Below, in pieces: positions 1 through 64,000 of a stretch of DNA of 64,000 nucleotides. How positions within the stretch are numbered: the stretch's first letter is position 1; each line of letters opens with the position of its first letter. This DNA is from Elsinoe ampelina. Its lineage: Eukaryota. The position numbers were made by a program, and so were the translations under genes. The DNA is taken from contig ML992511.1 in the NCBI GenBank assembly GCA_010093995.1, positions 763,516 through 827,515 of the forward strand. Direction: 5' to 3'. The notes below the pieces were generated by a model. It was not told the origin of the DNA. It saw only the letters and a list, made by a program, of their open reading frames with translations, and did no database searches.

Positions 1-412
1 GTTCCATTACCAGATCCTTGTCGTTGATGGGGTCTTTCAGAGCGGCGGCTTCGCCGACCTTGAGAAGAGTGAGAACATCCTTTGGCTTCAAGTTTGGAAT
101 GCTCTTGGCGAGACCCGCGACGAGGCCTTTCAGGCCGGTAGGTCTTTCGGGAGATCCAGTATCCTCATCAATGGCAAGGGGTCTGCGAGTCTGACCATTG
201 CTGGGGTTTAAGGCTCGACCGATTCTTGTTGACAGCAGGTAGTTCCGCGCACCTCCGAGAGCATCATCCAGAGCCGACAGGCCATTGTCTTCTGCAATGT
301 GGACCTCATCGTCCAAGTTCAGGCCGGGAGCCATGCTGGCCAATCGCCTAAGAATGTCAATCGGGATCAGGAGGAGCGTCACCACTAATTGGATGAAGAG
401 TTGGGTGATCAT
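1..412 (-). CDS. 5' part of a probable heme peroxidase / linoleate diol synthase (Ppo-type fatty-acid dioxygenase); runs off the left edge
   Basis: My translation of the minus strand: MITQLFIQ...MAPGLNLDDEVH...RRPLAIDEDTGSPERPTGLKGLVAGLAKSIPNLKPKDVLTLLKVGEAAALKDPINDKDLVME. This resembles the Ppo N-terminal pattern RPLP..G.G....TG...D....L.......P.DD....ME. The start (ATG 412 or 334) is uncertain and the catalytic domain is outside the window. Confidence 0.55.
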   Translation of the reverse strand, partial: MITQLFIQLVVTLLLIPIDILRRLASMAPGLNLDDEVHIAEDNGLSALDDALGGARNYLLSTRIGRALNPSNGQTRRPLAIDEDTGSPERPTGLKGLVAGLAKSIPNLKPKDVLTLLKVGEAAALKDPINDKDLVME

Positions 413-1514
413 GTTTCGTGGAAACCCATTCCAGATCCATGCCCATTGAGTCTGATATCACGACTAGAATTGTATGAACATGGAGACATACCGAGGACAA
501 GACAGAGGATGGATGGGTGTCGACGTGGGCCAATCAGAACAGCGCTATTCTTGTCGCCCTAGTTCTCGGGACGCGCTAGACCGACGCCGGGAGGATGAAT
601 AGATGGTCAAAGAGTACAGGTGATGTTACAGGATAAAGGTCATGAAGGTCATGCAAGAAATGACTGAGGATAGGAAGGATTACAGCTGAAGGGAGTGTGC
701 AACCTTTATGTGTCTCCAGAAACTGTCGTGCGTGCCTTCTATGCAGCAGCAAAGGCAAGGATAAAAAAGGTGCGCTGCGCTGACACTGACGGGACCCAAC
801 GCCATTTTTCCACTTGCAGCTGAAGAGGCTTGCCAATGCTCGACCCAATCCCTACACTCGTGCACTAGTAAATGCGACTCGGTTTTCTCGATCAACGTCA
901 GCCTCGTCGATATTGGATCACGTCATGAGCGGGTCGTGGTTGGCTACCTATTACCCTGGAGCTGGGACGTGGTGGATTTTTCTGTACTTTGACCGTGCCG
1001 CAGCTGACAATTCTATGTTAAGGCAACCTTGGCTGTATCAATGTACATTACTCGAATCTCGAGATTGAAAGATTGTAATTGCTCTGCCCATCTGCTCCCT
1101 CGTCAAGCGGACCCCTTGCATGCTGCTCAGCTCGCCTCTTGTCCAGGGGCATGTACAAATATGCATTGTCGTCGCTTCGATTGGAGCTTTTGAAGAAGCA
1201 GAGCTATGACCCCTACCCAAACATGGAAACGCCCTGACGGGGATCGCCGCCGCTAATGCATGCTTAAAGCTCCCCAAAAGCCAATGACAGGTCGGGGCGG
1301 CCGATATGGTGACCGGATGGTGGGAGTGCATGTCATGTCACAGGAAACACTTTCCTCACGAAGAAATAGGTAGGTCAGGGCGGCGCGGTGTCAGCATATA
1401 GTCTATCGGTACGTTGTTCGGTATATCTGCGGTAGTGGTGTGATAAGTAATACGATCATGCAGTGTGCAATCTAGCTACGTAGCTAATTTCACTATCCTC
1501 CTCTTCCAATCGAG

Positions 1515-3252
1515 CTATATCGATGCTGATCTACGCAGTATCCCCTGCGTCCTGTTCAACCTGCTGACGGTAATATCTGCCTCACCACCATTATTGTTGA
1601 TCAATCGGTCATGCAGCTGGCGAAGCAGGTACATCTCGTGTTCGCCAAGGGCATCTTCTGGTAGCTTCCTGTTCTTCCCCATCAGAGCATCATGTCCTGT
1701 ATATTCCCAGTAGGGTCCCGTCTCATCGTTACCAAGATCCACTGCTGAGAGATCCTCAACGTCGTTGTTGTAGTTGCCATCATAAAATCTCCAGCCAGTC
1801 AGTGGGCCACCCTGGCGAGGGTCGTAAGGAGGTGCATCTCCATCACGCCGCAAGAGTTTGTGGAGGAGGGATTGCAGCCGGAATCTGACAGCAATAGACA
1901 GTAGCCCAGCGTCCGGATCTGACTCAAACCCTCGACCGAGACCAATCCTCACTCGTACCGAGGCATGTACCCGTTCGTTGGTATTCCTGAGTAGCCTGGA
2001 ATGATCCACATAGTCGCTGGCTGGCTTGAGTGGTCGCGTCCTTCCTGGTTTCCGCACTATACGTCCAGTGAACAGGTGTGGTAAAGTCATTGAATCGTGA
2101 ATAGCGCCTTCTGCCCATGCCCTCTCTCCACCTCGATCCCGTTGATACTCCTGATTATGTCGTATCTGCTCGCCCAGGTAGTCCGAGTCAAACTCGAGCC
2201 AGTCGAGAGCATTCCACTTGTCCCCTTTCTTGTGCTCATCACCACTCAATTGGTCCATCATCCATGCCATGGTGATGTTGGAGATGTCTCGATCAGAGTA
2301 CGCTCCTCCGATCGATGAGTGAGCACCTGGAAACCAAGTCTGCTTCAGCTGAGTATTGCATCCATCAGGCCGCTCCCAAATACTGGGATGGAAGGGAGCT
2401 CGGAATTCATCCAGTGCCAGAGCTTGAAAGGCGTACAGAATGTTGTTGCTAAGGCTGGTGTCTACCCACATGTATTTGTGGAGAAATGCTGGTAGGCGGA
2501 AGAGCTTTTGGAAGATTGGGTTCACTGGGATTCCCAATGCCCCTACTGTATCAAAGACTCCGATGGCGGAGATGCGAATATCCCGTGTCCAGCCGATCGA
2601 CAATAACGCCTTTTGATACTCGTCAATATACTCGTGCACAACACCGGGATTGTCAGATGGCGTTTTAAGACTGTGGCCATCTCTGCCGTGCTTCTTCTCG
2701 TATTCAGACCATTTCGACCAGAAGAGCGGTTTGTACTTGCTCTTCCCCGCGTGTTGCCAATCCGAGAAGATATCGTAAAACCAGTCGATATGCTCCTTCT
2801 TGAGCAGACCGAATTGACTGAGCAAGCCGCCGAGGTTCCTTGCCGTGTATGCACCCCTGGAGAAGCCGACCAAGAAGATCTTGTCACCAGCGTTCGCCAC
2901 CGCATTGTAGTTGACAGCAAGGAAAGAGTATGCTTCCCGGACGTTCTCCGAGAATCCTCGACCTGTACCCCCGCCGATGAATTGACTGGTCGGACCAAAG
3001 CCCGTGCCAATGCCAGCCTGGTAGAAAACGATTTGCTGATTTCCCTGAGAATCAACAGGAAGGATGGCTCTCTTCGCAAGCCTGGTCACATTGCTTGGTG
3101 CTCCGCGTTGTTGCTGATTACTGTTCATCCATGTTCCTACTAGACATTAGCCAGAATCCAGCCCGACGAACGAATCACATACCATCGCAGCAGACAACGA
3201 GTTTCTTTGGTCGAAACGTATGAACGTTTGGTACACTCCCGCGACTAGACAT
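1515..3252 (-). CDS. DUF2235 (Tle1-like alpha/beta hydrolase, putative phospholipase)
   Basis: Exon 1 from ATG 3252 (MSSRG...KKLVVCCDG) splices over a GT-AG intron to (G)TWMN, giving the CCDGTW motif. Also SNVTRL, FYQAGIGT, nucleophile elbow GFSRG, VFDTVG, QALALDE and WFPGAHS. Confidence 0.9.
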
Positions 3253-3652
3253 GATTACGGTAGTACAGAACCCGCACACCAGTGGCGTGGCGGAATAGCG
3301 GGCTTAAAAACAGGCACCGCTGTGTGGCTGCCATGACTGCTGAGGTGAGTCTTCATGCGCCTACCTGAGATACCTACTGTACATGTTTGCCTGATGTCTC
3401 AGCCGCTCACGTGTACATCCAGCTCACACTGCCACACCTAGGACACGGCTGCTGGAATGTTGGTGAGCAATTTAAGCTGACAGTCACAAGTCGATGAGCT
3501 CCTTCGCGCCTAGCTGCTCCGGTTGACCAATCAGCGACTGCCATCGTCATGCTCTGACGACTTTCGAGCTGCTCGCTTCTTTGCGGAGAAAAGTCGACAT
3601 TCAACACCATCTTCAGCTCGTGTTTCAAGCGCCTGATCCTACGCCTTCAGCC

Positions 3653-4617
3653 ATGGCCTCCAAGCCAATTTCCCTCGTCGTTGAGCCAAGAGGCAAGCCA
3701 ATCAAGAATCTGTCAAAGGAGAGCTCGAGTTACCTCCAAGCCAGTACTTCTGACTTATACCATCGACTTGCAGCGGAAGCCGGAATCTCTCCTCACCGGT
3801 TGAGGATCACAAAAGGCAGTGATGGCAGCCTGGTACCCAATGCTCAGGATTTCACAATTGAGCGAACTGGCCTGCGGAACAAGAGTGTCATCTACGTCAA
3901 GGATCTTGGTAAGGATATGCGAGCAATCCCAAAGGCACTCTCTGACCACGTGCAGGCCCTCAAATCGCATGGCAGACAGTCTTCGTGATCGAGTACCTCG
4001 GACCACTGCTCATCCACCCTCTGTTCTACTTCCTCCGACCATACGTCTACAAGAATGCAGGCGCACCATCTCAGGCTCAGCTTCTGTCATGCGTCCTCAT
4101 CACCCTCCATTTCTTCAAGCGCGAGCTCGAAACTCTTTTCGTACACCGATTTTCAAACGCGACAATGCCGGCGAGGAACATTTTCAAGAACTCGGCCCAC
4201 TATTGGCTCTTGGCAGGTGTGAATATTGCATTCTGGGTCTACAAGCCGGGTTCGCCTACTGAGAAGCTCGACAACCCTCTCATCATCTACTCGGCGCTTG
4301 CCCTCTTCGTCGTCGGTGAATTAGGCAATCTCTCAACCCATTTGACCCTCCGTGGACTGAGGAGTGCTGGCGGGAAAGAGCGCGGGATTCCACAAGGCCT
4401 TGGCTTCAACCTCGTGACATGTCCAAACTACACCTTCGAGACGCTTGCGTGGGCAGGCATCTGGTTGATGAGCTTCAGTCTCAGCACTGGTCTATTCGTC
4501 ATCATCGCGGTTGGCCAAATGTATCTCTGGGCGCTCAAGAAGGAGAAGAGATACCGCAAGGAATTTGGCGACAAGTACAAGAGGAAGCGATGTGCCATGA
4601 TCCCCTTTGTCGCGTAA
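3653..4617 (+). CDS. TSC13: Very-long-chain enoyl-CoA reductase
   Basis: Ubiquitin-like N-terminus; splicing of the intron at about 3909-3955 gives KDLGPQIAW; IEYLGPL, HFFKRELETLFVHRFS, TCPNY motifs. Confidence 0.95.
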
Positions 4618-4693
4618 AGTTGTGCTTCGCAGGAGTACCATCTTGCGCAACGGCAGCAGTCGTGTGGGAGCCATAGAATCGAGACGTGCAGCA

Positions 4694-5103
4694 TCAGGGA
4701 TCGGCGAGCTTCCTCTTCGCAATTGAAGACGGATCCAATGGCCGAGCACTTTTGTCCGAGCGCGAGACCACCCTCGCTGTTCCCTTTCGAGCGGACTGCA
4801 GACCCTCAAAACCACTATGACCACTGGAATTTTGGGTTACCTTGCTCGGATCCATACCAGCAGCTATAGCTCGGAAGTACCGCCTTGTTTGAGGCACATC
4901 CTACGTGTGTATTAGCGAGTAGAGATACTACAGTAGATATCGCAATCAACCTCATTTCTGGCCATTGAGTGCCATATCAACTGTTCCTGACTCTCCAAGA
5001 TGCGTGCGGCTTGACATCTCCGTTGATGCTCCTCGAATGATTCTTGATCATTTGTGATTTTGGGAGCGTCCTTGGACGTGCTAGGCTGCTTGAGAGACTG
5101 CAT
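4694..5103 (-). CDS. Small hypothetical protein (2 exons)
   Basis: ATG 5103 ...EEHQRRCQAARILESQEQLIWHSMARNE, then a GT...CTAAT...TAG intron, then DVPQTRRYFRAIAAG... to the stop at 4694. The splice is in frame. Confidence 0.65.
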
Positions 5104-5558
5104 GATCAAGTAGATGTAAGTCGTCAGCAACACGATCTGATTACTGGGGACTCGAAGTCACAAAGATCTCCAACAGAGGCCGATGACGTGTGCATCTATA
5201 TCGGGTGTTGACCGGGCACATGTCGCCGCCGCCATCGCCGCATCTTCTAACACCTGCAGACCCTTGACTCGTGCAGGCACGGAGATGTCGGGCCGATGTT
5301 CCTGTCTCTCAATTCATCCTTGCTAATCTGCAAGAGATGGGACTAACATTCATAAAACACCTTCTTCTTACTACTCGCTCCAGATTGACACGCAAGCCTA
5401 CCTACTAGCTGCCGACCGGTCATCTAGTCGCCGCATCATTGACCAAGCCCAGCATACGACGGCTCTATCTGCCCGACAGGGGCTTGACACCACATCAGAC
5501 CTGCATGTCGCAACGATAAACTACCATATCGGCTCTTGAGCCATCACACTCTTTCAAC

Positions 5559-7457
5559 ATGCCCTCCCGTGGCTACAACCCATGTTCATACCTCCCTCGA
5601 CGACTTCAAATCGTAGCAAGCCTCACAGTCTTTGTACTCTTAACCATTCTATTCTTTGGATCATCTTCAGATCAAGCGGCGCATTACAGAGACGAACTCT
5701 CTCAAGGTGCGAAGAAAGCGGCCAATTTGTATAATGAGAACGTACACCGACAATGGTCAGAATCTGCCTTGAACCCTTTTCGCGCACCGGCGCATAAACC
5801 ACCACCAGACCAGGCCAACAGCACGAGTGGAGACATAGCATGGTTCAGCGATTGGAAATGGAGGAACCCCTTTTCGATATCGATAGCGTACGACGACAGA
5901 GCAGTATTGCCGCCAGAGGAACCCAGAACTCCCATCTATACCTACTACGACCATGATGTAAAGAAGAGCAAGGAAGAGAAGGAGGCAGAGCATGACCTTC
6001 TACTCGCATGGAGAAGAGCTTGGTGGGCAAAGGGATTCAAGCCAGTGGTGCTGGGTCGCCCAGAAGCCCTGAATAATCCGCTGTACAGAGCTATGCAGGC
6101 GCGGAAGATAGAGCCTACACTGGAGACCGACCTGCTGCGCTGGCTTGCGTGGGGAAATATGGGCACCGGCATTCTCTCGAACTGGCTTGCATACCCCATG
6201 TGCGATTACGATGCCAGCATGATGCAATTTCTGAGGGCTGGCGAGTTCCCGGCCTTGACGAGATTTAAGAACCTCGACACGGCATTCTTCGTCGGCAGCA
6301 AGAAGGAGATCAATGCTGCTGTCAAGACCGCGCTGGACATGGCGCAACTGCCGAAAGGAGATTCTCTTGTCGAAATACTGCCAAAACCCTTATTCAGAGT
6401 CGACCCTGACAGCAGCGCCATTGCCTTTTACGGGAAAGATGCCCTTCAGAGCAAATACAAGCAGGTCTATGAGAAGCTGGCAAGCAAGGATGTCGGTCTC
6501 AAGGTCGTGGGTGAGGTTGAGCTTCGCAAGATGATCGAGTCGCATCTGCACTCGACATGGCAGAGCATCTTCTCGGAAGGCATTGCTGTACTGCGACCCA
6601 TACCAGAAGCAATGACTGCTGCGACCAAGCCGGCTTTTGCGCTGGCTGAGAATCTTACAACCTGTCTGGAAACACCCCTTGCATCTTCTTGCCCACCCAA
6701 CATCCCAAAATGCGAGACATGCATGACATCAAAGCCCATGATGATCGAAACGCCAAAAGTCTACCGAAACCTGTCTGACGTCTTTACCATCGGCACCGTC
6801 CCCCACCCCTGGACAACACAAGCCCTCATCAAGCACCAACCTATCCCCTCCATGAAAGCGCTCCGCCGCAACACCGACCGCGACTCGTTCATCCTCGCTC
6901 TGACAGCCGAAGTGCTCGGCACAGGACGCTCCTCCTACGAACGCATCGTGTACATGAAGGACTCCATCGCCTCGGAGCGAGGCAAGGCTCACTCCCTCTG
7001 GCTCACCGCCGAGCGCGCTCTCGACGAGCACTGGCGCGACGAAGTCTCCTGGCTCCTCGGCTTCCCCATCGCCACCGCCCCTCCCAACTCCGGCAAGTCC
7101 GAAACCCCAGTCCCCGGCCCGGAGCGCCGCATCAAGCCCGCAGACTCGAAGAAGAAGAAATTCGTCCCGGCCAAGATGCCGGATGAGAAGGGCATCAAGC
7201 GCGAAGGGGTGCTTGTCGATCAGAGTCGGGCGTGGTTGAAGAAGAAGCCGAGTAAGCTCGAGAAGCGTATGCGAGAGGCAGTGGAGGCGTGGAACCTCGC
7301 GGATCATGAGTTGTGGAATTTTGTGAGGGCGTTTGCGGCGCAGAGACGGATGGAGAGGGATAAGTTTGAGGAGGAGGAGAGGAAGTTTGCGGGCTCGGGA
7401 GGGAGCTCCAGAGGGAGCTGGGGGGGAAGGTGGTTTGGGAAGAAGGATGATTTGTAG
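5559..7457 (+). CDS. Uncharacterised type II membrane protein, 632 aa (possible glycosyltransferase-like fold)
   Basis: Long single-exon ORF; one N-terminal TM helix (IVASLTVFVLLTILFFG); Cys cluster SCPPN..KC..C. Confidence 0.8.
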   Translation: MPSRGYNPCSYLPRRLQIVASLTVFVLLTILFFGSSSDQAAHYRDELSQGAKKAANLYNENVHRQWSESALNPFRAPAHKPPPDQANSTSGDIAWFSDWKWRNPFSISIAYDDRAVLPPEEPRTPIYTYYDHDVKKSKEEKEAEHDLLLAWRRAWWAKGFKPVVLGRPEALNNPLYRAMQARKIEPTLETDLLRWLAWGNMGTGILSNWLAYPMCDYDASMMQFLRAGEFPALTRFKNLDTAFFVGSKKEINAAVKTALDMAQLPKGDSLVEILPKPLFRVDPDSSAIAFYGKDALQSKYKQVYEKLASKDVGLKVVGEVELRKMIESHLHSTWQSIFSEGIAVLRPIPEAMTAATKPAFALAENLTTCLETPLASSCPPNIPKCETCMTSKPMMIETPKVYRNLSDVFTIGTVPHPWTTQALIKHQPIPSMKALRRNTDRDSFILALTAEVLGTGRSSYERIVYMKDSIASERGKAHSLWLTAERALDEHWRDEVSWLLGFPIATAPPNSGKSETPVPGPERRIKPADSKKKKFVPAKMPDEKGIKREGVLVDQSRAWLKKKPSKLEKRMREAVEAWNLADHELWNFVRAFAAQRRMERDKFEEEERKFAGSGGSSRGSWGGRWFGKKDDL

Positions 7458-7943
7458 GCTTTGGATATTCTGGGATGGGAAGGGGGAGGTGGTAATGTAT
7501 CATATGTTTGTAGCGTCTCTGGTAGACTTGGGAGGTATATACCATTATTTGATATGAACAAGGAAGTACAGCGAGTCCGAGATTTGGTGCTTGTCGAGTA
7601 TCCATTCACCCATTTTTATAGTGCTCTCCAGCTGTCTTTAGCTGTGCCGCTGTCGAATTCATCACGTGCTTCCTCACAAATTCCTCAGACTACATCGACC
7701 ACTCACAACCCGCAAGAACAAAATCCCACTGCCAAAAGATCCAAAGTCTCTTGATCCCGCACAGGTACCATTCAATTTCCTACTGGACCACTTACAGGCT
7801 CCGGAAATCCTGGTATCAAAACCCGGGGATTACCACCACCTAGCTCAATCCGCAATAACATCCACTGGTATTCCGCAGCCGCCACCACACCGCCACTCCA
7901 ACGTCAAGCATATCCTTCCACCCCGTCACCACTCCCATCAAGC

Positions 7944-8600
7944 ATGCCCTCCATCCCCCTCCACCCCCCCTCGCCGCACCGCAACCCCTCCCGCCCTTCC
8001 CCTCTCCCCTCCCTCCTCCAAACCCCCACCGGCCTCGCCATCCTCGAACTCCAAGGCACAATCCACTTCCCCTCCCCTCCAACCCCCTCATCTCCCCCCT
8101 CCAATCCCTCAGCAAAACGCCAGAAAACATCCCCCACTGCCACATCCAGTCTCTCCCCCGGCTCCCCTATCGAAAAAAAATCCACCACCCCTCTCGCATC
8201 CTCCCCTCCCTCAGCCGTGGTCGCATCCGAGGCTACCATCCCAGAGAGAACTGGCACGAGAGTAGGCCACCTCGAGTTCCCGCTGTATGACTTGTCCAAA
8301 GGACCGGAGGGGCAGGGGGGGGAGGCGTGGATGAAGAGGGTTTATTTCTATGTGGGGAGCCATCAGAGGATGACGGGGGAGGTGAGGAGGTTGGGGAGGC
8401 CGGTTGCTGTTATCAGACGGAGGGAACAGGCGGTGGTCGGCGAGGGAGGTGGAGAAGGGGGAGCGGAGGGGACGGCAGGGGGAGCAGGAGAGGGAGGTGT
8501 GCGGGGAGCGAAGGAGGAACTTGAGATTGTGGAGATTGTCGAGTACAAGATTGTTTTTGCCGCGAGGCCCGAGCCGGTTGGGGGGATGGAGGAGGGGTGA
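7944..8600 (+). CDS. CTF8: Chromosome transmission fidelity protein 8 (Ctf18-RFC subunit)
   Basis: LAILELQGTI, YFYVGSHQRMTGEV..L.RPVAVIRR and LEIVEIVEYKIVFAARPEP are typical of Ctf8. Confidence 0.88.
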   Translation: MPSIPLHPPSPHRNPSRPSPLPSLLQTPTGLAILELQGTIHFPSPPTPSSPPSNPSAKRQKTSPTATSSLSPGSPIEKKSTTPLASSPPSAVVASEATIPERTGTRVGHLEFPLYDLSKGPEGQGGEAWMKRVYFYVGSHQRMTGEVRRLGRPVAVIRRREQAVVGEGGGEGGAEGTAGGAGEGGVRGAKEELEIVEIVEYKIVFAARPEPVGGMEEG

Positions 8601-8728
8601 GCTGTCTGGGACCGAGGAAGCGGAGATGGAATGAGGGAGGAGGGCCACGAGGGGGTTGGCTGGGATGAGGAAGGGGGAGTGGGAGTAATGGGATGGGAAG
8701 ACGGTGATGGAATGGTCGTTAAGCACTA

Positions 8729-10222
8729 TCAAAGTCTCCTACACCAATCCCTCCCTCGGCCAACTTGCCACTTGCATAACGACGTCTCGACTACCATCCC
8801 CAGTAGACTGGCCAGGGAGATACCCGCTGCATCACTGACGGTCGTAGCCGCGAGACTGAACTCGCGTTCTGCTGGCGGGACTTCTTCTCCAATTCGCCGG
8901 AAGGTGCTGATATATACGATGCCGCCGAGGAGACCTTCCCAGAAGATGATCAGGAAGACGATCCAGACGTTGGGGATGATGGTGAAGTAGAGTGCTTGCA
9001 GGATGAGGAGGATGAGGTTGCCCCATTGAAGGAGGGAGGGGATGTAGAGGGATTGGATCCGGATGAATGGTAAGGAGGAGCGGGAGATGAAGACACCGAG
9101 TTGGTATAAAGCGCCGTAGGTCGGGTAGAAGTCGCGGTAGTGCTTGAAGGGTGTCTGATCGAGTGGGTAAAGCAATGTTGGTGTCACCCCTTGGTTGATG
9201 GTGTACTCGGCCATGTAGACCAGGAAGAGTGGAAGCATGCTGGGTCAGGTTAGCACGGTCATCTTGAGACATCAGTGATTGACTTACTAAGGAAACACCA
9301 AGCTCCTAGCCCGTCTCAAATTCGATGCTAGTCCTTCTTTCTGCTCAGCCTTGACCTCCACGCCGTCCTCTGCTCTCGCCAACAGTCCTGCATCCTCCCT
9401 CCTTTCCGCATCCTCATCATCGACCTCCGTCTCACCACTCCCACTGCTCTCATCGCTCCCTCTGACAGGCGCATACCCCTCCTCCCTCCCCTTGCTCCTC
9501 TTCGGCAACATCCCAAAATACGCCCCCAGCATGCCCAACGGCAAGAACGCAAACCCAATCAGACTGCTCCTCACACTAAACCCCCAAGTCGTCGTAGCAG
9601 TGACGTACGCCCCAGCTCCCACCAACCCCGCCGCCCCCGTCCCACTCGCCCACCCCGCCAACGACGCCTGCCCATAAAAGCTCGTCAACGCCAAAAAGCT
9701 CAACTCCCCCACGCCACTCGACACCGACGCCAACGCAATCCCAAACAACTTCGTCGCCACCTCCGCCCCGCCCGGCGCAACAGGCAAGGGCTTCTCCCTC
9801 CCCAACCACCCCTCCACCCTCTCCTTGCCCGCAGCCCATACCCCCGCCTTCCCCACCTCGCCCCCCGGCCCCGGAAGCGACACACTCAACGGACTCAACG
9901 CAATCAGCCCCATGCCCGCCATCGCGAGCGCGACGCACAGCACCACCCTGGCGCCATACCCCACGCGATGGATAAAATACGGCGCGACGAGCTTGACGAA
10001 GAAGCTGGGTGCGACGTCGAAGAGGAGCACGAGGGCTTTCGGGACGGAAGGACCGACGAGGTCGAGGGCCGCGGAGAGGATGACGACGTAGAGGATGTTG
10101 TTGATTAGGCCGAGGAGGAGGAAGGAGAGGGGGATGAGGAGGCGGGGGGAGGTGAGGTGGGAACGGAGGGAGGAGAGGAAGGTCGGGAGGGTGGTGGAGG
10201 GGGAGAGGGGGTTGGGGAGCAT
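8729..10222 (-). CDS. BTN1: Battenin / CLN3 family vacuolar membrane protein
   Basis: [39 protein letters not shown]; intron 9287-9240; [37 protein letters not shown]. Confidence 0.95.
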
Positions 10223-10590
10223 GGTGCTGCTTGATGGAAGAGATGGTGGAGTTGGTGGTGCTAGCTGGTGGGCAGGGGCATGTTGGATGATAGGTAGAGG
10301 TTTGATTGAAAATTAGATGTTATAGAAAGACGGGATGTATTTTGGGGAGCACAACGGTGGTCACGCGAGGTGGTCGCGGCTGGCCGGATGCCAAGACGAA
10401 GCCCTACACTTCCCGGCCTGCAAAGTGTGACATGGTATGGAGGGCATCGACATGCACGAGAAACGTGATTTGTGGTCGCTGAATTTTTCATTTTGTCCCG
10501 TAACCTGTCTGACAAGGTCCCCTCTCATCTTTGGAGATGGTGAACAGCCAGAAAGCAACGCCGCCCATGACAAGCCTTCCCACTCTACAT

Positions 10591-11296
10591 CTACTTCCTG
10601 GTGGCACGCTGGTAGAAAGCCAGCTCCTCACCCTCCAAGATGTATCCGTCGCATCGTCCGCTCTGACCTGGACGCGAGGTGATCACCGCCAACAAACGTC
10701 CAGCCTCGACCTGCTTCTCGATGGCGGACTCGGCCTTGCCGCTGGTGGTGAACCTCTCGCCCTGCTTCTTCTCAACCGATTTGCTCTTCTTGGTCTCCTC
10801 CTCGGTGGTCTTGGCCTGCCTTCTGCGTCCAAGGTTCTGTCCATAGTGTGCCTCGTACCATTGCCTGAAAGGAGCCGCGTCGATCTGGACTACAGCGGAG
10901 CGGGTCAGGGTGTTTGTGCGGACAAGTTCGTTGTTGGAAGGGTGGTAGGCGACAGCAATGATACGGGTCTTCCTTGTGATCGACTCGCTGCCCCAGGAGA
11001 AGTTGCCGCTGTCCAGGCGAAGACCGCGGAACTTGCGGTTACCACCACGGGTGCGGACAAGATGGATGCGCTTGGGACCAATGCGAGTTGAACTCGCTTG
11101 TCTTCCGCGCTCGAAAGCTCTGCACTCCTATTAGGAAGTGAAGCAATCGGGTTATGGGTACAATTACCTCTTCTTGCGATAGGTCGCACGCTTTGCGCCG
11201 GTAGCGCTGCGCTTGTGGCGAGAATCACGAGAGATACTGCGCAATGTCAGCTGCTGAGTAATTTGAGTATAACATAGATGTCGATAGATACCCCAT
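10591..11296 (-). CDS. RPS8: 40S ribosomal protein S8 (eS8)
   Basis: Spliced translation MGISRDSRHKRSATGAKRATYRKKR|AFERGRQASSTRIGPKRIHLVRTRGGN...SRPGQSGRCDGYILEGEELAFYQRATRK*; two introns. Confidence 0.97.
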
Positions 11297-12628
11297 GATT
11301 GTGGTTGGCGAATGTCACTGGCGTCAATGACCTTCTCTTGTCGTGTATGTTCAGCTTGAACTTTGCGATCTCAAATTCATGGAGGCATGTCGGAAAAGAT
11401 TTTCTCCGTGGGCCCCTTCGGCCCAAGCTTTGTCGGCAGATCTCCGGCAGCCGCCATGTCAATCTTCGACCTCTGAAGGATCATTTCTCAACAACATCGT
11501 ATCTTTGCTCCTTTTGCGAACCATATCAATGATCCCCCGAGCTCATTGCAGTCCTCAAATCTTTTACTTGAAGTCCGCTGCCTTGTGCTTGTCTTGTATT
11601 GCGTAGCCAGGACCGCCCACCAATCTCCTCATGTAGAAACATCGCTCTCATGGAAGTCCATTTGTCCTCATCCATACTGTATTTCGTTCTCGCTGAGGTA
11701 AAGGCGAGGAATGCACTCTGGAGATGCCCTCCAGCTCACGTAATACTGCACAGATCTGGAGGCACAGCAGCTATAGAGACCTGTTGGCGATACTCCCGGC
11801 GGAATCGCACTGAACGAGCACAAGCAATTCGTCTGGCCCAGGTCAATCGTCAGCATACTGCACAGACTTGCAGAGAGTTCTACATGGAGCTTGATTACCG
11901 GACCACTCTAAAGCGGGCGAGGATCCAGAGCAATCTGGCCAGACGGCTAGCAACGACAAGGGGAGATAGCAGGTGATCTTGGCGAGACCTCCCATGAATG
12001 GCGCTCCGTAAGAATGGATCTCGGCTGCTGATGGTGATTACATAAACGGCGTATCGCCTCCTAGTCGTCTCATGGGTGTAAGGCTGCTGTAAGTCTATTC
12101 CGATTGGGTGGCCTGCTTGAATCCTATGAATGGCGTGCACGACCAGACCTGTCTCATTTGTCCTCTCCGCAAACATACAGGGATGACTGTAAATTACAGA
12201 GGGGAAGACAAACGCTTCTTACCGAATCGTGATTGACATGTTCATTGAATGTTTGCACCAAACCTGCATTATGGTGAGCCAAGGTAATCCTCACTTATAC
12301 GTGACCACGGAAGGAACAACAGAGTGTATGGTCGCAATGGATACTCTGCTAGAGATGTGAAAATCATGTCCACACAAGCTGTGCATGTGCAAGACGCAAG
12401 CTCGCTACTTGCCGTTTGTTGGCCTGATCCGGCAACAGCCTGACATCACCCTCTCGAAGCTACCTCGTGAATCTCCGACGACTGATTTTTCCTTGATCTG
12501 CTTCCGTTTCTTGTCTCACAAACACAATCCAGCTTGCAATCCGCAGATGACCTCGTTCTAAGCTAAGATACTTCAAAATTGTATCTTCCGACAACCTCAT
12601 AACGCTTCCACATAATTTCATCGCCGCG

Positions 12629-15325
12629 ATGAAGGATACACTGCCTTCAGACAAGAAGCCAAAATTGAGCGCACAAGACAACACCCTTCAGCATGTACGT
12701 GCAACGCTGTTGCGAATGAAGCGCCCAGACAGAGTCGTCTCTGCGCGTACCTCTACCGAAAAGCCCTCACATGGTCAGAAATTGGACGTAAAGCGACCTC
12801 CCGACTTGCCTTATAAGTGTGGCGAAGAACACTGCATCGTCTGTTTTGAGCAGTACTTCCCTGCTGCTCTTCAAGTCACCGACGCAGAGGCAGGTGTAAT
12901 GGCTAACGCATTGCGGAATTCGATCACACAGAATTTCACAATACTTCAAGCTGCCGTCATTTCACATTCGACACAAATCACATCCAGGTGGCGCAACAAA
13001 TCCAAGGGCAAGCGCGCCGAACTCCTCCAAGAGCACACGACGCTCTGCCACGAAAGGTGGGGCTCGCTCCATCTACTGGATGCTCATTCGGAAGAGGCGC
13101 AGAAGAAGATGACAGAATTTGACCTGAAGCATGTCGAGGAATCGGAAAAGATAGTGACGACATACATCTCCCAGTGGCTGAACAAAATACTGCTCGACGG
13201 TATGGCCAAGGAGGGCTTTCAGGATAGCTGGTTTCTGCCGTACTTGGATGTGGAGACATTGTCAGAAGATCCAGCTGGTCTCTTAGGCATGATTCTGAAT
13301 CGCGCGCGCTTCCATCCGGCCGAATGGGTTGGCTTTGACAGTAGCCAGATGGTCCTCTCTGAGCAGATGGCAGTTCTCGATCCGACCTTCAACAAGAAGT
13401 GTATTGCACTTGATCCTACCAGCTATGGATCACTTGTGCCGTGGGACAAGGAGAAGGCTCACAGCTGGAAGATAATGGGATTCACGAAAGCCCGACATCT
13501 CTTGACATCCCAATCCAAGATTCTGCAGCTGCTAGTCAACGTCGTTTTCCAACTTCTACCCTCCGAAGTGGTCACAGGATTACGCACAGCGATACCAATC
13601 CCAGCTCTGGACCTTCACATGGCCGCAAATCTCGGTCGCCGACAGTCAACACTGAGCCGGTCCGAGTACCTTGATCAACCTTTTCGATCACCACCAACCT
13701 GTGACGCAGAGGAGATCCTGAACAAAGCTCGCCTCCGGTGGGAAGCTGCAATCGATGATCTTGAGCTACTCCAGACCGACCCTGCCTTCCTACAGCTGAA
13801 GGTTCGTCAGCTTGCAGCAGGTGCCTATTTCGAACACATTGAAGCCAAAGACAAATGGGTCTGGTTCACAGACGAGATAGTGCTCAATGCCTTACGAAGA
13901 GAAGCATATCTGCGCCAACTTGTATGGGAATGTCAAAAACTTGTCGCCGCTCGCAGGTCGATGACAGATTCATCTGATCCCGATGCAGCAGCTCAGTACG
14001 ACATCATGCTACACGTCGTCGAAGACTGTTGTATCGAACTGTTGGCGGTACAGATCGAGAAATTGCAATTCGGCCTGCCATTCAAGACTGGCTTCGAGAA
14101 GAACTACGAGTTTGAAAGTCACAAGGTCAACAAGACCGGCCGGAAGAAGCCTCTGGTAATCTACCGAGACTACTTCATTCACGACCCTCTCTACTGGAGC
14201 CTGGGCTGCATTGGATGGGATGAGCATCGGCCATTCACAATGGATCCAGTTTTCAACATCCGGGTACTCGAACATTGCATGTCTAAAGGAGCAAAGAGTG
14301 ATCGACAACGTCTCGATCAAGCGACGTACGATCAAATTGATGACATTGCTGTCATCGATGAGATTCGCTTTGCTGTGCGCTGCAACACCTCCCGGAACCG
14401 GAAGCATGCTGTCGTGGAGCTCAAGCGCATGTTGAAGGCCCCGGAACGTACCAACTACATCAAGAAAGTCAAGAATGTGTCCTTTGGAGACATCAATATC
14501 GGGTTGCGAGGCACTCTCCGCGACGTGATGCAGCCCTCATGGCCAACCGGTCCGAAGAACGAGACCTGGCTAGCTCAGGCTGATCAATGCCGTGCAAACC
14601 TTTCTCGTTTCTGGACCAGGTTTCGCGGACTCTACCGGACTCAGCAGATCAAGGCTGGCTTCGCCGAAGATTTCATCCAGGCAGAAATCGACGTCGTTTC
14701 GGCTGATCTTTCAGAACGCTTCGTCGCAGAGGTACGTGATGCGCGGAATGCGATCTTGAACAAGTCCGGGTCAGTCGGTGCCCAACGGAGCCTTCCTCAC
14801 GATCTAGCAACTACCAGTGTGCCTCGTCCACAAATTTATGATCAGAAGGAAAATGTGCAGATCGGACCCATGCGACACACCAAAGTCAAGACACGGGGAA
14901 AGGCCAAGGATGAGTCTATGCCAGTGTCAGTCTTACCCCTCAAGGAACTCGAAGTTCCAGCCAGTGTGGCGCCGGTCCAGGTGGCCAGAGACAATCTCCT
15001 CGTCTTTAAACAGATGTTCCCCAGCGACGACGAGCACTTCACTCGGAAGCTATCCTGGCAGCACTTCTGCGCAGCAATGGTAGATGCTGGCTTTGCAATG
15101 ACTCAAGGAAGCGGGTCCGCGGTATCCTTCAAGCAGTCCGATACTTTCCACCCTAGTCCAGCTTCTGGAGCAAGTGGCAGCATTGTCTTCCACCGCCCAC
15201 ATCCCGACTCTTCGATTGACCCCATCATGCTGCGCTCCTTCGGTAAGAGGCTCGAGAAGTGGTTCGGTTGGAGTAGAGAGCTTTTTGTTGAGCGGGTGAA
15301 GAGAGAGGGAGAAGCTCCGGCCTGA
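12629..15325 (+). CDS. 898-aa uncharacterised fungal protein with a C-terminal HicA-toxin-like domain
   Basis: Intronless 2.7-kb ORF; N-terminal C-x4-C-x2-C motif, long predicted-helical body, C-terminus LSWQHFCAAMVDAGF...GSGSAVSF...SIVFHRPHP...FGKRLEKWFGW. Confidence 0.85.
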   Translation: MKDTLPSDKKPKLSAQDNTLQHVRATLLRMKRPDRVVSARTSTEKPSHGQKLDVKRPPDLPYKCGEEHCIVCFEQYFPAALQVTDAEAGVMANALRNSITQNFTILQAAVISHSTQITSRWRNKSKGKRAELLQEHTTLCHERWGSLHLLDAHSEEAQKKMTEFDLKHVEESEKIVTTYISQWLNKILLDGMAKEGFQDSWFLPYLDVETLSEDPAGLLGMILNRARFHPAEWVGFDSSQMVLSEQMAVLDPTFNKKCIALDPTSYGSLVPWDKEKAHSWKIMGFTKARHLLTSQSKILQLLVNVVFQLLPSEVVTGLRTAIPIPALDLHMAANLGRRQSTLSRSEYLDQPFRSPPTCDAEEILNKARLRWEAAIDDLELLQTDPAFLQLKVRQLAAGAYFEHIEAKDKWVWFTDEIVLNALRREAYLRQLVWECQKLVAARRSMTDSSDPDAAAQYDIMLHVVEDCCIELLAVQIEKLQFGLPFKTGFEKNYEFESHKVNKTGRKKPLVIYRDYFIHDPLYWSLGCIGWDEHRPFTMDPVFNIRVLEHCMSKGAKSDRQRLDQATYDQIDDIAVIDEIRFAVRCNTSRNRKHAVVELKRMLKAPERTNYIKKVKNVSFGDINIGLRGTLRDVMQPSWPTGPKNETWLAQADQCRANLSRFWTRFRGLYRTQQIKAGFAEDFIQAEIDVVSADLSERFVAEVRDARNAILNKSGSVGAQRSLPHDLATTSVPRPQIYDQKENVQIGPMRHTKVKTRGKAKDESMPVSVLPLKELEVPASVAPVQVARDNLLVFKQMFPSDDEHFTRKLSWQHFCAAMVDAGFAMTQGSGSAVSFKQSDTFHPSPASGASGSIVFHRPHPDSSIDPIMLRSFGKRLEKWFGWSRELFVERVKREGEAPA

Positions 15326-16859
15326 TCATTTGAATGGGCAGGAGCGTTGGTGGTCGACGGCTGCGGAGTTGGGAATCTTTGTCCACGGACGCTGCTGTCG
15401 ACCTTGGAGAAGGATTGCTGCACTGCTTGAGGACGCTGATAGCAGAAGATAACATCAAGATACAAAGGCCTGACCAGCCACGAGAGGCATGGTTCCGCAG
15501 TAGAAATGTAGATTTACTGGACCCTCTGTGCCGTGCGTGTCGATTGTCCTTGGTCAATTATGCGGTTCGATAGTATGATCACGACCTTCAGGGGTTTGAC
15601 AACGCTTCACAGCATCTACCCCGTTCGGGAGGATAAGTCATTATCTCAAGATACCATTCCCAACAGCGTGACTATGCCGATATGCTGCTTTGAATACTTG
15701 TTGTGAGAATCAAGCAGGATGCGACTGAGTGGTGTGATGCATCCCGAAGCTTTGACGTCAGACCTCGGCAGATGCCCCAACCTCAAGAGAATCTCTCTGC
15801 CCGTCCACCATTCTTCCATTCTCGCACGACTTCCTTCGACACCTCAGATTCGGTCCACGTGATCCTGAAGAGGAACTGACGCCACTGCTTTGGTGGCGAT
15901 GGCGCCTCTGCAGCCGTTGTTGTGGGCCAGTAGAGCCGCGAGCATACCGTGGAATTGCGAGCAGTTGTAAGCAGTCTCTTGAGAACGGAGCAGGCATGGT
16001 GGGGCTTTCATATGGTGAAATGATCCTGGAAGACCATAGAATCATTTCAATTGGTAGGCTCTTATATATGCTCTATAACTCTCGTTCACTGGCATCAAGA
16101 ACTTAATAGTCCAACATAGCGGACTGTTCGTATCATAGACAAACAGCTGACCAAGCGTCCGTTCACCCTCTCTCGCAGCAGCCAAAGGGTATGTTATATC
16201 CCTGGAGATTCCCTGGGTTTGCACGGACTGAGCGCGATGGTGCCCGGATAATGTGCCTTCAAAGCAATTGTTCTCTTCAGAGCGAGCCTGCCACACGCTC
16301 ATCGGACATGGGGCCCGAAGAGATGATTCTCATCATCTTCAGACCCTGCTTTGGACGTTCTCTCCTGCTACTTTACTAGTACACCACAGCAGGAGTATAT
16401 AAGAAATCCAAGACCCATTCGACGGAACTTCTTGCGACAGTCTTGCTATATATATCACACCTGATCTCGCATCGCAGCATCAATCTCGCTCCGACGATCA
16501 ACACATTTCCAGTACCTGATTCTCACCCCAAATTGCTTTGCATTCAAGCTGCACTCTTCACAAAGAGTATCATCTCTGAAGTTCGCATCACTTCTCTTCT
16601 ATGGCATATCATCTCACTTGAATCAGCAGGTTCGCTTCACGACGCTTACTTGTTCATCACCAGTCCAACAATTTCTTAACATTTCAGATCTTTGGCTGGC
16701 CAATTTGCCATCAAAATCAAGTCAATACGAGCTCTCGGGACTTTCACTACATCTTCACTTCAATTGGAGTGAGTCGTATCATACGCTACATCCGCGCGTC
16801 CAGACAATTTACATCAAGTACGGCTTTCTCTTCTTGTCTTGATCGACCTCATATGGATC

Positions 16860-19800
16860 ATGGACGACACATTCGACAGACCGTCAGCAGCTTCGGCTGG
16901 TTCAACTAGGAGCATGACACAGGCTGCAAAGCAAACGAACGCCTGTGTTGATCTACCCCAATCCCACAACCACTCAGACTTCGACACAATTTTGGACGAC
17001 TTCACCAAAGCTGGCGCACCGGAGCTTGACGGAGTCACAGAGAGCTATCCCAGTACGTACCAGGAGGATGCTCAGGACATTCCACCTCGTCATTTACATG
17101 ACAGATCGATCAGTCCCGGCGATAATTGCGAAGACACGCAATTCACCGCCAATACTGCAGACTGGCTGCTGGATCCCACTACATTGGAGATGAATCCCAT
17201 GTTCGAGACCTCGTTCTACAACGACGACGAGGACGCCTATCAGGGTGTCGAGCCTGTAGAACTGGAGGGGGACGGTGTGAAGATAAACCCTGAGATACAT
17301 AACTCCACTGAGACACAGCCAGCAGCTCCATATGAGGACTTCGAGCTGCCAAAAGTGAAGAATGAGCCTGCATATACTGCGTCGAAGCCGAAGAGAGCCC
17401 GAGATGAGAACGAAGACCTGGAATTGCAACAAAGATATGCCAAAAAGCCCAGGCACATTGTTGCTGGCAGAAAAGATCCAATTCGACAACCTACTAATTC
17501 AAAGCCTGTTTCAGCGCTCGAGGAATTGGCAGAGGAGATCCGCCCGACTGACATCTTCGCCGACGCTGAAGAGATGCAAGATGTACGTTCCCAGCCAGTC
17601 TTTGGAAACAACTCCTCACGATCTGCTGCTCTGAAGCAGCTGGGCAAAAGCGCTTCCGAAACGATCAAGGGAAGCTACTCGCATGACAGAAAGCTGCTCA
17701 ACCAGGCATGTCGGGCCTTTCGCAAAGGTCAAATTAGTCCGGAAGCGGGCGGTGGTAGTGGTTGGAAGGTCTTGGGAATGAAATCGACACTCAAACCACA
17801 CCAAGTTATTGGCACGGCGTTCATGCTCAACCAAGAGAAGAAGGGTAAGGGTGGCATTCTGGCCGACCAGATGGGCTTAGGCAAGACCGTCACAACTCTT
17901 GCATTGATCAACAAGAAGACAGCCAAGCGCGCATCGCATCCCGGTCCGACGCTCGTGGTCGCGCCAAAAGCTGTCAACCGTCAGTGGCTTGACGAGATAT
18001 ACAAGCACTGTGAGACCGGTGGAGTAACGCATGGCATCGCTCGCTGCAAGATATTCAAGGCTTCGACAGAGAAAGAGAACATCACACCTGATAATCCTCC
18101 AGAAAGGCTACTGCAGGACTTTGACATCGTAATCACGACGTACAAGCAAGTGGAGATGAGCTTCCCCTCGGACGAGCCCCCTCCTGGACTCAGTGACGCC
18201 CAAAAACAACTGTGGCGAGAGAGAAACTTTGAGAAGAACAAGGGGATTTTGCATCATACAAAATTCCATCGGATTGTGCTGGACGAAGCACACGAAGTCA
18301 GGAATCCCGAGACGGCCACGTATCAAGCTGTAAAAGCTCTTCGATTCAAGTATTGCTGGAGCTTGACCGGCACGCCATTCTACAATGGTCTTTTCGACGT
18401 CTACAATCTGCTGGATCTAAGCGGAGTAGACGTTGGCATGCCCTACGGTGTCTTCGAGAGTAAATACTGGGACATCCCCAGTGGCAAAGACGCTAGGATA
18501 TACCTTGATCTTCTTCGACTCAGTATGGTCCGCAGGACACACCGAAGTCTATTGTTCGGCGCAAGACTCGTCACCCTGCCCAAAACGAACGCCGTCGTCT
18601 TCCGGCTTCATTTCACACCCGTGGAACGTGCAATCTACGACATCATCGAGAAAAGATTCCGCGAGAAGATGACGGAGTTGTTGCTAGCAGGTGAGGAGAG
18701 GGAAGCCCGGAAGTACGCCTTGATCGTTCTTCTCCGATTGCGTCAACTCACTGCCCATCCTCTGGTTCTCCATACAAAGATGCTTGACCTCTTGGAACGT
18801 CGAGACCTCATCGAACTCCAAGAGATCATCCAGAAAGAGCGAAAACAACTCAGGGTCAATGGGACTGCACTCCTGGATAAGCTAAGCAAGACTTTAGCTG
18901 GTATCGACGCTCAGGAACAGACCACGTCACGTCTGGTGGTTGAAGGACCGGAAGTGGTGGATCTCACGAGAGAGGATGATGGCGGAAGGGCTGACGGCAC
19001 AGGAAGATACCACGGAATCCGACAGAAGTTCGACAAATACATCGAGAATCTGATTGCAACCAAGGACAAAAATGCACTCATTGCAGCCAATCAGTGCGTC
19101 GAATGCAAAGGCGAGGCGAAAAAGCCACAGATCACAAGCTGCATGCACATCTTGTGCAAGGAGTGTCTTACCGACATACAAGACGAGGCTGCTTCAGCCA
19201 GTCTGGGTCGTGCGAAATGCCCCACTTGCAAGGAAGTGTTCGAAAGTGTCGAGGCTCAAGCCGCGGAGTCCGAGTACAAGCCGAATCTTAGCAAGAAGAA
19301 GAAAGCTCAGGTGAATTCCCTCGAGATCGATCTCAAGGATCTTCTCGGTGTCGACGGTAAGGTCATTCCTTCGACCAAGACGTATGCGCTGAAGGCGAGG
19401 ATCATGCTGTACCGCAGGAATGAACCAGACGTCAAGATCATCGTCTTCACGCAGTGGCTAGGCATGATTCGTATACTGGAATCCATCTGTGAGGCAGAGG
19501 AGTGGAAGTGCATCAAGTACCATGGACATATGACCGCGATACAGAGGCACGATGCTGTCGAGCAGTTCGGCAAGGACAAAAGCATCTGCATCATGCTTTG
19601 CAGTCTGCAGGCTGGTGGCGTGGGGATAAACCTGACGATGGCTTCCAGAGTCATCTGCGTCGATCATTGGTAAGTCAGCCGATCCTTCCATTCTGACTAT
19701 TGCTAACATATCGCAGGTGGAATAATGGTATGACAACTTAAAAAACAGATTTGCTATTGCTAACCATTGCTCCAGCCGTCGAAGAGCAAGCCTTCAGTCG

Positions 19801-20047
19801 TTGCTACAGAATAGGACAGACCAGGGAAACTTCCATGCTTCAGTTATGCATTATCAAGACAATTGACGAGAGGATGATGGCTATCAAGAAACGCAAGCAG
19901 GACAGCATCAACAGGGTTGCGGGTAGTGGAGAGGATTCCAACAACAAGTTGACCAAGGATGATCTGCTTGCTCTTTTAGGGATTCCAAAATCTGCCGTCA
20001 ATCGCCAGTCGCGCGCTCGGAACGACGTGGATGAAGAGTCCGAGTAA
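16860..20047 (+). CDS. SNF2-family helicase/ATPase with RING finger (Rad5/Rad16/Uls1-like)
   Basis: LKPHQ, GGILADQMGLGKT (Walker A), RIVLDEAH, SLTGTP, LLRLRQ, RING C..C...SCMHILC..C...CPTC, IVFTQW, AGGVGINLT, spliced DHWWNNAVEEQAFSRCYRIGQ. Introns 19670-19716 and 19728-19775. Start codon uncertain. Confidence 0.92.
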
Positions 20048-21667
20048 TGGTCATGGAAGAATCAATCGAATGCAAAAGCCTAATCGAAGTGTGGAAGACA
20101 GGATTGTGGCAGAGCTCATAGTCGAAGAAGAGCTATAGGAATGCCTGGACACGCGCAGCAGTCTCATGAAATTATCATCCATGGACGAGCTTTTATGAGA
20201 CACAAGGTCAGCGCAGTCTGACAATCGCTTGGTCTACAGATCTCCTGTCCGTGTCACGAGGTATGACGACAGCAGATATCAGTGACCAAGCGCTTATAGC
20301 ATCAATAGCTCAAGCATCAAATACTCCATCCCAATTCCAGACTGAAAAAACTCCACGAAAGAGTTGACGAAAGAAGCATATGCATCTCAATGTCGAGCTC
20401 CTTGCTGTGTTCCCGTCATGCCCAGGTATCAACGGTAGTGAAGCTTCCACAAAATGATTGGAAAGTCCTGCAAATGGCGCTCATGAAATTTCGTATAATT
20501 GAGAGAGTCTAGAGAAGCAGATTCAAGCGTCAGACAGTGGACCTCGAGCAAGCTCTGGTAAGCCAACAGTGCTCTCAAGGCAGAGATACTGTGTTCAATC
20601 TAGCATTCACACTCCATATAGGTCAGCCAGGATCACGCGTGAACTACATTCCTCCTATCTGACAAGGGTTTTGGATCTAAAGGCGATGAGATCGAGACCG
20701 GAAGATGAGGACGCGTCAAGAAATTCTCCTTGTACATATCTGCTCCTTGATGGAACGACTTTCAGCATAGTCATATCTTCGACTTGCCCGGGCATGAGGT
20801 GATACTTTCATCTGAAAGACTATGGAATGGGACCTGTGAGAATAACAAGATATGACCTTTTGATCAGCCGCAGACTTCGATGTATAGCGAGTGAGCATGG
20901 TGGACTAGCGTGACGAAAGTAAGAGTGACAGGACATTGTTCCCGACTGGGCGAGGCTGATGACCATCTTGCTCTTGATTCTTGCTTCATAGTACAATGGT
21001 CTTGACTTGCAAATAAGTCAGGGATGATGGAAGTAGCACGCCATTTAATGACAGTAATGCGATTCGTCCCATCTTGGAGCAAGACTGTCCAAGGTGATCC
21101 TTGACGCATGATGCCGAAAGTGTGACATCGGAGGGGCAACATGTGGTCTATAGTGCCCCTGACCGTCAAAGGGGCCAGAATGTCATGATCGAAATTCGGG
21201 CACCAGCCGCCATTGCTGTAAGAGATATGGTCCCTTCCCAACGGTACCAGAATATCCCTCATAGCGCACACGAGGAGACTGTCGGGGTAGCGAGATCGAA
21301 AAAGCACTTGTGTCAATCTTAGCGAGAAAGCAGTCCACGACCGGCGCCAGCGACCAGGGTCAATGTCCGCTGCGGCACTTGGATGGGATGAGGACGATTA
21401 TTCCAGCTGACCGTGTCCGAGCACCCCGGTCCATAGTATGTGCCTAGAAAAGCACCTTTGATCGAGCATGATCCTGGCCGTCGGCAATCTGCGTCATCCA
21501 TGTGTGATCAAGTCAGGTTGTCTGCAGAGGAGAGCACTCATCCAGGTAAGATCTCGCTTGTTTGGTCCCAACGATGTCGTGAAGGCGGGTAGAGAGATCG
21601 TGATTCATTCATAAATCATTAGCACTACCATTAGGAAGCATTATAGATAATATCGAGGTCGGTAACC

Positions 21668-22880
21668 TCACTTCTTCTCCACGTCCGTGTCCACAGCCGT
21701 GACGATCTGTACACCCCCTTGCACTGACTTGAGTCTTTCCGTGTGATCCAGCCACTTATGTTCCTCCTCACCACCTTGTGCAAAGAGACCAACACTCCCA
21801 TTCGGCCCCTTCTCGACATCATTGTTGATTTTCTTGAGCTTATTGTGCGAATCCCCAGAGGCTTCAAAGTCAACGATCCTGCTCGCGAAAGTGGAAGCGA
21901 GCTTCGGGAAGACGTGTACCACCAGTGGCTTGAGGGAGGGCACGGAAGCGCATACGATGGCGACGGCGCACTCGACGAACGACCATGATCCCAGCGTGAT
22001 CTGTTCCCAGGAAAAATCGGTGGCGCCGTTGGAGCGGATGAAGATTCCGAGGCGAATGCCGGAGATGATGATGACAAAGAAGCCGGTGAGGAAGATGGCC
22101 ATGAGAATGATCTTTTGTCGTAGAGGGAGGTGGAGTCGACTGAGGAGTGGTATTGGGGAGAGGAAGACGATGAGGTCGGTGACGATGTTGAGGACTGCAC
22201 GAAGATCAGGATGGGTAACGATGGATTGGGCGAGTGGTCTTACCAGCATTACCGATGAATAGCGGCCATATCTGCATGCACTTGGCGTCTCCTTGCCGAG
22301 TCCATACGTAGCTGATAGGCCAGCACATGAAGATGCCACTGAGGACGGTCCACAGACCAGAGATACCAATGACGAGAATCAGGACATTGGCTACTATTCT
22401 AAACCGAGAAGCATGGTTGCCGAAGATTTTGCGATACTGGAACAGAAGCGAGAGCTTCACACAAGCCAGGCAACCGCAATAGCACCAGAGCATAGCCCAG
22501 AAGGCATGAAAGAAGTGGATGATTTCGTTTGGTGTCAGAGTGGAGGCGTGATAGCCCATACCCCATTTCTCTTCTACTCTGGGTCAGTCGATCATCTTTG
22601 GTACGGACAGATTTTTTGTTTGTAGCTCACCCTGTATGTAGGTCACCAATGATCCTACAAGGAATAGAAGCGCAAGGACGATGAAGCCATCGTCGACATT
22701 GACTCGTCGTCTGAGAGCGATTCGAGCATAGAGACGTAGACCGACGCAGGTGGCAGCAATACCCAGGAAAGTGGCGGAGAGTGCGATGAGGTGGCCAGGT
22801 CGCTTGACGTCGCCGTTGGCAATGTGTAGAGCGCGAGCCTCGTCGCTGGTCAACATGGGCGGTGGCCCGTCCGACTCCAT
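21668..22880 (-). CDS. PTH11-like (fungal rhodopsin-family) 7TM integral membrane protein, no CFEM domain seen
   Basis: LRLYAR...DDGFI, GMGYH, KLSLLFQY, FMCWPISYVW, NIVTDLIVFLSPIP, WSFVECAVAIVCASVPSLKP; three exons splice in frame. Confidence 0.9.
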
Positions 22881-24280
22881 CGGGATGCCGTATAGCGTAC
22901 AGGTCGAGAGTGTTTACGCCTGGTAGGGACGTCCAGGCTTTACCGGGAAGAACTCCGCGGGCATGAGTATGTGTGTGAACGATGAAGTTCGAGGTCTAAG
23001 CGAGTGGTCCAAGGTCACGCACAATCATATAGGTGATTAGAAGTGCAAGCCGCGGAAGCCATGTAGTTTCTGGACGAGCTAATTCCCGTGGCAGATTGGC
23101 TAGCGATCAATCCCGCAGGCGGTCGATGGGGGCGCGATCGGGGCACGATACAGTACAGAAGAACCGTGTTCGAGCCCAAAGACGTTGTAGCCAGTGCAAC
23201 GGTGAGCCGAAGTCGTCGAGATTGGTTGCTTTGACTCAGCTGCGGCTACACCAGCACAGATTTCGCTGCCGCATGTCACCTTCCGTTTCTCATGAGCTGG
23301 CTTTGTGTCGATTGGAAGCATCCATCAGGTGTGGGTGGCGTAGTCCACGTTAGGTAAGATGATACTATGCCTTCTCCAATCCCACAGCGTACGTCAACGT
23401 TACGGCCGCAGTGCAGCCCATAACGGGTGCCGAGACAAACAACCTGGCAACGTGCCTTCCATGAGCTTGACGTAAAAGCAACACGTCAGGCTTCAGGCGT
23501 TCTTGTGAAGCAAACAAGTGCGTGCAGAAACACGGGAAGAGGTCCCCTTTTCTTCAACAGATCCCGCTTTGCCAAGCACGAGCTTCCGCTGAAATTGGTC
23601 ACGTGCCTGACCCGCAAACAGACGGCACAACACCGAGGCCGATGGACTCTGTCTTCGTCCTTCCACACCATTCTTCATTACAGTATCTCATCTGCACTCG
23701 CAACGGGACTGCGCACATTCAGCTGCGTGGGACACGCGTGTTCTGCATCGTGGTCGAGCAGCCGACCCGTCTTGAGAACTCGTTTGAATATGTAATCGAT
23801 CCTGGTGGTACCGGATGTCGTCTGTCAGGCATGGCACAAGGATTTGCGTTCCCCTTGTCTCGTATCTAGCGGCGTTCGAGAGAGCGTTACGCATCCTCTT
23901 GCGAGCTGGCAGAGACGCAAGCATTGATGCGCACATTTCGGCGAGTACAATCTCCCAAATTTGCCGCAGCGACAGCACATCCATCCATCATGCTGAACAG
24001 TCATATCAGTCTCATCACGCCTGGAATGTACGCAGAACGTCAGAGAAGGCAGCCCGAGTCAGAGCTTTGAACTCAATGTGGAGGAGATCGACGAGGTGGT
24101 TTCGAAGAATATCTAATCAAGCGCTTATTTACAAGTCTCTTCCAAAGTGGCTTCTGTGCTGCTGCAGACACATCCTCACCGTAGGTAATCCACAAGAAGA
24201 GAAAGCTTTTTCCCCCCACCTCATCCTCATCCTACTCAATCCCTCACCTCCCTTCGCGACCACTCCCCTCCTGTCACCAT

Positions 24281-24975
<695 letters not shown>

Positions 24976-25137
24976 TTTTGAATAATGAGTGTGGTTGTGT
25001 CGAAGGAAAGGTGTGGACTTGGCTTGATGATCCTAGGAGAGATGGAGGCGATGAAGTCGCTATTTGTATCTGATATGTCGCCCATTGTGAGCTGTGAAAC
25101 TTCTCTCTCCCGTGTTTTGCCACGCTGAACAGCAGTA

Positions 25138-25991
25138 GGCTAAATTGTGAGATTGAACTTGTGTCAGATGGTGAACTCGGCTGGTTGTTTAGCTCATGTG
25201 GAGAAGAGCAAATTAAGCTCTCCAAGCATTTGCCCACAAGACGCGATGAAAGCTTATTCTCCATGATCGAGCCAGGGGCAGGAACAAGGAACCACGCATC
25301 CACCTCGCCCGCAGGGGTAAGTATAACCTCCCAAGCCCAAGAGCAATAAGAAATTTCATCTCGCAGTGTGTCTTTTATCGGGCCGTCCGCGATTGCGATG
25401 GTTGACTGCGTTCCAGCGATACCCACAAAATGGGTGTTCCCGACCACATGCACTCTAGTGTCGCAAATGCTCAAACGTCGTCCGGCTAATTCTTTGAACA
25501 TTGCGTGTGCGACTGGCAGCATTTGCCAAAGCAATGACTAACAGAAGATATCCATTCGAGCGTACGTCCTTGCGCATGTCGATAGGATTATACTTTGTCT
25601 TTGAGAAAGCTCTGTTACCGAACATGATGGCGGTAAAAATCGCAAAGGCTGTATCCTTGTCCAAAGTGTAATGAGGAGGGTGAAGTGTGGGGTAAGAAAC
25701 ACAGGTGTGGAACACAAGCATGCTCAAGCTTCTGGCTGCATTAGGGATCGTCGTTCGCTTCGGACCACTCAGCTGGCCCTCGAGGAGATGAAACAGGGAC
25801 AATGCTGACGAACCCTTATGGAGTCGAGACCAAGACTGTCTTTCGCGAATAGCCTATAAAGCATTCATAGTCCTTCGAAACATGAATCGGGCCGAAGTAG
25901 AAAAGCAGGTCTCGTCGCTTCGTTGGTCATGTGGTGGTATCGCTCCTCAGTGCACGTTGTTGGTCGATGTACCTCGTATGGGCCGGCTAAA
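25138..25991. promoter_or_regulatory. Putative XlnR sites (GGCTAA) and CreA-like sites upstream of the xylanase
   Basis: GGCTAAA at 25138 and 25985, GGCTAA at 25484; SYGGRG matches at 25198 and 25687. Confidence 0.5.
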
Positions 25992-26095
25992 GGCGAGCCA
26001 TCCTAAACAATTGACTGTACATCGCAGTTGTCGACAGGCCGTCACTGCAATTGCTCACACGGAGTCAAGGTCCTTTTGCTTGAGCAGGCGTAAAG

Positions 26096-27029
26096 ATGGT
26101 GCAGCCAGAAGTGAATGATGAAGAGGAGCAGGCTTTCCTCACGCAGTCGCTCTACCATCTGTCGCACAACGAACACGACCATGACCGACAATGGCTGAAA
26201 TGCGTTGCGCAATACCTACGAGTACTGCTGGAAGTAGTACTTGCAGGCTCTATTGTATACCTGCTGCTTCGACGATGCACAGCTGGATCCGAGGCAACTA
26301 TCAGAACATCGCCAGTGCCGACTTGTACGTTATGCATCATCACAAGATCGATGCTTGCCTGCTGATACAGGTCCAGTTCCGCGAAAGAGCTACGCCTTCC
26401 TTGCCAACTCGACGTTCCTGAACGACGACATGTTCTCATCAGAGATGCAAACTCGGCTGACGCTTCACAACTGGCTCCCTTTGAGCTCGGGTAAGATTCG
26501 TCGTCACTGGTGTTCATCCTCATCGAAGAGACGTCGCTGACTTGGCTGCCCGTATAGAAGCGAGAGGATACGTACACCTACCTGCTGCTGCTCGAGACTT
26601 CCCTGATCTCGTGGAGCCTTTCCAGATACCGCTTGATCGATTCCACGAGGGTCCAGGGTACATGGTATCGGTGTTTCACCAGCTGCATTGCTTGGTGAGT
26701 TTGCTGCATTTAGCGACGATAGCACCCCTGCAATCCTGATAGACTGACACTCCCGGCCACAGTCCTACCTCGTTCAACACTTCCAGACCGGCTTCGCAGG
26801 CGCCAATCTCACGCAAGAAGTAGCCCACCACTCAGCACACTGCTTCGACTACCTCCGCCAGGCCATCATGTGTGCCGGCGACACGACGCTAGAAGGCAAG
26901 ACGGATGCTGGACCAGGCTGGGGTTCGCCGCACCAGTGCGTTGATTACGATGCAGTGCTGGAATGGGCGAACGCCAATGGGGCACAGAAGTGGCGAGGGA
27001 GCATGCCTGATGAGCTTGCGATCCTGTGA
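26096..27029 (+). CDS. DUF3328 / UstYa-like oxidase
   Basis: Four exons (26096-26324, 26377-26490, 26558-26694, 26763-27029) splice in frame. N-terminal TM; two HXXHC motifs, VFHQLHCL and HSAHCFDYLRQAIMCAGDTTLE. Confidence 0.92.
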
Positions 27030-27817
27030 AGAATGTTTTGCTCCGTCCTGTCCATTGGTGGGAGGTGATGGAAGCGATGGTTCGGAGGTGGTCAGGTCTC
27101 GAAATGATGTCTCGATGTTAGCCATCATAGAGTCACTGTACCGATCAGGTTCATCGCCACAATGTGCCTGCCGGAGCTCTCGATTCCTGGCTCACGATGA
27201 TCACAGTCGACATTACGAGGTACCATGTCGCTACCTTGGCAGCGGGTCGCAGTGATGAAGACTCGGGATTGGTCTCGTGTGGAGAGGAGACTGCCACCTC
27301 TCCGAGTCTCGTAATTGATGCTCCTTCGAGAGTCTCTCGACCGGCAAAATTCATGAGGATGGATTCGTCGAGAGAATTGTGAAGAACCTGGTGGTCGATC
27401 GCAAAGCCCAAGCACGTAATCGTCGGCATCTCGGGAAATGTCGTGGGAACGGCGGAAGTTCGGGCGGATTCGGAACAACGACACTCCCTATCTGGTGCGC
27501 AAGAGATTGTGCAATTTCGATGGAAATCGACAGAGGTATCGCTGGGACCTTATTGTTGGTTGTTAGATCAAGAGGGAATGGGGAAAAAAGGGATGCTGCG
27601 AGTTGGTGAATCCAACGAGTCGATGTTGGCCGCATATCGTGTGAACGAACTTGCGCATCACGTCTCACATAGCGTCACATAGTATATTAAGTAGACGACA
27701 TATTTCGCGTACGGTCAAGTAACAGTTCGAGAATGTGTAAGCTCAAGACCCATAAGGGTTCTTTTGATTGAGACGATTATGTCTGTACAAAGAAAGCAAC
27801 TCTTTCGCGTCCACCAT

Positions 27818-29609
27818 CTAGAAGAGACCGCTCACCAACCTCTTTGGGAGATTAGCCCAAGTCTTTGGTGGCTCAGCATCCGGATCCTCCTGAGCGAGGA
27901 GCTCGAGGTCGTCACGGAGACCAGTAGCGAGATCCATCTCGGCCAGCTTGACCCATGGCTTGGTCCACTCGCCGCTGATACCCTTCCAGATCAGGTAAAG
28001 GAGGATGACGACGGGGGCAGCGAGATAGGCAGAGAAGAAGGATTCGGCGTTGGCACCGCCTCCAATAGGCCAGACGGCGACGTAGAACTGAGCAATCAGG
28101 CAGAGAACGTTGAGGATCAGACCGTACCAACTGCCGAGCACGCCGAAAGACGCCTTGTAAGGGAACATCTCAATGCTGCCTCTCTGGAGAGCCCAGGCCT
28201 TGCGGAAGCGGATGTGGGCAAGGCAGATGGATCCCCAGACGAAGAAATACGACAAACCGCTCAAAGCAAGCAGCCAGTTGAAAATATCACCCTTTTTGGC
28301 GGTGACGTTGAGGTATCCGAGAAAACCGATGGCCACTTGCAGAACAACACACCAGGTAGGGCGCCCATGCGAGTCGACGTACTCGAAGAACTTGGGAGCC
28401 ATGCCGCGGCCGGCCAGAGCTTGAATTGTTCGAGTTGATCCGAAGGAGCAAGAGTTTGCCACCGACAGCACAGCCATTGTGATACAGACGTTAAAGATCG
28501 ACGGCAGGGCCTTGATTCCAGCCTCTTGAATGGCAATGACGAAGGGAGATGCCTTGGTGTTGGCTCCAGATGCGTCGAGGAGACGGTCATCATCGGATGG
28601 GACAATCAGGCCAAGGATGAACAAGTTGACGATGTAGAAGAAGGTGATGCGCCAGAACACTGAACATACGTTAGTCGACAGCGACAATATTACTAGAATG
28701 ATGTACTAACCTTGCTTGGTAGCCTGGGGGATGGACTTGCGTGGGTTGGCGGTCTCAGCGGCGCAAAGTCCGGTCAACTCAGTACCGGCGAAGGCGAAAG
28801 AGGCAGTGACGAAGACGGAGCAGAAACCCTTGAATCCATTGCGGAAAGCACCAGGATCATGCCAGTAGCGGGCACCGATGTATCCTCTGTCGTCGGTCGG
28901 GACACCACCAACGTTGATGACGATACCGAGAATGATGAAACCAGAACAAGCCAGAATCTTGATCATGGACAAGACGAACTCGACTGTAGCGTGTCAGCGA
29001 CTAATTCACCTCGTTGAGTAATATTTAAATCGTACCTTCACCGAAACCGCGGATACCGAAGACGTTGACGATGGAGAGGGCGAAGAGGAAAACTGTCACC
29101 CAAACGGCGGAGTTTACCCGGGCACCACCCTCCCAGAATTCGATAGTAACGCAAGCGGCAGTAATCTCGAATGGCAGAATGAACAACCAGGAGATAGCGT
29201 AATCCCAACCGATAGCGAATCCCCAGGATTCATCGATGAAGCGGCAGATGTAGGTGAAGAAAGCGCCATTGACCGGGTAGAGGACTGCAAGCTCACCGAG
29301 AGCCTGGCAGGTGACGAGCAACATAGATCCGACGATCATGAAGCAGAGGACCTGATCTGATTAGTGGCTGGGTAGCTGTGCAAGCTGCGCGAATCCTACA
29401 AGGGAAGCGGGACCACCGCGGGACAAGGCACCACCGGATCCGACGAAGAGACCAGCACCGATAGCACCACCGATGGCAATCATCTGCATGTGCCTGCTCT
29501 TGAGATGGCGCTTGAGCTCATTGGTCTTGCCATCTTCAGGCTCGTAGGTGACCACACCGGCCTCCTTCGGGTCGTGGACCTTCTCGGACGAATCGGGGGA
29601 ATGAGACAT
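27818..29609 (-). CDS. Amino acid permease (APC/YAT family, GAP1/INDA1-like)
   Basis: [70 protein letters not shown]; three introns. Confidence 0.95.
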
Positions 29610-29764
29610 GATGAAAGTGCCTCTATGGGGAGTATCACAAAAGAATGGGGGTGAAAGGATAGAGCACAAACAGCGGACGAGGGCGGACCTACCTTCATAA
29701 ATAAACCTACCCGGGATGATCTACAGCCAGCGCCAGATTCGCGTAGCTCCAAAAGTAACTAGCG

Positions 29765-29846
29765 GATAAGGGTGGCGTAGGTTTATCGCTCGGCGACAAG
29801 AGGGCATGAACACCCGGAGCCAAAAAAGCATTGGTCGCATGATAAA
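29765..29846. promoter_or_regulatory. GATA (AreA/NIT2-type) motif cluster upstream of the permease
   Basis: GATAAG at 29765, TTTATC at 29782 and GATAAA at 29841. Confidence 0.4.
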
Positions 29847-32800
29847 ACCACATCTCTTGGTATCGAAAAGGATGGGTCCGCGCTTGTCTCGCTCGCGCGA
29901 GTGTCAAGTTGGGAATGAATGATACCACTGCGGCGTTAAACTTCTTACGGATGGAGGGCGTTACTCAAACAGCGAGCCAACAGCCACTCGGGACAAGGCC
30001 GAAGCATCAAAGGGGTGTGACCTTTGACCGTTGACGAGTTGGGAAGGCCCAGTGAAGATGCGGCGTGTTATCGCGCACGGGCGGCGCAGGGCTTCTAGAA
30101 GGGGGTCCACAGGCGAGGGCTGACGGGGCCTCATCCCATCGGGTACGCCGTCGAGGGATTTGACTGGTGGACTAGGCTGTCATGCATACACTCCGGCTCC
30201 ATCCAGCTGGGAAACTAATGGCTTTCGTGTGACCCATTTGATGATGTGCCTGAATTTTGTACATGTACAGGATTCTTATACCAAACACGGCTTGTCATAT
30301 TTTGACCCGTCCCACAAGCAAACCGTTCATGCGCCCAAGGGTCGGGAGATGTGCGAACAAGAACTTGCCGCGGTTCGGAAGATCTCTTGACCACCTGGCA
30401 AAGAGAGGGAAAGAGTTGCTTGACCATTCCAGCCGTGTGCTTGTGTTGGACCGAGACGGCGAAGCAAACGCTGATCATTCTTGTGTGGCGGAGGTCAAGG
30501 CGCTTATCGCAATCAGGAAGGTCCACTTGTAACCCAAGAGCTCGGCATACCCTTGGCGGAAGACGTCCTTCGGTTATCCAGGGATGCTGATTACATTTGA
30601 GAAACGGAAAAAGCATGTGGTTGGAAGTGAATGATCCTTTTGCGACCAAACGTCTCGCTCGTGTTCGAGCTAGTGTCGCTGCAAGCAAGACCGGTGGTAC
30701 CAACACAGCGAACAAGGCTGGCGCTGATTTGCTTCGGGCCTGACCGAGTCAAAGAAGTTGATCCACAGATCGGCCATGCTGATTGGGCCAAAGGCTTCTA
30801 GAAAACTTTCTGGTGCCACTTGTTCGCATGCGACAATGGGGGAAATCTCCACATCTTTAGCTCGTTTGTTGTTGATCCTTGTGTTTTATCGAATGCAAAG
30901 CTATTTTGCTGGAAGCTCGAGTGGATTGCGTGACCTCCCGGCGCTCCCGCGATACGCCCGAGACTGTAGGGGTGGCCACAACCGTTTTGACACGATCCTG
31001 CGTCTCTGGTCGAAATAAATGTTGAGTGTCGATTATGCCGAGTTGAAGCGGTTTTTACCGTCAGTGACAGTGGTGCGGTTGTAGCGTTCGCCCCGTCCGA
31101 GTTGCATTCGAGGTGAGATGGCAACCTGGAGTCAAAGTTCGACCATCTCCCATTTGGAGTTTCTATTACATACCAAATATTGTCTCCAGTCGTTCATGCG
31201 TTTGTCGAGCATTCCTAAGAATGACCTCTGTGTTTCATGAGGCAGTCTTACGGGTACGGATGCCCCACCGATTTTGTTCAGACCATGTCATTGATAGGGC
31301 GTGTGAACAACCATACATACGTGTCCGACAAGGAGCCGATGTGGCTGGACGTTTTGACCGTGCTTATTTTTACACGACTCTTGTCTCAGACGTTTTTGTG
31401 GTTGAAGATTCACCTCGGGAGGCAGAAAATTTTTCATTGGTGTCTCCAGATCCGGGCTATCAGCATGATTCCTTCGTCGTATGGGACAGTGGACATGTAG
31501 ATAGATTGTCTAGAACCACAATCCCTGCAGATGGCGAGAAGTAGCGCCTGAGGACTGCTATTTGCGCGGCGGAAAAGGGGACTGGGCCGCGATTAAGGTT
31601 TCATCGACTGTTGCGCTTCTCAGCGCGCTTCCAAATGCTAAACCCGGTTGCATAGCTTGTGCGTAGCTTATAGACGCGTGGGCCTTTCTGATACCAGACA
31701 CTGACGTGTCGCCGATATCAGATATCGTTACCGCCCGTCGGCATTTGCATAGGTCGGTCTTTGAAAGGCCAAAGTCGAGCGGGTCATGCTGCTCCAATGT
31801 GCGTCTTGACAGACAAGTAGCGGAACTGGTCATGTAGGAAGAAGAAGACGAAGCCTTCAGTGACCATATCCAATGAAAATTGATAGTAGTTGTAATATTC
31901 CCTCAAAAGTGCAGGTGTCGGATTCATATAAAGAAGACCTACCGACCATGCCGCTGACGGCGCTGACGGGCGGCTCGTTGGACAAATAGCCTTTGACAGT
32001 CGACGGACTGAGTGCCTAATGGTTCCTGCAATCCATGTGGCGCTTATGCTGGTCAACTTGAAAAGTCATGCTGCTGACATGGCGGAACCCATCGGTAGGT
32101 AGCCACACTTCTGGTGACTGTAGTGCCACGACGGGAAGGACAGATGGCACCATGCCGCATACTAAGCCTTCTTGGCGAACGCAACCAAGTAGAGCCAAAT
32201 TGAAGGCTTAACTAAGAATGTGATAGCAGTAAGCAGACATGTTGACTTTCTAAAGGACATGCAATGCGGGTTGTCGCTGCCCGATCAAAGCTTTTGATTT
32301 TGTGGACACCTACAAGGATGACACTTTCTGGTAGAACCCAGACCAAAATCATAAAAGCTGAAGCCATAAGCGTCACTGCAGAGGAGAACATGAGCGGGCA
32401 TCTTGAACTAGTAGAGTGCTTTCGATACGACAAAGTTTTACTCAACAGACGAAATGTACGACTATGAAATATCAAGCGCTCATGGAAAGACACTGTGCAG
32501 TACGATTTGAAGCGTTCCATTCAACAGCAAGAGAGAGCGATGACGGAGATGCAAGACTGGTCAGGTCAAACAAGCCTTTGCCAAGTCGGTGCCAATTTGC
32601 CGGCCTCTCCACACTCAGGATGCATCTCAACGCCTCTTTTGTCATCCTGTCCACCACTGAACGCCTCAACGATACTCTCACTATGCTTCGAGTCTGCGTT
32701 GAAATACTCGCACGTATCTTATGTTGTTTTTTTAGGAGCACAACGTGTAATCCGAGGCCATTGCCCGTAACTCCCCGACCTCCATGGGGTTATCCGGGGC

Positions 32801-33049
32801 TCGACGTAAAGTTTGAGACCGCTCTCGTGTCAAAGCGTTGATCCATTGGTGGGGATGATGGGGACGTAACACGGCGCAGGTTAAATGATAGCCCGCCCAC
32901 ATCGTCACCTGTGTCGGACTCGCATCTGCAGATCGCCAAACGAGTTGCGGCTTGCGAGAGGTCAAGTACTTAGTCTTTGACCGTCCCACACTTCTTTTCC
33001 CCAAGCTTTCTTTTGTCACGAAATCTAACTTCGCGACACAGCTTCCAAA

Positions 33050-34836
33050 ATGTCTAAGAAAGAGTATGACCCAGAGTATTTGGAGGAGGAGGAGAAGAAG
33101 GCCGCTCCCTACAACGACTACTGTTCCGGAGAGACTCCTCACAAGATGGGACCAGCGAAATATTTGGCGACACGTCTGACGACACTGAAGCCGCCCATGG
33201 CAAAAGTTGCCAACCCAGTCTCTTTGCTCAGGACACTGAGCCGGCAGCAGTGGGCATTCTTCGGAATTGCTTTCTGCGCCTGGACCTGGGATGCCTTTGA
33301 CTTCTTCACCGTCAGCTTGGTAGTCGGAGATCTTGCAAAGACATTTGGAAAGACCAATGCGGACATCACCTGGTAAGTGGAGATGACCTGATTGCCTGTC
33401 GAAGTGCTGACATACCTCGAAGGGGCATCACCCTAGTGCTCATGTTCCGATCTGTCGGCGCCATCCTCTTCGGTATTGCCTCCGACAGATATGGCAGGAA
33501 ATGGCCGTTTATCGTCAACAACCTGCTCTTCATCGTCCTGGAACTCGGCACTGGTTTCTGCAACACATACGATCAGTTTCTCGCCGTCCGCGCTCTCTTT
33601 GGCATTGCCATGGGAGGCTTGTACGGAAACGTAGCAGCGACTGCACTTGAAGATTGCCCTCCGGATGCTCGAGGAATCATCAGCGGCATGTTGCAACAAG
33701 GTAGACCGAACTGACTACCTACTTCGGACAAGGCTGACATGGTCTAGGATATGCCACAGGATACTTACTTGTCTGTCAAGTACAATTCGACACCATGAAT
33801 GCATTGCTGACACGATCCAGGCTACCGTCTTTGCTCGAGCTCTGGTCAACACTACCCCTCACGGCTGGAGACCATTCTTCTGGTTTGGTGCTTGCCCTCC
33901 AATTCTCCTGATCGTGTGGAGAATGTTTCTTCCCGAGACACAAGCTTTCCAGGAGCGTCAGCGAGTCAGAGAGTCAGGATCAGATGTCGGCAGTACCTTC
34001 ATTCGTGAGGGCAAGGTCGCTCTCCGCCGTCATTGGCTTCTGTTGATCTTCATGGTCCTTTTCGTAAGCATCATCACTGAACTCATGCAACCAAATCTAA
34101 CTACTGCAGATGGCCGGCATGAACTTTATGAGCCACGGAAGTCAAGATCTATACCCAACTCTTCTTCAAGTATGCAACGCCCCACAGCATCTATGAGAAA
34201 ACACTAACCATTCAGAACCAACTCAACTTCTCCGCCAACAAAGTCACCGTCACCCAAGTCATCGCCAACCTCGGCGCCATGACCGGCGGCACCGTCGTCG
34301 GCTACTGCAGCCAAATCTTCGGCCGCCGTCTTAGCATCATGGCCATGTGCATCCTCGGCGGCGCGCTCCTGTACCCCTACACCTTCGTCAAGAACGACAG
34401 CATCATGGCCGGGGCATTCTTCGAGCAATTCGCCGTGCAAGGCGCTTGGGGTTGCGCGCCTGTCTACCTCATGGAGCTGAGCCCCGGGTCGTTCAGGACC
34501 TTTGTTGTCGGTACGTCTTACCAGCTTGGGAATCTGGTCTCGTCTGCTTCGTCTACGATTGAGGCGACCATCTCGGAGAGATTCCCTTTGCCGCCTAAGG
34601 GGACGACGAAGAGGTTCGAGTATGGCAAGGTTATTTGTATCTTCATGGCTGCTGTGTTTGCGTACACTTTTGTCATGATCTTCCTGGGCCCGGAGTACAG
34701 GGGTCGGGATATGTCTGTGGAGAACGATTCTGATATGGAGGAGGCCGCTGGTCGGCAGGCGGTGGCTGGCGCGCTGGATAAGGGGGAGCGAAAGAGGACG
34801 GGCAGTGCTGGGACTGATGATATCGATCGTGTCTGA
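33050..34836 (+). CDS. JEN1: MFS carboxylic acid transporter (Jen1-like)
   Basis: AWTWDAFDFF, LMFRSVGAILFG..SDRYGRKWP, GIAMGGLYG, spliced LQQGYATGYLLA, MNFMSHGSQDLYPT, YQLGNLVSS; five introns. Confidence 0.93.
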
Positions 34837-35373
34837 GTTGGGTGCAGGAATCGCAGTGCAGGTCGGGTCAGACACCAGGCATAGGTACTCATCTCTCGAT
34901 CTGTAGCACTTGATGAATCACACAGTCTTTCATACATGGATAACGTAGCGCGTGAAACGGTCAGGCAGTGCTTCCAATCTATGCAAGCGAGCGAGCTCGA
35001 AGAGCTGCTGGCTATGGAACCGATGCCGATGTCGGGCCGAGGTCGGCGTGAAGACTTCACTTCGACCGCAAGACTGCCATTACGCATCAACATGCCATCG
35101 TAGCTCTAAGAGACCATGTGACGGGTTTCAAGGAGGTGAACGTGGACTTGTAGACTGTGTGTGCTCGATGCGGGAATGTGACGTGTGACGGTAAAGTGCA
35201 TCTCTCTATCTCATTGCTCGACAACCTTCATCTTCTCCTTGATACTACCACAACGTCTGCGGCAATCGTATCGCCCAGATAGCTCGTTCAAACTGGTAAA
35301 TCCCCTTCCGGAGACCACCACCCATCACCACCGGCCTCCCCACTACCCGCCCCATGCTGATACCTCGAAAATT

Positions 35374-35924
35374 CTAGCTCTCGTCCATTCCCCCATGGGC
35401 CCCATCCCCATGTCCCCCAAACCCCTGCCCTCCATCCCCATTAACCATCCTCCTCGTCCTCTTCCCCTCTCCCGTCCCTCCCACCGCAAACCTCCCTTTC
35501 TGCAACTCCGCAGGCGACCCGTAGATCTGCAACTCGTTCAACAACTGCTGCGCCTCCATGTGCTTGGCCCTACGGTACCCCTCGTCCATCTCCCCCTCTT
35601 GCATGTTCTCGTAGATGGTGATGCATTTTTTGGCGTGGTCGCTGGGAGGAGGGTCAGGTTGTAGTTTTCGGAGAGAGGGAGGTGAAACGGGGGAGGGGGA
35701 AGGGGGAGGACTGAGGAGAGAGGGGCGGCTCACATGAAGTCGCCGCGGTCGCTGTGTGCGAGGAGGTAGTGCAGTGCGGCCTGGTATGGGGCGTCGAGGT
35801 GGGGGACGTCGATGAGGTTCTCGGCGAGGCAGAAGGCTTTGAGAGAGTGCCCTTCGTGATAGTAGTCGCTCATGGCTTCGTTGAAGAGGGCGTTATAGGT
35901 TTGGGCGATTCCGGTGGGAGGCAT
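35374..35924 (-). CDS. Small hypothetical helical protein (2 exons)
   Basis: ATG 35924 MPPTGIAQTYNALF...HYLLAHSDRGDF, intron 35733-35642 (GTGAGC...CTGAC...CAG), then IDHAKKCITIYE... in frame. Confidence 0.6.
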
Positions 35925-37080
35925 GGTGGATGCGAGTTTTGTGAGATCGTGGATTGGGATGTCGAGGTGGATGTGGTGGCTGTGGATGTGAGTCTGCTGG
36001 AGGTGAGTCTTGTGATATCTCCTTTGTATCGTGCGCAAAGACCGACTCGAGGTAGAGTGTGGTATCGATGTCGCACTTCTCTTTGACAGACCTCCACGAT
36101 TTAATATGAAGAAGAGTAAAGAAGTGATATGTGGTACATGATGAAATCATCGCCGCCAGCCTATGACTAGCACAAGTAGTACACGACCTGACATGTGCAA
36201 GTCACCGCCCCTTGTTGACAAGCTATATATTCATTCCTCACCGTCTCTCCCCCAGACAACCAGCAAGGCCGTCAGGTCTAGCGGGTAAAGCGTCGCCAAT
36301 CAAACACGACACAGCTCCTCGAGCGCCGTCTAGTTTGGATTCGCCGCTCAACCCAAGGTCCTCTGTTCGAATCCGACAAGTTCCCCATTCGACATACCGC
36401 GAAAGGCCTTCGGGGCGAAGTGAGCATAGTGGACGGCCACAGACTCACCGGCATCGGGATGAGATTCTCACACCTCGGCATTCTCCATACGACGAGGCGA
36501 CAAGGATGTGTGGTTTGGAGAGCCACAGGGCAAAGAGAATCGTTCAACAAGGCGCCGGGAGGCGAATTTTTTTGCATTTTGTCCGCTCACCATTGTAGCC
36601 AGCACTGTGACGATACAAGAGCGTGTGCTTGCAGCAGAGTGGATCATTCTTTTGTTCTTTGGCATGAATAATGTGATGCGGTAGGGAACGAAGTGACACA
36701 AAGCGTGTTGAGTATCTGACGCTTGTTTCGCATCACAAGGCAAAGTCTATGCTCGACATCAAGTCATCGACCTTGACACGCCCAACGAACTTTCATCCAG
36801 CTTTTTCGATCCCCAGCAAACACTGCAACGTCTACAAGCAAGCATCATATCTAAGCAAACATCATGCTCGGACAGATCTCATGTGCAGCCAAAACATGAA
36901 TCAAGACAACTACAAACATGCACCAGGCAACTCATTGTCTTCCGACACATCCTCAATGTGACAGACCCAGCAAACACAGCTGACGAAAACCACACGACCA
37001 GACAGCTCAAAAAATGTCTATAAAATATCTATCAACATCACACCACTATCTACACCCCTTTCCCCCCCTCCATCTTCCCC

Positions 37081-38448
37081 TCACGTCCCAACCCAACTCC
37101 TCCCCCTCGGCTGCACCCTCTTATTCATCTTCACCGTAAAATCCAACCCCTTCGCCACATCCCCCTCCCCCGTCGCCCTCGTATCATACACCAACAACTC
37201 CCTCGGCGTATTCACCACCGTCAACGTCGCGTCCTCCCCCTGCTTCAACGAAAACTTGACCGCCTTGACGAATTTCCCCGGCGCGGCGGGGACGTTGACG
37301 TACCTCACGTCCCTCGCCGTCCTGTTCGCGCCCAAGATGGAGAGCGTTGCGCTGAACGGCATGTTCCCCGTGATGCGCAGCGTGTTGGACCCCGTGCCGC
37401 TGACCACGAGGGGGATGATGCTCGCGCCGAGGTATTTTGGTTGTCTGGCCTGCTTGACGCGGTATGTGTTGGCGACGGAGGTGGAGTCGAGGTTATCGTA
37501 GCTCACCGACGGGGCGTTGTAGTAGTACTGCGTGTACCACTTCGTGTCTGCGAAGTCGATGTAAGCCATGCGCGCCCAGTACTTTGTGAGCATTTTCTGG
37601 ACTTTGACTTTGGGCCCGACGAGGCGTTGGAGCGTGTGGAAGGGGGTTTCGTTGGCGGTGGAGTTGTAGGTGTTGAAGAGGGTGCGGACCATGTCGCGGC
37701 CGAGGTTGGGGTATTTGTCGATGTTCATGGTGAGGTAGTGGATGAAAGGCCAGGATTGGTATTCGTTGTTGAAGACGTTGCGGGTGGCGTCGATGATGGA
37801 GAGGTAGCTTGCTCCGATGACGATTTGGGGGGTGAAGAGGGTCCAGCCTTCTTTGGTGTTGGCTTTGGAGCGGGCGGATGCGCAGAAGCTGCTGGAGTGG
37901 TAGATTTCGGAGAAGAAGTTGGCGAGAGGCTCGGCCCAGCCACTTGCTCGGCTGGACATCCACCATTTGGAGTTGACGGCGTGGTAGGTGAGGATGTGTC
38001 CGTATTCGTGAACGAGGATGCTGGAGATGTTGACGTATGATTGATCCATGACCATGTATGCGAGTCCAGTCTGCCAGTCACTGGTGACGAAGCCAGCTAC
38101 GCCGTCTGTTTTGGCTGTGAAGATGTTCGACTTCCAGTAGGGACCAGAGCTTGGGGAGTCCTTGATGGAGACGCCAGTATCAGTGAAACCCATGTCGTTG
38201 ACGAAGCAATCATAGGCGCCCTCAAGAACCTGGACGACCTGAGCTGCCTTCTTTGCCGTTGTGTTGTAGACCCTGAAATGGGTGCTGTCGACCTTCTTCG
38301 TTTTCGCGAGCTTGCTGAATTCACTCTGTCCATAGTAGGTCTTGCCTGAAGGGACCGGAGCTGGCTTGTATGTCTTGGCCGCTTGCGCTGACACCTCGCC
38401 CAATCCCGCCAGCAGGACGGTGAGGCTTGTTAGTAACGAGAGATGCAT
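37081..38448 (-). CDS. Secreted HEXXH zinc-metalloprotease-like protein (DUF6055-like)
   Basis: Signal peptide MHLSLLTSLTVLLAGLGEVSA; LVHEYGH with downstream WAEPLANF (gluzincin-like third ligand); no introns. Confidence 0.8.
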   Translation of the reverse strand: MHLSLLTSLTVLLAGLGEVSAQAAKTYKPAPVPSGKTYYGQSEFSKLAKTKKVDSTHFRVYNTTAKKAAQVVQVLEGAYDCFVNDMGFTDTGVSIKDSPSSGPYWKSNIFTAKTDGVAGFVTSDWQTGLAYMVMDQSYVNISSILVHEYGHILTYHAVNSKWWMSSRASGWAEPLANFFSEIYHSSSFCASARSKANTKEGWTLFTPQIVIGASYLSIIDATRNVFNNEYQSWPFIHYLTMNIDKYPNLGRDMVRTLFNTYNSTANETPFHTLQRLVGPKVKVQKMLTKYWARMAYIDFADTKWYTQYYYNAPSVSYDNLDSTSVANTYRVKQARQPKYLGASIIPLVVSGTGSNTLRITGNMPFSATLSILGANRTARDVRYVNVPAAPGKFVKAVKFSLKQGEDATLTVVNTPRELLVYDTRATGEGDVAKGLDFTVKMNKRVQPRGRSWVGT

Positions 38449-39083
38449 AGTGAATGTTTGAAAGGGAGTCGCTGCAGGTACACATAACGAGTGAAAGACA
38501 CGATATATATGAACGACCAGAAATCTAAGAGAACCTACGTTTTCTGACGGTTTGACTACCACAAGCTACCATGCAAACACACGTTGTCGATAGTGATTAC
38601 TGTAGGTACACCCGCGGGCCAAGGCCGTAACGGTGGGCTGCGTATTCGCAAAACGGGCGCTGGGCGACTTCTTATATTCCATTTTCCGAGATAGTGAAGA
38701 CACGATGATGAGCCAGAGACCTGAAACTGAATACTGGCTCAAGTTGTCATTATTTCGAATGCCATCGTGACTATGTTGATGGAAAGAGAAGGGATAAAAT
38801 GCAGTGGCAAAAACCAGAAGCTGAAATCCCGTTAGCCGAGGGTTTACGGCCACCAACGTCCGGACAGCGACCACGGAAAACCAGCGGGTCTAACGACGAT
38901 AGAGCCCTTGGCACGTGGAAACGGATATGGGAATCCCGGCATTCGAGATCTCTCTAGTACAGTCGCTCGTACTTGGCAAGTCGAGTCGGGCTTGAGTGGT
39001 AGTGATCTGGATTCCATTATATCTGTTCCTCCCAAGGACTATGACTATGCCTCCCATTGCCGACAATACTCCAGCCTTATCCA

Positions 39084-42000
39084 CTACTGAACGTCCATCA
39101 ACGGCTTCAACTTGACTAGCAGATTCCATTCGTCCTTTGTCACTTCGTCTCTGTAGAACTCCTTCAGACAATCGATTGAGGCTCTCGAGATGTGGCTGTA
39201 TAGAATCTCCTTGTCCTCCAGTTGTCGACCGTACATGGGCTGATTGGGGCCTTCGATCTTGATGGCCACACTCGGCTGGCCGCGTTTGCAGATCGGAATG
39301 GCCTTGTGTTCTCTCTCGATTGATGTTCTGGGACCTGTCAGTCTGGCTCAAGTATGAAGAATGGATGAACTTACACTCTGCCGAGAGTCACGACACTCTT
39401 GACATTGGTGACCGAGTTGTGTTGGACGACACAGATGGGCGTGTTGACTCGGAGAGCACCTTCTGCGACATCCACACCAATGACGATGGGATCCTTCTTG
39501 TTGAACACCTGGATGGGTTGGAGCACACATGGGAAGACAGCAAGCATCTTGCTCTCTTCTTTCTTCTTCTCCTTAATGTCGTCCATGTGCTTGGTGAAGT
39601 TGTCGAAGAGATGGTAGATAATGTCGGCAGTAAAAATCTTGACTCCCATCTCGTCGGCATGTGCTTGTGCTTCCTTATCGACTTTGACATCGAAACACAA
39701 CATGACGGCATACTCTGGCGACTTCTCCAACATGGTTGACGCTGTGATGACGTCTCGCTTGTGAACAGGACCAATGGAGATATTGGACACCGGGATCTTC
39801 ATCTGCTTTAAGAATTCCAGAAGAGCTTCCAGGGAACCAAGAGTGGAGGCTTGTACAGTGACACCGCGACCAGTCTTGGAGATACGGCTAAGCAGGTTCT
39901 CGAGATCACCCATGACATCGTCGGCAAGGTCATCCTCATCATCACCAGGCTTGACGACCAGTAGACGGGAACCAGCAATAGCATTGTCCAGACCGTTGGC
40001 CGTAATCTTGACACCCAATGCTGCCTTGACCTCCTTGTTGTGCACGTAGACTGACTTGACACGGAGTTCCTTCATCTCGGCGGGAGTCAATAACGCTCGT
40101 ATATCGGTTATGATAGGTCCGTCAAGACCACAGAGCACTATCCGATCGCCTTCACGGAGGATACCGTTGGACAGTACCACATCAATGGTAGTACCGAGAC
40201 CCTCAATGACCTTGACTTCAAGAACGGTACACTCAACCTCGGAGAGGTACATGAGCTGATTGGTCATCCGTTCTTGGGTAAGTTGAGTGATGAGCTTGAG
40301 CATGTCCGGGATACCTTCACCAGTGTGGGCAGAGGTGGGTACGAGTGAGACGTTACGTGCCATGGACTTGTTCTCGAAGAAGAGCTCAGAGTTAAATCCT
40401 TGCTCGGCGAAGGCAAGCTTGGTCTTCTCGAGACGATCCTTGAACTCATTCTGGACGCTCTTGTTTTGGAAAGCAAATGACTCGCGGAAACCATTGTTGT
40501 CAATCTTCTTCCAGCCGTAGAGACGATCAATCTTGTTCAGCGCAACGATGAAGGGTGTCTTCCTGTCGCGGAGAAGTCGCATTGATTCCAGAGTCTGTGG
40601 CTCGAGACCGTGCATGATGTCGACGACGAGAATGGCGATGTTACAAAGAGAAGAACCACGTGATCGGAGATTGGTGAAAGACTCATGACCTGGTGTATCG
40701 ATGATGAGAAGACCGGGGATCTTGAATTCGAATGAGCCATCGGGATTTACCACAGCAGTCTTCTTGACGAGGGCATCGACTGGGAAGTAAGTTGCACCAA
40801 TCTGTTGAGTGATACCACCTGCTTCGCCTTCCTGTACATTGGTTTGACGAATCTTGTCGAGCAATTTGGTCTTTCCGGTATCGACGTGACCGAGAATACA
40901 GCAGATAGGAGAACGCAAATTGTCTTTCGACGCTGCCTTCCGAGCGTCCTCCATCTGTTGCTTTCTGCGAGCTGCCGACTCTGCCTTTCGCTTTTGGACC
41001 GCTGTCTCTTCCTCGGAAGAAGAAGAAGAGTCATCCTCTGAATCCTCCTCGGAATCTGAGTCATCGTCCCTTGTGGCAGTACCGTTCGGCTGCTTCTTGT
41101 TGGCCTGGGCAATTTCTGCCTTGCTGCCTGCAGATCCGGGTTGAACAGGTTTGCCGTTAGCCACTGATTTGATGGTACCTTCGCCCTCGTCTGATAGAGC
41201 ATCCCAGCTGTCCTTGACGTCAGGGCTCTCGGCCTTGTCAGCTTCGACTTCCCAGTCGTCAAGCTCGTCTTCTTCCTCTCCCTTCTTCTCTTCAGCATTG
41301 GCCTTTGCTGCTGCGGCGGCCTCTTCTGCGAGTCGTGTCTGCTCTTCGTGAAGCTTGAGCTCTTCGAGCTTCTTCCGAGCCTCTTCTTCCTCGGCGGCCT
41401 TTTGAGCGGCCTCTTGTGCCTTTCGCTCCTCGGCAAGCTTCTTTGGATTTTTCTTTCTTCGATCGCGATCAGCTGGCTTCTTATCCTTGGCATCATCGTC
41501 TCCAAGACCGGCGACAGTTGCTCCGCTATCGATCATCTGTTGAAGTCGTGCTTTGGCGCGAGCCTCTGCCTCTTTCTGTGCCTTTGTCATGTACTTGCCC
41601 TCCTTCTTGAGCGCATCGATCTTGGCCTTTTCTTTAGCCCTCTTTGCTGCCTTCTGTTCAGCAAGCTTCTGTTCCTCCTCCTCGGCCCGTTTCCGTTCGT
41701 CCTCTTCACGACGCTTCTCTTCCTCTCGCTCCCTAGCCTCTTCTTCTTGACGTCTCTTGAGTTCCTCTTGTTGTTTCTGCAGAGCAGCGAGGGCTGGGTT
41801 CAGCTTCTTCTTCTTACCTCCTGCAGCGGGTGCTTCGAGGGGAGCAGCAACTTCTTCCTTGACAGCTTGAGGTGCAGCCTTGGGTTCATCGGTCTTCCCA
41901 ACGGGTGCAGTCTTCTTCTTTGCAGCAGCCTGTGAAGTATGGTCAGTAGACGTACATAACGAGAGTCCAAGGTTACCATACCTGTTCCTTCTTGCGCTGC

Positions 42001-42449
42001 TTCTCGCGCTCTTTCTTTTCACGCTCCTTCTCCTTCTTGGTCTTGACTCGTCCAGTTCCGTCTTCATCCTCGTCGTCTTCTGCTTCCTTGACCTCCTGCT
42101 TCTTGCCACCTTTACCCTTCTTGATGGGTTGACCGAAAACATCCTCATCCATGTCCGCCTCTTGCGGAGCCTTGGCATCCAAGTCGATTTGCTCCACACC
42201 ATTCACTCCATTCTCCTGCGGTGGATCCTCACCCTCGACAAAGTCATCCTGCTTGCCTTTCTTCCCTTTCTTCATTCGATTCTTTCGCAGCGTGGCGAGA
42301 AGACCAGTTGGGGGCGCCTCTTCCCCATCCTCAGCGGCTTCAGCATCTTTGGCTTCCTTTTCCGCTTGTGCTATAGGATCGATGGTCTCGCCCAGATCGG
42401 CCTCCCAGTCGTCCTGCTGCTTCTTTCCTCCCTTCTTCTTGGGTGGCAT
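39084..42449 (-). CDS. FUN12: Translation initiation factor eIF5B
   Basis: Charged N-terminus; [29 protein letters not shown] GTPase motifs; two introns. Confidence 0.97.
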
Positions 42450-42891
42450 GGTGAATGCGGTGCGGTATCAAAGTAAAGTGAAGATGTTTGCTTGGTCCAG
42501 GGAAGCGATGAACATACCCCGCGTCTGAGTGAATGGTGTAGCGCTGATGGCCAAATGACTGCGGTTTGCGGGATGTCGTGAGATCAAGCAAATGACTCAC
42601 GCTCAGAGTGCACTGTATATGCAAGAGACAGTGAAGTCCGTAAGTGTTGGGATCAGCTCGCACAAAGACCTGGTTGTCGGGAACAATGTCCTCCCCCTCC
42701 CACTACGGTTGACCATATCGTGGATCAAAAATCCAGTCGTGCGTCAGTCTTTTAAAAAGTGTTCGGCGGGGATCGGCAAAGGAAGTTGCGGCTCTGCTCT
42801 TTCTTTTCACGTACCCCACGCCTTCAACATTCGAAGCATTTCTCGACTTTACTATGTAGGACAACTTTACAAAAGTCGCAGCGCACCAGCG

Positions 42892-44053
42892 ATGGCGACA
42901 AATTCAATCAAGTTGCTTAGCGGCAACAGCCACACAAAGTTGGCCGAGTTGGTGGCGAACAGGTAGGAGGCAGAGCTTGGGATAGGAGCGAACGAGGACT
43001 GATGGCGGCCACAGGCTTGGGATCGAGCTGGCGAAGATTATGGTCTTGCAATATTCAAATCAAGAGAGCTCAATATCTATCGGAGAATCGGTACGCGACG
43101 AAGATGGTAAGCTCTCCCTCTTCTTACACAGCTCTGCATCTTCTACCTCTCTTACCCATTTCTTTCCATCTCTTTTCCCCTGCGTGACCTGTCCCTGACT
43201 CTTCAGTCTTCATCCTTCAATCCACCGCCCCGGGCGACATCAACGATGGCATCATGGAGCTACTCATCATGATCAACGCCTGCAAAACTGCCTCCGCCCG
43301 GCGCATCACGGCTGTCCTTCCCAACTTTCCCTACGCCCGCCAGGACAAAAAGGACAAATCTCGCGCACCCATAACCGCCAAACTCATGGCCAACATGCTC
43401 CAAACCGCCGGCTGTAACCATGTGATTACGATGGATCTACACGCCAGCCAGATTCAAGGATTCTTCAATGTTCCCGTGGACAATCTTTACGCGGAACCCA
43501 GCACGCTCCGCTGGATTAGGGAGAATCTGAATGTCAAAGACTGTGTCATCGTCTCGCCCGACGCAGGCGGAGCAAAGCGCGCCACCTCGATTGCAGACGG
43601 ACTCGATCTCGGCTTCGCCTTGATTCACAAGGAACGTGCCCGCCCGAATGAGGTCAGCCGAATGGTCCTCGTAGGTGACGTTGCGGGCAAAGTGGCCATC
43701 ATCGTGGACGACATGGCAGACACGTGCGGGACACTGGTCAAGGCTGCAGATGTGGTGATGAGTCACGGAGCTAAGGAGGCAATTGCAATCGTGACGCATG
43801 GTATTTTGAGCGGCGATGCCATCTCAAAATTGAACGGCAGCCAGTTGAAGAAGCTGGTGGTGACGAACACGGTGCCACATGACGAGAAGAAGGAGAAGTG
43901 TGATCGGATCGAGACTATTGATATTAGCCCCACGGTCAGTTCTATCTGCATGGTCGGCATGGCAGGGCTAATTTCTTCTAGTTGGCCGAGGCTTGCAGGC
44001 GGACGCATAACGGTGAGAGCGTGTCGTTCTTGTTCAAGCATGCACCGATATAG
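42892..44053 (+). CDS. PRS: Ribose-phosphate pyrophosphokinase (PRPP synthetase)
   Basis: [62 protein letters not shown], spliced end [18 protein letters not shown]; three introns. Confidence 0.97.
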
Positions 44054-44369
44054 AATGTCGTGCAGAGGGCGAGGGGCCGTGGAAGGTAGACAGAAAGGGC
44101 ATGAATGGACAATGGCGTTTGGAAAAGGGCGACTCCTCCCAGGTGGCTCGAATCATAGAAATATGGGCAGATCACTTATGCTGAATGGAATGCATCTCAA
44201 GATATTTCGATTCCAGTCTGTTCTAGAAATGCCAGGCAATGTGCCCGCTGCTATGCGTATATTCAGAATAACCCTCCCAATGCTCCCGACCCATGCAAAA
44301 AACCCTCGATCATCAAGACCGTCCCTACAAGCAATCTGAAGCGAAACATCCCTCCTTCCTTGTCCCCCT

Positions 44370-45173
44370 CTACTCCTCCATCATCTCCACCGGTGGCCTC
44401 GCCGTATGCACAAAAGCCTTACTCTCCCCCATCGCAACCGGACTCGTAAACTCCCTCACCACCTCCGGCTCCTCGGTCATATCCTCGACCGCAATCGCCG
44501 GCAATCCAGGACTACTCCCATGATCCACAGGATCAAACACGATCGTACTACTCCTACTCCTCATCCCACTGCCGCTCCCCCCCACACTCCCACTCCGCAC
44601 ACTAGTCGGACTAGGCGGATACTCCGCCCCAACTCCAGTCCACGAACTCTTCACCGCGTTAAGCTTACACAACGCCTCGACCAAATCATCCGCATGCACG
44701 TCCTTATTCGGCGCGTCCTCATTCCTACTCTCCCACCCGACCGGCGGACTCGGGGGCGGGGAGATGAAGAACAACTTGCCCGCGTCCGGCAGCGGGAGAT
44801 GTCTATCCTTCTCTTCCAACGCCGTCGGTTCGCCAAAGTACACCCTGACGCGGTACCCCATGACGTTTTCCCCGTCGAGGAGTTGGCGGACGTGCGTCGC
44901 GTCGTCGACGGTGAAGAAGGTGGCGATGATGCGCCGGAAGGATTTGAGCGGGGAGAAGGAGTGGAGCGGGGCTTGCGCTGAGATGGCGTCGCGGATGGCT
45001 TGGAGTTTCGGGGGGGAGAAGATGGCTGGGTCCGAGAGGTTGGTGATGATGAGTGTGTTGGACGGGGTGGAGGGGGTGGTGAGTGGGGGCAGGTCGCTGA
45101 GATCGAGGGAGAGGGAGGGGGAGTGGCGGCGTTTGAGGCTGGGGGTGCGTTGCGGGGAGGTGGTGGTTGCCAT
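44370..45173 (-). CDS. RCN1: Calcipressin (regulator of calcineurin)
   Basis: RRM-like LKSFRRII, KLFFISPPPSPPVGW, PxIxIT-like PAIAVE, C-terminal HTARPPV. Confidence 0.93.
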   Translation of the reverse strand: MATTTSPQRTPSLKRRHSPSLSLDLSDLPPLTTPSTPSNTLIITNLSDPAIFSPPKLQAIRDAISAQAPLHSFSPLKSFRRIIATFFTVDDATHVRQLLDGENVMGYRVRVYFGEPTALEEKDRHLPLPDAGKLFFISPPPSPPVGWESRNEDAPNKDVHADDLVEALCKLNAVKSSWTGVGAEYPPSPTSVRSGSVGGSGSGMRSRSSTIVFDPVDHGSSPGLPAIAVEDMTEEPEVVREFTSPVAMGESKAFVHTARPPVEMMEE

Positions 45174-45440
45174 GGTTGTGGTTTTGATAGGTGATGATGT
45201 GAGAGGTGAAGTTTGTCGAGGGAGACTGGCGGTATTTGTTTGCACTTGAGGGGGAGAAAAGGCAGAGTGCGGCGCAACAGTTGTTATAAAGAAGCAGTGA
45301 CGATACAGTATGTCGATGCGGGCTTGTTGCGGGCTGCGGGCGGCAAAAACGCCGTTGGATGCCGCGCTACTGGGATTTCTGGGTGACTGCGCCTCGCTGC
45401 AAGAGGCCATGTTCGGCTTGGCACATTGACTTCACTGCCA

Positions 45441-45779
45441 GAGGCTCGACCGCCAATTCAACATTCAACTCCGCCCGGCTTGACTTTTTCTTGCACTTTG
45501 TTGAACCCGGTCTCTTCCTGCTGTAACCTGCCCGTTCAAGCCTTTTTCACTGACTCTACCCGCTTTGCCAGTCGATATACCCCTCTTTGTTCATTCACGG
45601 TTTTCTCCCAAGAACGGACTGCTCCGCTCAACGTGGGGAAGAGGCTTAGCCAGTCAAACATCTGCCTATTGACCTTTCCACTCTTCGGATGAAACCTTAC
45701 GCCTGAGTCCGAGCGGACAGGCCACGCATCAGCCTCCCATCTGGCCTCGTCCATACGTACTCCTTCCCCTCAAAGCCTC
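45441..45779. promoter_or_regulatory. Cluster of Crz1/CDRE-like GAGGCT elements upstream of RCN1
   Basis: GAGGCT at 45441 and 45641; its reverse complement AGCCTC at 45731 and 45774. Confidence 0.55.
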
Positions 45780-46262
45780 GCATAAGAGCTTGTCAGTAGT
45801 ATTGCAAATTCAGAAACTACGCCTCAAACGTGTACTCTTCGTACCTCGTGGTATCTTTCCGATCGGCACTTCTTCGTTATTGCCAACGACCGGCCAAACG
45901 CTCAAGTACAGCATCTGCCGCAGCTGGCATGACATTTCAGGAAGGCAATCACTTTCAAAAGGAACGCAAATGTCTCGCGGCAGTGCTCAACGATGTGAAA
46001 TAGGACAGCTGTCGATAGTCACGTCCCAATGATTAGGTAGGTATACTCGATCAGCCACTTTTCAAAAGTTCTTGCTTGATTTCCTGCGTCGGGATGCTCT
46101 CTGCTACCAACGCTACAATTCTTATACAGTACAGTAATAGATTTTGTGCTCCTTCTCTGTGGAGACTTTGCTTCTCTCACTCATCCAAAATGCATCCACA
46201 TGTGGACAGATGTTTTGCCTGCTGTCCAAGCCACACTCGTGCGTGCAATATGAGGCTGGTGC

Positions 46263-48004
46263 TTAACCCATGACCATACCCTTGAGGCCGGCCATATCGC
46301 CTTCCTTGGCTGCAATCTCAAAGTAAGAGTAGATGATGCTGTGATTGTCAGTGCACGACCGGGTCGCAAGTGGGCAGTGTACTCACGTGACAGCCATAAG
46401 AATTCCGGTACCGCTTCCGAGAGCTCCGACAAGATCGCTGGTGATAGACAGAGCACCGATGCAAGCACCTCCGAAAGCAGCCGCAGTGGGAATGACACGC
46501 TTGAGTTCTCTGTACATTGACTCATCACGGTGACCAGCCATGACCAGACCTTGATCCTTGAGTTGCTTCGCGACGTCACGGGGGCTAGATCCGGAAACCT
46601 CGATCCAAGTCTTGGAGAATGCAGCACATGCAATCAGCATGTAAGCGACGAAGACAGCGGTGTGAACTGGGTCCAGAAGAGCATCCTTGAAGTTGAGAGG
46701 GGGAGACATGTAGTAGGCAAGACCAGAAATCGGCTGCAGCTGGGCAGAGCCATCTTTCGCCTCCCAGGTACCGATGAGCCTGACAAGCAAGTTGTCGCTG
46801 AAGCGGGAGAAGAGCATCTGGCTGACCAAGAAAACGTTGGAGGAAAGAGCGGATTGAAGCATGATGGGCATGTTGGAGGTGTAGAACAGACGGACTGGGT
46901 ACGATCCGCGCATACCACGCTGGCGGTTAGACTTGACGGGAATTTCAACACGGAAGCCCTGGAGGTAGATGACAGCGCCGAAGACAGCCAGGGTCGCGAT
47001 GAGGTTCATGACGTTGGGCAGGTTCTGGCGGTAGAATGCTTCCTTGAGAGCGAGCTGCTTGTTGGGCCAAGTGACCAGCAAGTGGACCAGAGCAATGATG
47101 GCACCCTCAAATTCGGGTCCACGACCAGTGTTGATCGTGGTTGGCGAGAAAGCCTTCCACACGATAGACTCGCAAATGTTGGTCGCGATGAAGAGCGAGA
47201 TACCACTGCCGAGACCATAACCCTTCTGGAGGAGCTCGTCTAAGAGAATGACGATCAAGGCCGCAGTCAAGAGCTGTACAACCAGGAGAACACAGATACC
47301 AGCACCGAGGTCAGATGGCTGCCCGTAGAGACCAGTCAAGACGAAGACACAGGCCTGACCGAAGGAGAGGATGATGGCCAGAAGCTGAGAGAACACGCGT
47401 TAGTCAAGCTCCTGATCGAACGATGGTGTTGCTTTACCTTTTGCGCGGTCTGATAGAGCTCGCGGTCAGCCTTGAGGTCGAGGTTGACGTCGATCAAGTG
47501 GGTACCGGCAAGGAGCTATCCCGTTAGCGAGACCCTGATATGCTCTGAATCTTTCCTTACCTGGAAGACCATGCCGGATGAGATGATGGGAGTGATACCC
47601 AATTCCATGAGCGTTCCTCGATTACTAGCCATCATGACACGAAGCCAGTACAGCGGATCAGAGGTGTCTGTCGCGGGTCAACTCTGTCCATGCAGTATCA
47701 CCAAGCTCTTGTATGGGACCCTACCTGACGACACGATACCGTACAATGGCATCTGGCTCATGACCAAGAAGATCAAGAGTGTCAAACCCGTCCATACTAG
47801 CCGTTGATTGAATGGCGTCTTGGTCTCTGGAATGGCAATCTCGGGGATGAGAGGCGTGAAGGGCTTCACCAGGTCGAGGAATCGTACTGCAGACGAATGT
47901 GTCAGCGAGGGATATTACCAAGATGTGATTGAGATGCGCAGATCCGTTGCTATGATTTGGGAAGCAGCTGTGCGAAGGATCGAGGGATACTGACAGCCAC
48001 TCAT
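46263..48004 (-). CDS. SEC61: Protein translocon subunit Sec61 alpha
   Basis: [82 protein letters not shown]; several introns. Confidence 0.97.
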
Positions 48005-48470
48005 GGTGAAGCTCTAATGACGAGATCGATCGTGAGTCGGTATTGTACAAGCGCTTCGAGTCCTCCAATGGATCGACTTATGATCACGATGGAGAAAGAA
48101 AGGAGAGTAGAAATCAGAACAGTGCGCCTTGAATGTTCTGACCTTGGTCGCAATGCAGTGGTGATGATTCAGAAAATATGTCTGAACGCTGTACGTGTCC
48201 TAGTTTTGGAGCTCCGCAGTGTGGAGCGGCAGTTCCCGCCTCTGCTGCAAAAGGAAGCTCTCCCAGCTTCGGGTTCTCTCAGGGACCAGACGCTGCAGAC
48301 GGGAGCTCCAGGGGTCCTTCAGTGGAAAAGCAATCTCGGTCTCTGGGGCAAATCTCCGTCTCTTCTCGTCAACCACTCACACGACCACAAAATACTCACG
48401 AAGTGTATCACGTTCGGTTGTCTTAGGAACGTAGGTCATGATACATTGCTCACGCTACATTTCTACTCCT

Positions 48471-49587
48471 CTATTCTTCCAGGTCATGATAATGTCGGTA
48501 GGCTCGCTTCAACTGCTCAAAGGTGACAAAGGTGATGATGGTGGATGGAGCTCGACTGATCAGCGCCGGTGTAAGACCTTTGAACATCCAGCCCATGCCT
48601 TCATTACGGAAAGTACGAGCGAGTACGAGCAGCATCGGGTGAGTAGTGCCCTTCATGGTCATCCACCTCGCCTTGAAAACGTCCCATGGGCTGCAGATGA
48701 ATGTCGACAAGAATCCGGCCAAACAGCTCGCAGTGATATGGGTCGGTACCGAGTCCGTCAAAGAAGTACGAGCCATCAATTCGCGCTTGAACACGTCGTA
48801 TCCGGCGAGTTGCGTTGCAGTGGCTATTGCTGCTCTCCCTGCACCAACCCAAACACCCGTCCAAATACTGGCCCAGCCTTCGTGGCGGATCATGGTTGAC
48901 AGCCCGTGAACGACATTGCGGTAGTTTCGGCGCTGTTCTGGCGGCAATGACATGTCGTTCTGCATGCGTAGGCATACCACGTCCGCGAAATTGCCAGCAA
49001 TGCTGCCGATGAATCCTGACGATGCAGCCATTCCTGCCAGCGCAGCCCCTGACGGTGCGTGTGTAGGTGTCGTCGAGTTCTCTTTCAATTTCTCGTACAA
49101 TGCAAAACGGACGGTTGAGTAGGTTAGCGTTCTTGCCAGCGAGGCTGTAAGCTTGTTACAATGTCAGTCGGTGACAATCATCGGGAAGAACATCTTACTC
49201 CTTTCTAGAGTCCGCGGACGCCCTCTTCTCGCCAAATGGTCCGGAATATTTGCGTCATGACCATGCCTTGACCGACATTGGTCTGAGTCTGGAGACGAAC
49301 ACCAGCTACCCTGGATCAGTCTGCTGCATCACGGTGTGGGGCTCAAACAACTTGCCAACACCCAACGGCTGCGTGCAGCAGGAAGTGACCGCGCTAGCCA
49401 AGCCGCCAAAGTAGAAAGGGTAATGGATTACGCCATGTTCAGAGTGAATGGACTTGTTCTTCTCGACCGCGACTGGGTGTTGTTCAACCAGGAGGGAGTG
49501 GACAATAGGTGGTGGAGGTACGGGGGCATTAATGAGCGAAGAGGCTGTAGGTGCTGGTATCATGATCTTGGTACCAGAGTCGGACAT
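48471..49587 (-). CDS. Divergent mitochondrial carrier (dicarboxylate carrier DIC-like) with one in-frame TAG; may be a pseudogene or recoded
   Basis: YPFYFGGLAS, TYSTVRF, DVVCLRMQND..LP..QRRNY, QLAGYD.FK, SPWDVFK, TFVTFEQL. Introns 49355-49306 (GC-AG) and 49198-49152. TAG at 49207-49205 in EGVRGL*KG. Confidence 0.8.
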
Positions 49588-49891
49588 CTGCAGAAGAATA
49601 GAACCAATAGCTGGGTTAGGCGTGATGGAGGATTCTAGCAGATGACTTTGCGGGACAATAATGAAGCGAGACGAAATAGTAGAGACAAGGCGACCCCGTG
49701 TTCGTGGCACGTCCAGCATCTATAGCGCCTGCCTGGCTTGAATAATGTGTCTAATTATCGTACTAACTTGAAAACGCGGTGACCAGCCTCTTGAGGAAAG
49801 AAGGGGGTGGACTTGGAAGAATCTTGGCATGTGAAGCACTTCACTGCATCCTGCACCTCGAGATTTAGGGTATTCTGCAATCAGTGCATCG

Positions 49892-51496
49892 ATGCAGTTC
49901 TCGAAAGCACGGTCTTTACTTAGATCGTCATCGGCACGAATATGTGTCCAGTATCAATGGCACGTATCGAAATGCTGTGCAATACGGAGTTATAGCGCAA
50001 GCTCAAATTCTGGTCAGTACCAAATCTACCATAGTCAGGCGACTGTCTGCTTGATTACCTGGCATGCGGACTGATGCATAACACTTTGAACTTGGATCGC
50101 CTGACTGACGTGATCAGGTCCGTCGAGCTTGACTATACAAGGGAAACGGTACCAAACTGATTCGTGGACCAATGTCCCACCCTCGATCTTAGAACAGCTC
50201 TCACGCCAGCTGCACCTTCAGAAAGACCATCCTATATCAATTACACGGTCACTTATAGAATCTCGCTTTCCGAGCTACCAACATCACAATGACCTCTATC
50301 CCGTCGTCACTGTCGGGCAAAACTTCGACTCTTTGGGCTTCCCTCAGGACCACCCAGGCCGTAGCAGGACTGATACGTACTATATCAACGCCACCACCGT
50401 TCTCCGCACCCACACCTCCGCCCACCAGTCCGATACATTCCGCGCCAACACAAGCAATGGCTTCACAATCTCCGCCGACGTCTACCGTCGGGACGCCGTC
50501 GATCGATCCCATTACCCCATCTTCCACCAAATGGAAGGCGCCATGACATGGGACCGCAACAACGTCTCTCCATCTCAGTCCTTCACCGACCTCATCCAGA
50601 CTGACCTTTCACTTCTCCCGACCCACAACCTTGTCGTCGAGGATCCCAACCCCACCACTCACCCCGACCGTAACCCCCTGCAACCCAACCACGCTCAGGA
50701 CGAGGTCGAACTCATGTCCGCCCACCTCAAGCGCTCTATCGAGAACGTCGTCGTAGAAGTCTTCTCCCGCGCCGCTGCTGCGGCTGGCCATGCTCCCTCC
50801 CGCGAGCCCCTTCGCGTCCGCTGGATCGAGGCCTACTTCCCCTTCACTTCACCCAGCTGGGAACTCGAAGTCTTCTGGCAAGGTGACTGGCTCGAGGTAC
50901 TCGGATGCGGAATCATCCAGCAACCATTGCTAGATACAGCGGACGTACCCTCGCGGTCAGGCTGGGCTTTTGGCATGGGCCTTGAGCGTCTCGCCATGCT
51001 CCTGTTTGAGATACCAGACATACGGCTGTTCTGGAGCAGAGATCAACGCTTTCTAAGCCAGTTCAAGGAGGGAGAAGTGGTCCGCTTCCAGCCATTCAGC
51101 AAATACCCCGCCGCACCGCGAGACGTAGCCTTCTGGCTCCCCAACGCCCCCGAGGCCGGCTCAGGAGACGCAGTAGTAGAAACCGCAGCAGGCACCAGCA
51201 CTGCGCCCTCCCCCGCCGGAGGTCTGGACGTAGAAGGCCGCAGCCGAGAAAGCGAAGAAGCCGCTCCGTTCCACGAGAACGACATCATGGAGATCGTCCG
51301 CAACGTGGCGGGTGATAGCGTCGAGGACGTGCGGTTGGTGGACGAGTTCGTGCACCCGAAGACGGGGAGGAAGAGTCTGTGTTATAGGATTGTGTATAGG
51401 AGTTTGGAGAGGACGTTGACGGGGGAGGAGACGAATGCTTTGCATGAGGAGGTGAGGGGGGAGTTGGTGACGAGGTTTGGGGTGGAGTTGAGGTAG
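49892..51496 (+). CDS. MSF1: Mitochondrial phenylalanine--tRNA ligase
   Basis: Presequence-like exon 1, intron about 50013-50117; HPGRSRTDTYY, LRTHTSAHQ, YFPFTSPSWELE, GWAFGMGLERLAM; C-terminal anticodon-binding domain. Confidence 0.95.
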
Positions 51497-51925
51497 TCCT
51501 GTGAATATTCATGAAAAAAAGAGATCTCCGCTCAAGCTTGGGAAGGGCATTGTATATTAGGCAGAAGAGGATGGTGGGAGTGGTACATGTCGGGCGAGGA
51601 GAGAGACGCACGTCGATTCTGGCAAGTGCCGATATTACTACAACCCCTTGGTCTCTGCTCTCTGCTCGTGCGAAATCAAATCTATCAAAGGCATGTATCT
51701 ATGCCCGCGGCCACGATGGGGCGACGCTTTACTCAGTAGTAGACCACGAGTCTCTGTCGGGTTGATGAACCCCTGCTTTGCGAATATCCTTTCCCCCGAT
51801 TTTTCCCACACCCAACATGGCGAGCTGACGAATATATCCCTCTCCCCGAGTTCTAAGGAAGAGAGACGGCCCAGTCTGCAGAAGCGAAAATTGTGTCAAG
51901 TCGCAGACGTGAGCCGACCGCCTGG

Positions 51926-52466
51926 CTACCGATTCTTATCAAGACTACTCCTCTCTAGTGCCTCGAGCAGTTCCGGCCTCTCCTTGAGACACACCACGGC
52001 CTCTTTATACGTCATCCACTTCCTCCGCCTCTTGTGCATCTCGGGCCACTTTGCCTTCTCCTCCTCGACCGTGGCCTCGAAGAAATTATACGTCGCCTTG
52101 GGGGCCTCGGTGGTGCATTGGTCCAGCGAGCGTTTCTCGGTGATGTTGCCCAGGTCGCGCTTGATCTTGACGATGACGCCGGCTTCTTCCCAGGCTTCGC
52201 GCTTGGCGGCTTCTTCTTGGGTGGGTTCGTCGGTTTCCCATCCGCCTTTGGGGAGGACCCAGCCGTTGTGTCGGGTGGATTGGATGAGGAGGACGAGGGA
52301 GAAGTCGCTGGAGAGAGGGACGATGCCTGCGACTAGGCGTTCGCCTTGGGTGCCGTAGCCTTGGAGGGAGTTAGTGGGACTGGGACAGAGGATTAGAAGT
52401 TGGGGACGTACGTTGGTTGTCTCGGCCTACTCGCGCCTCCATTGATCTTTCGGCGTCCTTTGCCAT
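51926..52466 (-). CDS. DDP1: Nudix diphosphoinositol-polyphosphate / polyphosphate hydrolase
   Basis: Spliced translation MEARVGRDNQR|YGTQGERLVAGIVPL...WVLPKGGWETDE...AAKREAWEEAG (Nudix box)...WPEMHKRRRKW. Confidence 0.93.
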
Positions 52467-52472
52467 GATTTC

Positions 52473-52952
52473 TCACGTGACTATTCTTACTCGGCGAGGG
52501 AAATCGTCGGAAAACGTCCTGACGTGCCTTTGGGTCGCTGAAATTGAGCACGGCCTGTATAGATGCGATGATCGATCAAATGTCCACCCTAAACGAACGA
52601 CAACAGTCGGTTGAGGCAACGATGCCTTGATTGCAATCGAGAGAACTGCCGGAGGAGGATTTGACAACCGCGGAGGACGAGCGTGGGGTCGAATAAGTTT
52701 TCGAGGCGGAAAGAAACCAAAAGGGTTTGCTTTGAGCGCTACGAACCCTCAATCCCGCTTGTGACGGGACGCAGGTGTCGACCTGAGCCTGGGGAGGTGT
52801 GATGGGTCGACCGTCATGATGGTTGGGTGGAGGATGGTAGCGAAGACGTTGTGGGACCTCTCTAAGAGACGGATCTGCTGGAACTTTGAACGAGAACCAC
52901 GTGCATCCCGCGCCAAATTTTGCTAGGGTAAAAAATGTGTCACGTGACGTCA
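52473..52952. promoter_or_regulatory. Three CACGTG E-boxes (one overlapping TGACGTCA) upstream of DDP1
   Basis: TCACGTGA at 52473, CACGTG at 52898, GTCACGTGACGTCA at 52939-52952. Confidence 0.5.
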
Positions 52953-53772
52953 ACTCACCGGATTGCTCTTTCTGGTTTGGTCGGCTTCAATCAAGCTCAA
53001 CCTTCATTCATACACGATCTAGACTGTCTCATCACTTTACCACTCCTTTCATGTCGAGCGCGCGATATCGCTTTTGCATCCCGAACTAACCAGCATCAAC
53101 CATAGTAGGACCTGAAGGCTGATTGACTGTCTTCAGCTACCTTGTCGTATCCAAAATGCAGTCCTTTCATGATTCTGCTCCCTACTATTTCTTATGCACC
53201 TGTCTGGGCCACGAGGGAGACTTCATCTTCTCGTCATCATAGAAGCTCATAGATCGACAGCGCGTCTATCGGTTCTCATGGTGAAATGGACAATGGAGTG
53301 AGGTGGAAGCTAGACACGTATGCGATGGTGCTCAATTGCTGGGTACAAAGATTCGGCACCGGAGAAGTGCTTCTTTCAGACATGAAGCCGTCCAAGACTC
53401 ATGAACCAAGATGCAATCTTCCCGTTCGAGGACTTTCAAGATATCTGACCGTGATCATAAATGCTGAAATCATCTGCACTATCGAATTTCACTGTGACGA
53501 TCCATGCTGTGCAAAATGGCCCCCGGTGACTTGTTCCTCACTTCCGCCACTCGGTTGTTTGTGATACCCGAACTGTACCTCGCTTGATAGAAGGTGCCCA
53601 ACTCACGACCTTCGATTGTTCCTACTCCAATCGCGAATTGCCAGCGGACCACTCGATTCTTTGCAAGTTTGCATCCTCGATTCTATGCAATCATTGCTTC
53701 GGTCTCACTGTCACTTCGAAATTAGTGTAGTCGTGCTCAACATGGTGGGGATAGCGTCGTAGTCGCCACATC

Positions 53773-55483
<1,711 letters not shown>

Positions 55484-55641
55484 CGAGAGCATCACTCAAA
55501 ACAGACCTGCGCCTGGATTGCATGCCGTCACATGCCGAGCAACAAGGCCAACGTGGTTGTAAAGTGCCTAACCAATGAGAAGTGATGGAAAATTATCGAC
55601 GTCTCCAACGTTGCCGATGTCGGACGCATTGATCGGCATCT

Positions 55642-55798
55642 TGACTCCTTCCCTTCTTGAAACCCCACAGAATTGACCCAGAACTGACGTCCCACGGCCA
55701 AGTCCCCTCCGAAAACTTTTGCAGCCACGGCAGAGTCGCGCCCTCACAAAACCATCTCCATTGGTCTGTGCAACGCCTGGGTCGACCACTAAGAGTCA
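55642..55798. promoter_or_regulatory. Two Gcn4/CpcA-like TGACTC sites upstream of homocitrate synthase
   Basis: TGACTC at 55642 and GAGTCA at 55793. Confidence 0.5.
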
Positions 55799-55922
55799 TT
55801 TTGAGATTGACGAAGCGCGATTCAAGAGACCGCCTTCTCCCCCCATCACTTCTCCTCTCTCCACAAACACTTTCTACACACACGACCAGTCAGACTTAAT
55901 CTCTGACAACACATCAACAATC

Positions 55923-57550
<1,628 letters not shown>

Positions 57551-57917
57551 TTTGAGGAAAACCTTGCATGAGAGTGACGAAATGATTTGAAGCGATTGGA
57601 CAGAGGGCCAAAAGTCGTTTATGGCGTTACGGAAACAGGGACGAGTTTTCTTTCACGCAGTGCATGGCTTTGCGAGCACAGCGACCATGATGTGCTCATG
57701 GTAGAGGATCTGCTGTCTGGCAGTCCGTACAGATGACAGCTGGTCGGTCATGAGGACCGCCAGATGTAGCATAGAAGATACAATGCAATGATGTCAAACA
57801 ATCTAGATCCATTTCACTTCCTATCAGTGAAGTCGCCACATGTTTGCCATCCTCGACACCCAAAATTACATCTGATAAAACTTTCATTGACCTATACACT
57901 CGTCTTCCTTTCCCCAT

Positions 57918-59012
57918 CTACTTCTTCAACTTCTCCGTCAATTCCGGCACCGCATCAAACAAATCCGCCACCAGTCCCACATCCGCGACCTCGAAAATCG
58001 GCGCCTCAGCATTCTTGTTAATCGCCGCAATGACCTTACTATCCTTCATGCCCGCCAGATGCTGGATCGCCCCACTAATACCCGCACACAGATACAGCTG
58101 CGGCGCGACATTCTTCCCCGTCTGCCCAACCTGCAGACTGTTATCCGCGAAGCCACTGTCCACGGCGGCGCGCGAGGCGCCGATGGCGGCCCCGATGGCG
58201 TCCGCGAGAGGCGGGATGACGCGGTCGAATTCTTCTTTGGATTTGAGGCCGCGGCCGCCCGAGACGACGCGGTCGGCGGTGGAGAGCTCGGGGCGGTCGG
58301 ATTGGGCGAGGGATTCGGAGACCCATTCTGCTTGGGCGGGGGCGGAGGGGTCGGTGCCTTGCTCGATGGTGGCGGACCCGGAGCCGATGGGGGAGGGGGG
58401 GAAGGAGGTGCCGCGGAGGGTGACGATTTTGATGGGGTCGGTGGATTCGACGGTCAGGATGGCGTTGCCGGCGTAGATGGGGCGGACGAAGGCTGGAGGG
58501 TGGGTTAGTGGGGGAACGGAGGGGAAGGGGATGGGGGACGGACTGGTTTCGTTTTCGATAGAGGTGATGTCGCTGATTTGTTGGACGTCGAGGAGGGCGG
58601 CGACGCGGGGCATGAGGGTTTTGCCGAAGGCCGAGTGGCCGGCGAAGATGTGGGTGAAGCCACCTTTCTTGATGTTCTCGACGAGGAGAGGGGCGTAGTG
58701 CTCGGGGAGACCTTTGTCGTAGGCTTCGTTCTCGATGTAGAGGATCTTTTCTATTCCTTCGACTTTGGCTGCTTCTTCGGCGACGGCTTTGGCATTCTTG
58801 CCGGCGAGGATGCCTGTGACTGAGCCTCCGAGCTGTGTGCCGGCTGTTACGGCTGCGAGAGAGGAAGGGTTAAGCTTGCCGTCTCTTTGCTCGAGGATGG
58901 CCAGTGTGGAGAGGAGCCGAGCTAGGGATGACTGTGAAAAGGTTGGTCGCGAGGCATTGAGGACGCTGGAACGAGCCTGCCGTAAGGCAGTATGCCGGGC
59001 TATCGAGAACAT
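57918..59012 (-). CDS. AIM45: Electron transfer flavoprotein subunit alpha, mitochondrial
   Basis: FVRPIYAGNA, VVSGGRGLK, GASRAAVD, QVGQTGK, GISGAIQHLAG; probable in-frame intron at about 58542-58492. Confidence 0.96.
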   Translation of the reverse strand: MFSIARHTALRQARSSVLNASRPTFSQSSLARLLSTLAILEQRDGKLNPSSLAAVTAGTQLGGSVTGILAGKNAKAVAEEAAKVEGIEKILYIENEAYDKGLPEHYAPLLVENIKKGGFTHIFAGHSAFGKTLMPRVAALLDVQQISDITSIENETSPSPIPFPSVPPLTHPPAFVRPIYAGNAILTVESTDPIKIVTLRGTSFPPSPIGSGSATIEQGTDPSAPAQAEWVSESLAQSDRPELSTADRVVSGGRGLKSKEEFDRVIPPLADAIGAAIGASRAAVDSGFADNSLQVGQTGKNVAPQLYLCAGISGAIQHLAGMKDSKVIAAINKNAEAPIFEVADVGLVADLFDAVPELTEKLKK

Positions 59013-59441
59013 GTTGACGTCTCTTTCGCAGAAGCAGGATGGCAGATCTGAAGTGGAAGAAAGTCGATCTTGTTTCCCCACATGTCACCTCGGCTTGCGG
59101 AGGTTCAAGGAGAAAGATGAGATGGCGGCGGGATCGGCCGAGTAAGCGAGGATATCTTGGCGGAAGAAGAGCCGCAGCTTTCGCGAAAGATGAGAGGTCG
59201 CGTTTGTCTTGTCGAGCTGTTGCGCTGCGACTTCAACAGATCTCATCACAATTACTACGACCATTGCACTACCAGTCCTTTCCGACCACCATCTGAGCGT
59301 AGATCGGAAATCCACAACCTCACTGCGTTCGACGCCCCTCGAAGGGACGCCGCGCTTCAGTCCCTGATTGTGGACGCGCAAGGAGTAAGAGAATCTACTT
59401 CGACCACCATCTCTGGTCCTGGGTATTTAAACATAACCGCC

Positions 59442-61633
59442 ATGGACCCTATCGCTTCCGAGGACCCTAATGCTCTCACGAATCTATCGGACAGTATGAT
59501 TCAGGCTGAGAACGAGGCAGCAGAGGGCCGGGCGCAAACAACTTCAGGTGAGACCCTAGAAGAAGATCGGGAACGTCAATTGATTGATTTGATAGACCAA
59601 AATGACACATCAATGCTCGGAGGTTCAGCTGATATCAAGCCTGAGAGCAACGGCGACGCTCTGACAGACAATCCTCTAGATGCGCCAGATGCGCCCCAAC
59701 CAGAGAACTCGGAACTGGAACCAGCCGAGGACGAAGACATGGGCGATGCGGACGATGACGCGAAGAAAGAAGACGGCGCAGATGCAGACGCTGCGGACGC
59801 AGCTGAAGACACGGTTGAGGATCCAGCAGCAGCAAAGACAGCACAGGAGATTTCGGCCAGATCACATCTGATAGAGCAAACGCACCGGATCATTCTACCA
59901 AGCTACAGCGCTTGGTTTGAGCTTACCCAGATTCACAACCTCGAGAGGAAGGCTTTACCAGAGTTCTTCAACAGCAGGAATCGCAGCAAGACGCCAGCCG
60001 TGTACAAGGACTATCGCGACTTCATGATCAACACATACCGCCTCAACCCATCGGAATATCTTACTGTTACGGCTTGTAGGCGAAATCTTGCAGGAGATGT
60101 GTGCGCGATCATGAGGGTGCACGCTTTCTTGGAGCAGTGGGGCTTAATCAACTACCAGGTTTGTGGCCACATCAACGATAAGCAATGTGTTTGAGCTGAC
60201 CTGTCCAGATCGATCCTGATACTCGGCCATCAACCATCGCTCCTCCATTCACTGGACACTTTCAAATCACAGCGGACACACCTCGTGGTCTGCAGCACCT
60301 ACAGCCAGGCCCCAAGGCAATCAAGACCGACGGCCGACCACATCCAACCACTGATAGACTGGCAAGTGCGGCTCCTTCACAACCGGATAACCTTTCAGTA
60401 CGGCGAAACATATATGACAGCACCGGAAAGGATGTCACTCCAGCGAAGAAGGAAGGTGATGCCAATGGTGAAGCTAATGGCACGCCGTCACTCGAGGACT
60501 CTCTTGGTGCGAAGGTGACGCCTGTCTACTGCCATACCTGCGGCGCCGACTGCACACGAGTGTACTACCACAACGCCAAATCCCTACCAGCTAACAGCAG
60601 CAAACCTACTCCTGGCGGCAAGACTGACATCTGCCCGCTATGTTACCAACACGGACATTTTCCGTCCTCCACCACAAAGGAGGACTACACCAAACACGAA
60701 AACATCTCCTACCTCAACATTGCCGACAAATCCAGCCCGTGGACGGACGGTGAACTTCTCCTCCTCCTCGAAGGTCTCGAACTCTTCGACGAAAACTGGG
60801 ACAGCGTCGCCTCTCACGTCAAGACACGCACGCGAGAAGAATGCGTCCTCAAATTCCTCCAACTCGAGATCGAAGACAAGTACGTCGAAACCGAAGACGA
60901 AAGCAAAGAACGCGGCCCCTACGGCTGGCTCTCCGACGGACGCATCCCCTTTAGCAAAGCCGAAAACCCCGTGCTCTCCGTGCTCTCCTTCCTCGCCAAC
61001 CTCGCCGATCCCAACGTCGCTGCCGCCGCCGCCGGCCGCTCTGTGGCCGAAGTCCGCCAAGGGCTCCGCAAACAACTCTCCTCCTCGACTCCTTCGTCCA
61101 CCGACAAGAAAGACGGGTCCGCCCCCTCCACCGAACCCGCGAAACCCGAATCCGACCCCAGCACCAACGAAGCAATGGACCTCGACCGTCCCTCCGTCCC
61201 CGCCCCAGTCCCCGCCTCGGGCTCAGACCCAGCGACCATCGCCCTCTCCCTCACCGCGGCGCGCGCCTCGGCCCTCGCCTCGCACGAAGAGCGTCACATC
61301 ACCTCCCTCGTCAGCGCAGCCGTGAACCTGCAGCTCCAAAAAATGGAGACCAAACTCTCCCAGTTCGAAGAAATGGAGAGCCTGTTGGCGGCGGAGAGGA
61401 GGGAGCTGGAGAGGCAGCGCCAGAGACTGTTCCTCGACCGCGTGGCGTTTGGGAGGAAGGTGAGGGAGGTGGAGGAACGGTTCAAGGGGTTGGGTGTGGG
61501 GCCTGCGAAGGGGGAGAAGGATGGTAAGGGGGAGGAGGAGGAGGGGAAATTGGAGTTTGCGAGGGGCGAGGGGGCGGGGGATGTGAAGCCCGTGGGGGAG
61601 GGGGAGGAGGGGTTTAGGAGTTTGGAGCTATAG
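59442..61633 (+). CDS. RSC8: SWI/SNF-RSC chromatin remodelling subunit (Swi3/Rsc8/Ssr2)
   Basis: SWIRM ([10 protein letters not shown]...[11 protein letters not shown]), ZZ zinc finger, SANT ([14 protein letters not shown]) and C-terminal coiled coil; intron 60159-60208. Confidence 0.93.
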
Positions 61634-62064
61634 CGAGGAGGTCGTGGTGGGTCAGGTTGGTCGTGTCGATGGATTAGGAGAGTAGTGATGAGCGCTGCAT
61701 CGGGTTGAATGATGCCTTGAGAGGTGCACAGGGGGAAGGATCCGTGGGTGTATTCCAGATGGGGGAATTGTGCAATGGCGTCGTGTCGGCTGCAAGGGCG
61801 AGGATCATGAGGTGGTGAAGAGCTCGATATCGGCTGTATGCTAGTCCAGAGGGCGTCCAGGATCGGACAGACAAATGAATGCATGTTTCACTTTTCAAAA
61901 CCGCATACTTACCTCTCTCTTGCTTCCCTACACCTTGCACGCGCGGGTCACGACTGCAGTCATACACTTTCATCACAGTTTCATACCATGGCTCAATCAT
62001 CATCGGTATCATCATTTCATTCACCCCTCCCGATCCCCCCCATATCTCCCCTCCAACATGCCAC

Positions 62065-64000
62065 CTAAGCACCCACCCCCACCGCCCCCCTTCCGAGCCC
62101 CAGCAAACTCTCCGCCGCCTCCCTCCTCCTCATCTCCTCCCTGACCTTCCTCTTCCTCGCCCCCATCCCCCGCTCCACATACCTCGTTTCCCTCCCCTCA
62201 TCCACAAACTCGATGCGTTGAATAATGAAACTCATCCCATCGTGGTCGCCGCCCCAAGTACGGGACTTGAGGTGGTGCAGGACGCTGCCTTCGTATTTAC
62301 TCAAGGGGGGCAGGATGACGACTGTGATGTGCATGTCTCTGTCTGCAGGGATGAAGACGGGGTGGACAGGCTTGGTGTCGAGTTTGTCGGGTGTTTCGTT
62401 CGAGTGAGGGGTGTCGCCATTCGTCTTGTCACCGTTTGTGCCGTTCATTTCGGTCTGGGCTTCGAGGGCGCGGAGGTCGTCGCTATAGGCACCAAAGTCG
62501 CCTTTGATCCAGCCGCTGTGGACGGCTGCGGCGACGACGTCAGAGTCGTCGGTGTAGATCTCTGTGCCCCAAAGAGCGCGGCGGTCGCAGATCTCTTCGA
62601 GGCCGCCAGCGACGGGAACAGATTCGGCGTAAGATGACGCTAGATAGGACCGAGGGACGCGGATGGTGAAGCTGCCGTTCTCCTTTTCTGGGAAGTAAGG
62701 TATGGGTCCAGGTGCAGCGGCGAAGAAACGCTTCATCTCCTCCAGAGGACGTGGTTTGTTTGATGAGAGTGTCAGATTCGGAGAATAGAGAGCAGATCCG
62801 AGGTGGACTCGCGGCTTGGTGAGAGCCATGTCAAATACTTCTTGAGACTTGACGTGGATCTTAGGAGCAGGTACTGGAGCTGCAGGCTTCGTATGGTGAT
62901 GGTGATGAGTGGTATGTGGTGGATGAGCGTGGTGATGGTGGTGGTGATGCGGCGGAATAACCGGTGCAGCAGCCGCGGTTGATGGGAAACGAAGAGTGTT
63001 GAAGCCTCCACGAGCAGCAACTCCATCCTCGGGCGTATGGTGATGATGGTGGTGCGCAGGGTGATGTGGATGCTGATGATGATGGTGGTGATGGGCTGTC
63101 TTGGCTCGCTTGCCTCTGTGCTGACCCGTCGGAGTGCTTCTGCCATTGATACTATCTCCATCTTCCCGCGTGGCGTCGCTTCGATCTGCGCGATGCAATA
63201 CTGATGTACCACCGACGACGTTCTCGTGTTCACCAATGTCGCCATTCCGCTCGTGATCACCGTCGGCAAATCTTGACGGACTTAGGCGCGAAGGTGTGAG
63301 GTTTCCTGACGCTGAGAATGGCCCATTAGGCGTGCCAGCTCCTCCAACACCACTGCCTAGACCGGAGAACATTCGGCCAAACTCATACTTGATGGATGGT
63401 GTGCCGCCCGGCCCAGTTAGTCGTGGTTGCGCTCCTTGGACAGCTTGTGGAAGAGGCGAAGCACGTCCTCCTTTGCGATTCAGCTCGGGACTGACGGTCA
63501 AGAAAGCTCTCGGTATGGGATGGCCATCGTCATCACGACGTCCGCGTGGCTGAGATGTCGTCTCGAGACGATCGCGATCTTGAGGCGCATAGTGTCGGAA
63601 TCTCGACTCGAAGCCGTGGTCGCCTGCGCTCGGTGGTGAGCTTGCTCCTGCCGGTACAGATCGAGGCTCGAGTGGACGGCGGTCGTCATACTCGGGTCTC
63701 CGCTCAATCGGCCCATAAGTATGTCTCGCGTAAGGATCTCGATCATCTCTATGTGGTGGTGGTGGGTAAGGTGCGTGATTCGGCGGTTGTTGTGTTTCGA
63801 CCTGCCGGCCGTGGTCAATCATGGGTCTCATGTGTCTTTCATCAATGTCGTAACGATGCTGAGGCTCAGCATGATGTGGTGGATACTCGCGGAATCCTCC
63901 TGGTACTCTGTGTTCTGGTTGTGCTGCTGCCCTCCATGCTTCGATCCTCTCTTGTACTGATGACGCGGGCTGACTGTTGGGTCGAGGTGGAGCGCCACCT
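62065..64000 (-). CDS. RXT3: Rxt3-domain protein (Rpd3L histone deacetylase subunit); 5' end lies beyond the window
   Basis: RRALWGTEIYTDDSDVVAAAVHSGW, ILPPLSKY...KSRTWGGDHDGMSF; upstream low-complexity and His-rich region. Confidence 0.85.
   Translation of the reverse strand, partial: GGAPPRPNSQPASSVQERIEAWRAAAQPEHRVPGGFREYPPHHAEPQHRYDIDERHMRPMIDHGRQVETQQPPNHAPYPPPPHRDDRDPYARHTYGPIERRPEYDDRRPLEPRSVPAGASSPPSAGDHGFESRFRHYAPQDRDRLETTSQPRGRRDDDGHPIPRAFLTVSPELNRKGGRASPLPQAVQGAQPRLTGPGGTPSIKYEFGRMFSGLGSGVGGAGTPNGPFSASGNLTPSRLSPSRFADGDHERNGDIGEHENVVGGTSVLHRADRSDATREDGDSINGRSTPTGQHRGKRAKTAHHHHHHQHPHHPAHHHHHHTPEDGVAARGGFNTLRFPSTAAAAPVIPPHHHHHHHAHPPHTTHHHHHTKPAAPVPAPKIHVKSQEVFDMALTKPRVHLGSALYSPNLTLSSNKPRPLEEMKRFFAAAPGPIPYFPEKENGSFTIRVPRSYLASSYAESVPVAGGLEEICDRRALWGTEIYTDDSDVVAAAVHSGWIKGDFGAYSDDLRALEAQTEMNGTNGDKTNGDTPHSNETPDKLDTKPVHPVFIPADRDMHITVVILPPLSKYEGSVLHHLKSRTWGGDHDGMSFIIQRIEFVDEGRETRYVERGMGARKRKVREEMRRREAAESLLGLGRGAVGVGA

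What the first reader, a model, noticed from the sequence alone, without database searches (positions are those of the whole stretch)
12629..15325. Eukaryotic protein ending in a bacterial HicA-like RNase toxin domain
Seen: the last ~110 aa (nt ~14987-15300) read DNLLVFKQMF...KLSWQHFCAAMVDAGFAMTQGSGSAVSF...SIVFHRPHPDSSIDPIMLRSFGKRLEKWFGW. Known: one class of bacterial HicA mRNA interferases (dsRBD-like fold) has the pattern TL..IF...I.W.DI..LL..LG.....G.GSRV.F....FHRPHP, and motif order and spacing match well. The domain is joined by a low-complexity linker to about 700 aa of predicted-helical sequence with an N-terminal Cys motif. I saw no HicB-like gene. Inference: a single-chain sensor/auto-inhibitor plus RNase effector, possibly a fungal antiviral, allorecognition or cell-death protein derived from a toxin-antitoxin toxin. 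I know of no characterised fungal example.
Basis: partly seen in the sequence, partly recalled or inferred. Interest (0 to 1): 0.8.

Follow-up and report, generated by a model that had tools for sequence, protein, structure and literature searches.

The report
Fungal protein ending in HicA-like domain
A fungal gene encodes an 898-residue protein whose tail is a genuine relative of a small bacterial plasmid toxin that attacks RNA; over a thousand related protein clusters share this unstudied design, so it is a real lead but not unique to this genome.

Summary
Window 12629-15325 (+) is one intronless 898-aa ORF. Its last ~110 residues are a HicA-type domain.

Two corrections:
- The classical catalytic His after Gly-Ser is absent. 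It is Ala831 here and His in 0 of 169 family domains. His855 and His858 are nearly invariant.
- The gene is not a rarity. The tail finds 1048 protein clusters, nearly all with the domain at the C-terminus. All named hits are fungal, and most longer ones share the same helical N-terminal domain. Public records already label some of them HicA-like automatically.

I found no paper on fungal members. RNase activity, auto-inhibition and any immune or cell-death role remain untested inferences. No HicB-like sequence is present. The N-terminal domain has no recognisable relatives. Verdict: a real, conserved eukaryotic variant of a bacterial toxin domain, of moderate interest.

The parts
12629..15325 (+). 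Whole intronless gene, 898 aa plus stop codon
   Evidence: ORF list and translation. Homologues align from Met1 to the end. The Elsinoe batatas protein P0174 has the same length and 828 of 898 identical residues, with no indels.
12818..12844 (+). N-terminal Cys motif C64-x4-C69-x2-C72 (possible metal site)
   Evidence: C69 and C72 are nearly invariant in 14 homologues. Positions checked. Metal binding is inferred only.
12806..14788 (+). Family-specific, mostly helical N-terminal domain (residues ~60-720)
   Evidence: AlphaFold2 model with pLDDT mostly 70-95 and long helices. A local HMM of this region finds it in 109 of 173 proteins held at that point. No Pfam, NCBIfam or PADLOC match. Only generic helix-bundle fold matches, Z<=8.2.
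14774..14965 (+). Disordered, poorly conserved linker (residues 716-779), holding a basic K-x-K-T patch at 752-755
   Evidence: pLDDT <50 for 716-779. Identity to homologues is 10-25% here against 43-67% in the tail. The K.KT consensus is seen.
14966..15298 (+). HicA-like domain (residues 780-890): extra strand and helix alpha0, then alpha1-beta1-beta2-beta3-alpha2, then a conserved WFGW..E.F tail
   Evidence: PF07927 match at residues 810-873. AlphaFold2 model of the tail has pLDDT 88 and pTM 0.80. Best PDB representatives are 1whz_A, 4p78_D, 6g26_E and 5yrz_D, all HicA. hhalign to plasmid HicA toxins gives 97.8%.
15113..15121 (+). Gly829-Ser830-Ala831: the conserved beta1-beta2 turn, followed by Ala where classical HicA has its catalytic His
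   Evidence: G and S are each present in 165 of 169 domains. The next residue is Ala in 125 and His in 0 of 169. The role of the His in classical HicA comes from passages of PMC6159526 and PMC11594946.
15191..15205 (+). His855-Arg-Pro-His858-Pro motif at the end of strand beta3: candidate active or RNA-binding site
   Evidence: H855 is conserved in 163 of 169 domains, H858 in 165, P857 in 164. The same H(R/K)PHP is in 5 of 5 plasmid HicA toxins. H858-P859 also align with His-Pro of E. coli K-12 HicA.

Best explanation
The ORF is a single gene of a large, uncharacterised family of fungal proteins (Ascomycota and Basidiomycota). Its last ~110 residues are a true homologue of bacterial HicA toxins. 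The closest relatives are the plasmid-borne subclass that carries GSR...H(R/K)PHP in place of the classical Gly-Ser-His motif. A ~60-residue disordered linker joins the tail to a ~660-residue helical N-terminal domain that occurs only in this family.

Most likely the tail binds RNA and probably cuts it. The candidate catalytic residues are the near-invariant His855/His858 pair. From the alternating hydrophobic pattern of strands beta2 and beta3, I infer that His855 lies across the strand from Ala831, the position of the classical catalytic His. The N-terminal domain would target or restrain the tail.

Shown here: homology, fold, motif conservation, the fixed two-domain architecture, and its breadth in fungi. 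Inferred: RNA binding, catalysis, control by the N-terminal domain, and any biological role.
For: - Pfam PF07927: E 2.9e-6 and 27.7 bits on the tail; 14 of 14 family tails match; 13 of 16 long relatives match, up to 86 bits.
- The AlphaFold2 tail model has pLDDT 88 and secondary structure in the order helix-strand-strand-strand-helix.
- In an unbiased comparison with 48,161 PDB representatives, ranks 1-4 are HicA proteins that are covered almost completely. These are 1whz_A (Z 5.2, rmsd 2.8, 69 of 70 residues), 4p78_D (Z 5.0, 60 of 66), 6g26_E (Z 4.9, 61 of 61) and 5yrz_D (Z 4.6, 56 of 58). The first other fold scores Z 3.6.
- hhalign to five plasmid HicA toxins, each next to a HicB gene, gives 97.8% and E 7.2e-13.
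- An IncX4 plasmid HicA from an overlapping hicAB operon is reported toxic in E. coli K-12 and neutralised by HicB (passage of PMC11878559). L003 is an IncX4 plasmid with overlapping hicA/hicB of the GSR/HRPHP type. Lack of the classical His therefore need not abolish toxicity.
- Conservation in 169 domains: W810 169, GS 165, H855 163, H858 165. R874 and K877 in helix alpha2 are invariant in 14 homologues.
- The tail is the best-conserved part of the protein: 43-67% identity against 20-55% for the N-terminal domain.
- The architecture is fixed. The domain is C-terminal in nearly all of the best 150 hits. Only two of the 64 proteins without the N-terminal region exceed 350 aa.
Against: - The His shown to be essential in classical HicA is absent in 169 of 169 domains.
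- The Arg that replaces it in the bacterial subclass (5 of 5) is Ala in 125 of 169 fungal domains. The fungal site therefore differs from both bacterial types and could be inactive.
- The sequence link to solved HicA structures is weak. No HicA chain appears in three PDB sequence searches. The best Foldseek HicA row has E 0.38. Structural Z is only about 5, in a range the tool itself calls unremarkable. hhalign to E. coli K-12 HicA alone is not significant.
- On the whole protein the Pfam score (23 bits) is below the curated cut-off of 27.
- I did not compare the sequence of the toxic IncX4 HicA of PMC11878559 with L003.
- No fungal member has any experimental data that I could find.
- Nothing shows that the N-terminal domain regulates the tail.
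Confidence: 0.55

Rival explanations
1. The tail is a catalytically dead, dsRBD-like binding module for RNA or for a protein partner. The protein would be an ordinary, non-toxic factor of RNA metabolism or regulation in filamentous fungi, and the HxPHP motif would be structural or used for binding.
For: - The classical catalytic His is absent in 169 of 169 domains, and the Arg of the bacterial subclass is mostly lost (Ala in 125 of 169).
- No antitoxin-like sequence is present. A constitutively toxic RNase would need some restraint.
- The family is large, conserved and of fixed architecture.
- The locus is an ordinary chromosomal one between ribosomal protein S8e and an SNF2/RING helicase.
- The ortholog in Elsinoe batatas has the same length and is 92% identical.
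Against: - Near-invariance of two His residues in a five-residue motif shared with toxic plasmid HicA proteins fits catalysis better than scaffolding.
- The HicA fold has so far been described only as an RNase toxin in the papers read.
Confidence: 0.3
2. The protein is a self-guarded toxin of a fungal conflict system (antiviral, allorecognition or programmed cell death). The N-terminal domain senses a trigger and releases the HicA-like RNase.
For: - The tail is homologous to plasmid toxins.
- A single chain with a long flexible linker and no separate antitoxin fits such a design.
- Bacteria have fused HicA designs (HicA-HicB fusions, SMC-HicA) that have been proposed, not shown, to act in defence (PMC10865869, sections 5 and 12).
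- Several paralogues exist per genome in Elsinoe australis, Fulvia fulva and Aureobasidium subglaciale.
- The best Elsinoe australis relative is only 54% identical, although an Elsinoe batatas ortholog is 92% identical.
Against: - No NACHT, HET, HeLo, TIR or repeat domain, nor any other Pfam or PADLOC family, is present.
- The N-terminal domain was never seen with another effector.
- There is no evidence here of presence/absence polymorphism, balancing selection or induction.
- The catalytic competence of the tail is itself uncertain.
Confidence: 0.13
3. The HicA match is a chance resemblance, or the stretch is bacterial contamination or a very recent transfer.
For: The Pfam score sits at the threshold. 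Foldseek E-values are poor.
Against: - Independent lines agree: profile, profile-profile and fold comparisons.
- The domain is in frame at the end of a 2.7-kb fungal ORF flanked by eukaryotic genes (Ctf8, CLN3, RPS8, SNF2/RING).
- Base composition across the locus is even.
- The domain is found in 1048 protein clusters, and every named one I looked up is fungal.
Confidence: 0.02

Closest known systems
Plasmid HicA toxins of the GSR...H(R/K)PHP type with overlapping hicA-hicB genes (E. coli IncX4 WP_000520549.1 in L003; relatives on Shewanella, Acinetobacter, Rhizobium and Leptospira plasmids)
   Same: They share the N-terminal helix alpha0, the conserved Trp in alpha1, the Gly-Ser turn, the H(R/K)PHP motif after beta3 and a basic alpha2. 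Profile-profile probability is 97.8%. Like the fungal domain, they lack the classical His after Gly-Ser.
   Different: The bacterial proteins are 81-86 aa, stand alone and are paired with a HicB antitoxin gene. They have Arg after Gly-Ser in 5 of 5 cases. The fungal domain has Ala there, has a 10-20 residue insert between beta2 and beta3, has an extra conserved WFGW..E.F tail, is fused behind ~780 residues, and has no HicB.
Classical HicA mRNA interferases (E. coli K-12 HicA; Y. pestis HicA3, 4p78; B. pseudomallei HicA, 6g26/4c26; S. pneumoniae HicA, 5yrz; T. thermophilus TTHA1913, 1whz)
   Same: Same alpha-beta-beta-beta-alpha dsRBD-like fold. These are the top structural matches. Same Pfam family PF07927. 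The His-Pro after beta3 aligns with that of E. coli HicA.
   Different: The essential catalytic His in beta2 (His36, His28, His24 or His23 in the papers read) has no counterpart. There is no detectable sequence match to any solved HicA chain.
Fused prokaryotic HicA designs in Gerdes 2024 (PMC10865869): classes 11-13 (HicA-HicB fusions) and class 14 (SMC domain with C-terminal HicA)
   Same: A HicA domain sits in a single polypeptide. In class 14 it is at the C-terminus of a large, mostly helical protein (sections 5 and 12).
   Different: That survey searched bacterial phyla only (section 18) and does not mention fungi (0 occurrences). The fungal N-terminal domain gives no SMC, HicB or other Pfam match and has no Walker A motif.
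Automatically annotated fungal homologues in public databases
   Same: Same family and architecture. Examples are 'putative HicA mRNA interferase family' (Septoria linicola), 'putative mRNA binding protein' (Elsinoe australis) and 'predicted RNA binding protein YcfA (HicA-like mRNA interferase family)' (JGI). The precomputed PF07927 tag is on 8 of 13 first-round homologues.
   Different: These are machine labels only. I found no study of any of them.

Membership tests
HicA toxin family (Pfam PF07927) | Significant match to the family profile | tested here: met
   The tail alone scores 27.7-28 bits against the cut-off of 27, E 2.5-2.9e-6. 14 of 14 family tails match at E<=0.01. Relatives score up to 86 bits. 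The whole protein scores 23 bits, below the cut-off.
HicA toxin family (Pfam PF07927) | dsRBD-like alpha1-beta1-beta2-beta3-alpha2 fold | tested here: met
   Predicted model only (pLDDT 88). Four HicA structures are the best of 48,161 representatives: Z 4.6-5.2, rmsd 2.2-2.8, 56-69 residues aligned. The Z values are modest.
HicA toxin family (Pfam PF07927) | Conserved Gly(-Ser) turn between beta1 and beta2 | tested here: met
   G829 and S830 are invariant in 14 homologues. Each is present in 165 of 169 domains.
HicA toxin family (Pfam PF07927) | Catalytic His at the start of beta2 (Gly-Ser-His), essential for RNase activity in studied members | tested here: not met
   Ala831 in this protein. 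His occurs in 0 of 169 domains at this column. The definition of the feature comes from passages of PMC6159526 and PMC11594946.
HicA toxin family (Pfam PF07927) | RNA cleavage and growth inhibition | not testable with these tools
   Needs expression and enzyme assays.
HicAB type II toxin-antitoxin system | Cognate HicB antitoxin encoded next to, or fused with, HicA | tested here: not met
   No HicB-family Pfam match in the 898-aa protein at E<=10, in 15 flanking ORFs or in 11 large ORFs of 1-32 kb. The window beyond 32 kb and the rest of the genome were not searched; no genome is held.
Plasmid GSR/H(R/K)PHP subclass of HicA | H(R/K)PHP motif after beta3, N-terminal helix alpha0, profile similarity | tested here: met
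   HRPHP lies at 855-859. Alignment A5. hhalign 97.8%, E 7.2e-13.
Plasmid GSR/H(R/K)PHP subclass of HicA | Arg directly after Gly-Ser | tested here: not met
   Arg in 5 of 5 bacterial members. In the fungal domains it is Ala in 125 and Arg in 1 of 169.
SMC-HicA fusions (class 14 of PMC10865869) | N-terminal SMC ATPase domain | tested here: not met
   No SMC or other Pfam match. No Walker A pattern.
Fungal NLR/HET-type allorecognition and cell-death proteins | NACHT/NB-ARC, HET, HeLo or repeat domains | tested here: not met
   Pfam gives only PF07927 for this protein. For 16 long relatives, no other family is above its cut-off.

The most novel reading that the evidence does not exclude
Dikarya fungi domesticated a plasmid-type HicA toxin long ago. 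They now deploy it, in hundreds of lineages and often in several paralogues, as the business end of a ~900-residue single-chain, self-restrained RNase. In this reading the catalytic His has moved from strand beta2 to the neighbouring strand beta3 (His855), and the protein acts in antiviral defence or regulated cell death. It would be a eukaryotic counterpart of bacterial fused toxin-antitoxin and abortive-infection proteins.
Probability: 0.15. Interest if true: 0.8.

Novelty: new variant of a known kind. Interest (0 to 1): 0.55.

Why it matters
HicA is known as a small prokaryotic and phage toxin. The most complete survey of its genetic contexts that I read (PMC10865869) lists 14 arrangements, all prokaryotic. 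Here the same domain is the conserved C-terminus of a very large fungal protein family with a fixed partner domain of unknown fold.

If the tail is active, three things follow. It would show that a toxin-antitoxin RNase was taken over by eukaryotes. It would give a natural example of a HicA active site without the classical His, which also bears on the untested GSR/HxPHP plasmid toxins common on IncX4 plasmids. And it would open a new RNA-targeting pathway in plant-pathogenic and environmental fungi.

If the tail is inactive, it is an example of a toxin fold reused as a binding module. Either way the family is easy to test, and nothing on it appears in the literature I could search.

Tried and rejected
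- **PDB sequence searches.** The full-length profile, the tail and the tail profile found no HicA chain. Only chance-level rows appeared, E 0.09-1.1.
- **Foldseek against PDB with the tail.** Nothing at E<=0.001. HicA 6g26_F was rank 2 at E 0.38.
- **hhalign of the fungal or plasmid profiles with E. coli K-12 HicA alone.** Not significant, 0.2% and 2.7%.
- **NCBIfam and PADLOC.** No match.
- **N-terminal domain.** Foldseek gave TM about 0.1-0.2 only. VIA-align gave only generic helix bundles over residues ~355-594, best Z 8.2. This part was not folded on its own, so I do not claim a new fold.
- **ESM Atlas.** The nearest clusters are named 'Ipa protein' at scores of 0.81-0.87, below the 0.9 that the tool asks for. 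This is a lead only. A paper search for 'Ipa protein' plus Aspergillus gave 1 irrelevant paper.
- **Complex prediction of residues 60-720 against 777-898.** No verdict, score 0.00. This is neither for nor against docking.
- **Whole-genome copy number.** No genome is held. Within the window there is one copy.
- **The search for related loci in prokaryote genomes with the tail profile.** Only 3 loci. Not pursued.
- **Expression.** No RNA holder is listed. Run X3 is only guessed to be RNA, so its 1480-nt contig over 14110-15589 is not used as evidence.
- **Earlier findings of this scan.** Nothing relevant.
- **Literature.** Ten searches were run: HicA+fungi; PF07927; HicA+toxin+fungal+domain+horizontal; HicA catalytic terms; Ipa protein; HicA-like; IncX4+HicA; HicA+Ascomycota; HicA+eukaryotes+fusion+toxin-antitoxin+fungi; HicA_toxin. 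None returned a paper on a fungal HicA-domain protein. Many 'HICA' hits are hydroxyisocaproic acid or HiCanu. Subscription journals and supplements were not searched.
- **Rejected: contamination or recent transfer.** See the rival explanations.
- **Rejected: the short hits as free-standing fungal HicA genes.** Most short proteins start in the middle of the family profile or come from contigs of 1-3 kb, so they look like fragments.
Full report
**The object.** Window 12629-15325 (+) is an uninterrupted ORF of 898 codons. It lies in ordinary fungal chromosomal DNA. Neighbouring ORFs encode ribosomal protein S8e (10594-11127, -), an SNF2/RING helicase (16773-19670, +), Ctf8, CLN3, a steroid reductase and a Tle1-like lipase. 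GC content is even at about 50-55% around the locus. A look-up by cluster shows an 898-aa Elsinoe batatas protein (P0174) in the same 90% cluster as a 454-aa public model that is identical to residues 445-898 of this ORF. P0174 and the window protein share 828 of 898 residues with no indels. The window therefore comes from a close relative of that Dothideomycete. An 84.6-kb contig of coded run X6 covers 12400-15448 with 249 differences and no gaps. The frame is thus kept in a relative at about 92% DNA identity.

**Is the HicA resemblance real?** Yes, on three independent lines.
- *Family profile.* Pfam PF07927 (HicA_toxin) is the only family found. It scores 23 bits on the whole protein (below the cut-off of 27) and 27.7 bits, E 2.9e-6, on the last 122 residues. 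All 14 tails of the first homologue set match it, best 9.4e-9. So do 13 of 16 long relatives, up to 86 bits in a Mycena protein with three copies.
- *Fold.* An AlphaFold2 model of the tail, built on 14 sequences, is confident (pLDDT 88, pTM 0.80). It shows a short strand and helix followed by helix-strand-strand-strand-helix. Compared with 48,161 PDB representatives without any sequence filter, ranks 1-4 are 1whz_A (TTHA1913), 4p78_D (Y. pestis HicA3), 6g26_E (B. pseudomallei HicA) and 5yrz_D (S. pneumoniae HicA). Z is 4.6-5.2, rmsd 2.2-2.8 A, and nearly the whole of each chain is aligned. The first unrelated fold has Z 3.6, and E. coli HicA is rank 6. These Z values are modest, and Foldseek alone gives poor E-values. 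The fold evidence is therefore supportive rather than decisive.
- *The recalled bacterial motif.* tblastn of the tail against 72,556 plasmids gave six weak hits (E 0.3-0.7), all annotated HicA family toxins of Shewanella. That protein and four relatives from E. coli IncX4, Acinetobacter, Rhizobium and Leptospira plasmids all read GSRV.F....H(R/K)PHP. Each is followed by an annotated HicB gene. A profile-profile comparison of the 14 fungal tails with these five gives 97.8% probability, E 7.2e-13, over 66 columns.

In the HicA toxins that have been studied, a single conserved His at the start of strand beta2, just after a conserved Gly(-Ser) turn, is essential. It is His36 in S. pneumoniae, His28 in Y. 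pestis HicA3, His24 in B. pseudomallei and His23 in E. coli (passages of PMC6159526 and PMC11594946). The fungal family keeps the turn: G829 and S830 are each present in 165 of 169 domains. The next residue, however, is Ala in 125 of 169 domains and never His. The plasmid subclass has Arg there in 5 of 5 cases.

What the fungal and plasmid proteins share instead is H-(R/K)-P-H-P at the end of beta3. His855 is kept in 163 and His858 in 165 of 169 domains. The hydrophobic residues alternate in beta2 (V832, F834) and beta3 (I852, F854). From this I infer that His855 faces the same side of the sheet as residue 831 and lies directly across from it, so it could stand in for the classical His. This is an inference from the pattern, not a measurement, because I had no access to coordinates.

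A paper on mcr-1 plasmids reports that HicA of an IncX4 plasmid, from the overlapping hicAB subfamily, is toxic in E. coli K-12 and is neutralised by its HicB (passage of PMC11878559). L003 is such an IncX4 overlapping pair, but I did not compare the two sequences. If they are the same type, toxicity does not need the classical His.

**How common is it?** Very common. phmmer of the 122-residue tail against 1.84 billion cluster representatives gave 1048 proteins at E<=0.001 and 441 at E<=1e-10. In the best 150, the domain is almost always at the extreme C-terminus of proteins of 97-1306 aa.
- A local HMM of residues 60-720 finds the N-terminal domain in 109 of the 173 proteins held at that point. 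The 64 without it have a median length of 172 aa and look like fragments. The exceptions are two basidiomycete proteins made of three tandem HicA-like domains.
- Five proteins carry two or three copies of the domain.
- Every named relative I looked up is fungal. Most are Dothideomycetes: Elsinoe, Aureobasidium, Venturia, Fulvia, Pseudocercospora, Zymoseptoria, Septoria, Hortaea, Cercospora. Others are Akanthomyces (Sordariomycetes) and Mycena and Peniophora (Agaricomycetes).
- Several genomes hold more than one paralogue.
- A second word-based search with the full alignment found no member with a different C-terminal domain. The four members of 676-834 aa without the tail end in unrelated low-complexity text or stop short, on contigs of 4-6 kb.
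- Some public records already carry machine labels such as 'putative HicA mRNA interferase family'.

**The rest of the protein.** The full-length model (pLDDT 74, pTM 0.77) shows a helical body from about residue 70 to 720 and a disordered linker at 716-779. The linker is the least conserved part, and the tail is the best conserved. The body has no Pfam, NCBIfam or PADLOC match and no Walker A motif. It gives only generic four-helix-bundle fold matches. A C-x4-C-x2-C motif near the N-terminus is conserved at two Cys. Nothing identifies it as a sensor, an antitoxin or an enzyme.

**Reading.** I hold with high confidence (about 0.9) that the tail is a homologue of HicA of the GSR/HxPHP subclass. 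I hold with moderate confidence that it is an RNA-binding and probably RNA-cleaving module controlled or targeted by the N-terminal domain. The main rival is a catalytically inert binding module. The immune or cell-death reading is possible but has no positive evidence beyond ancestry and paralogy.

**Novelty.** Ten literature searches found no paper on fungal HicA-domain proteins. The survey of HicA contexts by Gerdes used bacterial phyla as search space and does not mention fungi (PMC10865869: abstract, sections 5, 6, 12 and 18 read, plus a term search). Its closest design is class 14, an SMC domain with a C-terminal HicA. This is therefore a new, eukaryotic variant of a known domain family. 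It is visible in databases but unstudied. This particular locus is an ordinary member of that family.

Noticed in passing
window 13961-15325 (+): The public gene model that matches this window (P0015, 454 aa) starts at internal Met445. The open frame, the 898-aa Elsinoe batatas ortholog and 13 homologues support a start at 12629. The deposited annotation probably truncates the gene and hides the N-terminal domain.
   Followed up: partly
P0017 (Mycena capillaripes, 514 aa), P0019 (Peniophora sp., 706 aa), P0016 (Fulvia fulva, 1137 aa), P0115 (Zymoseptoria brevis, 1281 aa), P0085 (288 aa): These proteins carry two or three HicA-like domains in one chain. The two basidiomycete proteins consist of three tandem copies and lack the ascomycete N-terminal domain. 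Tandem HicA domains were not among the 14 contexts listed in PMC10865869.
   Followed up: partly
window 14882-14896 (+), residues 752-756: A basic K-x-K-T(R) patch is the only conserved feature inside the otherwise variable disordered linker (consensus). It could be a nuclear localisation signal or a processing site.
   Followed up: no
window 1518-3146 (-): A 543-aa ORF gives a strong match to the catalytic domain of bacterial type VI secretion phospholipase effectors (PF09994, Tle1-like, E 4.7e-72). This is another bacterial-effector-type domain in this fungal stretch.
   Followed up: no
L001, L003-L006 (plasmid loci): The GSR/H(R/K)PHP type of HicA lacks the classical catalytic His. It is nevertheless very common on plasmids: 670 plasmid records match the Shewanella protein, 421 of them Escherichia. 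Its catalytic residues appear not to have been mapped in the papers I read.
   Followed up: partly
window 5520-7454 (+) and 24650-25537 (-): Long ORFs of 645 and 296 aa have no Pfam match at E<=0.01. They were not examined further.
   Followed up: no

Follow-up and report, generated by a model that had tools for sequence, protein, structure and literature searches.

The gene described here lies on the minus strand of a window of 64,000 nucleotides from the grape-infecting fungus Elsinoe ampelina, between genes for a phenylalanine-tRNA ligase (PheRS) and the SecY family protein SEC61-alpha, and encodes a mitochondrial carrier in three exons, the last of which is 100% identical to the Elsinoe ampelina (Dothideomycetes) model P0002 / KAF2221065.1 (Table 1). 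Joined at their coordinates, the exons form a frame of 340 codons that contains only two stops, the terminal TAG of a 339-residue carrier and a premature TAG at codon 111. The plus strand reads CTA at this position and the minus strand CTC TAG AAA GGA followed by a GT donor, so that the in-frame stop of the original prediction is borne out by the letters as well as by the splicing. The predicted reading of exon 2, IWREEGVRGL followed by the stop and KG and joined to LTASLARTLTYSTVRF, is also correct, and the Trp-containing EGWASIWTG is present in repeat 2 as claimed. The splice signals, which had been called intact, are so for intron 2, a GT-AG intron that is removed exactly in RNA, but not for intron 1, which has a GC donor and is retained in the same RNA contig.

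Table 1. The carrier gene and its neighbours, in positions of the window.
Feature	Position	Strand	Remarks
Exon 1, from the ATG at 49587; covers the N-terminal extension and the first part of carrier repeat 1	49356..49587	-	core pN far below pS
Codon of site A, TAC (Tyr) in the window	49411..49413	-	TAG in L022, L023, L024 and L028, all with a sense codon at site B
Intron 1, 50 nt, GC-AG	49306..49355	-	placed by homology; retained in the X3 RNA contig
Exon 2, holding the premature TAG	49199..49305	-	read with TAG as W, matches Mito_carr positions 31-66 (49199-49300, E 2.6e-07)
Premature in-frame TAG, codon 111 (site B)	49205..49207	-	candidate edited base is the A at 49206
Intron 2, 47 nt, GT-AG	49152..49198	-	spliced exactly in the X3 RNA contig
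Exon 3, 226 codons and terminal TAG, remainder of the carrier	48471..49151	-	Mito_carr match; exon-3 fold model
Extent of the RNA contig, 1347 nt	48357..49750	-	contig ends need not equal transcript ends
Phenylalanine-tRNA ligase (PheRS) open frame, synteny marker	50114..51496	+	neighbour
Exons of SEC61-alpha (SecY family), synteny marker, extent approximate	46383..47914	-	neighbour

The GC donor of intron 1 is placed by homology to orthologues that have GT there, and an in-frame TAG inside this intron would end translation if it were kept. The orthologues with a GT donor also possess a 5-nt microexon and a further intron, both of which are lost in Elsinoe. Directly 5' of the ATG (window 49625-49588) lies a branch-site, pyrimidine-tract and CAG-like sequence as in a 5' UTR intron, which is unspliced in the RNA contig. 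Within exon 1 (window 49470-49415) the segment EKxKSIHSEHGVIHYPF is conserved throughout the orthologue group and absent from the aligned canonical dicarboxylate carriers (DICs).

Judged by its sequence, the gene is DIC-like and encodes a divergent second carrier of the dicarboxylate type with a putative substrate. It shares with DIC (SLC25A10 type) the Mito_carr repeats, the carrier fold (modelled for exon 3 only) and a position in the carrier tree as sister to the canonical fungal DICs, from which it differs by the extra conserved N-terminal segment and by altered signature motifs 1 and 2. Motif 1 reads PLGVAGVR against the canonical PLDLVKVR with the loss of both charges, so that the charged repeat-1 signature of the canonical carrier is absent from this protein, and motif 2 begins with F in place of P. 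The charges of motif 1 act in the gates of the carrier and their loss may make it leaky. The exon-3 model has a pLDDT of 81.9 and its best fold match is human UCP1, which is expected for the subfamily and is not evidence of uncoupling. The genome also holds a canonical DIC paralogue (L002), which shares 45% identity across exon 3 and has TAT at site B. The statement that DIC usually has Tyr here is right for the wider family, where the carrier motif was found in 61 of 149 representatives and 45 of those 61 have Tyr, as well as for this paralogue, but fails for the outgroup of the gene's own orthologue group, which has TGG.

A metagenome scan yielded 21 loci, of which 18 orthologues (60-81% identity) were kept while L031-L033 (25-31% identity) were dropped as distant carriers. 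The 18 loci include five near-duplicate pairs and thus represent 13 distinct ones, the 14 ingroup loci representing 10; L014 lacks exon 1, and L029 and L030 end within exon 3. The original prediction had asked whether orthologues carry TAG or TGG rather than TAY at site B, and the relatives indeed have TAG (10 loci) or TGG (7 loci), with TAC in a single one. With synonymous positions mostly saturated relative to the window, TAG in 10 of 18 loci is more than expected by chance. Where site B holds a sense codon it is TGG in 7 of 8 loci, among them all four of the outgroup (L026, L027, L029 and L030), a well-supported sister group which is stop-free in its covered parts. The four ingroup loci that are sense at site B all have a TAG at a second position, site A, the aromatic codon of the exon 1 motif YPF-x-[FY]GG. 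A premature TAG is therefore found in 14/14 ingroup loci and in the window, one per gene in the covered parts and never as TAA or TGA. A tree uniting the site-A loci is rejected (p-AU 0.0004, for a grouping named after an earlier tree had been seen), which implies that the stop has moved from B to A twice, in two separate lineages. The order PheRS-carrier-SEC61 is common to site-B and site-A loci, PheRS and/or SEC61 adjoining the carrier in L013, L020-L023, L025 and L028. Premature stops are TAG in 9/9 lineages, against five TAG, three TGA and one TAA among terminal stops (Fisher p 0.04, the lineages not being independent), and for comparison a single codon is kept across the seven site-B lineages in only 3 of 34 invariant two-fold columns. 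The exclusive use of TAG argues, with moderate force, that codon identity matters.

Downstream of the stop, where the original prediction had proposed that dN/dS be computed, values of 0.02-0.11 reveal strong purifying selection. Many exon 3 pairs are saturated (pS 0.75 or more), and for the measurable pairs of stop-bearing genes dN/dS is 0.021 (L015-L018), 0.022, 0.045 (L022-L028) and 0.061-0.110 in the others. In exon 2, as in the core of exon 1, pN is far below pS.

Among 54 models of the orthologue group in NCBI/nr, some of them partial, none reads through both sites when searched by pattern, a search in which 4 of 8 canonical control models matched both site patterns; the five models reading GLWKG lack site A. 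The models come from Elsinoe, Sphaceloma, Myriangium, Aureobasidium, Neodothiora, Delphinella, Meristemomyces, Zymoseptoria, Ramularia, Hortaea, Teratosphaeria and others. In automatic models the TAG either becomes a 3' splice site or lies ahead of the predicted start, and all 54 of the database models examined for this gene are thus wrong or partial. The premature stop would extend to the Mycosphaerellales, the stops of Zymoseptoria, Ramularia, Hortaea and Teratosphaeria, like those of E. batatas and S. murrayae, being read solely from gaps in protein models.

RNA of the gene is represented in run X3, another sample from another study, by a contig that spans the TAG unedited and with no other letter at the site. 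Exon 2 and the TAG are kept in this contig, intron 2 is spliced out and intron 1 is retained, from which it follows that the gene is transcribed and that the major form in the X3 sample carries an unedited UAG. No edited molecule (A-to-G at 49206) is seen in this sole RNA contig over the site, which is a single contig of unrecorded stage, and contigs drop rare variants. A search for runs containing the sequence listed none recorded as RNA. Run X2 is possibly the source of the assembly and hence not independent, run X4 offers one contig of 193 nt away from the site, and run X5 yields none. This X4 contig (depth 2.7, labelled as another organism) skips 95 bases at window 48638-48732 with GT..AG ends on the plus strand, which is either an antisense splice or an artefact.

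Because six independent premature stops are reported in AMA1 orthologues (PMC10776026), the CDC20 family was searched in the genome. Its third member (L075) is AMA1-like and reads GLGSNVYF-stop-SEAEG, with a TAG followed by 427 open codons, at a point that is Trp in the Cdc20- and Cdh1-like genes. This TAG occupies positions 2010-2008 of the locus on the minus strand (G000:C1 about 2947485-2947483) in the first WD40 blade, and no canonical intron spans it. The same position is Trp in 117 of 120 homologues (113 by pattern and four by eye), several of which are labelled AMA1. The model of E. batatas skips just this stretch, that of Sphaceloma murrayae and one further protein start 3' of it, and models from Myriangium, Aureobasidium and Zymoseptoria read Trp; the AMA1 stop appears to be limited to Elsinoe and Sphaceloma. 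Elsewhere in L075, a putative 47-nt AT-AC intron (2163-2117, minus strand; G000:C1 2947638-2947592) restores IPFRVLDAPG when removed, which neither of two GT/GC-AG options tested at this junction does, and many homologous models break there. The stops in 10 other WD40 matches are gene ends, match edges or introns. Comparable stops are absent from the genome matches to RID, Spo11, Spo22 and cytosine deaminase, from seven MutS matches (L084, a MutS match with four TGA, was left outside the inspection) and from 10 MFS matches (9 of 324 candidates scored), and among 137 kinase matches the 23 with stops were all judged to have them in introns or outside the exon. One AMA1 match against many negative families implies that such stops are rare here, as they are in Fusarium (71 genes).

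The genome contains two DUF726 genes, and one E. ampelina accession appears among the published orthologues of Ame1. In L035, which is taken to be the Ame1 orthologue, AKS rather than MV is found 31-29 residues before the catalytic Ser, a position counted by spacing to this Ser under the numbering in the accessible text of PMC11087585 rather than aligned to Ame1. The MV residues, which bind Tad3, are described there as essential in F. graminearum, so that editing, if present, would not use the known Ame1 interface. Nine matches to PF00383 are candidates for Tad2 and Tad3. The genome also has a single OTT_1508-like deaminase (L037, G000:C5 about 1418228-1418404, minus strand) with an intact-looking H-A-E..C-x-x-C motif. 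It lies on contig C5 and the carrier on C11, hence there is no deaminase beside the target; L037 adjoins AT-rich DNA, and open frames of at least 110 codons within 20 kb of it show no C2H2 pattern. The sequence context that the original prediction cited in favour of editing, U at -1 and a purine at +1 and +3, is present at 49206 together with a hairpin loop, but does not discriminate, since -1 and +1 are fixed by TAG itself, +3 by the following Lys/Arg codon, and hairpins are common. As 19 of 48 UA sites of the same mRNA fold into hairpin loops too, hairpin prediction was rejected as evidence. A changed genetic code was likewise rejected because TAG terminates this gene and many of its orthologues, and no amber suppressor tRNA is present among nine tRNAs called in the 18 loci (63 of 820 candidates scored).

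The best explanation for this behaviour is a live, selected carrier gene which would be kept off by one premature UAG. A conserved stop where Trp belongs suggests that the RNA is repaired by editing, in a class without reported editing, and an A-to-I correction of UAG to UGG, probably during the sexual stage, is considered quite likely. A deaminase would convert the A of UAG to inosine, the codon would be read as UGG (Trp), and the full carrier would be made only then. UGG is favoured as the product because TGG is the ancestral codon and the most frequent alternative, because a single deamination recovers it, because the context is non-leaky and because AMA1 needs Trp; counting against editing, both sites also occur with Tyr, a residue that can be inserted when UAG is read through by a near-cognate tRNA. 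The timing is less secure and may be that of the sexual stage as in Fusarium, since AMA1, which is meiosis-specific, has a similar stop in this genome and E. ampelina is described as forming ascospores in the accessible text of PMC8295512. Splicing of intron 1 may provide a second lock. More speculatively, such a lock might be favoured because the carrier, having lost the charged residues of motif 1, is costly in growing cells, an idea weakened by the stop-free outgroup having the same degenerate motif 1.

A full-length product could also arise without any change to the RNA if a near-cognate tRNA decoded the UAG, either infrequently or under regulation, and so provided a small dose of carrier, in agreement with the unedited X3 contig. 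Such readthrough is unlikely, as the codons following the stop (AAA, AAG, AGA and CGA at site B, TAT and TTT at site A) provide no leaky context, none of the sites being CAA-UYA; the UAG-CAA-UYA and UGA-CUA contexts do not occur, and C at +4 is found in 1 of 14 loci. Moreover UGA, the leakiest stop and one that is read as Trp, is never used, and the AMA1 stop falls on an almost invariant Trp. The stop might instead not be recoded at all, in which case the gene would act through two polypeptides, the N-terminal one of 110 residues and the C-terminal one made by re-initiation or from a start of its own, or else the TAG would serve as splice acceptor. The automatic models, which splice at the TAG or start behind it, and the in-frame Met codons of exon 3 agree with this, yet its probability is judged to be very low: the 100 bases that precede the TAG contain no match to a branch site and the RNA contig retains exon 2 with the TAG, it is unlikely that splits at codon 59 and at codon 111 would yield one and the same conserved protein, conservation of exon 2 is seen whether it stands before or behind the stop, and any stop codon would serve where TAG alone occurs.

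Editing could be the work of an inducible system of the OLD-ZAO type that responds to virus or stress and is not tied to sex. The presence of one OTT_1508-like deaminase and an Ame1 orthologue without MV would suit such a system, as would the description of OTT_1508-type enzymes as correcting UAG and being able to have targets beyond their neighbour (accessible text of PMC12754623). In addition, Aureobasidium keeps the TAG. The sexual stage of Aureobasidium is not commonly seen. Since the deaminase lies on another contig and has no zinc-finger neighbour, and since AMA1, found as the second target, is specific to meiosis, this system is given only a slim chance of being responsible. An assembly error or a TAC-to-TAG nonsense mutation, which the original prediction had rated as equally simple, is excluded by the TAG in the RNA contig of a second study, the TAG in 10/18 loci and purifying selection. 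The canonical paralogue, the retained intron 1 and the degenerate motif 1 would suit a pseudogene, but with dN/dS of 0.02-0.11 maintained across near-saturated synonymous distances, a pseudogene or assembly error can be given next to no credence.

Under the favoured reading of a UAG corrected by editing, the carrier likely works like the genes of Fusarium graminearum in which a premature stop codon (PSC) is edited by Tad2-Tad3-Ame1 (accessible text of PMC11087585), of which there are 71, including PUK1, AMD1, FgAMA1 (PSC33) and FgRID (Table S1 and accessible text of PMC10776026). In both cases a single TAG, in Fusarium mostly derived from TGG, interrupts an intact gene and is conserved across species, and AMA1 is a target in both, although equivalence of the sites is not established. 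For the carrier, the TAG lies in an intact frame under purifying selection, is conserved, and on conversion to UGG gives the residue of the unstopped orthologues. The present case differs in its host class, the Dothideomycetes, in an Ame1 orthologue without MV, in a stop that alternates between two sites and in showing no edited read in its RNA contig; the available table of the 71 Fusarium genes, many of which are listed as 'hypothetical', does not name a mitochondrial carrier. The OLD-ZAO antiviral system of Neurospora crassa also uses UAG-to-UIG as an on-switch for a costly protein (accessible text of PMC12754623) and has its counterpart here in the OTT_1508-like deaminase, but the target in E. 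ampelina is a carrier (Mito_carr) and not a zinc-finger factor, and no deaminase adjoins it. Sexual-stage editing in Pyronema confluens (Pezizomycetes) is a precedent for an origin independent of the Sordariomycetes, and according to the accessible text of PMC11156358 and PMC11087585 its lineage has a duplicated Ame1, whereas E. ampelina has one accession among the Ame1 orthologues and two DUF726 genes.

It is further proposed, with somewhat better than even confidence, that the Dothideomycetidae have A-to-I mRNA editing of their own, a further independent fungal origin without the Sordariomycete Ame1 motif and at least as old as the split between Elsinoe and Aureobasidium, in which selection would keep exactly one movable, editable stop in the carrier and AMA1 would have been recruited in parallel with the Sordariomycetes. 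The accessible text of PMC11156358 and PMC11087585 places editing in Sordariomycetes and Pyronema, with none found in Aspergillus or Botrytis, while pseudothecial fungi are called untested (PMC7306014) and isolated premature stops are noted in other classes in which editing is undetermined (PMC10776026). The suggestion that this fungus does not belong to any lineage with reported editing therefore holds for the literature covered, which in accessible text also took in PMC13431901, PMC10041177, PMC13123824, PMC13199489, PMC10962958 and PMC4615788 and gave no report of editing in Dothideomycetes, a class whose stops subscription papers or figures (e.g. Fig. 4 of PMC10776026) may list. Reviews, as far as their text is accessible, leave open which fungal classes edit mRNA (PMC7306014, PMC11156358), and two single-base sites in one genome together with the homologous Aureobasidium site offer an answer for the Dothideomycetes from one RT-PCR. 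A stop lost at one codon and gained at another within the same lineage, twice, is direct comparative evidence for a selected lock, which bears on the debate between adaptive and harm-permitting views of editing (accessible text of PMC10776026 and PMC13431901). If editing marks sex, the site could also be used to detect sexual stages that are hidden in black yeasts. A gene adjoining the carrier in L026 finds its closest named match in Cryomyces antarcticus at 56%. The outgroup loci L026, L027, L029 and L030 belong to an unplaced ascomycete lineage with the stop-free sister form of the carrier, which makes it a useful control lineage for editing.
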